NCBI GenBank assembly: GCA_947625315.1 | Contig: CANQOE010000001.1 | Span: 1 to 30,349, forward strand | Origin: an uncultured Bacilli bacterium | GTDB taxonomy: Bacteria > Bacillota_I > Bacilli_A > RF39 > UBA660 | Length of the DNA: 30,349 nt | Reading direction: 5' to 3' | Shown here: one piece after another, positions 1 through 30,349 of the stretch | Layout: every line of letters begins with the position of its first letter | Numbering within the stretch: position 1 is the first letter of the stretch | The notes under the pieces: model-generated | Database searches by the model: none | Told to the model about the DNA's origin: nothing | The model's input: only the letters and a program-made list of their open reading frames with translations | Program-made: the position numbers and the translations under genes

Positions 1-61
1 TGTTTATTTAATTTGATTTTTATGTTTTTACAATTCATAAAATAAAACAAATAATATAAAT

Positions 62-85
62 AAAAAACCCCGTAAAAACGAGGAA
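62..85 (-). terminator. Rho-independent terminator downstream of tRNA-Gly
   Basis: Minus strand reads CCTCGT-TTTT-ACGGGG followed by a U-run, just after the tRNA 3' end. Confidence 0.6.
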
Positions 86-95
86 TTAAACAATT

Positions 96-170
96 TGGAG
101 CAAGTAAGCAGATTCGAACTGCCGTCTCAACCTTGGCAAGGTCGCATACTAACCACTGTACTATACCTGC
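96..170 (-). tRNA. tRNA-Gly (anticodon GCC)
   Basis: Reverse complement folds as a cloverleaf: acceptor stem GCAGGTA/TACTTGC, anticodon arm CGACC-TTGCCAA-GGTTG, T-loop TTCGAAT, encoded CCA end. Confidence 0.97.
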
Positions 171-177
171 ACATATT

Positions 178-206
178 GATAATATCAAAAAGTTGTAAAA
201 AAATCA
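178..206 (-). promoter_or_regulatory. sigma-A promoter for tRNA-Gly
   Basis: TTGATT-17 nt-TATTAT with TG extension on the minus strand, ending 7 nt before the tRNA. Confidence 0.6.
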
Positions 207-215
207 AGCAATAAA

Positions 216-244
216 TTGCAAATTTTTAAATTTTATATTATAAT
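216..244 (+). promoter_or_regulatory. sigma-A promoter for the ltaS-like gene (divergent from tRNA)
   Basis: TTGCAA-17 nt-TATAAT; AGGAAGG SD before ATG 269. Confidence 0.7.
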
Positions 245-268
245 TGTCTATATAGGAAGGTAATTCTC

Positions 269-2350
269 ATGAAGAAAGTTAAAATAGGCTTAAGAAAATT
301 AAGAAGAAACATTATAGAATATATAGCTACGAATAGATTATTTATCTCTTATGTAATATTAAGTATTATTGGTTTAGTTTTGCTTCGAGGTTTAACTGTT
401 AATAATGCTAACAATTTGGCTACTTTTATTTCCGATTTAGCTTTTGTTTTATTATTCGGAGCTTTTGGGTATATAGTTAAACCGAAAAATAGATTTCGTT
501 ATTTACTTATTGTTTTGATTGTCTTTACTTTAATGGAAGTAATCAATTCTATTTATTATACCTTTTATTATAACTTTGCTTCTTTTGGAGAACTTACCGC
601 GGTAGGGCAAACAGAAGCTGTAACCGAAACTATTTTAGATAAATTAAATGTTTTACATATTATTTATATAATTTTTCCAATTATCTTTTACTTTGTTCAT
701 ATTAAATTAAATAATTCTAGTTATTATGATTTTATAAGTGCTGTAGAAAAAGGCAAAAAGATGTGTATGCAAACATTACTTGTTGGTTGTATATTACTTG
801 CTTATACTTTAGTGATGGCCAGTGGAACCGATTATTCGCGCCTTACTAAGCAGTGGAATAGAGTATACATAGTCAACCGTTTTGGCATAGTGCTCTATCA
901 ATGTAATGATTTAATTCAAACTTTAACACCTAAAATTAGTGCTTTATTTGGTTATGAAGAAGCTCAACAATTATTTATTAAATATTTTACTTCTCCAGAA
1001 AGAGATGAATATCAACAAAAAAATAAATATACCAATATATTAGAAGGAAAAAATATTATCTTTGTCCATATGGAAGGTATGGAAACTTTCTTAATGGATT
1101 TAAAATTTAATAATAAAGAAATTGTTCCAAATCTTAATAAGTTAGCTAATGAAGGGATGTTTTTTAGTAATTTTTATCCTCAAGTAAGTTCGGGAACAAG
1201 TAGTGATACGGAGTTTACATTACTTACAAGTTTAATGCCCGCGGCTAGTGGAATAGTTTTTACTAGTTATGGAGATAGAGATTATGTAACTTTAGCTAAA
1301 TTATTAAAAGCTAAAGGCTATTATACATTTAGTATGCATGGTAATTATTCTTCAATGTGGAATAGATATAATGTGCATCCAAATTTAGGTTATCAAGATA
1401 TGTATTTTGAAGATAAATTTACGTATAATCGCGATAAGTGTGATGATAAAAATGATGCTACGAATTTAGAATGTATTAATTTAGGAATATCAGATAAATT
1501 ATTCTTTAAAGAAGCAATGCCAATGTTAGAAAAAATTGAACAAGATAATAAAAATTATATGGGGACAGTTATTACGCTTTCTAATCATGCGGCTTTTGAA
1601 TATTTAAATAAATATGGGGAATTTGATTTATCAACAACTTATCAAGATTGTACTAGTGGTTCATGTGAAAGTGTAACAACTAATTATTTACAAAATTCCG
1701 AAGTAGGGCATTATATGTTAAGTGCGCATTATGCTGATGAAGCTCTAGGAGAATTTTTAGGATATATAAAAGATTCTGATTATTTTAACGATACGGTATT
1801 TGTCTTTTATGGTGATCATGATGTTAAATTAAGTCGTTCCGAAAAAAATTATTTATATAATTATGATTATAAAACGGGAGAAGTTAAAGAAGAAGATGAC
1901 CCTACATATCAAGAATATGATTATTATGACCATGAATTAAATAAAAAGACACCTTTAATTATTTGGACAAAAAATAAAGAACTTAAAAAAACATTTAAAG
2001 GGGAAGTAAATTATGTAATGGGTATGTATGATGTTTTACCAACTTTAGGCAATATGTTAAATATTCATAATGAATATGCTTTAGGTCATGATGTATTTAA
2101 TATTAAAAATGATAATTATGTAATATTTCCTAATGGTAATATTTTAACTAATTTAATTTATTATAATAATTCTTCGGGACAATATAAAGTCTTAAAAGAT
2201 GGAGCAGAAATAGCTAGTGATTATATTCCGAATTTAACTCAAAAAAGTGAAGCTTTACTAGAAGTTTCTAATGCTATAGTTGTTCATGATTTGATTAAAG
2301 AAGCAGGAGATACATTACAAGCAATAAAAGGAAATGGGGTAAATGACTAA
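269..2350 (+). CDS. ltaS: LTA synthase family (LtaS-like) phosphoglycerol transferase/sulfatase
   Basis: About five N-terminal TM segments, then a sulfatase-like domain with motifs VHMEG, QVSSGTSSDTEF, TLSNH, YADEALG, YGDH. Confidence 0.85.
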   Translation: MKKVKIGLRKLRRNIIEYIATNRLFISYVILSIIGLVLLRGLTVNNANNLATFISDLAFVLLFGAFGYIVKPKNRFRYLLIVLIVFTLMEVINSIYYTFYYNFASFGELTAVGQTEAVTETILDKLNVLHIIYIIFPIIFYFVHIKLNNSSYYDFISAVEKGKKMCMQTLLVGCILLAYTLVMASGTDYSRLTKQWNRVYIVNRFGIVLYQCNDLIQTLTPKISALFGYEEAQQLFIKYFTSPERDEYQQKNKYTNILEGKNIIFVHMEGMETFLMDLKFNNKEIVPNLNKLANEGMFFSNFYPQVSSGTSSDTEFTLLTSLMPAASGIVFTSYGDRDYVTLAKLLKAKGYYTFSMHGNYSSMWNRYNVHPNLGYQDMYFEDKFTYNRDKCDDKNDATNLECINLGISDKLFFKEAMPMLEKIEQDNKNYMGTVITLSNHAAFEYLNKYGEFDLSTTYQDCTSGSCESVTTNYLQNSEVGHYMLSAHYADEALGEFLGYIKDSDYFNDTVFVFYGDHDVKLSRSEKNYLYNYDYKTGEVKEEDDPTYQEYDYYDHELNKKTPLIIWTKNKELKKTFKGEVNYVMGMYDVLPTLGNMLNIHNEYALGHDVFNIKNDNYVIFPNGNILTNLIYYNNSSGQYKVLKDGAEIASDYIPNLTQKSEALLEVSNAIVVHDLIKEAGDTLQAIKGNGVND

Positions 2351-2982
2351 TGCGAAAAAGATATAAATTTTTTATGACTATAATTATAATATTATTAGCA
2401 AGTTGTGCCTTATTAGGACTTTTAAGTGTTTTTAATAATAAAAAACCTAAGGAAGCTACACCAAGTGTAGTTATTAATAATATTGAAGAATTTGGTTATA
2501 ATTTAGAAGATAGAGATACTAAATATATGCAAGAAATATTTAGAGAATTGCAAGATATTTTAAAAAATGAAGAAATAGATTATCAAGAATATGCCCAAAT
2601 TTTAACTAAATTATTTATAACGGATTTTTATACTTTAAATAATAAAGTTAATAAGTATGATATAGGGGGAGAAGAATATATATTAAGTAGCAGTAAAGAA
2701 AGTTTTAGATTAAAAGCAATGGATACAATATATAAAGACATTATTGATAATACTTATAAGGATAGACGGCAAGATTTACCAGAAGTTTCTAATGTGGAAA
2801 TTAAAAATATTGAAGAAACAACTTTAAAAGTAGATAAAGAAGAAATAAATGTCTATAAAGTAGAAGTTAATATTGATTATCAAGAAGATTTGGGATATGA
2901 TAATAAAGGAACTATTTATTTAACTAAAGTTGATAAAAAATTAGAAATAGTGAGGTTTGAACCAACAATAGAAGAGGAGTAA
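2350..2982 (+). CDS. Hypothetical membrane-anchored protein
   Basis: 210-aa ORF, start overlaps the ltaS stop (TAATG), N-terminal basic residues plus a hydrophobic anchor. Confidence 0.75.
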   Translation: MRKRYKFFMTIIIILLASCALLGLLSVFNNKKPKEATPSVVINNIEEFGYNLEDRDTKYMQEIFRELQDILKNEEIDYQEYAQILTKLFITDFYTLNNKVNKYDIGGEEYILSSSKESFRLKAMDTIYKDIIDNTYKDRRQDLPEVSNVEIKNIEETTLKVDKEEINVYKVEVNIDYQEDLGYDNKGTIYLTKVDKKLEIVRFEPTIEEE

Positions 2983-2986
2983 AAAA

Positions 2987-3460
2987 ATGCGAAGTTTTGA
3001 TAGTGTAGATATATTTTTCATAATTATTATATGTTTATATTTTATTGTATTAGGTTTATTAATTTTTGGGTTATTTTTTAATAAAACTAAAAATAAAATA
3101 AATGAATATAAAGCTGATAAAAAGAAGGTTTCAAAAGTAGTTATTAAAAATAGCGAAAGTAAAAACAATGGTTCTCAAATAGTTTCTAAAAAAGATGAAA
3201 GTAATAAAAATAAGAAGGAAATATTACAAAAAGAAACCGAATTATTAAAAGCTTATAAAGATTTAAAACAAAAAGAAAATATTAAAAAAGAAGAAGAAAA
3301 GAAAAATACTTCTAAACCTAATATTAAGAAAAAGAGTAATAATACTTCTAATAAGAAAAAGACTAGCACGAGCAAAACTACGTCAAATAAGAAAAAAACT
3401 AATTCTAAAAAGCGAAAAACTAGTAGTAACAAAAAGAAAGGAAACTCTAAAAAAAGATAG
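2987..3460 (+). CDS. Hypothetical protein: N-terminal TM helix plus Lys/Ser/Thr/Asn-rich polybasic tail
   Basis: GAGGAG SD; hydrophobic residues ~9-31; tail with repeated (T/S)SNKKK. Confidence 0.7.
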   Translation: MRSFDSVDIFFIIIICLYFIVLGLLIFGLFFNKTKNKINEYKADKKKVSKVVIKNSESKNNGSQIVSKKDESNKNKKEILQKETELLKAYKDLKQKENIKKEEEKKNTSKPNIKKKSNNTSNKKKTSTSKTTSNKKKTNSKKRKTSSNKKKGNSKKR

Positions 3461-3487
3461 TTTCTTTTTTTATGGGCTTTAGTTTAG

Positions 3488-3514
3488 ACTAAAATAAATG
3501 ATGAACATAATATA
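3488..3514 (+). promoter_or_regulatory. Candidate mother-cell sporulation promoter (sigma-K/E type) for cotJ
   Basis: AC-16 nt-CATAATATA resembles the sigma-K consensus AC-N16/17-CATAnnnTA; upstream of coat genes. Confidence 0.4.
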
Positions 3515-3532
3515 CTTTAGGAGGTTTTTAAA

Positions 3533-3967
3533 GTGTTATTTGAAACAAATGGAATGGATGAAAATATTTCTTTATTTATAAGTGATATTTTTGGTCGCGA
3601 AAATAAAGATATTTTAAGTCCTAAAGAAGGCTTTTTAAGAGGAAATATGTTTGCTAGTGAATATAAACCTTATAAGAATTTAACTTATTTACCCCTTAAA
3701 GCTAAAAGCGAAAGAGAAGAAATGTTATATGAGATTATGGCTTTAGATTTTGCAATTAATGATTTAAATTTATATTTAGATTTACATCCTGATAATAAAG
3801 AAGTATTTGCAATGTTTAAAGGTTACGTTGAAGAACATAAAAAACAAGTCAAAGAATATTCCAAAATTTATGGACCTTTAACTTTAAATAAAACTGTTGG
3901 TTCAAAATTTAATTGGATTGATTCTCCTTGGCCTTGGGATAATTTAGGAGGTAGTATGTATGTTTAA
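3533..3967 (+). CDS. cotJB: Spore coat protein CotJB with an N-terminal CotJA-like segment
   Basis: GTG start with AGGAGG SD; CotJB motifs DLNLYLDLHP, YGPLT, WIDSPWPW; directly upstream of cotJC. Confidence 0.85.
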   Translation: MLFETNGMDENISLFISDIFGRENKDILSPKEGFLRGNMFASEYKPYKNLTYLPLKAKSEREEMLYEIMALDFAINDLNLYLDLHPDNKEVFAMFKGYVEEHKKQVKEYSKIYGPLTLNKTVGSKFNWIDSPWPWDNLGGSMYV

Positions 3968-4517
3968 ATATGTCAAACACACTAATTTTCCTGTAAATAT
4001 TCGCAAAAAAGATTTAAGAATGGCTAAATATTTAGTTACTCAATTTGGAGGTTCAAATGGGGAATTAGCCGCGGCTTTACGTTATTTTTCGCAAAAGTTT
4101 AATATGCCTGATGATTATGGAAAAGCGCTACTTAATGATATAGCTACAGAAGAATTAGGACATTGTGAAATGATTGCGACGATGGTTCATCAATTAACGA
4201 AAGATGCAACTAAAAAAGAAATGGAAGAAGCTGGACTTGGTTCGCATTATGCAGAACATGGAAAAGGTGTATATCCAACAGATGCGAATGGTGTACCATT
4301 TACTGTTACTTATTTTGCTGTTACGGGTGATGTTTTAGCAGATATTTCTGAAGATATGGCAGCCGAACAAAAAGCAAGAGCAGTTTATGAAAATTTAATT
4401 GATTTAACTGAAGATGAAGATGTTTTAAGAGTATTATTATTTTTAAGACAAAGAGAAGTAGTCCATTTTAATCGTTTTAAAGAATTGTATGAATATTATC
4501 AAAAGAAAGGTTATTAA
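3960..4517 (+). CDS. cotJC: Manganese catalase family spore coat protein CotJC
   Basis: QFGGSNGELAAALRY, DIATEELGH, EDMAAEQKAR, REVVHFNRF; coupled to cotJB. Confidence 0.9.
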   Translation: MFKYVKHTNFPVNIRKKDLRMAKYLVTQFGGSNGELAAALRYFSQKFNMPDDYGKALLNDIATEELGHCEMIATMVHQLTKDATKKEMEEAGLGSHYAEHGKGVYPTDANGVPFTVTYFAVTGDVLADISEDMAAEQKARAVYENLIDLTEDEDVLRVLLFLRQREVVHFNRFKELYEYYQKKGY

Positions 4518-4537
4518 GAGGCATTGCCTCTTTTTTA
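4516..4537 (+). terminator. Rho-independent terminator after cotJC
   Basis: AAGAGGC-ATT-GCCTCTT followed by a T-run. Confidence 0.75.
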
Positions 4538-4538
4538 C

Positions 4539-4567
4539 TTTACAAAATTTTTAATCTTTAGTATAAT
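4539..4567 (+). promoter_or_regulatory. sigma-A promoter for thiI
   Basis: TTTACA-17 nt-TATAAT. Confidence 0.65.
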
Positions 4568-4573
4568 TGGTTT

Positions 4574-5761
4574 GTGATGTTTATGAAACAAGTTATTATA
4601 ATTAAATATGGGGAATTATCAACAAAAAAAGATAATATAAACTTTTTTTTAAAACAATTAAAAGATAATATTGTTAAAGTATTAGATGAGAATAGTCAAA
4701 TAGATTATGATAAGGGTAGAATGTTAATCTATACTTTAAATATTGAAGATACACTAAAAAAACTTCAAAAAGTATTTGGAATACACGAAATTAATGTTGG
4801 TTATGTAATAGATAGTTTAGATTTTGAAGAAATCTTTAAAAAAGTGTTAGATTTATTAAAAGAAAAAGAATTTAAAACTTTTAAAGTAGAAAGTAAAAGA
4901 AGTAATAAAAAAATTGAAAAAACTAGTGTTGAATTAAGTAGAAGTTTGGGAGCTTTTATTTTAAAAAATCTAAAAGATATAAAAGTAGATGTGCATAATC
5001 CGGATTTAATGATTAATGTTGAATATCGGCTAAATAATACCATTGTTTATTTTGAAAAAGTTAAAGGATTAGGAGGATATCCCGTTGGTACTTTAGGTAA
5101 AGGTTTACTTATGTTAAGTGGAGGAATTGATTCGCCTGTAGCCGGGTTCTTAACGATTAAAAGAGGCGTAAAGTTAGAAGCTATATATTTTGAAAGTCCA
5201 CCTCATACAAGTGAAAATGCGAAAGATAAAGTAAAAGAATTAGCTAAAAAATTAAGTGTTTATAATAATGATATTGTCCTTCATGTTATTAATTTTACGA
5301 AAATTCAAGAAGCAATATATAAAAATATTAATCATGAATATTTAATTACAATTATGCGACGAATGATGTATCGCATTAGTGCTATCGTGGCTAGTCGCCG
5401 AAATTGTCGAATTTTAGTTAATGGGGAATCTATTGGGCAAGTAGCTAGTCAAACTCTAAGTAGTATGGCCTCAATAAATGAAGTTGTAAGAATGCCGGTT
5501 ATTAGACCTTTAGCGTGTTTTGATAAATTAGATATTATTGAGATAGCTAAAAAAATTGATACTTATAATACTTCTATTTTACCATATGAAGATTGTTGTA
5601 CGATATTTGTTCCCAAACATCCAGTGATTAATCCTAGCACGCAAAAATGTCAAGAATATGAAAAGTTAATAAACTGGGAAGATTTAATTTATGAAGCAGT
5701 TAAAAATGCCGAAGTTATTAAAATAAGTAATAATACTAAAGAATATAATGATTTATTATAA
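4574..5761 (+). CDS. thiI: tRNA 4-thiouridine(8) synthase ThiI (start uncertain: 4574, 4577 or 4583)
   Basis: IKYGEL N-terminus, THUMP domain (TFKVESKRS), PP-loop LSGGIDSPVA, GESIGQVASQT, EDCC. Confidence 0.93.
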   Translation: MMFMKQVIIIKYGELSTKKDNINFFLKQLKDNIVKVLDENSQIDYDKGRMLIYTLNIEDTLKKLQKVFGIHEINVGYVIDSLDFEEIFKKVLDLLKEKEFKTFKVESKRSNKKIEKTSVELSRSLGAFILKNLKDIKVDVHNPDLMINVEYRLNNTIVYFEKVKGLGGYPVGTLGKGLLMLSGGIDSPVAGFLTIKRGVKLEAIYFESPPHTSENAKDKVKELAKKLSVYNNDIVLHVINFTKIQEAIYKNINHEYLITIMRRMMYRISAIVASRRNCRILVNGESIGQVASQTLSSMASINEVVRMPVIRPLACFDKLDIIEIAKKIDTYNTSILPYEDCCTIFVPKHPVINPSTQKCQEYEKLINWEDLIYEAVKNAEVIKISNNTKEYNDLL

Positions 5762-7195
5762 ATTGTAAATATCTAAATATTTTTTATATTTTTTAATTAA
5801 TTCCTTAATGAATATTGAGGGATTTTTTTTAGCAACTAGTAAATAACATTTATTTTTAGTACGTGTTAAAGCTACATAGAATAGGCGACGTTCTTCTTCA
5901 TAGGGATATATATCTTTTTTAATAATATATTTTAAAATATGTTCATCTTTAATTTTAGAGGGAAGAGAATTTTGTTCATTTGTTAAATTGATAATTAAAA
6001 TATTATCTTCTTCTAAACCTTTTGATTTATGAATAGTTTTAAAATATATATGGTAATTTTTATATTTAAGAGAATTATTATGTACTTCTTGATGCGAAAT
6101 ATAATCATAGATATCATTATTATTGCGAGCTAAAATCATAAGGTTTGGTTCATTAATCATCTCTAATGCTTTAAAAAGCGCGGTATGTATATTTTGATAG
6201 TAAAGAATTGTTAAGGGTTTTTTTATATTTTTTGAGGAAGTTAAAGTCTTTTTTATTTGGCGAGGATTAGCCATGATGAAAGAACCAGCAATATTTATTA
6301 ATTCTTGACTATTGCGATAAGTGTTGGTTAAATATAGAGTTTGGGCAGGTTTAAAGTTTTGAGAAAAATCTAAAAAACTACTTAAATCACAACCTGAAAA
6401 ACGATAAATGGATTGAAAATCATCACCTACAACAGTCAAATATGCATGGGTTTTATGAATTATTTCTTTAACTAAATTTTCTCTTACAGGAGATGTGTCT
6501 TGATATTCATCAATAATAATATATTTATACTTATGGTTAATTCCTTTATTTTTAACTAAGGAAGTAGCTAGATAAATCATATCATCAAAATCAATAATAT
6601 TTTGGGATTTTTTTTCTAAAAGATACATTTCATAAATTTTTTTAATTATTAAAAGATGAGGTATATCTTTTTTAGAAGCTTTATTTATTAACTTATTAAA
6701 ATAAGATTGGTCATAATAAGTTGATATGTATAATCTAATAAAACGCGCAATAGTTTTTTTATAATTTTTAAAGTTAAGGTTTGTTAAATAATTTTTGGTT
6801 AAAAAATATTTTTGAAAATAAAAAGAGGGAGGTAGGGCCGAAAATATTTCTTCGATTAGATAGTCGAGTAAATCAGCTTCGGCAATATGATAAGAGATAT
6901 GATGGGATTTAATTATTTCTAAAGCTAATTTATGAAAAGTATAAACTTTATTGGGTTGGTTTAATTCGGTTTTGATTTTATTTTCTAAACTATTCGCGGC
7001 ATCATTAGTGAAAGTAATACATAAGATATCTTCTAATTTAATATTTTTAACCGTAACTAAATATTTAATTTTACCGACCATAGTTAAACTTTTACCCGAA
7101 CCAGCCCCGGCTACAATAATGGAATTAGTATTCGTGGTCATCGCGGCTTTTGTTTGTTCTTTATCAAGTGTGTGGCCTAAAACTTCTAGTTGCAT
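5756..7195 (-). CDS. UvrD/Rep-family SF1 helicase (short, helicase IV-like)
   Basis: Motifs AGAGSGKS, ITFTNDAA, IDEYQD, VGDDFQSIYRF, YRN, TIHKSKGLE, EERRLFYVALTR. Confidence 0.9.
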   Translation of the reverse strand: MQLEVLGHTLDKEQTKAAMTTNTNSIIVAGAGSGKSLTMVGKIKYLVTVKNIKLEDILCITFTNDAANSLENKIKTELNQPNKVYTFHKLALEIIKSHHISYHIAEADLLDYLIEEIFSALPPSFYFQKYFLTKNYLTNLNFKNYKKTIARFIRLYISTYYDQSYFNKLINKASKKDIPHLLIIKKIYEMYLLEKKSQNIIDFDDMIYLATSLVKNKGINHKYKYIIIDEYQDTSPVRENLVKEIIHKTHAYLTVVGDDFQSIYRFSGCDLSSFLDFSQNFKPAQTLYLTNTYRNSQELINIAGSFIMANPRQIKKTLTSSKNIKKPLTILYYQNIHTALFKALEMINEPNLMILARNNNDIYDYISHQEVHNNSLKYKNYHIYFKTIHKSKGLEEDNILIINLTNEQNSLPSKIKDEHILKYIIKKDIYPYEEERRLFYVALTRTKNKCYLLVAKKNPSIFIKELIKKYKKYLDIYNL

Positions 7196-7264
7196 AAAAC
7201 CTCCTGTATAGCTTTATTGTATCTTAAAAAAGGGAATAATGCAAGGAAAAGTTTAGATAGTTAC

Positions 7265-7293
7265 TTGTAAAATAAATTTCTGTATGATAAAAT
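7265..7293 (+). promoter_or_regulatory. sigma-A promoter for orphan ORF 7326
   Basis: TTGTAA-17 nt-TAAAAT with TG extension; AAGGAG SD downstream. Confidence 0.55.
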
Positions 7294-7325
7294 AGAAATG
7301 TTTTTATAAAAAAGGAGATAGCAAT

Positions 7326-7886
7326 ATGATAAGAGAGCTAATGCGAATTAATGAAAATGAAGTAGTAGCTACTGATATAGATGGTTATATGGATATATCT
7401 AAATATAATAATTTTATTGAAGATGAATGCAATTTAGAAAATGAATTAGAAATATTAGATGATATGTTAAATGCTAATTTAAATGATATAGTAGAAAAGA
7501 ATGATTTAAAAGGATTTTTAAAATTATATAAAAAACAAAGAATAGCTTTTTCATTTATTTATTTTGGCTTGTATTTATTCCTATTTAAAATAGAAGCTTT
7601 GTTATTTTTTATTGTTTCTTTAATATTATTGGGTTATGTTGTTAAAAAAAGTAATAATTTAGAGCATGAAGTAAATGGTTTAAAAAGTCAAAATCAATTA
7701 ATTAACGATATGATTGAAAAAATCTCTTTAAATTTAGATAAAAAAGAAAATACTCATACTTTAGAAATTAATCAATTAATTACTTTAAAAACAGAATTGA
7801 GTGAAGAAAAGCAGCGAAGATTAGAAGAAAGTTATACTAATGGTTATAATAAATCTTTAAAATTAAGAAAGTCTAAAAAAAATTAG
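7326..7886 (+). CDS. Hypothetical protein with a central two-helix hydrophobic segment flanked by coiled-coil-like regions
   Basis: 186-aa ORF with AAGGAG SD and its own promoter. Confidence 0.75.
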   Translation: MIRELMRINENEVVATDIDGYMDISKYNNFIEDECNLENELEILDDMLNANLNDIVEKNDLKGFLKLYKKQRIAFSFIYFGLYLFLFKIEALLFFIVSLILLGYVVKKSNNLEHEVNGLKSQNQLINDMIEKISLNLDKKENTHTLEINQLITLKTELSEEKQRRLEESYTNGYNKSLKLRKSKKN

Positions 7887-7935
7887 GCTTTTTTAATTTT
7901 TTGGAATACTTTATAGTGAAAAGAGGTTTTAAGAA

Positions 7936-8787
7936 TTGCTTAATAAAAATATTGATGAATTTTTAGAATTACTTAAAAATGTCCAACTATTAGAAAAAGA
8001 ATATGGAAGTTCCATAATTAGAGATACTTTAGATTTTTTAGAAGGAATTCAAAATAATAAACTTAAAGATATTAAAAAGAGTTATTTAATATTTGATTTA
8101 TTTAAGAATTTAAAAATTGTTAAAATAGATGAAGTAAGAAAATTATTATTAAAGTTAGAAAATATTTATGCTTTTGATAATATTATAGATAATTTAAAAA
8201 TACTAAAAGAAAGAACGGGAATTGAAAATGTTTGTTTAAATTTAGAAAATAAAAATATCCAAATCGAATGTTTAATTAACCATAATATTATTAATAGAGT
8301 TTATCCGAAAGATAGAGTTTTAATAAGAATGGATTATGAATTAGATAATAGTTATATTATAGAAGTAATGGGTGATAAACCTTTTATTTATGATTCAGTT
8401 AATTTAAAAAATAATAAACACCAAAGAACTTTATGTATAAATGATTTTAATATAAATTATGAAGTTTTTCCAGAAAAAAAAGATTTAGATTTAATAAATA
8501 TTAGATTAGAAAGAGATTTAATATTTAAAGCTATATTAGAAGATTTACCAGAAAATATAACAAAAGATTTTTTAATCGAGGATATAGAAGATAATCTAGA
8601 TACAACTATTTATAAAGTAAATAATTATTATACTATAAAAAGTGATGGTTTAAATTATTATTTTAGATATCATATAGTTAATGAAAAATTAAAAGATATA
8701 AAAGGAGTTATTACTCAAGATTATTTTAATTATCTTAAAAGTAATAGAGAAATAGGCCTTGTTTTAAAAAAGAATTTAGTTGATTAA
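7936..8787 (+). CDS. Hypothetical protein
   Basis: 283-aa ORF, TTG start with AGAGG SD; no family recognised. Confidence 0.7.
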   Translation: MLNKNIDEFLELLKNVQLLEKEYGSSIIRDTLDFLEGIQNNKLKDIKKSYLIFDLFKNLKIVKIDEVRKLLLKLENIYAFDNIIDNLKILKERTGIENVCLNLENKNIQIECLINHNIINRVYPKDRVLIRMDYELDNSYIIEVMGDKPFIYDSVNLKNNKHQRTLCINDFNINYEVFPEKKDLDLINIRLERDLIFKAILEDLPENITKDFLIEDIEDNLDTTIYKVNNYYTIKSDGLNYYFRYHIVNEKLKDIKGVITQDYFNYLKSNREIGLVLKKNLVD

Positions 8788-8808
8788 ATGGGGAAAATAT
8801 ATTATAAT
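8780..8808 (+). promoter_or_regulatory. sigma-A promoter for the engB-rpmF gene run
   Basis: TTGATT-17 nt-TATAAT. Confidence 0.65.
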
Positions 8809-8831
8809 ATAGGTGTGAGGCGATAATAAAA

Positions 8832-9419
8832 ATGCAAATAGATGAAGTAGAATTAAAACAAATTGCAGTTCGTACTAGTCAATATCCTACCGATAATTTA
8901 CCTGAATTTTTATTAGTAGGAAGAAGTAATGTTGGTAAGAGTAGTTTTATCAACACTTTAATTAATCGCAAAAACTTTGCTCATACTTCCTCTAAACCGG
9001 GAAAGACGCAAACTTTAAATTTTTATTTAGTAAATAATAAATTTTATTTAGTAGATGTTCCTGGTTATGGTTATGCGCAAGTTAGTCAAGCTAGACAAAA
9101 AAAGTTTGGGGTTATGATTGAAGAATATATTAAAAGTCGACAAGATTTAAAATGGGTATTTTTACTTATTGATTATCGACATAAACCAACGGAAGATGAT
9201 ATTTTAATGTATGAATTTTTAAAATATTATAATTTAAGTGTGCAAGTGATTGCCATGAAATATGATAAAGTGGGAAAAAATAGTCGAGAAAAACAAAATA
9301 AAATTATAAGAGATACTTTAAAATTAAAAGAAAATGAAGATTTTATACCTTTTTCAACTATTTCTAAAAAGGGAAAAGAGGAAGTTTATGACATAATAAT
9401 GGGAGGCTTAAATGATTGA
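8832..9419 (+). CDS. engB: Ribosome biogenesis GTPase YsxC/EngB
   Basis: GRSNVGKSS, SSKPGKTQTLNFY, DVPGYGYA; G4 motif appears as MKYDK. Confidence 0.95.
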   Translation: MQIDEVELKQIAVRTSQYPTDNLPEFLLVGRSNVGKSSFINTLINRKNFAHTSSKPGKTQTLNFYLVNNKFYLVDVPGYGYAQVSQARQKKFGVMIEEYIKSRQDLKWVFLLIDYRHKPTEDDILMYEFLKYYNLSVQVIAMKYDKVGKNSREKQNKIIRDTLKLKENEDFIPFSTISKKGKEEVYDIIMGGLND

Positions 9420-9954
9420 ATTAAATAAAGAAACAAAATTAGTAGATGATTATGTAGTATTTGATTTAGAAACAACAGGATTAAAAGCCTATGAAGCGGA
9501 AATAATTGAAATAGGGGCTTTAAAATATCGAAATAATAAATTAATAGATACTTTTAGTGTTTTAGTTAAACCTAAAAGAAGGATTCCGAATGTAATAACT
9601 CAAATTACGGGAATAAATGAAGAAATGGTTAAAGATAAAGAATCTATTGAAGTAGTTTTACCTAAATTTATCGAGTTTATTGAAGATTTACCAATTGTAG
9701 CTCACAATGCTCCTTTTGATTTATCTTTTATTGAAGAAAATATTAAAAGATTAAATTTAGAAATGCTTAAAAATAAAAATATTGATACTTTGGAATTAGC
9801 TAGAGTTTATATACCTAAAGCTTATAACTATAAATTAGAAACTTTAAAGAAATTTTTTAAATTAGAATATGGTTCTCATCGAAGTGTTGATGATTGCGCC
9901 ACGACTAATTATGTTTATCAATATTGTAAAAATAAAGCGAAAGTAGTTAATTAA
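9412..9954 (+). CDS. DEDDh 3'-5' exonuclease (DNA polymerase III epsilon-like)
   Basis: VFDLETTG, AHNAPFD, HRSVDDC. Confidence 0.9.
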   Translation: MIELNKETKLVDDYVVFDLETTGLKAYEAEIIEIGALKYRNNKLIDTFSVLVKPKRRIPNVITQITGINEEMVKDKESIEVVLPKFIEFIEDLPIVAHNAPFDLSFIEENIKRLNLEMLKNKNIDTLELARVYIPKAYNYKLETLKKFFKLEYGSHRSVDDCATTNYVYQYCKNKAKVVN

Positions 9955-9956
9955 TT

Positions 9957-10658
9957 ATGAAAGTAGTAAAAAAAATAATTATAAGTTTAATTGTTGTTTT
10001 AGGGGTTATAGCTTTTATTTTAGGAAGTTATATAATTTATAAAAATAAAAAAGTTTATGAAGCTCAAGATTTTAAAATTACGCCTATTATAAGTGAGGCA
10101 GATGCTAATAACAATGGCATAGATGATTATACGGAAATAATGCTTGGTGCAAGAGAAGATGCCATAAATCACCCTAAATATGATGGTTCTTATTATAATG
10201 GTGGATATCCCCCTGATGATATTGGAGTCTGTACCGATGTTGTATGGCGAGCTTTTAAAAAAGCGGGTTATGATTTAAAGAAAATGGTTGATGAAGATAT
10301 AGCTAAAAATAATGATACAGTATATAAGTTAGCTAAAATAGATCCTAATATCGATTTTCGCAGAGTAAGAAATTTATATTATTTTTTTGAACGCAATAGC
10401 GAAGTTTTAACAACAGATATAACAAAAATAGAAGAATGGCAACCAGGAGATATTGTTATCTTTGGAGAAAATCATAATCATATAGGTATTATTAGTGATA
10501 AACGCAATAGTAAAGGGATTCCTTATTTAATTCATAATAATAATCAACCTTTTAGAGAAGAAGATGTTTTAGAACGTTATAGCAAAAAGTTTATCGCTGG
10601 TCATTATCGTTTTAATACTAAATATGCGCAAAATTTAGAATATTTTAAGGAGGATTAG
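9957..10658 (+). CDS. DUF1287 (YijF-like) membrane-anchored protein
   Basis: GVCTDVVWRA, IDFRRVRNL, WQPGDIV, HIGI; N-terminal TM anchor. Confidence 0.8.
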   Translation: MKVVKKIIISLIVVLGVIAFILGSYIIYKNKKVYEAQDFKITPIISEADANNNGIDDYTEIMLGAREDAINHPKYDGSYYNGGYPPDDIGVCTDVVWRAFKKAGYDLKKMVDEDIAKNNDTVYKLAKIDPNIDFRRVRNLYYFFERNSEVLTTDITKIEEWQPGDIVIFGENHNHIGIISDKRNSKGIPYLIHNNNQPFREEDVLERYSKKFIAGHYRFNTKYAQNLEYFKED

Positions 10659-10660
10659 GA

Positions 10661-11143
10661 ATGGACGTCGATTTAAATAAGTTATATAATCAACCATTAG
10701 CTGTTGATACCGATATTAATTTTGATAGAAATATTTATCAAAATAAAGAAATTGTCGAATTAAAAAATATGCATGTTAAAGGTTTAATTAAAATAGATAG
10801 TATTGAGCAAGTAAATATTGATTTAAAGTTAACGGGAGAAATGATTTTAAAAGATAGTGTAACTTTAGAAGATGTAAGTAAAGATATTAATATTAATATT
10901 ACGGAACAATATGATATAAATGAAGGAGATTTTCAAGAATATTGGAAAAAAGAACAAAATATACTTGATATTATGAAGATTTTGTGGGAGAATATTGTAT
11001 TGGAAGTTCCAATTAGTTACACCAAAACTAAAAATGTTAGTTTAAGTGGTGATGGTTGGCAATTTACAGATGAAGAAAAAAATGAAGAATGTGATCCGAG
11101 ATTAGCGAAATTAACGCAAATTTTTGATCAGGGAAAGGAGTGA
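10661..11143 (+). CDS. DUF177/YceD family protein
   Basis: ENIVLEVP and DPRLAKL motifs; conserved position upstream of rpmF. Confidence 0.85.
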
Positions 11144-11147
11144 AACT

Positions 11148-11333
11148 ATGGCAGTTCCTTTTAGAAGAACAAGCAAAACAAAAAAAAGAATGCGTCGTAC
11201 GCACTTAAAGAAAGAAGCACCTTCTATAACTACATGTCCAAAATGTGGAGCAGCTTTAAAACCTCATAGAGCATGTACTAAATGTGGCTATTATAAAGAT
11301 AGTGAAGTTATTAAAGTTGAAAATGAAGAATAG
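11148..11333 (+). CDS. rpmF: 50S ribosomal protein L32
   Basis: [23 protein letters not shown]...CTKC; GAAAGGAG SD supports ATG 11148 rather than 11124. Confidence 0.97.
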
Positions 11334-11355
11334 TTAGATTAATCTAGCTTTTTTT
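11332..11355 (+). terminator. Terminator after rpmF
   Basis: AGTTAGA...TCTAGCT hairpin followed by a T-run. Confidence 0.6.
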
Positions 11356-11367
11356 AATAATATTATC

Positions 11368-11396
11368 TTGATTAAATAGATAATTTATGGTATATT
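11368..11396 (+). promoter_or_regulatory. sigma-A promoter of sRNA A
   Basis: TTGATT-17 nt-TATATT with TG extension; conserved in unit C. Confidence 0.75.
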
Positions 11397-11400
11397 AAAT

Positions 11401-11514
11401 ATGTCAGAGAAATCTGCATAAAATAAAAAAGGATACATTTGAATGTGGAATCAAATGCTTCCCATAATAAGAGGTAGCATCTGAAATCAACAAAGGTTGA
11501 AATCAGATGCTTTT
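11401..11514 (+). ncRNA. Putative antitoxin sRNA A (~112 nt), antisense to the 3' part of the microprotein A mRNA
   Basis: Own promoter; CAGA-GAAA-TCTG hairpin; CATTTGA/TCAAATG stem; terminator AGCATCTGA...TCAGATGCT-TTT; no ORF. Confidence 0.7.
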
Positions 11515-11515
11515 A

Positions 11516-11593
11516 TTATTTATATAGTAAGGTGATTACTATGAAAAATAATAAGAAAATTATAATAAATAGAGATTGTTCTCTTTTTGTCAT
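11516..11593 (-). CDS. 25-aa hydrophobic microprotein MTKREQSLFIIIFLLFFIVITLLYK (putative type I toxin)
   Basis: GAAAGGCGGTGA SD; single TM-like stretch; paralogous to 12090..12167; own promoter. Confidence 0.8.
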   Translation of the reverse strand: MTKREQSLFIIIFLLFFIVITLLYK

Positions 11594-11656
11594 AATATCA
11601 CCGCCTTTCATAAAAGAAAGGGGAAGCATCTGATATTTTCAAATGTATCTATATAC

Positions 11657-11685
11657 ATTATACTAAACTTTTAGCTTATATGCAA
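11657..11685 (-). promoter_or_regulatory. sigma-A promoter of microprotein A
   Basis: TTGCAT-17 nt-TATAAT-GTATA; same architecture in all three units. Confidence 0.8.
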
Positions 11686-11755
11686 GGAAATAATTAATTT
11701 AAAATAAAATACTTGTCAAAAAATTTGGAGAGCACTAAATCTTTGTAAACTGTAT

Positions 11756-11806
11756 TCATAAAAATAGACAGATAGGAAATAAGATTAACAAATCCTTTTT
11801 CTTCAT
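11756..11806 (-). CDS. 16-aa microprotein MKKKDLLILFPICLFL (degenerate or truncated paralog; 23 codons to TAG at 11735 if the TGA is a nonsense mutation)
   Basis: GAAAGGGGG SD, GATATT-ATG context as in unit A, paralogous promoter. Confidence 0.5.
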   Translation of the reverse strand: MKKKDLLILFPICLFL

Positions 11807-11869
11807 AATATCAAGCCCCCTTTCTAAAATGAAAGTTGGCAAGCACTCATATTGTTAAACTTCCTATAC

Positions 11870-11898
11870 ATTATAGTAAACTTTTTAATTGAATGCAA
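11870..11898 (-). promoter_or_regulatory. sigma-A promoter of microprotein B
   Basis: TTGCAT-17 nt-TATAAT-GTATA; spacer contains AAAAGTTTA as in units A and C. Confidence 0.7.
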
Positions 11899-11943
11899 GA
11901 ATAAATAAATGAATTAATCTAGTTTTTTTATGATGTTTTTATC

Positions 11944-11972
11944 TTGCAAAAAATGATAATTTATGATATATT
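11944..11972 (+). promoter_or_regulatory. sigma-A promoter of sRNA C
   Basis: TTGCAA-17 nt-TATATT with TG extension. Confidence 0.75.
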
Positions 11973-11976
11973 AAAT

Positions 11977-12088
11977 ATGTCAGAGAAATCTGCATAAAAT
12001 AAAAAAGGATACATTTGAATGAGCAATCAAATGCTTTCCCAGTTTGGTAAGCATCTGAAATCAACAAAAGTTGAAATCAGATGCTTTT
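11977..12088 (+). ncRNA. Putative antitoxin sRNA C (~112 nt)
   Basis: Same three-hairpin layout as sRNA A; terminator AAGCATCTGA...TCAGATGCTT-TT. Confidence 0.7.
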
Positions 12089-12089
12089 G

Positions 12090-12167
12090 CTATTTTAGAA
12101 GTAAAACGATTACAACTAAGAATAGGAGTAATATTATAATAAATTGAGAAAATTCTCTTTTTGTCAT
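12090..12167 (-). CDS. 25-aa hydrophobic microprotein MTKREFSQFIIILLLFLVVIVLLLK (putative type I toxin)
   Basis: GAAAGGTGGTGG SD before ATG 12167; paralog of 11516..11593. Confidence 0.8.
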   Translation of the reverse strand: MTKREFSQFIIILLLFLVVIVLLLK

Positions 12168-12243
12168 AAATACCACCACCTTTCTTTTATCTTTTGACAA
12201 TTGAAAGGGAAAGCATCTGATATTTTCAAATGTATCTATATAC

Positions 12244-12272
12244 ATTATACTAAACTTTTGACTTATATGCAA
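12244..12272 (-). promoter_or_regulatory. sigma-A promoter of microprotein C
   Basis: TTGCAT-17 nt-TATAAT-GTATA. Confidence 0.8.
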
Positions 12273-12291
12273 GAATAAAGAGGATTATAAA

Positions 12292-12320
12292 TTTACTTTT
12301 TAGATCATTGATGTTATAAT
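12292..12320 (+). promoter_or_regulatory. sigma-A promoter for the 917-aa orphan
   Basis: TTTACT-17 nt-TATAAT with TG extension; AGGAGG SD follows. Confidence 0.6.
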
Positions 12321-12342
12321 AACACCTACAGGAGGTTTTATT

Positions 12343-15096
12343 TTGATGCTTATAAGTTTATTAAAAAAGTTTTTTAAGAGAAATAATAGTTATCAGGGTT
12401 TAGTAACATTTAATCAAAATATTGAAATACCTAAAAGAGAAGATATAACTGACAATAACGAATTAATTTTAATTGAAAAATATAAACAAGACTATAAAAA
12501 TAGATTATCTAAACTTAAGTATTTAACAAGTTTAGATATTAATTCTAAAACTTTAAAGAAAAATATAGAAATGAATATTGAATTATTGTTAAATATTTTT
12601 ATTGATGAAGAGGAAATTAAAAAGATTACATTAGAAGATAAAGTAAATTATTTAGTAAATATTCGAAAGTTAGACTTATACTCATTAACTATTTTAGATT
12701 TAGAAAAAGAAGTAATTACTAGACTAATAGCTTTAAAAGAAATTTATCAAGAGAGAAAAACATATATGATATGGTTTAAAAAAGAGGCAATGGCTAATGA
12801 AATAAATAATTTAACTTTTGCTTTAACAATAATTGGGAATAATAAGTTAGCTATAGAACTAGAAAAGAAAAGATATTTAACTCAAGCTATATATATGGTA
12901 AAAGAAGAAGAAAATGCCAATTTAGAACAAGCAATAAACAAAAAAAGAAGATTTTTACAAAATATTATTAATTATTTAATGACAGATGAAAATATAATTA
13001 TAAGAGAAGACGAAAAACATATTTTAATAGATATGGCAGATGTCGAAAGAAGACTAGAAATATATGCTTATCAACATAAAGGCAATGTTGATAAATTAAA
13101 AGAAGATTTAAAGCTTCTATGGGAAGGAACAATTGATTATTCTAATAAAGAAAATCTTTTAAAGATTATTAAAGATTTAGAAATAAAATATTTGGTGTTT
13201 TATAAATATGGCAAAAAAAATATTGTTTTAGAAGATTTAAAAACATTATATTTAATCAAATTTAATATATTAGTTTTGAGTAATAATGGAATTAGAAAAA
13301 CAATTGTAGATGAAAATACTAACGATATAGAATTAGAGTGTTATAGTAATATAATAATGCGCGAAATTGAAGACTTACTTAAAGGAGAGGGAGAACTTAA
13401 TAGTGAAGAAGCTATAAAAATCATCCTAAATATTCTAAAAAGAAATAAAGATAAAATAATTGCTGAAGATATTTTAACTAATAAATATTTATTTAATATA
13501 TGTTTGGCCATGAAAAGTAAAACAGAATTAATAAATATGTTAAAAAATTTTAAAGTAAAGAGAAAATATTATCAACCACCTAATTTTGGAGATAAATTAT
13601 CATTAATTTGGGAAGATGAATTATCACTCGAAACAATTTATCGAATAGAGTTAGCTTTAAATAATGGTAATGATGTAAAACTATATGAGATATTAAAAGA
13701 TGATATTTATCCTGATGAAGAATATTATTATTTACCTGAAGGTTTAAAAGAAATAAATTATTATCCAGATTTTGTGCCAAAATCTAAAATTGCTTTTTAT
13801 TTTGGTGAAGAGAATGTGATTAAAAAAATTGAAAAGCTAGCAAATAATAAAACCGTAGTATTTCCTAATTCTTTTGTAAAAATAAAAGGTAGTGCCAAAC
13901 TTTTTGTCAAAATTAAAAGCTTGGAAATAAGCAAAAATATTATATTCGATGAACTTAAAGATTTTAAAATATTAGAAAGGACAAAAAACAAAATTGTTTG
14001 TCATTTAAGAAGCACTAATGAAATAATTACTTGCGATAGAGAGGCATTTATTAAAAATAAATGGGGTAATGATGTTGCTTTAGGTCTTTTAAAATTTAAT
14101 CCAGATAAAAATTTATATATAGAACAATATATGAAAAAAACAGATGATAATGAATCGAAAACAAAACTTTTAGAGATAAGTTATGCTGATGTTTCAACTA
14201 AATATGGCGATTTTTGTTTGCATATAGAAAAAAATTATTATGGAAAAAGTTATAAAAGTCCTTATTTAACTTTATCTTTATGTTATGGTCATCATAATGA
14301 AGAAATCTATAAATTAGCAAATAATATTGATTATTCAGATTTTTGCTTATTTCAAACTAGAATAGTACCTTTTGCAGATTGTGAAAGATGGGATTTTGGT
14401 TCTTTTAAAAAACGCTGGTTTAGAGAATTTAGAAGTATCCTTAATCGTGATAGCATTTATAATAATGCAAAATATATAAGTTCGGCACTTTATACTTTCG
14501 AATCAAATGGTAATTATGGAGTAATTTTTATGAATGCAAAAATGAAATTACCTGAAAAATATATATTAACAGCATTATTATTACTTGAGGAATATGCTTA
14601 TGAATATGAAAAAGAAGATTGGGATTCTAAAGCTTATATTGGGAATGGTAATGAGATGCTATTTTTATTAAAAAAAGACAAAAATGTAAGAGTTATTCAT
14701 AAAGAATATATAGATGGAGTTTGGACAAAAAAAGAGTTTGAACCTATTTATGGAGAAAATCTAAAATTTACGAGAAAAGATTTTGAACAAATATTGGTTA
14801 ATATTGAAAATTATTCTTTAAGTGATGATTTAAAAAAGTATGTAATTGATGAATTAAATACATTCTTAAACTTACATAATGAAAATCTTACGGAAATTAA
14901 AAGCATTTTAAAAGGATATGAATATAATGATTTGCTTAATAAATATTTTAAAGGTAATATTGCTTTAAATGTGGAGAGGTTGATAGAAGATATTATGAAT
15001 AATTTTCATATTAGTATAGAAGAGTTAATAGGTAGTAAAGAAAAATTGGAGCAACTAAATAGCTTGCAATTGACGAGAAAGTTGAAAAAAGATTAA
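12343..15096 (+). CDS. Large hypothetical protein (helical N-terminus, possible degenerate BspA-type LRRs, unknown C-terminal domain)
   Basis: 917-aa open frame with SD and promoter; LPEGLKEI and VVFPNSFVKI resemble LRR_5 units. Confidence 0.8.
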   Translation: MMLISLLKKFFKRNNSYQGLVTFNQNIEIPKREDITDNNELILIEKYKQDYKNRLSKLKYLTSLDINSKTLKKNIEMNIELLLNIFIDEEEIKKITLEDKVNYLVNIRKLDLYSLTILDLEKEVITRLIALKEIYQERKTYMIWFKKEAMANEINNLTFALTIIGNNKLAIELEKKRYLTQAIYMVKEEENANLEQAINKKRRFLQNIINYLMTDENIIIREDEKHILIDMADVERRLEIYAYQHKGNVDKLKEDLKLLWEGTIDYSNKENLLKIIKDLEIKYLVFYKYGKKNIVLEDLKTLYLIKFNILVLSNNGIRKTIVDENTNDIELECYSNIIMREIEDLLKGEGELNSEEAIKIILNILKRNKDKIIAEDILTNKYLFNICLAMKSKTELINMLKNFKVKRKYYQPPNFGDKLSLIWEDELSLETIYRIELALNNGNDVKLYEILKDDIYPDEEYYYLPEGLKEINYYPDFVPKSKIAFYFGEENVIKKIEKLANNKTVVFPNSFVKIKGSAKLFVKIKSLEISKNIIFDELKDFKILERTKNKIVCHLRSTNEIITCDREAFIKNKWGNDVALGLLKFNPDKNLYIEQYMKKTDDNESKTKLLEISYADVSTKYGDFCLHIEKNYYGKSYKSPYLTLSLCYGHHNEEIYKLANNIDYSDFCLFQTRIVPFADCERWDFGSFKKRWFREFRSILNRDSIYNNAKYISSALYTFESNGNYGVIFMNAKMKLPEKYILTALLLLEEYAYEYEKEDWDSKAYIGNGNEMLFLLKKDKNVRVIHKEYIDGVWTKKEFEPIYGENLKFTRKDFEQILVNIENYSLSDDLKKYVIDELNTFLNLHNENLTEIKSILKGYEYNDLLNKYFKGNIALNVERLIEDIMNNFHISIEELIGSKEKLEQLNSLQLTRKLKKD

Positions 15097-15103
15097 AAAA
15101 CAC

Positions 15104-15132
15104 TTGCATTTATTTCCTATTTATGGTAGATT
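15104..15132 (+). promoter_or_regulatory. sigma-A promoter for secE-nusG
   Basis: TTGCAT-17 nt-TAGATT with TG extension. Confidence 0.55.
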
Positions 15133-15184
15133 ATAAATGAACACGAAAGTGTTTTTTAAATTAATTAAAAAAGGAGAAAGCGTT

Positions 15185-15436
15185 ATGGCAAAAAATGCGG
15201 AAGCAAAAAAAGAAAAAAAAGTTAAACAAACTAAAAATCTTAAAAAGAAAGAGAAAAAAACGAAAGTAAAAAAAGAAAGTTATATCGCCGGAGTTAAAAG
15301 TGAAATAAGTAAAGTTAAATGGCCTTCTAAACAAGAGGTTTTAAAATATACAATAGCTACAATAGTATTTATGGTAGTTTTAGCAGTATTCTTTGAACTA
15401 CTAACCTTAATTATGGCTATGCTAGGTGGTGCTTAA
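15185..15436 (+). CDS. secE: Preprotein translocase subunit SecE
   Basis: EISKVKWPSKQE motif plus one TM; AAAGGAG SD supports ATG 15185; upstream of nusG. Confidence 0.93.
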   Translation: MAKNAEAKKEKKVKQTKNLKKKEKKTKVKKESYIAGVKSEISKVKWPSKQEVLKYTIATIVFMVVLAVFFELLTLIMAMLGGA

Positions 15437-15969
15437 TGGAAAAAGAATGGTATGTTGTTAGTACTTATTCGGGACATGAAGCTAAAGTTAAAGAAAAACT
15501 AGAAGCTAAAGTTGAATCAATGGGTTTACAAGATTCAATATTTAGAATAATTATTCCCGAAACAACAGAAGTAGAAATTAAAGATGGCGTCAAAAAAGAA
15601 AAAACTAAAAAAATGTTTCCTAGCTATGTTTTAGTAGAAATGATTATGAATGATGAAGTATGGTATATTGTGCGTAATACCCCGGGAGTTACTGGTTTTA
15701 TTGGTTCTTCAGGTAAGGGTGCGAAACCAACTCCTTTACTTCCTCAAGAAATTGATAAAATACTTGCTAATATGGGTATGAGTAGAGTTAATATAGAATC
15801 AGAAATGGCTGTTGGTGATAAAGTTAATATTGTTGATGGTCCATTTAAAGGTATGATGGGTAAAATTGATAATATCGATTTAGAAAATAATCGCTTAAAT
15901 GTTTTAATTGATTTATTTGGTCAAGAAACTCCTGTAGAAGTAGAAGTTTATCAAGTTAGTAAAGCTTAA
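15436..15969 (+). CDS. nusG: Transcription termination/antitermination factor NusG
   Basis: WYVVSTYSGHE, FPSYVLVEM, VRNTPGVTGF, KOW domain GDKVNIVDGPF, LFGQETPVE. Confidence 0.97.
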   Translation: MEKEWYVVSTYSGHEAKVKEKLEAKVESMGLQDSIFRIIIPETTEVEIKDGVKKEKTKKMFPSYVLVEMIMNDEVWYIVRNTPGVTGFIGSSGKGAKPTPLLPQEIDKILANMGMSRVNIESEMAVGDKVNIVDGPFKGMMGKIDNIDLENNRLNVLIDLFGQETPVEVEVYQVSKA

Positions 15970-15999
15970 AAAATTTATCTTAATGATAAGTTTTTTTAT
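15968..15999. terminator. Bidirectional terminator between nusG and the convergent membrane gene
   Basis: AAAAAATTTATC-TTAAT-GATAAGTTTTTTT hairpin. Confidence 0.6.
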
Positions 16000-16526
16000 T
16001 TTAAACTGTATAATTTATGTAAATAATCATAAAATAAAGGATTTTTTAAAGGTCTATAAGTAAAAATAGCATTACTTATAAAGCAAATACTAAAAATAAG
16101 TAAACCTAAACGTTCTAAATCAACATCATATTTAGTTTTTAATAAATGATAAGAAAGTACTTCACTTAAAGAAATACTAATAAAATAAATAATTAAAACT
16201 AAAATTAGATTATCTTTGGTATGAAGGATATATAAATAGATAGGGGTAAAAATAATTATGACTAAAAAACAACATAAAACTCCCGAAAGAGCATTAGCAA
16301 ATAAAACGTTTTTGGTATTCTTATAGTATATTTTTTCTAAAATAGCCATCACGAAAAAAGATAAGATAATAATTTTATTATGTTCCCAAATACTTTCATT
16401 GACGGGAAAAAATAAAGAAGTAAAAAAGCAGGGAAATAAGTCATAAATAAAATGAAAAAGAACACTTAAACCAAAAATTAAAAAAATACTTAATATTTTA
16501 AACTTTTTTAAAGTCAAAGTTATCAC
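15996..16526 (-). CDS. Polytopic membrane protein, DUF6512-like
   Basis: About five TM segments; VLFHFIYD and FPVNESIWEH motifs. Confidence 0.7.
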   Translation of the reverse strand: MITLTLKKFKILSIFLIFGLSVLFHFIYDLFPCFFTSLFFPVNESIWEHNKIIILSFFVMAILEKIYYKNTKNVLFANALSGVLCCFLVIIIFTPIYLYILHTKDNLILVLIIYFISISLSEVLSYHLLKTKYDVDLERLGLLIFSICFISNAIFTYRPLKNPLFYDYLHKLYSLK

Positions 16527-16608
16527 CTAGTAATATTATAAGTTTAATTTAATTTAATATTCAAAATAGTTTTTAAATATGTTATAATGGTTTTGGAGGG
16601 ATAAGTTT

Positions 16609-16986
16609 ATGGAAGTTGTAAATGGATTAAAAAATCATGTTTTAGGACGTTTTAATCAAATATTAGACAATTTAGCGCAAGCTAATTTAGAAGATGTTGA
16701 TAATCTTTTAAAATATTTTAATGGGGCACCAGTTTTAATCGATGGAGTTATTCATCATCCTTATAATGACCCTTTAATGGCCGCCCAATTAAATGCCAGA
16801 TATTTAGAATTAACAGGCCAAAATCATCCGACTTATTTAAGAGAATTGCCCATTGTTGCAAATAGGTTATTAAATGATGAAGAAAAATTGTTAAAAGCGG
16901 GAGCTTATTTGCCATCTTATTTTGAGGCTGTTGCATCTTTAAAACAAGATGTTGAAGATTTAACAAATACTTCTAGCAGACATTAA
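16609..16986 (+). CDS. Hypothetical protein
   Basis: 125-aa ORF with GGAGGG SD and TG-TATAAT at 16583-16588. Confidence 0.7.
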   Translation: MEVVNGLKNHVLGRFNQILDNLAQANLEDVDNLLKYFNGAPVLIDGVIHHPYNDPLMAAQLNARYLELTGQNHPTYLRELPIVANRLLNDEEKLLKAGAYLPSYFEAVASLKQDVEDLTNTSSRH

Positions 16987-16987
16987 A

Positions 16988-17018
16988 AAATAGTTTTGAA
17001 AATATTTCAAGACTATTT
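16988..17018. terminator. Bidirectional terminator shared by ORF 16609 and rpmB
   Basis: AAATAGTTTTGAA...TTCAAGACTATTT inverted repeat between convergent stops. Confidence 0.65.
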
Positions 17019-17178
17019 ATTTTTCCATAGTACGAGCTTCTCTAGCACTTATTTTAACTTTAACACCATTAATTGTCTTTACTTGAACATTGGGTTTTTG
17101 TTTCATTTTAGTTGCATTTAAAGCATGGCTTCTTCTATTGCCAGTTAAAGGTTTTTTTGTTGTTACTTTTTTGGCCAT
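17017..17178 (-). CDS. rpmB: 50S ribosomal protein L28 (absent from the ORF track)
   Basis: Manual translation MAKKVTTKKPLTGNRRSHALNATKMKQKPNVQVKTINGVKVKISAREARTMEK; AAAGGAGG SD; L28 motifs GNRRSHALNATK and PNVQ. Confidence 0.93.
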   Translation of the reverse strand: MAKKVTTKKPLTGNRRSHALNATKMKQKPNVQVKTINGVKVKISAREARTMEK

Positions 17179-17209
17179 TAGTTAACCCTCCTTTGGTTCA
17201 TCGATATAA

Positions 17210-17238
17210 ACTTTACCATAAAATGTATTAAAAGTCAA
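17210..17238 (-). promoter_or_regulatory. sigma-A promoter of rpmB
   Basis: TTGACT-17 nt-TAAAGT with TG extension. Confidence 0.65.
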
Positions 17239-17268
17239 TTTATTTATGCGCAATTTTAATAATATTTA

Positions 17269-17297
17269 GTCTAAATATTTAATTTAATGCGTATTAT
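17269..17297 (+). promoter_or_regulatory. Candidate sigma-E promoter for the spoVID-ysxE-like operon
   Basis: GTCTAAA-14 nt-CGTATTAT; 14-nt spacing and a CATAnnnT-like -10. Confidence 0.4.
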
Positions 17298-17319
17298 TAG
17301 TTAGGGAGAGTGAAAATAA

Positions 17320-17994
17320 ATGAACTGTAAAATACCATTTACAAAAGATATTGAATTTGAACACAAATTACAAGAAATTACTTCTATTAGTTTAGAGCAT
17401 GATTACAAGGTTGAAGATGGAGAGTTAAAAGGAAATTTTATTGTCGCGGGGGATTTTAAAAGTCATGAAGTAAGCATTAATAAAGAACCATTTTCTTATA
17501 TATTGCCTTTTGAAATTGAATTAAATAATAATATTGATACTGATACTTTAGAGTTTATGATTGAAGATTTTACTTATGAAGTAATTGAAAATAAAATTTT
17601 AAGAGTCAATATCGATTTTCGAGTAATTGCAAGTGAAAAAGAAGTTAAAGAAGAAGAAAAGAAAATAGAATTTCAAGATATTGATACCGCTTTTTTAGAT
17701 ACGAAAGAAGATAGAGAAACAACAGAAGAAACTCTAGAAACACCTGAAGAAACAAAGGAAGAAAATAAAGAAGAAGATAATCGTAACTTCCAAAATGTTG
17801 AAGATACCATCATTAATAATGTTAAAGATGGGGATAGTTATGCAACCTACCATATTCATATGGTCAATAAAGGAGAAAGTGTTGAAACTATTTGTAGTAT
17901 GTATAATACTAATATGGCTTTTTTAAGCGAATATAATGATTTAAACAATTTAAATGAAGGAGATAAATTAATTATTCCAGAAACTGATGAATAA
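17320..17994 (+). CDS. SpoVID-like spore coat morphogenetic protein (N-terminal SPOCS-like domain, acidic linker, C-terminal LysM)
   Basis: LQEITSISLE/LKGNFIVAG N-terminus, Glu-rich linker, LysM HMVNKGESVETIC...LIIP; coupled to a ysxE-like gene. Confidence 0.75.
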   Translation: MNCKIPFTKDIEFEHKLQEITSISLEHDYKVEDGELKGNFIVAGDFKSHEVSINKEPFSYILPFEIELNNNIDTDTLEFMIEDFTYEVIENKILRVNIDFRVIASEKEVKEEEKKIEFQDIDTAFLDTKEDRETTEETLETPEETKEENKEEDNRNFQNVEDTIINNVKDGDSYATYHIHMVNKGESVETICSMYNTNMAFLSEYNDLNNLNEGDKLIIPETDE

Positions 17995-18886
17995 TCTAGA
18001 AGCTATTAGAGATAAATATAAACCATATCGTTTAACTAAAAAGAAAAATATTACCATTTTAGAATCAACAAGTGGCACTTATGTAGTTAAAGAAAAAAAT
18101 AATGATAATATTAAAAAAGCTTATAATTATTTAATAAGTCGTAATTTTGATTATTTTCCCGAATTAAAAGAAGCTAATCGAAGTGATTATAATATTTTTG
18201 AATATATTGATGGAGTAAGTATGCCTAGAGAACAAAAAGCTATTGATATGATTGATTTAGTAGCATTACTCCATAATAAAACAACTTACTTTAAAGAAAT
18301 AACTGAAGATAAATATAAAGAAATATATGAAAATTTAGAAAATAATATCAATTATGAACTAAATTATTATGATAATATGTATAATATGTTAATTGAAGAA
18401 GTTTATCCTTCACCTAGTCATTATTTGATGTTACGTAATATATATAAAATATTTGAAGCTTTAGATTATTGTAAAAATGAATTAGATGAATGGTATGCTA
18501 AAATTAAAGAAGATTTAAAAATCAGAGTATCTTTTATTCATAATAATTTAGAATTAGACCACTTTATTAAAAATAATAAACCTTATTTAGTTAGTTGGGA
18601 AAAATCTAAAATAGATACACCTATTTTAGATTTACTCACTTTTTATCAAAAAGAATATATGAATCTTAATTTCGAAGTTATTTTAAAAAGATATATGCAC
18701 AATTATCCTTTAAGTAATGAAGAATTAAAATTATTTTTTATTGTTATTAGTATTCCACCCATAATAAATTTAGAAGGAGAAGAAAGACATGTTACTCAAG
18801 AAGCTAGAAAAAGATTAGATTATATATTTAAAACCGAAAATTTAGTTAAAGCTTTGACTAATGATGAGGGTACTTTGGATAAATAA
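17987..18886 (+). CDS. YsxE/CotS-like spore coat pseudokinase (phosphotransferase fold)
   Basis: LVALLHNKT, FIHNNLELDH, SWEKSKIDTPILDL; spoVID-ysxE synteny. Confidence 0.7.
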   Translation: MNNLEAIRDKYKPYRLTKKKNITILESTSGTYVVKEKNNDNIKKAYNYLISRNFDYFPELKEANRSDYNIFEYIDGVSMPREQKAIDMIDLVALLHNKTTYFKEITEDKYKEIYENLENNINYELNYYDNMYNMLIEEVYPSPSHYLMLRNIYKIFEALDYCKNELDEWYAKIKEDLKIRVSFIHNNLELDHFIKNNKPYLVSWEKSKIDTPILDLLTFYQKEYMNLNFEVILKRYMHNYPLSNEELKLFFIVISIPPIINLEGEERHVTQEARKRLDYIFKTENLVKALTNDEGTLDK

Positions 18887-19055
18887 TCCGAAATAATAAA
18901 TAGAATAAAAGAAATGTTTCAATAAGTAAAAGAAAAATATTAAATCTTAAGGGAAGAATTAAAGTTATTATTATTTGATAAAAGATTAAGATAGATAAAG
19001 CAAATATAGCTAAAATTGTAAATAACCCGCCTCCACCTAAATGATTAGGATTCAT
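18858..19055 (-). CDS. Small membrane protein (65 aa, two hydrophobic helices)
   Basis: AGGTGA SD 5 nt before ATG 19055; MNPNHLGGGGLFTILAIF...; 3' end overlaps the ysxE-like 3' end by 29 nt. Confidence 0.55.
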   Translation of the reverse strand: MNPNHLGGGGLFTILAIFALSILIFYQIIITLILPLRFNIFLLLIETFLLFYLLFRIIYPKYPHH

Positions 19056-19121
19056 TTTAATCACCTATAAATAGTTTATGTCAAATATAATGAAAGATTT
19101 AGTTATAAGCCCACTATTTTA

Positions 19122-19150
19122 AGTAGAAATAAAAATATTTCTGCTTTTTT
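19122..19150 (+). terminator. Plus-strand terminator upstream of the fmt promoter
   Basis: AGTAGAAATA-AAAA-TATTTCTGCT followed by a T-run. Confidence 0.65.
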
Positions 19151-19206
19151 ATGCACAAAATTAAATATTTATGATATAATGAGGTTGGATTTAGAAAGGC
19201 TATATT

Positions 19207-20148
19207 ATGAAGAAAAAAGTTATATTTATGGGAACTCCGGAATTTGCAGTACCTATTTTAAAAACGTTAATTAAAATTAAAGATATCGAAGTTGTAATGG
19301 TCATTAGTCGAACGGATGCTTATGTGGGTCGCAAAAAAGAATTAAAAATGACCCCCGTAAAAGAAGAAGCTTTAAAAAATAAGATAGAAGTAAATACCCC
19401 AATTAAAATTGGTGATATATATACCAATATTAAAAATAAAGAACCCGATTTAATTGTAACTTGTGCTTATGGCCAAATTGTTCCTAAAAGTATTTTAGAT
19501 ATTCCTAAATTAGGCTGTATTAATGTTCATGCATCCTTACTTCCAAAGTATCGAGGAGGAGCCCCAATTCATCGAGCAATTATGAATGGGGATGCTATAA
19601 CGGGAGTAACAATTATGTATATGGATGAAGGCATGGATAGTGGTGATATCATAAAAGAAGCTAAGATAGACATTTTACCCGAAGATAATGTCGAAACAAT
19701 GCATGCTAAATTAAGTAAATTAGGAGCGCAAACTTTAGAAGAAGTTCTACCTTCTATCTTAGATGGGACTAATGAACGTGTTAAACAAAATGTTGAAGAA
19801 GTAACTTTTGCCAAAATAATTAAAAGAGAAGATGAACATTTAGATTTTCAGAAAAAAGCTTTAGATATTCATAATCAAGTGCGAGGTTTAAACTCTTGGC
19901 CTTTAGCTAATACTTTAATAAATAAAGAAGAATTTAAAGTTTTAGAAGGTTTTATTGGCGAAGATAAACCGCAAGATAAAGAAGCTGGAGTAATTTGTAA
20001 AATAACTAAAGAAGCTATAGGTATTACTTGTTTAGATAAAATATATTATATAACCAAAATAAAACCATTTGGCAAAAAGGTTATGTTAGTTAAAGATTAT
20101 TTAAATGGAGTTAATAAAGATAAATTAATGGGTGCGAAAGTAGAGTGA
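19207..20148 (+). CDS. fmt: Methionyl-tRNA formyltransferase
   Basis: IFMGTPEFAV, CAYGQI, INVHASLLPKYRGGAPI, MDEGMDSGD. Confidence 0.97.
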   Translation: MKKKVIFMGTPEFAVPILKTLIKIKDIEVVMVISRTDAYVGRKKELKMTPVKEEALKNKIEVNTPIKIGDIYTNIKNKEPDLIVTCAYGQIVPKSILDIPKLGCINVHASLLPKYRGGAPIHRAIMNGDAITGVTIMYMDEGMDSGDIIKEAKIDILPEDNVETMHAKLSKLGAQTLEEVLPSILDGTNERVKQNVEEVTFAKIIKREDEHLDFQKKALDIHNQVRGLNSWPLANTLINKEEFKVLEGFIGEDKPQDKEAGVICKITKEAIGITCLDKIYYITKIKPFGKKVMLVKDYLNGVNKDKLMGAKVE

Positions 20149-20774
20149 TTAATTTGTTAAAAGAAAAAATAAAAGAGTTAAAACAAACTAGTAAAGGAAA
20201 AGCTATTTTAAAATTAATAGGTTGGGGAATTTTCTTTTTATTAATTATTATTTTTATTTTAATATCGATGCTGATTACTTCTTTAAACGACAATAATATA
20301 AATAATATTGATAAAGGTAATCCAACTCCTGAAGAAGAAAAAATAAATGTTGAAGATATCCTAAGTGATTTAGTAAATAAAGATTTTACTTATACTTATG
20401 AAGTAAACACCGAAGCTGAAAAATATCTTTTTAAGGGTGAGAAAAAAGGCGATACCAATACGGGCTTTAAAGTAAGTAGTTTAAAAACAATTAATTATTA
20501 TATTGATAATACCGGAATATATGAACAAACTACCGACAATAAAACATTAATTGAAGATTTTTATGCTAATTTAGAAGAACAATATTTAAAAGAAGATAGT
20601 TTAAAAGAATTATTAACTAGTTTAGAATATATAAGAGAAGATAATCTAAATACTATTAATTTAAGTTATCAAAATGAAGAATTAAAGATAACAGTTATTA
20701 TTGAAAATAAATTAATAAAAACTATAAATATCGAAAAAAATGATACAGTTTATAATTTAGAATATAATTTCTAG
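20145..20774 (+). CDS. Hypothetical membrane-anchored protein
   Basis: GTG start overlapping the fmt stop; one TM near the N-terminus. Confidence 0.7.
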   Translation: MINLLKEKIKELKQTSKGKAILKLIGWGIFFLLIIIFILISMLITSLNDNNINNIDKGNPTPEEEKINVEDILSDLVNKDFTYTYEVNTEAEKYLFKGEKKGDTNTGFKVSSLKTINYYIDNTGIYEQTTDNKTLIEDFYANLEEQYLKEDSLKELLTSLEYIREDNLNTINLSYQNEELKITVIIENKLIKTINIEKNDTVYNLEYNF

Positions 20775-20783
20775 GAGGAAAAA

Positions 20784-21803
20784 ATGGATAGTTTATTTAA
20801 TAGAGAACGCAGCGAATTAGAAGAATATTTTTTAAGTATTGGAGAGAAAAAATTTAAAGCTATCCAAGTTTTTGAATGGTTATATGAAAAGAAAGTTTGG
20901 AATATTCAAGAATTTTCTAATATTAAAAAAGAAGTTAGAGATAGATTAGAAAAAGACTTTACAACTACTTTAATTAAATGTGTTAAAAGACAAGTTGATA
21001 AAGATGTTAAAAAGTATTTATTTGAATTACAAGATAAAAATTATATTGAAGCCGTTTTAATGTATCACGATTATGGGATAAGTGTTTGTGTTTCTAGTGA
21101 AGTTGGTTGTAATATGGCTTGTAAGTTTTGTGAAAGTGGTCGGCAAAAAAAAGTACGCAATTTAGAGGCTAATGAAATTGTAGAACAAATACTCGTAATT
21201 GAGGAAATGGAAAATGTTCGCATTAGTAGTGTCGTTATTATGGGTATTGGTGAACCTTTAGATAATTATGATAATATCAGAAGATTTATTCGGATTATTA
21301 ATGATGCTAAAGGTTTAAAAATTGGGGCAAGACATATAACTCTTTCAACTTGTGGGTTAGTTCCTAAGATTAAAGAATTAGCTCAAGAACAATTACAAAT
21401 CAATTTGGCAATAAGTTTACACGCGCCAACTGATGAATTACGAAATAAACTTATGCCTGTAAACAAAGTGTATAATATTGACACTTTAATGGGGGCAATT
21501 AAAGAATATTTGCAACTTACTTCTAGACGAGTAACGATAGAATATGTTATGCTTAATAATGTAAATGATAGTATTGATTGTGCGAAAACTTTAGCGCATC
21601 TTTTAAAGGGGCTAAATGTTTATGTCAATTTAATTCCTTATAATGAAACAAATGCTAAAGAGTTTAAAAGAAGTAAAAAGGAAACTATTTTAAAATTTTA
21701 TGATACCTTAAAAAAAGAAGGTCTAAATGTTATAATTAGAAGAGAATTTGGAAGCAAAATCGATGGAGCCTGTGGGCAATTAAGAGGAAGTGAAAGAATT
21801 TGA
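20784..21803 (+). CDS. rlmN: 23S rRNA m2A2503 / tRNA A37 methyltransferase RlmN
   Basis: CNMACKFC radical-SAM motif, MGIGEP, ISLHAP, NLIPYN, GACGQL. Confidence 0.96.
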   Translation: MDSLFNRERSELEEYFLSIGEKKFKAIQVFEWLYEKKVWNIQEFSNIKKEVRDRLEKDFTTTLIKCVKRQVDKDVKKYLFELQDKNYIEAVLMYHDYGISVCVSSEVGCNMACKFCESGRQKKVRNLEANEIVEQILVIEEMENVRISSVVIMGIGEPLDNYDNIRRFIRIINDAKGLKIGARHITLSTCGLVPKIKELAQEQLQINLAISLHAPTDELRNKLMPVNKVYNIDTLMGAIKEYLQLTSRRVTIEYVMLNNVNDSIDCAKTLAHLLKGLNVYVNLIPYNETNAKEFKRSKKETILKFYDTLKKEGLNVIIRREFGSKIDGACGQLRGSERI

Positions 21804-22546
21804 AGTCATTTTATTTAACGGATACAGGAAAAGTACGAAGTCATAATGAAGACTCCGTAACTATTTTAAAGAATGCTAATAACGAATATTTATTAATTGT
21901 CTGTGATGGTATGGGAGGACATCGTAAGGGCGAAGTTGCCTCATCGATGGCTATTGCTTATATGGGAAGTCGATTTAATAAATCTTCTTGTATTGGTTCG
22001 AAAATGGATGCTATAAACTGGTTAAAAGAAAGCGTTAATGAAATAAATCGCAATATATTAGAATATGCCCATAATAACCCTGATTCTACAGGAATGGGAA
22101 CTACTTTAGTCGTGGCTATATATACTAAAGATTATTTAATCTATGGTAATATTGGGGATTCTTCGGGTTATGTTGTAAAAAATAAAAAATTATATAAAAT
22201 TACCAAAGATCATACTTTAGTTAATTTATTAGTACAAGCGGGTAATTTAACCGAAGAAGAAGCTAAGTTCCATCCTAAAAAAAATGTGTTAATGCGCGCT
22301 TTAGGAGCTTCGGAAAATGCGGAGTTAGATGTTTTTGATGTCATTGATGAAAATATTGAAGCCTTATTCTTATGTAGTGATGGCTTAACTAATATGTTAA
22401 GTGATGAACAAATTGAAAAAGTGTTAAATGATGAAGAATTAGAAATAGAAGAAAAAGTTAGTAAATTAATTCGAAAATGTAATGCACGTGGGGGGACAGA
22501 TAATATTTCGGTAGCTTATCTAGTAATAGAGAGGAGTAAAAACTAA
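21800..22546 (+). CDS. prpC: PP2C Ser/Thr phosphatase (PrpC/Stp1)
   Basis: TDTGKVRSHNED, VCDGMGGH, GMGTT, NIGDS, LCSDGLT, GGTDNIS. Confidence 0.93.
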   Translation: MKSFYLTDTGKVRSHNEDSVTILKNANNEYLLIVCDGMGGHRKGEVASSMAIAYMGSRFNKSSCIGSKMDAINWLKESVNEINRNILEYAHNNPDSTGMGTTLVVAIYTKDYLIYGNIGDSSGYVVKNKKLYKITKDHTLVNLLVQAGNLTEEEAKFHPKKNVLMRALGASENAELDVFDVIDENIEALFLCSDGLTNMLSDEQIEKVLNDEELEIEEKVSKLIRKCNARGGTDNISVAYLVIERSKN

Positions 22547-24312
22547 TGATAATGAAAGGGCAAAAGATTAGTGACCGTTACCAAATAATTAAGTCAATTG
22601 GCGAAGGGGGAATGGCTAATGTTTATTTAGCTTATGATACTATTTTAAATAGAAATGTAGCCGTAAAAATATTAAGAGGTGATTTATCTAATGATGAAAA
22701 GTTTGTAAGACGTTTTCAAAGAGAAGCTTTAGCTTCTAGTAGTTTAAATCATCCTAATATTGTCGAAGTTTATGATGTTGGGGAAGATAATGGTAATTAT
22801 TATATTGTAATGGAATATATCGAAGGCAAACATTTAAAGAACTTATTAAAAAAACGCGGTAAATTAACTTTAAGTGAAGCAGTAGATATAATGATTCAAA
22901 TTGCCGATGGCATGAGTGTAGCTCATGATGCTTATATAATCCATCGCGATATTAAACCTCAAAATATTATGATTTTAGAAAATGGTTTAGTTAAAATTAC
23001 CGATTTTGGAATAGCTATGGCCATGAATGCTACTCAATTAACCCAAACTAATTCTGTAATGGGAAGTGTGCATTATTTACCACCAGAACAAGCTAATGGT
23101 CAAGGATCAACTTTACAAAGCGATATATATTCGATGGGAATTGTAATGTATGAGTTAATTACCGGCGAATTACCTTTTAAAGGCGATAATGCCGTAGAAA
23201 TTGCTTTAAAACATTTAAAAGAACCAGTACCCGATATTCGTAATATTGTTCCTAATGTACCCAATAGTGTGGTTAATATAATTAAACGAGCAACTGCCAA
23301 AAATCCCAAAAATAGATATCATGATGCGCGGGAAATGTATGAAGATTTAAAAACATGTTTAGATGATGCCCGTAGTCAAGAAGAAATAATAACTTATGAA
23401 TATAGTGAAAATGATACCGATGATACAAAATTAATGAAATTAGTTAAAAAAGAAAATAAAAATAAAGAAACCAAAAAAGAACCAAAAGAAGAAGTTGTAG
23501 CCAAAAAAGTAGAGATGGGAAGTGAAAAAGTGAAAAAGTCCAATAAAGTTGTGGTTATGTTAGCAGTTATATTTACCTTTTTAGTATTATTAATTACTTC
23601 ATTATTCTTAATTCTTTCTTTAATTCAAGGAAAGAAAGACGAATCAATAATAGTTCCTAATATTGAGGGAATGAGTTTACAAGAAGCTGTTAAAACTTTA
23701 CAAGATGAAGGTTTTAATATTGCCGAAGATTATGTTGAGGAAGCATCAACCACTGTAGAAGAAGGTAAAGCTATTGGAACTAAACCAGAAGTTGGGACCA
23801 AAAGAAGAAAAGGTACCGAAGTAACAATTAGAGTTTCTATCGGAGATGTTCAAGTAGAAATAGAAGATTATACAGGCCAAAATTATTATGAAATTAAAGG
23901 TAAATTAGAAGCTTTAGGTTTAATTGTTAGCTTAGAAGCAAAAGATACTAATCCGGATGAAGAACACGACCCATACGAAATAATTGGCCAATCAGTAGAA
24001 GCTGGAGAAAAATTATCTTTAGGGGAAACTATTATTTTGTATTATTCTAATAGTATTGTTTATCCCGATTTTACCGATGGTACTTATACAGTAGAAGATG
24101 TTAAAGAATTTGCCGAAAATTATAAATTACATTTAGATATTAAATATATGACATATACAGATAATAGTTATGAAGATGGCCAAATTGTTAAACAAAGTAG
24201 AGGTAAAGGTACACCAGTAAAAGATGGGGCATCATTTACAATTACGGTTGCCCAAAAAGATAATAGTGATGAAAATATTACCGATAAGTGTGAAGAGTTA
24301 GGTTTATGTTAA
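22546..24312 (+). CDS. prkC: PASTA-domain Ser/Thr kinase (PrkC/PknB)
   Basis: IGEGGMANVY, VAVKIL, HRDIKPQN, TDFGIA, GSVHYLPPEQ; one TM; PASTA repeats. Confidence 0.95.
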   Translation: MIMKGQKISDRYQIIKSIGEGGMANVYLAYDTILNRNVAVKILRGDLSNDEKFVRRFQREALASSSLNHPNIVEVYDVGEDNGNYYIVMEYIEGKHLKNLLKKRGKLTLSEAVDIMIQIADGMSVAHDAYIIHRDIKPQNIMILENGLVKITDFGIAMAMNATQLTQTNSVMGSVHYLPPEQANGQGSTLQSDIYSMGIVMYELITGELPFKGDNAVEIALKHLKEPVPDIRNIVPNVPNSVVNIIKRATAKNPKNRYHDAREMYEDLKTCLDDARSQEEIITYEYSENDTDDTKLMKLVKKENKNKETKKEPKEEVVAKKVEMGSEKVKKSNKVVVMLAVIFTFLVLLITSLFLILSLIQGKKDESIIVPNIEGMSLQEAVKTLQDEGFNIAEDYVEEASTTVEEGKAIGTKPEVGTKRRKGTEVTIRVSIGDVQVEIEDYTGQNYYEIKGKLEALGLIVSLEAKDTNPDEEHDPYEIIGQSVEAGEKLSLGETIILYYSNSIVYPDFTDGTYTVEDVKEFAENYKLHLDIKYMTYTDNSYEDGQIVKQSRGKGTPVKDGASFTITVAQKDNSDENITDKCEELGLC

Positions 24313-25139
24313 AAGGCAAGATTATTAAAAATATTAGTAATGATTATGTTGTTTTAGTTAATTCAACATTGATAAATTGCAAAGCTAGAGGAAAGTTTAG
24401 GATGGCTAATCTAACTCCTCTAGTAGGCGATTTAGTAGAAATAGATGAAAAAAATAATTATATCTTAAATATTTTAAAAAGAACTAATGAATTAAAAAGA
24501 CCAAATGTAGCTAATATCGATGTCGCTTTAATTATTACAAGTTTAAAGAAACCGGATTTAAGTTTAACTTTACTAGATAAACAAATAGTAAGTATTATGC
24601 TTGCTAAAATAGAACCAGTTATTTGTTTTACGAAATTAGATTTATTAACAAAAGAAGAATTAAAAGAATTTAAAAGTATTTATGATTATTATAATAAAAT
24701 TGGGATTAAAACTTTTGATAATGTTCATTTAAAAGATTTAATTAAATATTTAAGTCAAAAACAAGTTGTTTTAACTGGACAAACGGGAGCCGGTAAATCA
24801 AGTTTAATCAATAAATTAGATAGTTCTTTAAATTTAGAAGTTGGAGAGATAAGTGAAGCTTTAGGACGAGGCAAACATACAACAAGACATCGAGAATTTT
24901 ATAAAATAAAAGATTTTTATGTTTGTGATACTCCCGGGTTTAGTAGTTTGGATTTAAAAGAATATAAAAAGGAAGATATTAAAAAGTGTTTTAAAGAATT
25001 TAATGATTATAAATGTGAGTATCAAGATTGTAATCATTTAAAAGAAGATAATTGTGCTGTTAAACAAGCCGTAGAAAATGGTAAGATTAGAAATAGTCGT
25101 TATCAAAGTTATAAAGAGTTTATAAAAGAGGTGGATTAA
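24306..25139 (+). CDS. rsgA: Small ribosomal subunit biogenesis GTPase RsgA (CpgA)
   Basis: TKLDL, GQTGAGKSSL, GRGKHTT, DTPGF, Zn site CEYQDCNHLKEDNC. Confidence 0.95.
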   Translation: MLKGKIIKNISNDYVVLVNSTLINCKARGKFRMANLTPLVGDLVEIDEKNNYILNILKRTNELKRPNVANIDVALIITSLKKPDLSLTLLDKQIVSIMLAKIEPVICFTKLDLLTKEELKEFKSIYDYYNKIGIKTFDNVHLKDLIKYLSQKQVVLTGQTGAGKSSLINKLDSSLNLEVGEISEALGRGKHTTRHREFYKIKDFYVCDTPGFSSLDLKEYKKEDIKKCFKEFNDYKCEYQDCNHLKEDNCAVKQAVENGKIRNSRYQSYKEFIKEVD

Positions 25140-25141
25140 GT

Positions 25142-25768
25142 TTGAAAATAGCAGTTTCGTTTTTAACTTCTTATTATAGTAAAGAAAAGACTATTGAATT
25201 AATTACTAAAACTAATGCGGATTTTATCCATGTCGATATTATGGATGGAGGATTTGTCAATCATAAAAATACGGAATTAAATTTTGAAGGGCTTTTAGAA
25301 AATGTTTCTAAACCATTAGATATTCATTTAATGTGTTTTGATCCTATTATTTATATAAAGAAATTAAGTATTTTAAACCCCCAATATATAACATTTCATT
25401 TAGAAGCTACGAAAGATATTGTTAAAACAATTGAAGAGATAAAAATGTTAGGTATTAAAGTAGGAATGGCTTTAAAACCTAATACAGAAGTAAATGAAAT
25501 TAAACCATATTTAGCATTAGTTGATTTAGTATTAGTTATGAGTGTGGAACCAGGAGCTGGAGGGCAAGAGTTTCAAGAAATGAGTATTAAAAAAATTAAA
25601 GAATTAAAAAATATAAGAGAAGAAAACAATCTTAAATACGCTATTGAAGTTGATGGGGGAATAAATGCTACATCGATAAATATGGTTAAAGATGTTGATA
25701 TAGCAGTTGTTGGTTCTTATGTTTGTAAGTCAAATAATTATCAACAACAAATTGACAATTTAAAGTAA
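25142..25768 (+). CDS. rpe: Ribulose-phosphate 3-epimerase
   Basis: HVDIMDG, DIHLM, TFHLE, MSVEPGAGGQ, EVDGGIN. Confidence 0.95.
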   Translation: MKIAVSFLTSYYSKEKTIELITKTNADFIHVDIMDGGFVNHKNTELNFEGLLENVSKPLDIHLMCFDPIIYIKKLSILNPQYITFHLEATKDIVKTIEEIKMLGIKVGMALKPNTEVNEIKPYLALVDLVLVMSVEPGAGGQEFQEMSIKKIKELKNIREENNLKYAIEVDGGINATSINMVKDVDIAVVGSYVCKSNNYQQQIDNLK

Positions 25769-25778
25769 AAAATTACTA

Positions 25779-25856
25779 ATTTTGCACAGTGAGTGGGCAA
25801 AATAGGGTATGAAAAAGGTAAAAATGCACAGTTTTTTCAAAATATTGTGCATTTTT
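25779..25856. repeat. Two related inverted repeats upstream of the fic promoter
   Basis: TTTTGCACA-GTGAG-TGGGCAAAA (25780-25802) and AAAAATGCACA...TGTGCATTTTT (25820-25856); TGCACAGT occurs twice. Confidence 0.6.
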
Positions 25857-25857
25857 C

Positions 25858-25886
25858 TTGTTTTTTGCTTAAAATAATGCTAAAAT
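25858..25886 (+). promoter_or_regulatory. sigma-A promoter of the fic gene
   Basis: TTGTTT-17 nt-TAAAAT with TG extension. Confidence 0.55.
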
Positions 25887-25904
25887 TAATTTGGTGAAGA
25901 AAAT

Positions 25905-26981
25905 ATGAAACCTTTTAAAGCTAATAATTTACCAATAAAATATAATATTGATAAAGAACTACTTTCTTTAATTGGAGAAGCTAATGAAAAATACGGAGAA
26001 TATAAATCTAATTTAAAAAATTGTAAATTTGATTCAAGATTTTTTCTAGATTCAATAATTTTAAGTGAAAGTTTAAAATCAACGCAAATTGAAGGAACAC
26101 AAATATCTCAAGATGATATGTATTATTTAAAATATATGCCTAATACGGATGATACAAAAGAAATCCAAAATTTAAAAAAAGTAATTGAATATGCTAAGGA
26201 TAATTTGAAAGATACCAAAAAAATAGATATAAAATTTTTAAATAATATTCATAAAATATTACTTGATAGTGTAAGAGGAAGCAATAAAGAACCAGGACAA
26301 ATTCGAACTATTCAAAATTGGATTGGTCCTAAAGGGTGTACAATAGATGAAGCAATATTTGTTCCACCTATTCCTGAAGAAGTTCCTATACTTTTAAATA
26401 ATTTATTTGATTATATGAATGATTCATATATAGACCCAATATTTATAAATATGGCAATTTCGCATTCCCAATTTGAAACAATCCATGCTTATAGAGATGG
26501 AAATGGCCGATTAGGTAGAGCTCTTATACCTATACAGTTAGCTTTACTTACAGATGAAGAACCTATTTTATTTTTATCGGAAGTAATAGAATTATATAAA
26601 CCAAGTTATCATAAATTTTTAAATGAAAGTCGCAATGGCAATATTTTAGGATTTATTAAATTCTTTTTACAATGTATTATAGAACAATGTAATAATAATA
26701 TGGCTAAAATAAGTAGAATTCAAAACATTTATGAAAAAGATATGCGTTTAATAGAAACAATAAATAGTAATGCTGTTTATAGAATTATGCCCGCGATAAT
26801 GCACCAAATAGTTTTCACAAAAAAAGAAATTGCTGAAGAATCTGGAGTTTCTCGAAATACAGTATCTATATTGATTGATAAATTAGAAGAATTGGGAATT
26901 TTAGTTAAAGGCTCTATTTATGCTAAATTAAGTTATAAATATAAAGAAATGTATAATGTGTTTGTAGGAAGAGATAGTTAA
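25905..26981 (+). CDS. Fic family protein (N-terminal inhibitory motif, Fic core, C-terminal wHTH)
   Basis: STQIEG inhibitory motif; HAYRDGNGRLGR catalytic loop; TKKEIAEESGVSRNTVS...LEELGIL HTH. Confidence 0.9.
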   Translation: MKPFKANNLPIKYNIDKELLSLIGEANEKYGEYKSNLKNCKFDSRFFLDSIILSESLKSTQIEGTQISQDDMYYLKYMPNTDDTKEIQNLKKVIEYAKDNLKDTKKIDIKFLNNIHKILLDSVRGSNKEPGQIRTIQNWIGPKGCTIDEAIFVPPIPEEVPILLNNLFDYMNDSYIDPIFINMAISHSQFETIHAYRDGNGRLGRALIPIQLALLTDEEPILFLSEVIELYKPSYHKFLNESRNGNILGFIKFFLQCIIEQCNNNMAKISRIQNIYEKDMRLIETINSNAVYRIMPAIMHQIVFTKKEIAEESGVSRNTVSILIDKLEELGILVKGSIYAKLSYKYKEMYNVFVGRDS

Positions 26982-26992
26982 TTTAAACTTTT

Positions 26993-27024
26993 AAAGCAGT
27001 AAAAATAAATTTAACTGCTTTTTT
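26993..27024 (+). terminator. Terminator after fic
   Basis: AAAGCAGT...ACTGCTTT followed by a T-run. Confidence 0.7.
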
Positions 27025-27044
27025 ATATTCTTGAAAAATTTTTC

Positions 27045-27073
27045 TTGCAATAATTTATATTATTTGATATACT
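27045..27073 (+). promoter_or_regulatory. sigma-A promoter of the methyltransferase gene
   Basis: TTGCAA-17 nt-TATACT with TG extension. Confidence 0.65.
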
Positions 27074-27098
27074 TAAAATATAAAAAAAGGGTGATATT

Positions 27099-27689
27099 TT
27101 GAATCAATATTTTACAAATAATCCTAACTTAAAAAGTCAAGAGATAACAATTAAATATACTTATAATAATCATGACTATATATTTTTAAGTGATAATGGG
27201 GTATTTTCTAAAAATAAAATTGATTATGGTAGTAGAGTATTAGTAGAAACTTATTTAAAGAATAAAAAAGATATTAAAAACTTTTTAGATGTTGGATGTG
27301 GTTATGGTTTTATAAGTATTGTATTAGCTAATGAATTAAAAATAAATGCTATGGGGGTTGATGTTAACGAGCGAGCCATAAAGTTAGCACAGATAAATAG
27401 TTTAAAAAATAAAGTTAAGGGAGATTATTTAGTTAGTGATGTGTATAGTAATGTCAAGCAAACTTTTGATTTAATAATTACTAATCCTCCGATTAGAGCA
27501 GGTAAACAAGTTGTTTTAAAAATATTAGAAGAAGCCCATAATTATTTGAATAAAGATGGAGAATTATGGTTTGCAATACGTAAAGATCAGGGAGCTAATA
27601 GCATAAAAAAAGCTTTAGAAAATTTATATAAAATTACGTTAGTAGAAAAAAATAAAGGTTTTTATATTTTTCTTGCAAAAAATAATTGA
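27099..27689 (+). CDS. Class I SAM methyltransferase (RsmC/YbxB-like)
   Basis: GVFSKNKIDYGS, LDVGCGYG, TNPPIRAGK; immediately upstream of rpoB, as for B. subtilis ybxB. Confidence 0.88.
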   Translation: MNQYFTNNPNLKSQEITIKYTYNNHDYIFLSDNGVFSKNKIDYGSRVLVETYLKNKKDIKNFLDVGCGYGFISIVLANELKINAMGVDVNERAIKLAQINSLKNKVKGDYLVSDVYSNVKQTFDLIITNPPIRAGKQVVLKILEEAHNYLNKDGELWFAIRKDQGANSIKKALENLYKITLVEKNKGFYIFLAKNN

Positions 27690-27714
27690 CAAGGGTTTAT
27701 TTTCTTGATAAAAT
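27686..27714 (+). promoter_or_regulatory. sigma-A promoter of rpoB
   Basis: TTGACA-17 nt-TAAAAT with TG extension. Confidence 0.75.
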
Positions 27715-27781
27715 TTTAAATTGGTGATATATTTGTTTTTTCTTTAAAAAGCACTAAAAATTAGATATTGGGGTGAAACAC

Positions 27782-30349
27782 GTGGCTTATAAGATTGAAA
27801 AATTTGGAGATCACAGAGAAAGAAGATCTTTTGCAACTTCCAAAAATACTATGGAGTTACAAGATTTATTAGAGATTCAAAAGAAAAGTTACCAAGAGTT
27901 TTTAGAAGTAGGAATTAAAGAGGTATTTGAAGATTTATTTCCCGTCGAATCTTTTACCGGCAATATTTCTTTAGAGTTTGGTGATTATTCCTTTGAAGAA
28001 CCTAGGTATTCCATAAAAGAGGCCAAAGAAAGAATGGTCAATTATGCAGCACCTTTAAAGGTTCAAGCTCGAGTATATATCCATGAAACTGGAGAAGTAA
28101 AAGAACAAGAAATATTTTTAGGGGATATGCCTTTAATGACGGAGGCTGGTACCTTTATTATCAATGGTGCCGAAAGAGTTATTGTTTCCCAATTAGTTAG
28201 AAGTCCATCTATTTATTTTAAAAGAGAGATTGATAAAAATGGGCGGAGAATTATAAGTGGGGAAGTTATACCTAATAAAGGTACTTGGTTAGAATATGAA
28301 CTTGATGCTCGTAATATTATGTATGTAAGAATTGATAGAACAAGAAAAGTTCCTGTTACAACATTTTTAAGAGCTTTAGGTTTATCTAATGATGAAGATA
28401 TTTATCAAGTATTTGGGGAAAATGATTATTTAGTTAATACTATTGAAAAAGATAATACCAAAAATACAGATGAAGCTTTAATTGAAATATATGAAAAATT
28501 AAGACCAGGAGAACCAGCAACACTAGATAGTAGTAAAAACCAATTAGTTACAAGATTTTTTGATAGATTTAGATATGATTTAGCTAAAGTAGGTCGTTAT
28601 AAATTTAATAAAAAATTAAATGTAGTAGATAGATTACTAGGTTGTACTTTAGCCGAAGATATTAAAGATGGTAAGAAGGTTGTGGTAGCTAAAGGGACTT
28701 TAGTTACAAAAGATGTTTTAAATACTTTAAAACCAATATTTGCTAATGGTTATAATGTTAAAGAAACAATTATTAATGAAGAACTTGACCAATATAATAA
28801 AATTCAAGAAGTTTTAGTATACAATAAAGAAAACCCTGATAAAGTAATTAAATTAATTGGTAATGATCAAAGTGTTGATGTTAAGAGATTAACAATACCG
28901 GATGTATATGCTTCTGTATCTTATTACTTAAATTTACAAGATAATATTGGTAGTACTGATGAAATAGATAATTTAGGAAATCGAAGAGTTAGACAAGTTG
29001 GTGAATTAATTCAAAATGTTTTTAAAACTGGTATGGCTAGAATGGAAAGAGTAGTAAGAGAGCGAATGACTACCCAAGAACTTGATAGTTTAACACCTAA
29101 AACTTTAATTAATATAAGACCAGTAACGGCGGCTTTAAAAGAATTCTTTGGTTCATCTCAATTATCTAAGTTTATGGATCAAATTAATCCAATCGCGGAA
29201 TTAACCGATAAAAGACGTCTATCTAGTTTAGGTCCTGGAGGTCTTTCAAGAGATAGAGCCGGAATGGATGTAAGAGATGTCAACGCATCCCATTATGGTA
29301 GAATATGTCCAATTGAATCACCTGAAGGTCAAAATATCGGCTTAATTACTTCTTTAGCTGGTTATGCCAAAATAAATGAATATGGCTTTATTATGACTCC
29401 TTATCGCAAAGTTAAAGATGGAGTTGTTACAGATGAAGTTGTCTATATGACGGCTGATGAAGAAAACGATTATTATATTTCCCAAGCAACTGTCGAACTT
29501 GATGACAATAATCGCATTAAAAATGAGGAAATTTTATGTCGTTTAAATGGCGATAACGTAATGGTTAAAAGAGAAAATGTTAATTATGTCGATGTAGCAC
29601 CAAGTCAAATTGTAGCTATTACAACTTCTTGTATTCCATTCTTGGAATATGATGATGCTAATAGAACACTGATGGGTGCCAACATGCAAAGACAAGCAGT
29701 TCCCCTTCTTACTAGTGAAGCACCAATTGTTGGTACAGGTGTAGAATATATCGCGGCGAGAGATTCTGGTTCAACAATTGTTTGTAAGGCTGATGGAGTT
29801 GTAGAATATGCTGATTCTCGTAAAATTGTTGTTAAAAATGCGAAGGGTAAAGATACTTATTATCTAGCGGATTTTGAAAGAACTAATGCTTCAACTGCTT
29901 TAAATCATCATCCTTTAGTTAAAAAAGGTGATAAAGTTCATCGGGGAATGGTTATCGCAGATGGACCATCTACCGAAAAAGGTGAACTAGCTTTAGGTAA
30001 AAATATGACTGTTGCTTTCATGACCTTTAATGGCTATAATTATGAAGATGCTGTTATCTTAAATGAAAGATTAGTTAAAGATGATGTTTATACATCATTA
30101 CATATAGATCACTATGATATCGATTGTCGCGATACTAAACTAGGGCCAGAAGAAATTACCAGAGATATTCCAAATGTGGGTGAAGAAGCTCGGAAAAACT
30201 TAGATTCTTCAGGTATTGTTCGAATTGGTACCGAAGTTAAAGAAGGAGATATCTTAGTTGGTAAAGTTACTCCTAAGGGTGTTCAAGAATTAACTAGTGA
30301 AGAAAAATTATTACATGCGATATTTGGTGAAAAAACAAGAGAAGTAAGA
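27782..30349 (+). CDS. rpoB: RNA polymerase beta subunit (3'-partial, runs off the window; absent from the ORF track)
   Basis: GTG start after GGGGTGA SD; GTFIINGAERVIVSQL, EFFGSSQLS, HYGRICPIE, MGANMQRQAVP, GYNYEDA, LVGKVTPKG. Confidence 0.98.
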   Translation, partial: MAYKIEKFGDHRERRSFATSKNTMELQDLLEIQKKSYQEFLEVGIKEVFEDLFPVESFTGNISLEFGDYSFEEPRYSIKEAKERMVNYAAPLKVQARVYIHETGEVKEQEIFLGDMPLMTEAGTFIINGAERVIVSQLVRSPSIYFKREIDKNGRRIISGEVIPNKGTWLEYELDARNIMYVRIDRTRKVPVTTFLRALGLSNDEDIYQVFGENDYLVNTIEKDNTKNTDEALIEIYEKLRPGEPATLDSSKNQLVTRFFDRFRYDLAKVGRYKFNKKLNVVDRLLGCTLAEDIKDGKKVVVAKGTLVTKDVLNTLKPIFANGYNVKETIINEELDQYNKIQEVLVYNKENPDKVIKLIGNDQSVDVKRLTIPDVYASVSYYLNLQDNIGSTDEIDNLGNRRVRQVGELIQNVFKTGMARMERVVRERMTTQELDSLTPKTLINIRPVTAALKEFFGSSQLSKFMDQINPIAELTDKRRLSSLGPGGLSRDRAGMDVRDVNASHYGRICPIESPEGQNIGLITSLAGYAKINEYGFIMTPYRKVKDGVVTDEVVYMTADEENDYYISQATVELDDNNRIKNEEILCRLNGDNVMVKRENVNYVDVAPSQIVAITTSCIPFLEYDDANRTLMGANMQRQAVPLLTSEAPIVGTGVEYIAARDSGSTIVCKADGVVEYADSRKIVVKNAKGKDTYYLADFERTNASTALNHHPLVKKGDKVHRGMVIADGPSTEKGELALGKNMTVAFMTFNGYNYEDAVILNERLVKDDVYTSLHIDHYDIDCRDTKLGPEEITRDIPNVGEEARKNLDSSGIVRIGTEVKEGDILVGKVTPKGVQELTSEEKLLHAIFGEKTREVR

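Follow-up and report, generated by a model that had tools for sequence, protein, structure and literature searches.

We consider it probable that units A and C, two minus-strand units of the window (the whole 30,349-nt stretch of DNA analysed here), are paralogous type I toxin–antitoxin-like modules of an undescribed family that work as set out below, and that a third unit, B, is what decay has left of a module from a sister class. The array is a local sample of a multi-class superfamily that extends through one bacterial family. As far as sequence can tell, units A and C carry the marks of type I toxin–antitoxin loci, namely a small hydrophobic coding ORF, a putative cis-antisense sRNA gene and a ribosome-binding site that is predicted to be hidden. 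The sequence-only reading of this DNA had proposed either a new type I toxin–antitoxin family or a family of sRNA-controlled membrane microproteins, and the analysis supports that interpretation at the sequence level because every expectation that could be tested there was borne out. The features of the three units are as follows.

11657..11685, minus strand: toxin-mRNA promoter of unit A (TTGCAT, 17 nt, TATAAT), by direct reading
11420..11650, minus strand: predicted toxin mRNA of unit A, ~230 nt, its ends inferred from promoter and terminator (from ~7 nt past the −10 box through the U-tract)
11621..11649, minus strand: 5′ arm of the unit A clamp, in two halves, GAUACAUUUGAA and AUCAGAUGCUUCCC (inverted repeats I2 and I12; MFE structure; covariation over 45 units)
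11598..11623, minus strand: anti-SD (CCCCUUUC) / SD (GAAAGGCGGUGA) hairpin of unit A, from folding
11516..11593, minus strand: micro-ORF of unit A, class I, 25 aa, MTKREQSLFIIIFLLFFIVITLLYK, from ORF reading and coding signal
11476..11512, unstranded: hairpin H1, directly 3′ of the unit A stop codon (inverted repeat I9; compensatory changes in 9 of 10 pairs); its plus-strand form is the unit A sRNA terminator, with a T-run to ~11523
11464..11475, unstranded: unit A linker between H1 and the clamp, single-stranded, P(unpaired) 0.6–0.9
11420..11463, minus strand: 3′ arm of the unit A clamp, by direct reading and fold; locally it is hairpin H2 plus U-tract, the mRNA terminator
11368..11396, plus strand: sRNA promoter of unit A (TTGATT, 17 nt, TG-extended TATATT)
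11401..11522, plus strand: predicted antisense sRNA of unit A, ~120 nt (fold z −6.7; R1 match 11397–11528, 114.8 bits)
11700..11905, minus strand: unit B, putative class II relic, by alignment with the intact class II units of contigs C50 and C87
11870–11898, minus strand: promoter of unit B (TTGCAT-17 nt-TATAAT-GTATA)
11756–11806, minus strand: ORF of unit B, 16 codons, from ORF reading
12244..12272, minus strand: toxin-mRNA promoter of unit C (TTGCAT-17 nt-TATAAT-GTATA), by direct reading
11996..12237, minus strand: predicted toxin mRNA of unit C, ~240 nt (MFE −83.9 kcal/mol; inverted repeats I4 and I10)
12090..12167, minus strand: micro-ORF of unit C, class I, 25 aa, MTKREFSQFIIILLLFLVVIVLLLK, from ORF reading
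11944..11972, plus strand: sRNA promoter of unit C (TTGCAA, 17 nt, TG-extended TATATT)
11977..12098, plus strand: predicted antisense sRNA of unit C, ~120 nt (R1 match 11973–12102, 113.2 bits; inverted repeat I8)
12049–12086, plus strand: sRNA terminator hairpin of unit C, with a T-run to 12098

The window letters, read directly, hold the three minus-strand units as first listed, with the three TTGCAT-17-TATAAT-GTATA promoters and GAAAGG-type SDs in their places (7–8 nt upstream of the ATG in all three units) and three ORFs that translate to exactly the peptides originally quoted. The promoter geometry of unit A also lies 5′ of 47 homologous units. Units A and C each have, as claimed, a convergent non-coding gene with its own promoter and terminator, but several sizes had to be adjusted: the antisense RNA is predicted at ~120 nt instead of ~112 nt, its overlap with the mRNA at ~97 nt instead of ~90 nt (11424–11520 in unit A, about 12000–12098 in unit C), and the minus-strand RNA, put at ~225 nt, at ~230 nt in unit A or 240 nt in unit C. 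The T-run of the sRNA extends just to the stop codon, and H1 begins 4 nt past that codon. H1 has a T-run on the sRNA side only; the mRNA terminates at H2.

The predicted mRNA of unit A (RNAfold −78.1 kcal/mol, z = −12.6) closes on itself: the first ~30 nt and the last ~35 nt pair to form a clamp of ~25 bp, in two parts, that reaches the terminator U-tract; in unit C the corresponding clamp pairs 12207–12236 with 12008–12040. In the RNAalifold consensus of 45 full-length mRNAs the clamp has 22 pairs, 18 of them with compensatory changes, although this and the other covariation counts given here exceed the number of independent events, since copies are related within and between genomes. Clamp cells are paired in 93.6% of cases, against 35–46% with the partner slid. 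The mismatch cells hold 102 G-U against 23 A-C, an excess that argues for selection on the mRNA strand and not on a DNA inverted repeat. Every folded unit has an anti-SD/SD hairpin directly adjoining the clamp, and all states modelled in silico leave the SD largely paired. The mean P(unpaired) of the unit A SD is 0.32 in the closed mRNA and 0.11 with the sRNA site masked; in unit C the predicted pairing is equal with and without the sRNA. The linker is hypervariable among paralogues, with an identity of 0.51 as against 0.96 for the stems. The fold z-scores of mRNA (−12.6) and sRNA (−6.7), and the recurrence of the unit in this genome and in related ones, exceed what chance would give.

The unit A sRNA consists, in order, of a 5′ hairpin, an A-rich tract, hairpin H2′, a linker and the terminator H1′; the unit C antisense gene likewise has a 5′ hairpin. 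About 97 nt of it are fully complementary to the 3′ end of the mRNA, taking in the clamp strand, the linker and H1. Both RNAs hold complementary single-stranded sites, which are the predicted contact sites, and a 6-nt internal loop (UCCACA) in the clamp 3′ arm of unit A is complementary to the sRNA loop. In sense the 5′ leader of the mRNA agrees with the part of the sRNA that does the targeting, and the two are almost identical in sequence. Pairing of the sRNA over the SD or AUG, of the DRa/DRb kind, is absent; the leader holds only a ~10-nt terminator-arm match upstream of the SD. For sRNA A on mRNA C, the predicted cross-pairing remains very strong (−120 vs −164 kcal/mol).

The antisense module was modelled from 32 copies as the covariance model R1, which followed an nhmmer profile that had itself superseded a loose T-run motif scan (398 matches, mostly spurious). 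The R1 alignment is paired in 90.9% of its cells, compared with 25–37% once the partner is slid, and 17 of its 24 pairs are changed on both sides; none of 500 shuffles reached the observed values. The geometry of −35 box, 17-nt spacer and extended −10 box is kept in 28/28 sRNA promoters with variable spacers, and the −35 and −10 boxes of the toxin-mRNA promoters are likewise conserved around variable 17-nt spacers. The sRNA 5′ hairpin and promoter, which lie outside the mRNA, form the part most conserved across all three peptide classes.

The micro-ORFs are under protein-coding selection. We found 47 distinct intact ORFs, which fall into three peptide classes of 24–30 aa with one TM-like helix each; at least three peptide classes share one common RNA architecture. 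The pN/pS values of the classes are 0.29, 0.34 and 0.49, the lowest being that of class I, which also shows a third-position excess; summed over the classes, variable sites by codon position number 43, 25 and 61. Class I, to which units A and C belong, has 25 codons and reads MTKRE, a hydrophobic helix and Lys. The divergence between A and C does preserve the peptide, as had been noticed: 21 of the 78 ORF bases and 7 of the 25 residues differ, and every residue change either exchanges one hydrophobic residue for another or is a polar swap close to the N-terminus. The unit C ORF is identical to one on contig C55.

No known family could be assigned to the modules, in keeping with the original reading. 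A cmscan with all 4227 Rfam families (E up to 10) returned five noise matches and no antitoxin family, Pfam and NCBIfam scans of the peptides gave noise only, and the ESM Atlas yielded no usable match for them. A phmmer search with a 30-aa class III peptide against 1.84 billion representatives found 0 matches, and the lack of these peptides from predicted proteomes shows merely that such genes go uncalled.

A covariance-model search of related genomes, a check that the sequence-only reading had itself suggested, placed R1 matches in 97 of the 151 genomes sampled from this bacterial family, and in 56 of 86 genera. Within the genus 35 of 44 genomes have matches; this 1.08-Mb genome has about 10, and the maximum is 19 copies in a genome of about 1.2–1.3 Mb. 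Outside the family, 0/137 and 0/148 genomes matched (about 285 genome searches). The tandem amplification first proposed is too simple a picture of the array: unit C is nearer to a copy on another contig than to unit A, and unit B belongs to another class. At the YceD–rpmF loci of 20 related genomes no module was found within 3 kb, which means that the place next to rpmF was not the ancestral one. In this genome the coupling of toxin and sRNA genes is strict: all seven assessable intact toxin ORFs have an R1 match, and the sole toxin leader without an sRNA is that of unit B, whose ORF is truncated. Two sRNA genes stand without an intact ORF, on C70, where the ORF is broken, and on C5.

In the model that we favour, each intact module would produce an mRNA of ~230 nt encoding a 25-residue peptide with a basic N-terminus (MTKRE), one TM helix and Lys or Arg at the C-terminus. 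Other type I toxins suggest, by analogy, that such a peptide would damage the cell membrane if it were produced. The mRNA appears built to be both stable and silent, with the clamp closed and a very strong SD locked in the anti-SD hairpin that adjoins it, and the convergent promoter would supply an sRNA of ~120 nt against its last ~97 nt. Binding may begin where the loop and linker of the sRNA touch the internal loop and linker of the mRNA, which are predicted to be single-stranded in the closed mRNA. The spreading duplex would then push off the mRNA's own 5′ arm, after which RNase III would cut the long duplex, and RNase J, RNase Y and 3′ exonucleases would degrade the unclamped ends; genes for RNase III, RNase J and RNase Y are present. 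The freed leader would also tighten the SD hairpin, so that the sRNA would act in two ways, as SR4 does on bsrG. In bsrG/SR4, antisense binding at the 3′ end leads to RNase III cleavage and SD tightening (PMC3834814), and other B. subtilis systems likewise offer documented precedent (PMC6562991).

We put forward more tentatively, as a possibility that we would not yet favour, that the 5′ leader acts in cis as an antitoxin mimic that competes with the sRNA for the 3′ arm, so that the sRNA invades the clamp instead of masking the ribosome site. One sRNA chassis (promoter, 5′ hairpin and A-tract) might then carry exchangeable targeting modules for at least three classes, with the hypervariable loops and linker setting the paralogue, and up to 19 insulated modules might coexist in 1.2 Mb.

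The structural and coding evidence would fit equally well a real gene pair whose peptide is no toxin, for instance a regulator or membrane-complex subunit tuned by a cis-antisense RNA, and many small bacterial membrane proteins are harmless. Several traits that are typical of type I toxin–antitoxin loci would be hard to account for with a housekeeping microprotein: a copy number that reaches 19 in a ~1.2-Mb genome, spread over three or more peptide classes; the tandem arrays, variable genomic positions and frequent decay; and the extreme silencing of a very strong SD. The relics are also asymmetric, in that orphan sRNA genes persist and no lone intact ORF is seen. We regard a non-toxin peptide as rather unlikely.

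Two further readings would reduce the importance of the gene pair itself. The plus-strand RNA might act mainly in trans or by binding a protein, with its function in the 5′ hairpin and A-tract and its overlap with the mRNA secondary; the conservation of the 5′ hairpin and promoter outside the mRNA and the survival of sRNA genes without an intact ORF (C70, C5) point that way. Yet in each class covariation links the other ~97 nt to the cognate mRNA, the A-tract is simply complementary to the mRNA terminator U-tract, and RNAs are commonly protected from RNase J by a 5′ hairpin. We hold this reading to be very unlikely. We give still less credence, to the point of near dismissal, to a non-autonomous mobile element or repeat with terminal inverted repeats at the DNA level, in which ORF and "sRNA" would be incidental. 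An interrupted ~25-bp inverted repeat does bound the unit, which is multi-copy and occupies differing sites between genomes (0/20 relatives have it after rpmF). Against this, the arm sequences are wholly different between classes while their complementarity is kept, mismatches are G-U on the mRNA strand 4–5 times more often than A-C, the ORF is under in-frame purifying selection, and SD, ATG, anti-SD and two promoters are conserved; transposase and target-site duplication were not seen, though no systematic search was made for them. On the G-U/A-C asymmetry together with the coding signal we reject a MITE.

Among known systems, bsrG/SR4 and txpA/RatA of Bacillus come nearest in layout, while for the mRNA clamp the similar element is the upstream helix of par from Enterococcus. 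The 3′-to-3′ overlap of convergent mRNA and antisense RNA in units A and C is that of TxpA/RatA, BsrG/SR4 and SprG/SprF, as was first pointed out, and also that of BsrE/SR5 and YonT/SR6. The B. subtilis systems bsrG/SR4, txpA/RatA, bsrE/SR5 and yonT/SR6 share with units A and C convergent genes and a small hydrophobic peptide; their SD lies within a hairpin, tightened on SR4 binding, and RNase III cleaves their duplex (PMC3834814, PMC6562991). Unit A matches these systems in layout and in two predicted features, the loop-to-loop contact and the tightening of the SD, but there is no similarity in sequence or model. The peptides here are shorter (24–30 aa vs 29–59 aa) and, unlike the B. subtilis toxins, have their charged end at the N-terminus and just 1–2 basic residues at the C-terminus. 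The antisense RNA meets the ORF at the stop codon only, whereas in the B. subtilis/SprG type it overlaps the 3′ part of the ORF (PMC8594479), and its target, unlike theirs, is one strand of an intramolecular 5′–3′ clamp. In sprG/SprF of S. aureus the antisense RNA overlaps the 3′ end of the mRNA of a small membrane peptide (PMC8594479), which is the layout seen here; Rfam, Pfam and NCBIfam show no similarity to it, and a 5′–3′ clamp is not among the features that we found described.

The par locus of E. faecalis pAD1 (fst RNA I / RNA II; Fst/Ldr) also has convergent promoters, a junction hairpin common to both strands and a peptide with a charged N-terminus followed by a TM helix. Its 5′ stem-loop hides the SD, and its upstream helix encloses the very 5′ end of the toxin mRNA, which it makes more stable (PMC7472228). 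The helix here is analogous but much longer, with ~25 bp (22 consensus pairs, with covariation), and is made with the terminator arms. The Fst/Ldr signature (PMC7472228) is missing, both the conserved Trp that separates the TM helix from a charged C-terminal tail and the P/D/S/TxxxG motif, whose absence agrees with the original observation: 47/47 peptides have neither Trp nor Pro-xxx-Gly nor a charged tail. In place of a single bidirectional terminator, the mRNA continues past H1 and ends at a terminator of its own, H2. The sRNA has about 120 nt, compared with about 40–65 nt in par, and pairs over ~97 contiguous nt, whereas par uses the DRa/DRb repeats at the start codon. Locking of the 5′ to the 3′ end is a principle shared with hok/Sok and aapA1/IsoA1: the full-length aapA1 mRNA of H. 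pylori is stable and untranslatable through a long-distance 5′–3′ lock (PMC6733600), and fold-back inhibition of the hok mRNA of plasmid R1 is cited in PMC8594479. In those systems, however, which have Gram-negative hosts and no sequence similarity to our units, the antisense RNA pairs with the 5′ part and needs 3′ trimming of the mRNA before it acts. In our units the antisense gene lies at the 3′ end, and what its RNA complements is the clamp's own 3′ strand.

Across a family of uncultured gut Bacilli with reduced genomes, the modules make up an unannotated superfamily. For genomes as small as about 1.2 Mb, as many as 19 copies are a large investment, which suggests a real role; stabilising the genome or an island, defence against phage, or dormancy under stress may be considered. 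The predicted RNA design unites two principles that are usually separate, the 5′–3′ clamp of hok and aapA1 and the 3′-overlapping antisense RNA of Bacillus, and the natural covariation data provide a ready mutational map of it. The covariance model allows such loci to be annotated in gut metagenomes at once. The short modular RNA parts could serve as orthogonal regulators, a use to which other type I systems have already been put (PMC12721322).

The DNA of the window comes from a rabbit gut metagenome. Searches of RNA runs turned up no library with this locus. In X21, a polyA RNA-seq data set from gut and the one RNA library with related contigs, 151-nt contigs are 87–90% alike over ORF and leader, and one of them extends into the −10 box, so that DNA carry-over or read-through is possible; these contigs show no likeness over the sRNA 5′ module, though that module is very abundant.

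The third unit stands as only part of what had been claimed: A and C are full members, and B is best read as a truncated class II relic. It aligns with the class II promoter, leader and first ~12 codons and then diverges, retaining promoter, leader, SD and a 16-codon ORF and lacking H1, H2 and the sRNA (no R1 match). A code in which TGA is read as Trp, which would lengthen the unit B ORF, was rejected, because under table 11 all 29 long ORFs in the window stay open.

Judged on its comparative record, the array beside rpmF is built on a genuine and conserved pair of genes, one for a micro-ORF mRNA and one for a predicted antisense sRNA. Three minus-strand units occupy the 1 kb that separates rpmF from an orphan ORF of 917 codons, and every coordinate in the sequence-only reading was correct. 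Units A and C are intact; unit B has an ORF of 16 codons.

11149-11333: rpmF (L32), upstream edge of the gap
about 11338-11700, minus strand (peptide gene): unit A
about 11913-12278, minus strand (peptide gene): unit C
12343-15096: orphan ORF of 917 codons, downstream edge of the gap

Units A and C each start with a TTGCAT-17-TATAAT promoter and a leader of ~60-70 nt, followed by an extended ribosome-binding site (SD; GAAAGGCGGUGA or GAAAGGUGGUGG) 7 nt upstream of the ATG and an ORF of 25 codons. A near-perfect hairpin (H1) lies immediately 3' of the stop codon, and a short linker connects it to a second hairpin (H2) with a U-tract. On the plus strand of each unit, a promoter with a TG-extended -10 box precedes a small 5' hairpin, an A-rich tract, the complements of H2 and then H1, and a T-run. 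Because the T-run beside H1 is present on the plus strand only, H1 would terminate the plus-strand RNA, and the mRNA would read through H1 to H2. With ends placed from promoters and terminators, the predicted overlap of the two RNAs is ~97 nt, and the sRNA is nearer ~120 nt than the ~112 nt first proposed. Comparing the ORFs of A and C gives 21 changed bases out of 78 and just 7 changed residues out of 25, bearing out the earlier remark that the main features of the peptide are kept despite many nucleotide changes.

The comparison drew on 47 distinct intact units found in over 30 genomes, and their peptides form at least three classes.

class I: MTKRExS.FIIILLLF..., 25 aa
class II: M.KKD(L/F)LI..., 24-30 aa
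class III: MK(T/K)(K/R)TF.IK..., 30 aa

All classes have a basic N-terminus and one hydrophobic helix, and the C-terminus is usually basic. The pN/pS values of the three classes are 0.29, 0.34, and 0.49. Variable sites summed by codon position number 43, 25, and 61, as they should if the sequence is translated, which argues that the ORF is a gene. A six-frame profile search of this genome returned eight significant ORFs, and all seven that could be assessed adjoin a match to R1, our covariance model of the antisense module; the eighth (C111) is truncated where its contig stops. The reverse case, an sRNA module without an intact ORF, does occur (early stop on C70, no ORF on C5), and the sole leader without an sRNA is that of unit B, whose ORF is lost. 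A toxin paired with its antidote would leave just such an asymmetry, with orphan sRNA modules and no orphan intact ORF.

For unit A, the predicted mRNA has a folding energy of -78 kcal/mol (z -12.6), its first ~30 nt pairing in two blocks with both H2 arms at the 3' end; an anti-SD/SD hairpin lies immediately inside this clamp. The RNAalifold consensus of 45 full-length mRNAs is exactly this long-range 5'-3' helix, with compensatory double changes in 18 of its 22 pairs. Clamp cells are paired in 93.6% of cases, versus 35-46% with the partner slid, and none of 500 shuffles reached the observed covariation, although the copies are related and cell counts overstate independent events. Among the clamp pairs, G-U cells outnumber A-C cells (102 versus 23), and for 35 of 47 units the mRNA strand gives the more stable helix, which places selection on the mRNA and not on an inverted repeat in the DNA. 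The transcription start predicted from promoter position is exactly the first clamp nucleotide.

The antisense module is, by the same kind of comparison, a conserved, structured gene. Its alignment (n=32) shows three helices, with 90.9% of cells paired versus 25-37% when slid and both sides changing in 17 of 24 pairs, cell counts again overstating independent events among related copies. In 28/28 units the sRNA promoter has retained the -35 box, a spacing of 17 nt, and the extended -10 box while the spacer sequence varies, and promoters of the mRNAs show the same regularity. Across all three peptide classes, the best-conserved part comprises the sRNA promoter, the 5' hairpin (GUCAAGGAAACUUGC type), and the A-tract (window 11401-11440 and all R1 hits), which accounts for many short DNA matches to query positions 262-317. 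The 5' hairpin lies outside the mRNA, yet is among the best-conserved parts; a stability element, a protein site, and a recombination handle are candidate roles for it and the A-tract.

R1 has 9-11 strong copies in this 1.08-Mb genome and matches 35 of 44 genomes of the genus. Searching related genomes with a covariance model, as had been proposed, gave matches in 97 of 151 genomes of the family (56 of 86 genera), with up to 19 copies per genome, and in none of 137 and 148 genomes of other families in partially overlapping class and phylum samples. We take the carrier lineage to be GTDB's RF39; records of relatives appear under the names 'uncultured Bacilli bacterium', 'Mycoplasma sp. CAG:776', and 'Candidatus Caccenecus avistercoris', and the window DNA comes from a rabbit gut metagenome. 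A full-text literature search found no paper tying type I toxin-antitoxin systems to RF39 and nothing relevant for Mollicutes.

The layout matches that of the Bacillus and Staphylococcus families in T1TAdb (PMC8594479), with the 3'-to-3' overlap of the TxpA/RatA, BsrG/SR4, and SprG/SprF type that had been recognized. In burying its 5' end, the mRNA resembles par RNA I with its upstream helix (PMC7472228), and the clamp recalls the end-to-end lock of hok and aapA1 (PMC6733600). Here the sRNA does not cover the ORF, and what it targets is a strand of the clamp. The peptides lack the Fst signature (Trp, PxxxG, charged tail), whose APxxxG motif had been noted as missing before, and Rfam, Pfam, and NCBIfam models gave no match, in agreement with the earlier failure to assign a family. 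On these comparisons, membership in the 3'-overlap families, par, hok, or aapA1 fails.

The model of the closed mRNA leaves three stretches of the sRNA target unpaired (a 6-nt internal loop, a 12-nt linker, and the H1 loop), and the sRNA presents a complementary 8-nt loop. When this target is masked, the SD of unit A falls in mean unpaired probability from 0.32 to 0.11; the SD of unit C is buried with or without masking. The genome encodes RNases III, J, and Y. These features suggest an order of events in which loop and linker contact would be followed by sRNA invasion of the clamp, a ~97-bp duplex, and RNase III cleavage with loss of end protection, additional SD sequestration being a second effect. 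This course is documented for SR4 on bsrG, and for decay only in the case of RatA on txpA (PMC3834814, PMC6562991). Stems of class I paralogues are 96-97% identical and their loops and linker 42-64%, which fits recognition sites but also a simple lack of constraint. None of the computed models explains translation activation.

Inside the 3' region, the H1 5' arm resembles the H2 5' arm (AAGCAUCUGAU / GAAGCAUUUGAU; 11476-11486 and 11450-11463 versus 11621-11634), so that the leader could pair with either and shares ~10 nt of complementarity with the terminator arm of the sRNA. By eye, classes II and III show the same three-way relation with other sequences (L010, L031); it may guide co-transcriptional folding, letting H2 terminate before the clamp closes.

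The promoter, leader, SD, and first ~12 codons of unit B match those of another peptide class, of which contigs C50 and C87 in this genome carry intact copies. Past that point B diverges and stops after 16 codons; it has no H1, H2, or sRNA gene, and is a relic. Other decayed modules in this genome keep the sRNA gene with a class II-like ORF ending after 6 codons (C70:2389-2509), an sRNA module without ORF immediately past a gene end (C5:10191-10321), or a weak remnant of H1 and H2 only (C23:9454-9591). Elsewhere in the family, tandem arrays of two or three modules are frequent (G015:C2, G139:C14, G110:C52), and identical or near-identical peptides, such as MKKKDLLISFLILIIILLIVSLMILSIKK and MTKREFSQFIIILLLFLVVIILLLK (L081, L083, L112, L118, and others), recur across genera; together these suggest exchange between species or very strong constraint.

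One polyA RNA-seq gut metagenome library (X21) contains read-length contigs of relatives over leader, ORF, and H1 (window 11484-11639 and 12030-12224). The sRNA 5' module, which DNA runs show in greatest abundance, is covered by none of them. If real RNA, these contigs hint at mRNAs without the H2 end, but one extends into the -10 box and the library is ambiguous as a sign of expression.

Pfam gave no match to the 917-aa ORF at E 0.001. This ORF and the array lie between rpmF and nusG (15436-15969), pointing to a possible inserted island that the modules may help to keep. The first residues of L32 are MAVPFRR; an SD lies 8 nt ahead of this start, and the yceD-like gene has its stop codon at 11141-11143, so an L27-like (Prp-type) propeptide is absent in this genome. 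The ORF at 9957-10658, flanked by an RNase T-family exonuclease gene and the yceD-like gene, carries a DUF1287 domain (E 1e-51) and a weak CHAP-like match.

Follow-up and report, generated by a model that had tools for sequence, protein, structure and literature searches.

The gap of 950 bp between rpmF and a 917-aa ORF in the window (the whole stretch of 30,349 nt analysed here, from an uncultured Bacilli bacterium of the RF39 lineage) is occupied by three small cassettes in tandem, units A, B and C, and the two ends of the message predicted for units A and C are inverted copies of each other. This raises the question of what pairing between the termini of so short an mRNA does, and in which direction it acts on translation. 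The initial annotation had proposed a multi-state RNA switch in which, as in the hok and aapA mRNAs, a fold-back of the 5' end on the 3' end silences the message until it is processed; all of the coordinates and motifs on which it built were correct on checking. Units A and C are read from the minus strand and share a near-consensus promoter (TTGCAT-17-TATAAT), a leader of 56-69 nt, a very long SD of 12 nt (GAAAGGYGGUGR) and an ORF of 25 codons that would encode a hydrophobic peptide; in the 3' direction there follow a post-stop hairpin, a second hairpin and a run of six U residues (U6). The features of unit A are listed from the toxin promoter onwards, with the helix formed between the two ends of the mRNA termed the clamp.

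11685-11680, minus strand: -35 box TTGCAT, 17 nt further upstream than the -10 box
11662-11657, minus strand: -10 box TATAAT, 7 nt upstream of +1
11425..11649, minus strand: predicted toxin mRNA A, 225 nt, with the +1 G at 11649 and the end of U6 at 11425
11638..11649, minus strand: 5' strand of clamp helix 1 (mRNA nt 1-12), exact inverted copy of 11432-11443, paired in the MFE structure
11621..11634, minus strand: 5' strand of clamp helix 2 (box X plus CCC; mRNA nt 16-29), repeat I11
11598..11620, minus strand: SD hairpin (CUUUC, loop, GAAAG) with the long SD GAAAGGCGGUGA, from the folds
11516..11593, minus strand: toxin-like ORF of 25 aa (MTKREQSLF...LLYK) plus stop, without a Pfam or NCBIfam family
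11476..11511, toxin strand: post-stop hairpin (X' - loop - X), repeat I8, which in the plus-strand reading is the antisense terminator
11450..11463, minus strand: 3' strand of clamp helix 2 (box X'), repeat I11, doubling as the 5' arm of the terminator hairpin
11432..11443, minus strand: 3' strand of clamp helix 1, doubling as the 3' arm of the terminator hairpin and abutting U6
11425-11430, minus strand: U6 run, 3' of a local hairpin of -13.2 kcal/mol
11403..11519, plus strand: predicted antisense RNA A, ~117 nt, overlapping nt ~131-225 of the toxin mRNA, both clamp 3' strands included
11368-11396, plus strand: antisense promoter TTGATT-17-TGnTATATT, with an extended -10

The corresponding features of unit C, and the remnant that constitutes unit B, are as follows.

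12001..12236, minus strand: predicted toxin mRNA C, 236 nt, MFE -83.7 kcal/mol, z -11.4
12225-12236 with 12008-12019 and 12207-12221 with 12026-12040, minus strand: clamp strands of unit C, repeat I9
12090-12167, minus strand: toxin-like ORF of unit C, 25 codons
11979..12093, plus strand: predicted antisense RNA C, from promoter and fold
11944-11972, plus strand: antisense promoter of unit C, TTGCAA-17-TGnTATATT, with an extended -10
11690..11905, minus strand: unit B with an ORF of 16 codons, a decayed copy from a different toxin family

[quoted passage not shown] A second such trait, a cis-encoded antisense RNA that has its own promoter and terminator and overlaps the toxin mRNA, is present in silico. 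This plus-strand RNA of ~115 nt would end at the complement of the post-stop hairpin and overlap the last ~95 nt of the toxin message; its predicted fold comprises a 5' hairpin with a GAAA loop, a copy of the toxin leader hairpin and a terminator, and in 106 of 114 related units the antisense -10 box lies 8 nt before the GAAA hairpin. The predicted overlap is confined to the stop codon and the 3'UTR and leaves out the ribosome binding site (RBS), and the antisense RNA at 11403-11519 covers the clamp strands at 11432-11463. [quoted passage not shown] Searches with six peptides against Pfam (including Hol_Tox) and NCBIfam at E-values up to 10 recovered no toxin family and only TM-like noise. Likewise, Rfam at E<=10 gave only noise, a scan at the gathering threshold found a single tRNA elsewhere in the window, and unit A had no match in collections of phages and plasmids.

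Unit B is without a 3' clamp strand, a terminator or an antisense gene, its leader is shared with another, intact unit (L021), and the best 5'-3' duplex that it can form reaches only -14.2 kcal/mol. The units that have no antisense gene, namely unit B and L046, are truncated, an observation that offers an indirect hint on toxicity of the peptide and its neutralisation by the antisense RNA.

In unit A the outer pair of inverted copies (11432-11443 and 11638-11649) is exact and the inner pair (11450-11463 and 11621-11634, 14 nt) is 93% complementary, the sole mismatch in repeat I11 being a G.U pair in the minus-strand RNA. The inner pair of unit C (12026-12040 and 12207-12221, 15 nt) is likewise 93% complementary, with one base more on each side than in unit A. 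The initial annotation had taken this as a compensatory indel; it is real between A and C, although it is a single event in a single comparison, and a paralogue on contig C55 has the 5' insertion without a 3' one. Most relatives have a U.U mismatch at the position of this indel. It had further been claimed that the 3' copy is the mRNA's own terminator, and this held: both arms of the predicted terminator hairpin, with U6 adjoining, form the 3' strand of the clamp. A simple terminator scan did not flag this element because its stem is interrupted; its fold and the adjoining U6 are the grounds on which we class it as a predicted terminator. With RNAfold, the clamp closes the full-length MFE structure in both units, at -77.9 kcal/mol (z -12.9) in A and at the values listed above in C. 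The duplex of the 5' 34 nt with the 3' 42 nt reaches -36.0 kcal/mol in A and -37.3 kcal/mol in C, as against -10.6 +/- 2.7 and -10.7 +/- 3.0 kcal/mol in dinucleotide shuffles, none of which (2000 per unit) attained the observed value. The clamp form lies below the open form, in which a local 5' hairpin coexists with the terminator, by 11.3 kcal/mol in A and 15.1 kcal/mol in C, and the barrier for refolding from open to clamp was estimated at ~10 and ~6.5 kcal/mol, respectively. By these estimates, the RNA should refold rapidly once released, and the clamp should then be kinetically stable.

Relatives of these units were sought in species-representative genomes with a motif lying outside the clamp, which consisted of the U-run and the 5' hairpin of the antisense gene. 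The source genome (1.08 Mb in 142 contigs) holds two more full copies, and the 25-aa ORF is present in 10 of 44 genomes of the genus. The motif search hit over 120 contigs, almost every one of them of animal or human gut origin and assigned to uncultured Bacilli, Tenericutes or Mollicutes. Together with the earlier loci these contigs yielded 154 distinct units from gut MAGs. A cognate 5'-3' duplex of -30 kcal/mol or lower was found in 72% of these 154 units, as against 0.8% of non-cognate pairs, defined as those with no common 8-mer in the 3' segment. Seven clusters could be distinguished among the units, with differing peptides and unrelated clamp sequences, and in each of them the 5' end pairs best with its cognate 3' end. 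The clamp was present in the MFE structure of each of the 113 units analysed in full, at a mean of -15.4 kcal/mol relative to the body and terminator folded separately. Given that the units are phylogenetically related, counts of units overstate their independence, and the robust part of this comparative sequence evidence is the cross-cluster result. Duplexfold reports canonical pairs by construction, which makes a rank-wise table of pairs descriptive only. In the window's own family, the clamp is part of the RNAalifold consensus of 26 members; three of its pairs show compensatory changes and two others show G.U alternation. The most variable and most informative clamp pair is broken in 5 of the 26, and the alignment points to only a few compensatory events within this family.

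Differences between the arms are strongly biased with respect to strand, with 239 G.U as against 8 A.C combinations on the toxin strand. The duplex that the opposite strand could form is weaker by 5.9 kcal/mol, and it is the weaker one in 102 of 110 units, with the mean of each of the six multi-member clusters differing in the same direction. Both features indicate that the complementarity is kept for the minus-strand RNA and neither for a repeat in the DNA nor for the antisense transcript. Furthermore, the first paired base lies 6-8 nt past the -10 box in 108 of 112 units, from which it follows that the clamp begins at the predicted +1. On this comparative evidence the pairing is not a product of chance, and selection acts on the toxin-strand RNA; at the level of sequence, comparison across units establishes the complementarity, its conservation and its specificity for the RNA strand.

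We then asked of the folds how the clamp bears on the ribosome site. A CCUUUC/GAAAGG hairpin had been noted as sequestering the SD in A and C. The helix (CUUUC/GAAAG in A, CCUUUC/GAAAGG in C) does cover the 5' half of the SD, but the SD core GGUGGUGA is formally unpaired. As a measure of accessibility we used the free energy required to open the SD-to-AUG region, obtained by constrained folding of 112 units under four conditions. The mean opening cost was 10.7 kcal/mol in the closed full-length mRNA, 12.6 kcal/mol with the 3'UTR blocked as a mimic of bound antisense RNA, 13.1 kcal/mol with the 3' clamp strand removed and 12.8 kcal/mol in the nascent RNA up to the stop codon. Relative to the blocked state, the closed state had the lower cost in 86 of the 112 units and the higher cost in 9, each of the six multi-member clusters agreeing in sign, and truncation of the 3' arm raised the predicted cost in 96 of 112 (mean +2.4 kcal/mol). 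In unit A the closed state costs 11.0 kcal/mol and the open states 13.7-14.7 kcal/mol, and the SD hairpin has 8 bp in the nascent and open folds as against 5 bp in the closed one, because the freed 5' strand of the clamp (AUAUCA...CCCC) extends it. The SD hairpin of unit C has 6 bp in the closed and open MFE structures alike, and in another cluster the anti-SD CCUCC is itself within the clamp strand. The clamp is thereby predicted to open the ribosome site slightly, by a modest ~2-4 kcal/mol under nearest-neighbour thermodynamics. However, it should be noted that ordinary ORFs of the window have a median opening cost of 5.4 kcal/mol, far below that of the toxin RBS in every state. Given this strong occlusion throughout, the clamp would modulate a gene that is mostly off, and translation might be off regardless of the state of the clamp.

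The explanation that best accommodates these predictions is a logic like that of bsrG and its antisense RNA SR4, with the terminator itself as the 3' strand of the clamp, and we consider it a little on the probable side. Under this model the toxin mRNA would be a closed molecule, its first ~30 nt paired with both arms of its own terminator. During transcription the free 5' arm would be engaged in a small local hairpin and in a longer helix covering the SD; the terminator hairpin would then form and the RNA would be released, upon which the 5' end would invade the terminator to give a clamp that lies ~11-15 kcal/mol below the open form. The clamp would pair both termini and pull the anti-SD bases off the SD helix, leaving the ribosome site occluded, yet least so of all states. 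The antisense RNA is predicted to be fully complementary to the 3' ~95 nt, including the 3' strand of the clamp; it would probably dock on the exposed loop of the post-stop hairpin and displace the 5' arm, whereupon the SD helix would be extended again and a long duplex presented to RNase III. Genes for all four of RNases III, J, Y and R were located in the source genome. In this account we infer the transcript ends, the order of refolding, the effect on translation, the RNase III cleavage and the toxicity.

The alternative that survives best sees in the clamp a device for stability with no role in translation, the paired termini shielding the mRNA from RNase J and 3' exonucleases. The course of the helix from the predicted +1 to the U-run is what such a device would call for, as are the genes for RNases J, Y and R and the small size of the predicted translational effect. 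However, a plain 5' hairpin and a terminator would suffice for protection, and this explanation accounts neither for the anti-SD bases (CCC, or CCUC elsewhere) inside the clamp strand in six clusters nor for the second conserved partner of the 5' box past the stop codon. We regard it as unlikely.

More improbable still is the direction assumed in the initial annotation, according to which the clamp would prevent translation of the full-length mRNA until its 3' strand is removed by slow exonucleolytic trimming from the 3' end. Closure of the 5' end on the 3' end is the hallmark of the hok and aapA1 type I toxin mRNAs (PMC5416894), the closed form is very stable here, and its RBS is strongly occluded relative to those of ordinary genes. 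The constrained folding nevertheless runs against it, since loss or blocking of the 3' strand is predicted to raise the cost of opening the RBS and not to lower it, and on this ground we rejected this reading as the leading model. Furthermore, the antisense RNAs of hok and aapA bind the 5'/RBS region of the processed mRNA, whereas the one predicted here stays off the RBS and overlaps the 3' end, so that 3' trimming would delete a part of its target. The earlier reading was right on the multi-state character of the RNA, as far as the predicted folds go, and probably wrong on the direction: what stands of it is the conserved 5'-3' helix, the terminator as its 3' strand, an alternative partner past the stop codon and folds that exclude one another.

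That alternative partner had also been noted, in that the 5'UTR element could pair with a segment right after the stop codon and thereby enclose the ORF. The box at 11624-11634 is indeed 100% complementary to 11502-11512 just past the stop codon (repeat I16), a segment that forms the 5' arm of the post-stop hairpin. When this pairing is forced, a domain-swapped fold results that retains helix 1 and encloses the ORF, and in which the 5' arm of the terminator is captured by the 3' arm of the post-stop hairpin; its energy exceeds the MFE by 6.2 kcal/mol in A and by 7.7 kcal/mol in C, and its antiterminator-like hairpin has -14 kcal/mol. In the alignment of the window's own family, the single 5' position that varies forms a pair with the post-stop box in 24 of 26 members, whereas the post-stop base concerned can pair within its own hairpin in only 11 of them. 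These observations are what would be expected if pairing of the 5' box past the stop codon freed the post-stop 3' arm for the terminator and so regulated read-through across the antisense promoter. However, the covariation stems from no more than one or two events in evolution, the signal for pairing with the post-stop box is weak across clusters (cognate rank 0, 0, 1, 1, 1, 0, 2), and, as the swapped fold keeps helix 1 abutting the U-run, a stem beside the U-tract forms anyway. A termination switch is therefore very improbable in our estimation, and control of termination is pure speculation. The broader multi-state idea, with few evolutionary events behind it, is plausible. In its fullest form, a 3' element of ~35 nt would do three successive jobs, as terminator, as anti-anti-SD partner in the clamp and as landing site of an antisense RNA that mimics the 5' leader, and would make up with the X/X' boxes a three-state switch (nascent/open, clamp, and ORF-enclosing swapped fold) throughout the superfamily in reduced-genome gut Bacilli; this we offer tentatively, as possible but rather doubtful.

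Finally, an inverted repeat maintained in the DNA without RNA function, be it a relic of duplication, the ends of a cassette or a protein site, would fit the near-copy of the toxin leader carried by the plus-strand antisense gene, such as an inverted duplication would leave, but is scarcely credible and was rejected on the strand asymmetry described above, with the retention of complementarity between unrelated arms in seven clusters and the extension of conserved sequence, both promoters included, past the repeats also speaking against it.

A literature search recovered no type I TA paper on RF39, and type I TA went unmentioned in all of the 15 papers ranked highest for its combination with Mollicutes or Tenericutes. 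If the bsrG-like model holds, uncultured gut Bacilli with genomes of ~1 Mb would carry many copies of an undescribed toxin/antisense superfamily, in which the principle of bsrG would be reused in a more compact form, with one element that terminates the message, clamps it and receives the antitoxin. The seven clusters, with more than 100 variants, also provide a ready covariation data set on a 3'-binding antisense RNA and a distant ribosome site. Such units would further correct the default view that 5'-3' closure of a toxin mRNA always amounts to silencing of the hok type.

Among known systems, hok/Sok of plasmid R1 and aapA1/IsoA1 share with the present units the long-distance 5'-3' closure of the full-length toxin mRNA, as well as transient local 5' hairpins during transcription and mutually exclusive folds. 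In aapA1 of Helicobacter pylori, the SD becomes free on trimming of the 3' end, and the 5' region is where IsoA1 binds (PMC5416894). More generally, in the hok and aapA systems closure sequesters the RBS, 3' trimming activates the message and the antisense RNA binds the trimmed 5'/RBS region; in contrast, the antisense RNA predicted here lies over the 3' end, and the folds point to a tighter RBS after truncation.

The par locus of the Enterococcus faecalis plasmid pAD1 (fst RNA I/RNA II) resembles these units in its convergent transcripts, with a common bidirectional terminator region, and in a 5' structure of the toxin mRNA that limits translation and decay. In par, direct repeats are transcribed in opposite directions, which lets RNA II pair with the 5' region of RNA I. 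The repeats here are inverted, and the antisense RNA therefore copies the toxin leader rather than complementing it.

The closest parallel is with bsrG/SR4. In bsrG, helix P1 joins nt 1-35 with nt 232-262 (PMC3834814), and binding of SR4 to the 3' region of the mRNA renders nt 1-33 single-stranded and lengthens the SD helix from 4 to 8 bp, after which RNase III cleaves the duplex (PMC3834814, Jahn and Brantl). As in that system, we find a gene for a small hydrophobic peptide with a predicted convergent antisense RNA over the 3' end of its mRNA, a first ~30-35 nt predicted to pair, as in P1, with a 3' segment inside the antisense target, an SD within a short helix and an RNase III gene in the genome. 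For bsrG, growth of the SD helix from 4 to 8 bp on release of the 5' strand has been measured; the folds predict a change from 5 to 8 bp in unit A and none, at 6 bp, in the MFE of unit C. The structure of bsrG has been probed and that of the present units is predicted, and by sequence they are set apart from it, with no match to Hol_Tox (PF16935) or the rest of Pfam, to NCBIfam or to Rfam (BsrG RNA). In bsrG the SL4 terminator is a separate hairpin downstream of P1, whereas in the present units the clamp takes its 3' strand from the two arms of the terminator, and the duplicated X/X' boxes give a second, ORF-enclosing fold. The use of the terminator hairpin as the 3' strand of the clamp and the duplicated boxes would thus be what is new relative to bsrG, in a system that is predicted to be bsrG-like in mechanism and is not a member of that family by sequence.

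Among the three tandem toxin-antitoxin-like cassettes of the window, units A, B and C, the middle one has decayed:

11690-11905, minus strand: unit B, a degenerate copy with a peptide family other than that of A and C (MKKKDLL.../MHKKDFL...).

Its leader is shared with an intact unit, L021, and its ORF meets a stop after 16 codons. The terminal strand of the clamp (the predicted pairing of the toxin mRNA 5' end with both arms of its own terminator hairpin), the terminator and the antisense gene have all been deleted, leaving nothing but TTGTCA near 11714-11719, a remnant of the antisense -35. Cassettes with missing or altered parts were also encountered elsewhere:

G006 C1, about 34478: L046, a second-subfamily cassette.
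G000 C5, about 10279-10311: L009, a solo module in the window's own genome.
G019 C7: L017, a solo module in another genome.

L046 is a further disarmed toxin, its ORF cut short by a premature stop at codon 5 and its leader replaced; both the 3' element and the antisense gene remain intact. The two solo modules comprise a terminator-like 3' element, an antisense promoter and a GAAA hairpin, and upstream of them we found neither a toxin ORF nor a 5' clamp strand. Each may represent an orphan gene for an antitoxin-like sRNA or what is left of a cassette. A strong clamp was absent in 36 of the 154 distinct units.

A paralogue of the window cassettes combines ends of different types:

G000 C55, about 2631-2898: L004/L052, with leader and ORF of unit-C type and a 3' clamp strand of unit-A type.

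Owing to this combination, the extra base of the unit-C-type 5' clamp strand, which in unit C is matched by one on the 3' side, is uncompensated here, and the locus looks like the product of recombination between paralogous cassettes.

A conserved small hairpin, GAGA - variable loop - UCUC, lies shortly 3' of the toxin start codon, which is itself paired in the predicted MFE fold:

11572-11583 and 12146-12157, minus strand: hairpin over codons 4-7 of the toxin ORFs of units A and C.

The conserved K-R-E-x-S residues of the toxin peptides may partly reflect RNA structure.

One second-subfamily cassette of G000 is divided over two contig ends (L006/L055 on C111, L007 on C72), and one of G017 likewise between C32 and C33. 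Such repeated cassettes break short-read assemblies, and copy numbers in MAGs are therefore underestimates. Arrays of two or three tandem cassettes, spaced at 350-480 bp, recur in other MAGs (L109, L136, L106 and L116), and the tandem arrangement in the window is thus typical of the family.

Follow-up and report, generated by a model that had tools for sequence, protein, structure and literature searches.

The window, a stretch of 30,349 nucleotides from an uncultured Bacilli bacterium, ends within an rpoB gene that encodes lysine and aspartate at the positions equivalent to Gln513 and His526 of Escherichia coli. The question raised by this locus is whether the combination K513/D526 (K/D) is an allele selected recently in one strain, an error of assembly or an inherited property of a lineage. 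The distribution and phylogeny of the pair argue for inheritance: K/D is probably ancient and of single origin, and the whole subclade that carries it is predicted to have a target-based insensitivity to rifamycins that is intrinsic and not acquired. A probability of about 0.75 is given to this reading.

The host is an uncultured, small-genome gut member of the Bacilli. Its genus includes ‘Candidatus Caccenecus avistercoris’, whose RpoB is 92% identical to that of the window and which is filed at NCBI under Bacilli incertae sedis. The order is one which we take to be RFN20 of the GTDB. The genome assembly has 1.08 Mb in 142 contigs, is 92.5% complete and has a G+C content of about 26%; that of the window is about 22-32%, and its genes are open under translation table 11. 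Other relatives of the RpoB sequence include many MAGs filed as ‘uncultured Bacilli’ from the guts of rabbits, chickens, Hadza humans and ruminants, as well as ‘Firmicutes bacterium CAG:822’, with 70% identity to the window. The best-matching public runs, represented by Logan contigs, are rabbit gut metagenomes that share 0.17-0.23 of the sampled words, and there is a weak hint that the host itself came from a rabbit gut.

The rest of the window has features of its own. A run of Firmicutes-like genes at 19207-25768 consists of fmt, an unnamed open reading frame, rlmN, a PP2C phosphatase, a Ser/Thr kinase with PASTA domains, rsgA and rpe. The PASTA kinase suggests that the host still senses peptidoglycan, and for this reason the host is probably not wall-less as Mollicutes are. 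Within 11144-15096, 1.2 kb without an open reading frame of at least 70 residues is followed by a 917-residue frame with a TTG start (12343-15096); this frame has no Pfam match at E≤1e-5, and an Rfam search of the stretch gave nothing. Rfam and tRNA scans of the whole window found only a tRNA-Gly. On the minus strand, 5756-7195 encodes a UvrD-type protein of 479 residues. In NCBIfam this protein comes closest to DNA helicase IV (HelD), with 272 bits, which is under the cut-off; its best stretch corresponds to profile positions 388-676 of 684, the C-terminal part only. Members of the HelD family include factors that recycle RNA polymerase and also HelR, which protects against rifamycins, and a shortened HelD-like gene beside a rewritten rifampicin pocket may be worth a look.

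The gene at the end of the contig belongs to the RpoB profile, since it scores 1131 bits against TIGR02013 of NCBIfam (cut-off 801), and the nearest solved structures are the beta subunits of Bacillus subtilis and Staphylococcus aureus. Translation probably begins with the GTG at 27782, because the alignment with most relatives begins at residue 4; GGGGTGA stands ahead of this codon. A putative promoter of the gene's own lies at 27686-27714 (TTGACA, a 17-nt spacer and TAAAAT, with a TG extension; 11 of 12 positions match) and runs over the stop of a ybxB-like gene upstream, which encodes a methyltransferase (27099-27689). In place of rplJ-rplL, the upstream neighbours are this gene and one for a Fic-domain protein (25905-26981). 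The open frames of congeners run to 1214-1231 residues where the contig allows, and that of the window stops at codon 859; a search of the 92.5%-complete assembly for the 3′ third of the gene did not find it. The same assembly has a single rpoB match, and no second copy of the rpoB2 type was found in it. The features of the gene are collected in Table 1.

Table 1. Position of rpoB and of its rifampicin-pocket features in the window (residue numbers of E. coli RpoB)
Feature	Position	Strand	Remark
rpoB, 5′ part, 859 codons	27773..30349	+	cut by contig end
Rifampicin cluster I, residues 507-534	29150..29233	+	ungapped alignment
AAG, Lys at position 513 (Gln in E. coli and B. subtilis)	29168..29170	+	alignment
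GAT, Asp at position 526 (His in E. coli and B. subtilis)	29207..29209	+	alignment
AAC, Asn at position 551 (family-wide state)	29282..29284	+	alignment
Rifampicin cluster II, residues 563-574	29318..29353	+	alignment

Residues are numbered after E. coli K-12 RpoB, to which the window was indexed by tblastn and MAFFT, and the alignment of the two through cluster I has no gap. On this alignment all the coordinates and residues of the original prediction are exact: K513, D526, N551 and S563 as substitutions, with D516, S531 and I572 retained. Among the canonical resistance positions, it is at 513 and 526 only that the window has neither the E. coli nor the B. subtilis residue. The housekeeping RpoB has resistance-type residues, K513 and D526, at positions of rifamycin contact. 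V146, Q148, D516, R529, S531, L533, P564, I572, S574 and R687 are all kept. In cluster II, S563 (codon at 29318), Q567 and T573 are present, next to the retained P564, I572 and S574. The further residues of the pocket region are I518, I521, A522, L524, L530, S532, Q567 and T573, none of which is specific to the K/D clade. A522, L524 and L530 are the B. subtilis state; I518, I521, S532 and T573 are common to CAG:822, a relative in the family with Gln513 and His526; and Q567 also occurs in a relative with Gln513 and Asn526 (L043). Position 532, which is Ser in the window and Ala in most bacteria, is Cys in a sub-branch of the K/D clade that includes the metagenome loci L122, L133, L147 and L191. 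The suggestion that H551N and T563S might be compensatory is not borne out, since N551 and S563 are also present in family members with Q513/N526 and Q513/H526; as family-wide states they are not compensations for K/D.

K513 and D526 are present in all 20 other sampled species of the genus, whose RpoB sequences are 91-93% identical to that of the window. Every relative on a genome contig with at least 79% identity has the same pair, and relatives at 69-74% have Q513 with either N526 or H526. All relatives within the clade, down to about 71% identity over the RpoB fragment, are K/D. A degenerate DNA motif that demands both K513 and D526 was run over 401 genomes of the order and is found in 108 of them (about 27%), in 31 of 145 genera and nearly all-or-none within each genus; motif scans of this kind presuppose an otherwise conserved cluster I, so that divergent carriers of the pair would escape them. 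In a scan at the level of the class, in which D526 was accepted with any residue at 513, eight of 401 genomes match, each of them a member of this family with K513; D526 is absent from the 351 genomes of 29 other families. The 108 K/D genomes use AAA or AAG at position 513 and GAT or GAC at position 526. Since both synonymous codons are in use at each position, the two residues are old and have been kept by selection.

The pair is also present on at least 120 metagenome contigs, from sources that include rabbit, chicken, human and rumen. Among the matches listed, all have 26-40% G+C and are 71-94% identical to the window over RpoB residues 380-700, and on both counts they come from this lineage only.

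These distributions bear directly on two other explanations of the pair. That Lys and Asp are assembly or sequencing errors of the MAG has a negligible probability. Exact pieces from public runs cover 28800-29033 and 29327-29540, and the one point in favour of an error is that no exact contig from these runs was found to span 29168-29209. The same residues are encoded by over 100 genomes from separate assemblies and by the metagenome contigs just described, however, and contigs of related strains in Logan are unchanged at both codons, their sole change over the site being a synonymous C>T at 29206. Recent resistance acquired by a single strain, following exposure of the host animal to rifamycins, is hardly less far-fetched. 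Both substitutions are classic acquired alleles of pathogens, but the congeners are identical without exception and the pair extends over 31 genera, several host sources and a single clade, with synonymous codon variation throughout. Close relatives do not have the wild-type residues, and within the lineage the two residues are fixed and not polymorphic. Because of this distribution, both an assembly error and selection at the level of the strain are excluded. The original prediction had offered intrinsic and selected resistance as alternatives; with K/D fixed in the genus, confined to one clade and subject to synonymous turnover, the intrinsic alternative stands and strain-level selection falls away. 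The clade-wide comparison of rpoB, in the congeners as in the 108 of 401 genomes of the order, gives the same answer: the pair is fixed and not strain-specific.

In maximum-likelihood trees of RpoB, from which the columns of cluster I were taken out, the K/D sequences form one clade, with an SH-aLRT support of 100 when 18 K/D sequences are included and 84 when 37 are included, so that, in the larger tree, a single clade is preferred to two sister origins with a support no higher than 84. The K/D sequences lie nested among relatives that have Gln513/Asn526 and resemble Mollicutes in this respect, and they split into two well-supported subclades. That of the window has the pattern K-T525-D with Ser or Cys at 532, and the second has K-N/A525-D with Ala at 532. 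Asn is the residue at position 526 in the nearest relatives outside the clade. The Q513/N526 state is found in the sister clade, in the next outgroups within the family and in the second family of the order, which is represented by one sampled genome. The rpoB match of this genome (L022, G025:C15:69304-71856) has one in-frame TAA within it, for which a sequencing error, a pseudogene or recoding may account.

Most parsimoniously, Q513/N526 would be the ancestral background. On the stem of the K/D clade, Gln513 would then have become Lys (CAA to AAA) and Asn526 would have become Asp (AAY to GAY), with one change at each position. The K/D pair had a single origin, in the common ancestor of what is now a large part of the family, and purifying selection has kept it since. 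Position 526 also appears to have moved in the opposite direction. A nested group around CAG:822 (L050 and L052-L054) has His526, and its nearest relatives (L046-L048) and the deeper outgroups have Asn526, so that the resistance-type Asn seems to have given way to the sensitive-type His in a natural reversal.

No intermediates were found: none of 401 genomes combines K513 with Asn, His or Tyr at 526, and none of 251 has D526 in the absence of K513. Within the clade, 513 and 526 are invariant in all 37 aligned K/D sequences. Since the pair has a single origin, its coupling is one evolutionary event and not statistical evidence of co-evolution. Besides 513 and 526, only five RpoB columns distinguish the K/D clade from other members of the family. 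They lie near E. coli positions 104, 161, 893, 924 and 1038, and no known residue of the pocket is among them; given the single origin, these columns are indistinguishable from ordinary synapomorphies.

Both positions have well-described roles in the rifamycin pocket. In a crystal structure with Thermus thermophilus RNA polymerase, rifamycin B has the side-chain of Q513 among its binding partners, and the H526Y polymerase of E. coli is completely insensitive to rifampicin (PMC13404664). In simulations of the Mycobacterium tuberculosis enzyme, H526 directly contacts Q513, F514, M515, D516 and R529, the contact with Q513 being of the van der Waals type, and the carboxylate of Asp526 repels the O10 atom of rifampicin (PMC6902089). 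Q513K and H526D each raise the rifampicin MIC of M. tuberculosis to at least 128 mg/L (PMC9717584). Of the two positions, 513 is the one whose side-chain offers rifamycins a hydrogen bond, and a carboxylate at 526, as in the window, would repel the drug. Given these drug contacts and the MICs measured in M. tuberculosis, a polymerase with both Lys513 and Asp526 very likely has poor binding of rifampicin, and that of the whole subclade is most likely insensitive to rifampicin-type drugs. No gene with an Arr-ms domain (PF12120) was found in the host genome, in a search whose control matched Corynebacterium glutamicum; with neither Arr nor a second rpoB found, target alteration is the only rifamycin determinant seen.

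An enzyme that is still sensitive to rifampicin, because K513, D526 or the background of the lineage mask each other, for example by restoring the shape of the drug-binding pocket, is unlikely. Since 513 and 526 are neighbours, their effects are not necessarily additive, and there are precedents for a genotype without its expected phenotype, as a 2025 survey cautions for 526N in Bifidobacterium and 518D in Francisella (PMC12337354). Masking would, however, have to overcome two changes that both remove or oppose direct contacts with the drug and that each give high-level resistance alone in M. tuberculosis. The hydrogen-bond geometry of the Gln amide would also not be reproducible by the side-chain of Lys.

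Lys513 and Asp526 would be in touch within the pocket, probably through a charge-compensated contact. Because 513 adjoins 526, a Lys-Asp charge pair would readily explain their strict coupling. A stronger proposal, in which the two form an obligate co-evolved ion pair, single changes are deleterious or unstable in this background and a salt bridge takes the place of the Gln/His (or Gln/Asn) contact and fills the polar subsite used by rifamycins, is tentative and rather doubtful. If it were true, the pocket would be a ‘double-lock’ without single-step reversion, which would explain the lack of intermediates in about 400 genomes, and the insensitivity to rifamycins would be unusually robust, perhaps extending to other ligands of the pocket.

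Insensitivity of the enzyme does not by itself explain why the pair became fixed. It is conceivable, although not the favoured view, that K/D was fixed for reasons other than rifamycins and that insensitivity to the drug is a mere by-product. Candidate causes are drift in a reduced genome, the tuning of initiation, elongation or 5′-capping, and another inhibitor that binds to the pocket; capping comes into question because the 5′ end of the nascent RNA runs through the rifamycin pocket, and substitutions in this pocket alter the efficiency of NAD+ capping in vitro (PMC5737558). The ancestor probably had Asn526 already, so that additional selection by rifamycins is not obviously needed, and the return to His526 in the CAG:822 group suggests that there is no constant rifamycin pressure in the habitat. 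The 2025 survey itself permits neutral or other selective origins of such residues (PMC12337354). Drift, however, is difficult to reconcile with the strong constraint on both positions, which do not vary in any of the 37 aligned sequences or in the 108 genomes in spite of synonymous turnover. A by-product origin is a matter of why the pair became fixed, and it agrees with the predicted phenotype.

If this prediction of intrinsic insensitivity holds, a large group of gut Bacilli with small genomes, all of them uncultured, has a natural insensitivity to both rifampicin and rifaximin. In the family, roughly one sampled genome in four carries K/D, and related sequences are present in assemblies from rabbit, chicken, ruminant and human guts; the insensitivity would be relevant to the shifts of gut communities under rifaximin. 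Lineages with K/D, Q/N and Q/H exist side by side in the family and would constitute a natural experiment. The proposal that rifampicin could serve as a selective agent for culturing is plausible, and would offer a cheap selective condition for isolating these organisms, although the drug would spare other gut groups with 526N as well. The map of intrinsic rifamycin resistance gains one lineage and an unusual two-residue state, and the concept itself is unchanged.

A literature search found no paper on the K513/D526 pair as a natural state and, among the papers listed, no link between the RFN20/Caccenecus group and rifamycins, ‘Caccenecus’ being met only in a nomenclature list. The closest known systems are the lineages with a natural 526N, on which the original work is reportedly that of Gaurivaud et al. 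in 1996, with Spiroplasma citri. In the 2025 survey of 18,127 species by Bolourchi et al., intrinsic rifampicin resistance is predicted for 8%, with clusters that comprise Spirochaetia (531N) and the Mollicutes, Erysipelotrichales and Bifidobacteriales (526N), almost all Mollicutes being 526N (PMC12337354). The window resembles the 526N lineages in having an inherited substitution at 526 of a single housekeeping RpoB, with insensitivity as the prediction. The resemblance extends to low-G+C relatives in the Bacillota and to the exact 526N state, which is that of the nearest relatives outside the K/D clade. The parallel with Mollicutes that was drawn at the outset is therefore a sound one, since Mollicutes are mostly 526N and these nearest relatives are Q513/N526. 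Unlike the 526N lineages, the window has Asp at 526, and this residue is obligately paired with Lys513.

The acquired alleles of M. tuberculosis (Q432K and H445D) and of staphylococci (Q468K and H481D) have the same residues at the same positions of the pocket, and the equivalents of Q513K and H526D serve as predictors of resistance in S. aureus (PMC3993491). Acquired alleles, however, are recent and single, arise at the level of the strain and under therapy, whereas the K/D pair is ancient, fixed together and present in dozens of genera. A third comparison is with species that have more than one resistance-type residue in one RpoB, such as Nocardia and Nonomuraea. The panel of the 2025 survey consists of 57 mutations, and the survey gives 94 species with at least two panel residues, mostly actinomycetes with a duplicated rpoB (PMC12337354). 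In Nocardia and Nonomuraea, resistance typically resides in a duplicated paralogue next to a sensitive copy, whereas the genome of the window has a single rpoB. Among known systems, the K/D case is unusual only in its Asp526, in the Lys513 that obligately accompanies this residue and in belonging to an uncultured lineage known from MAGs.
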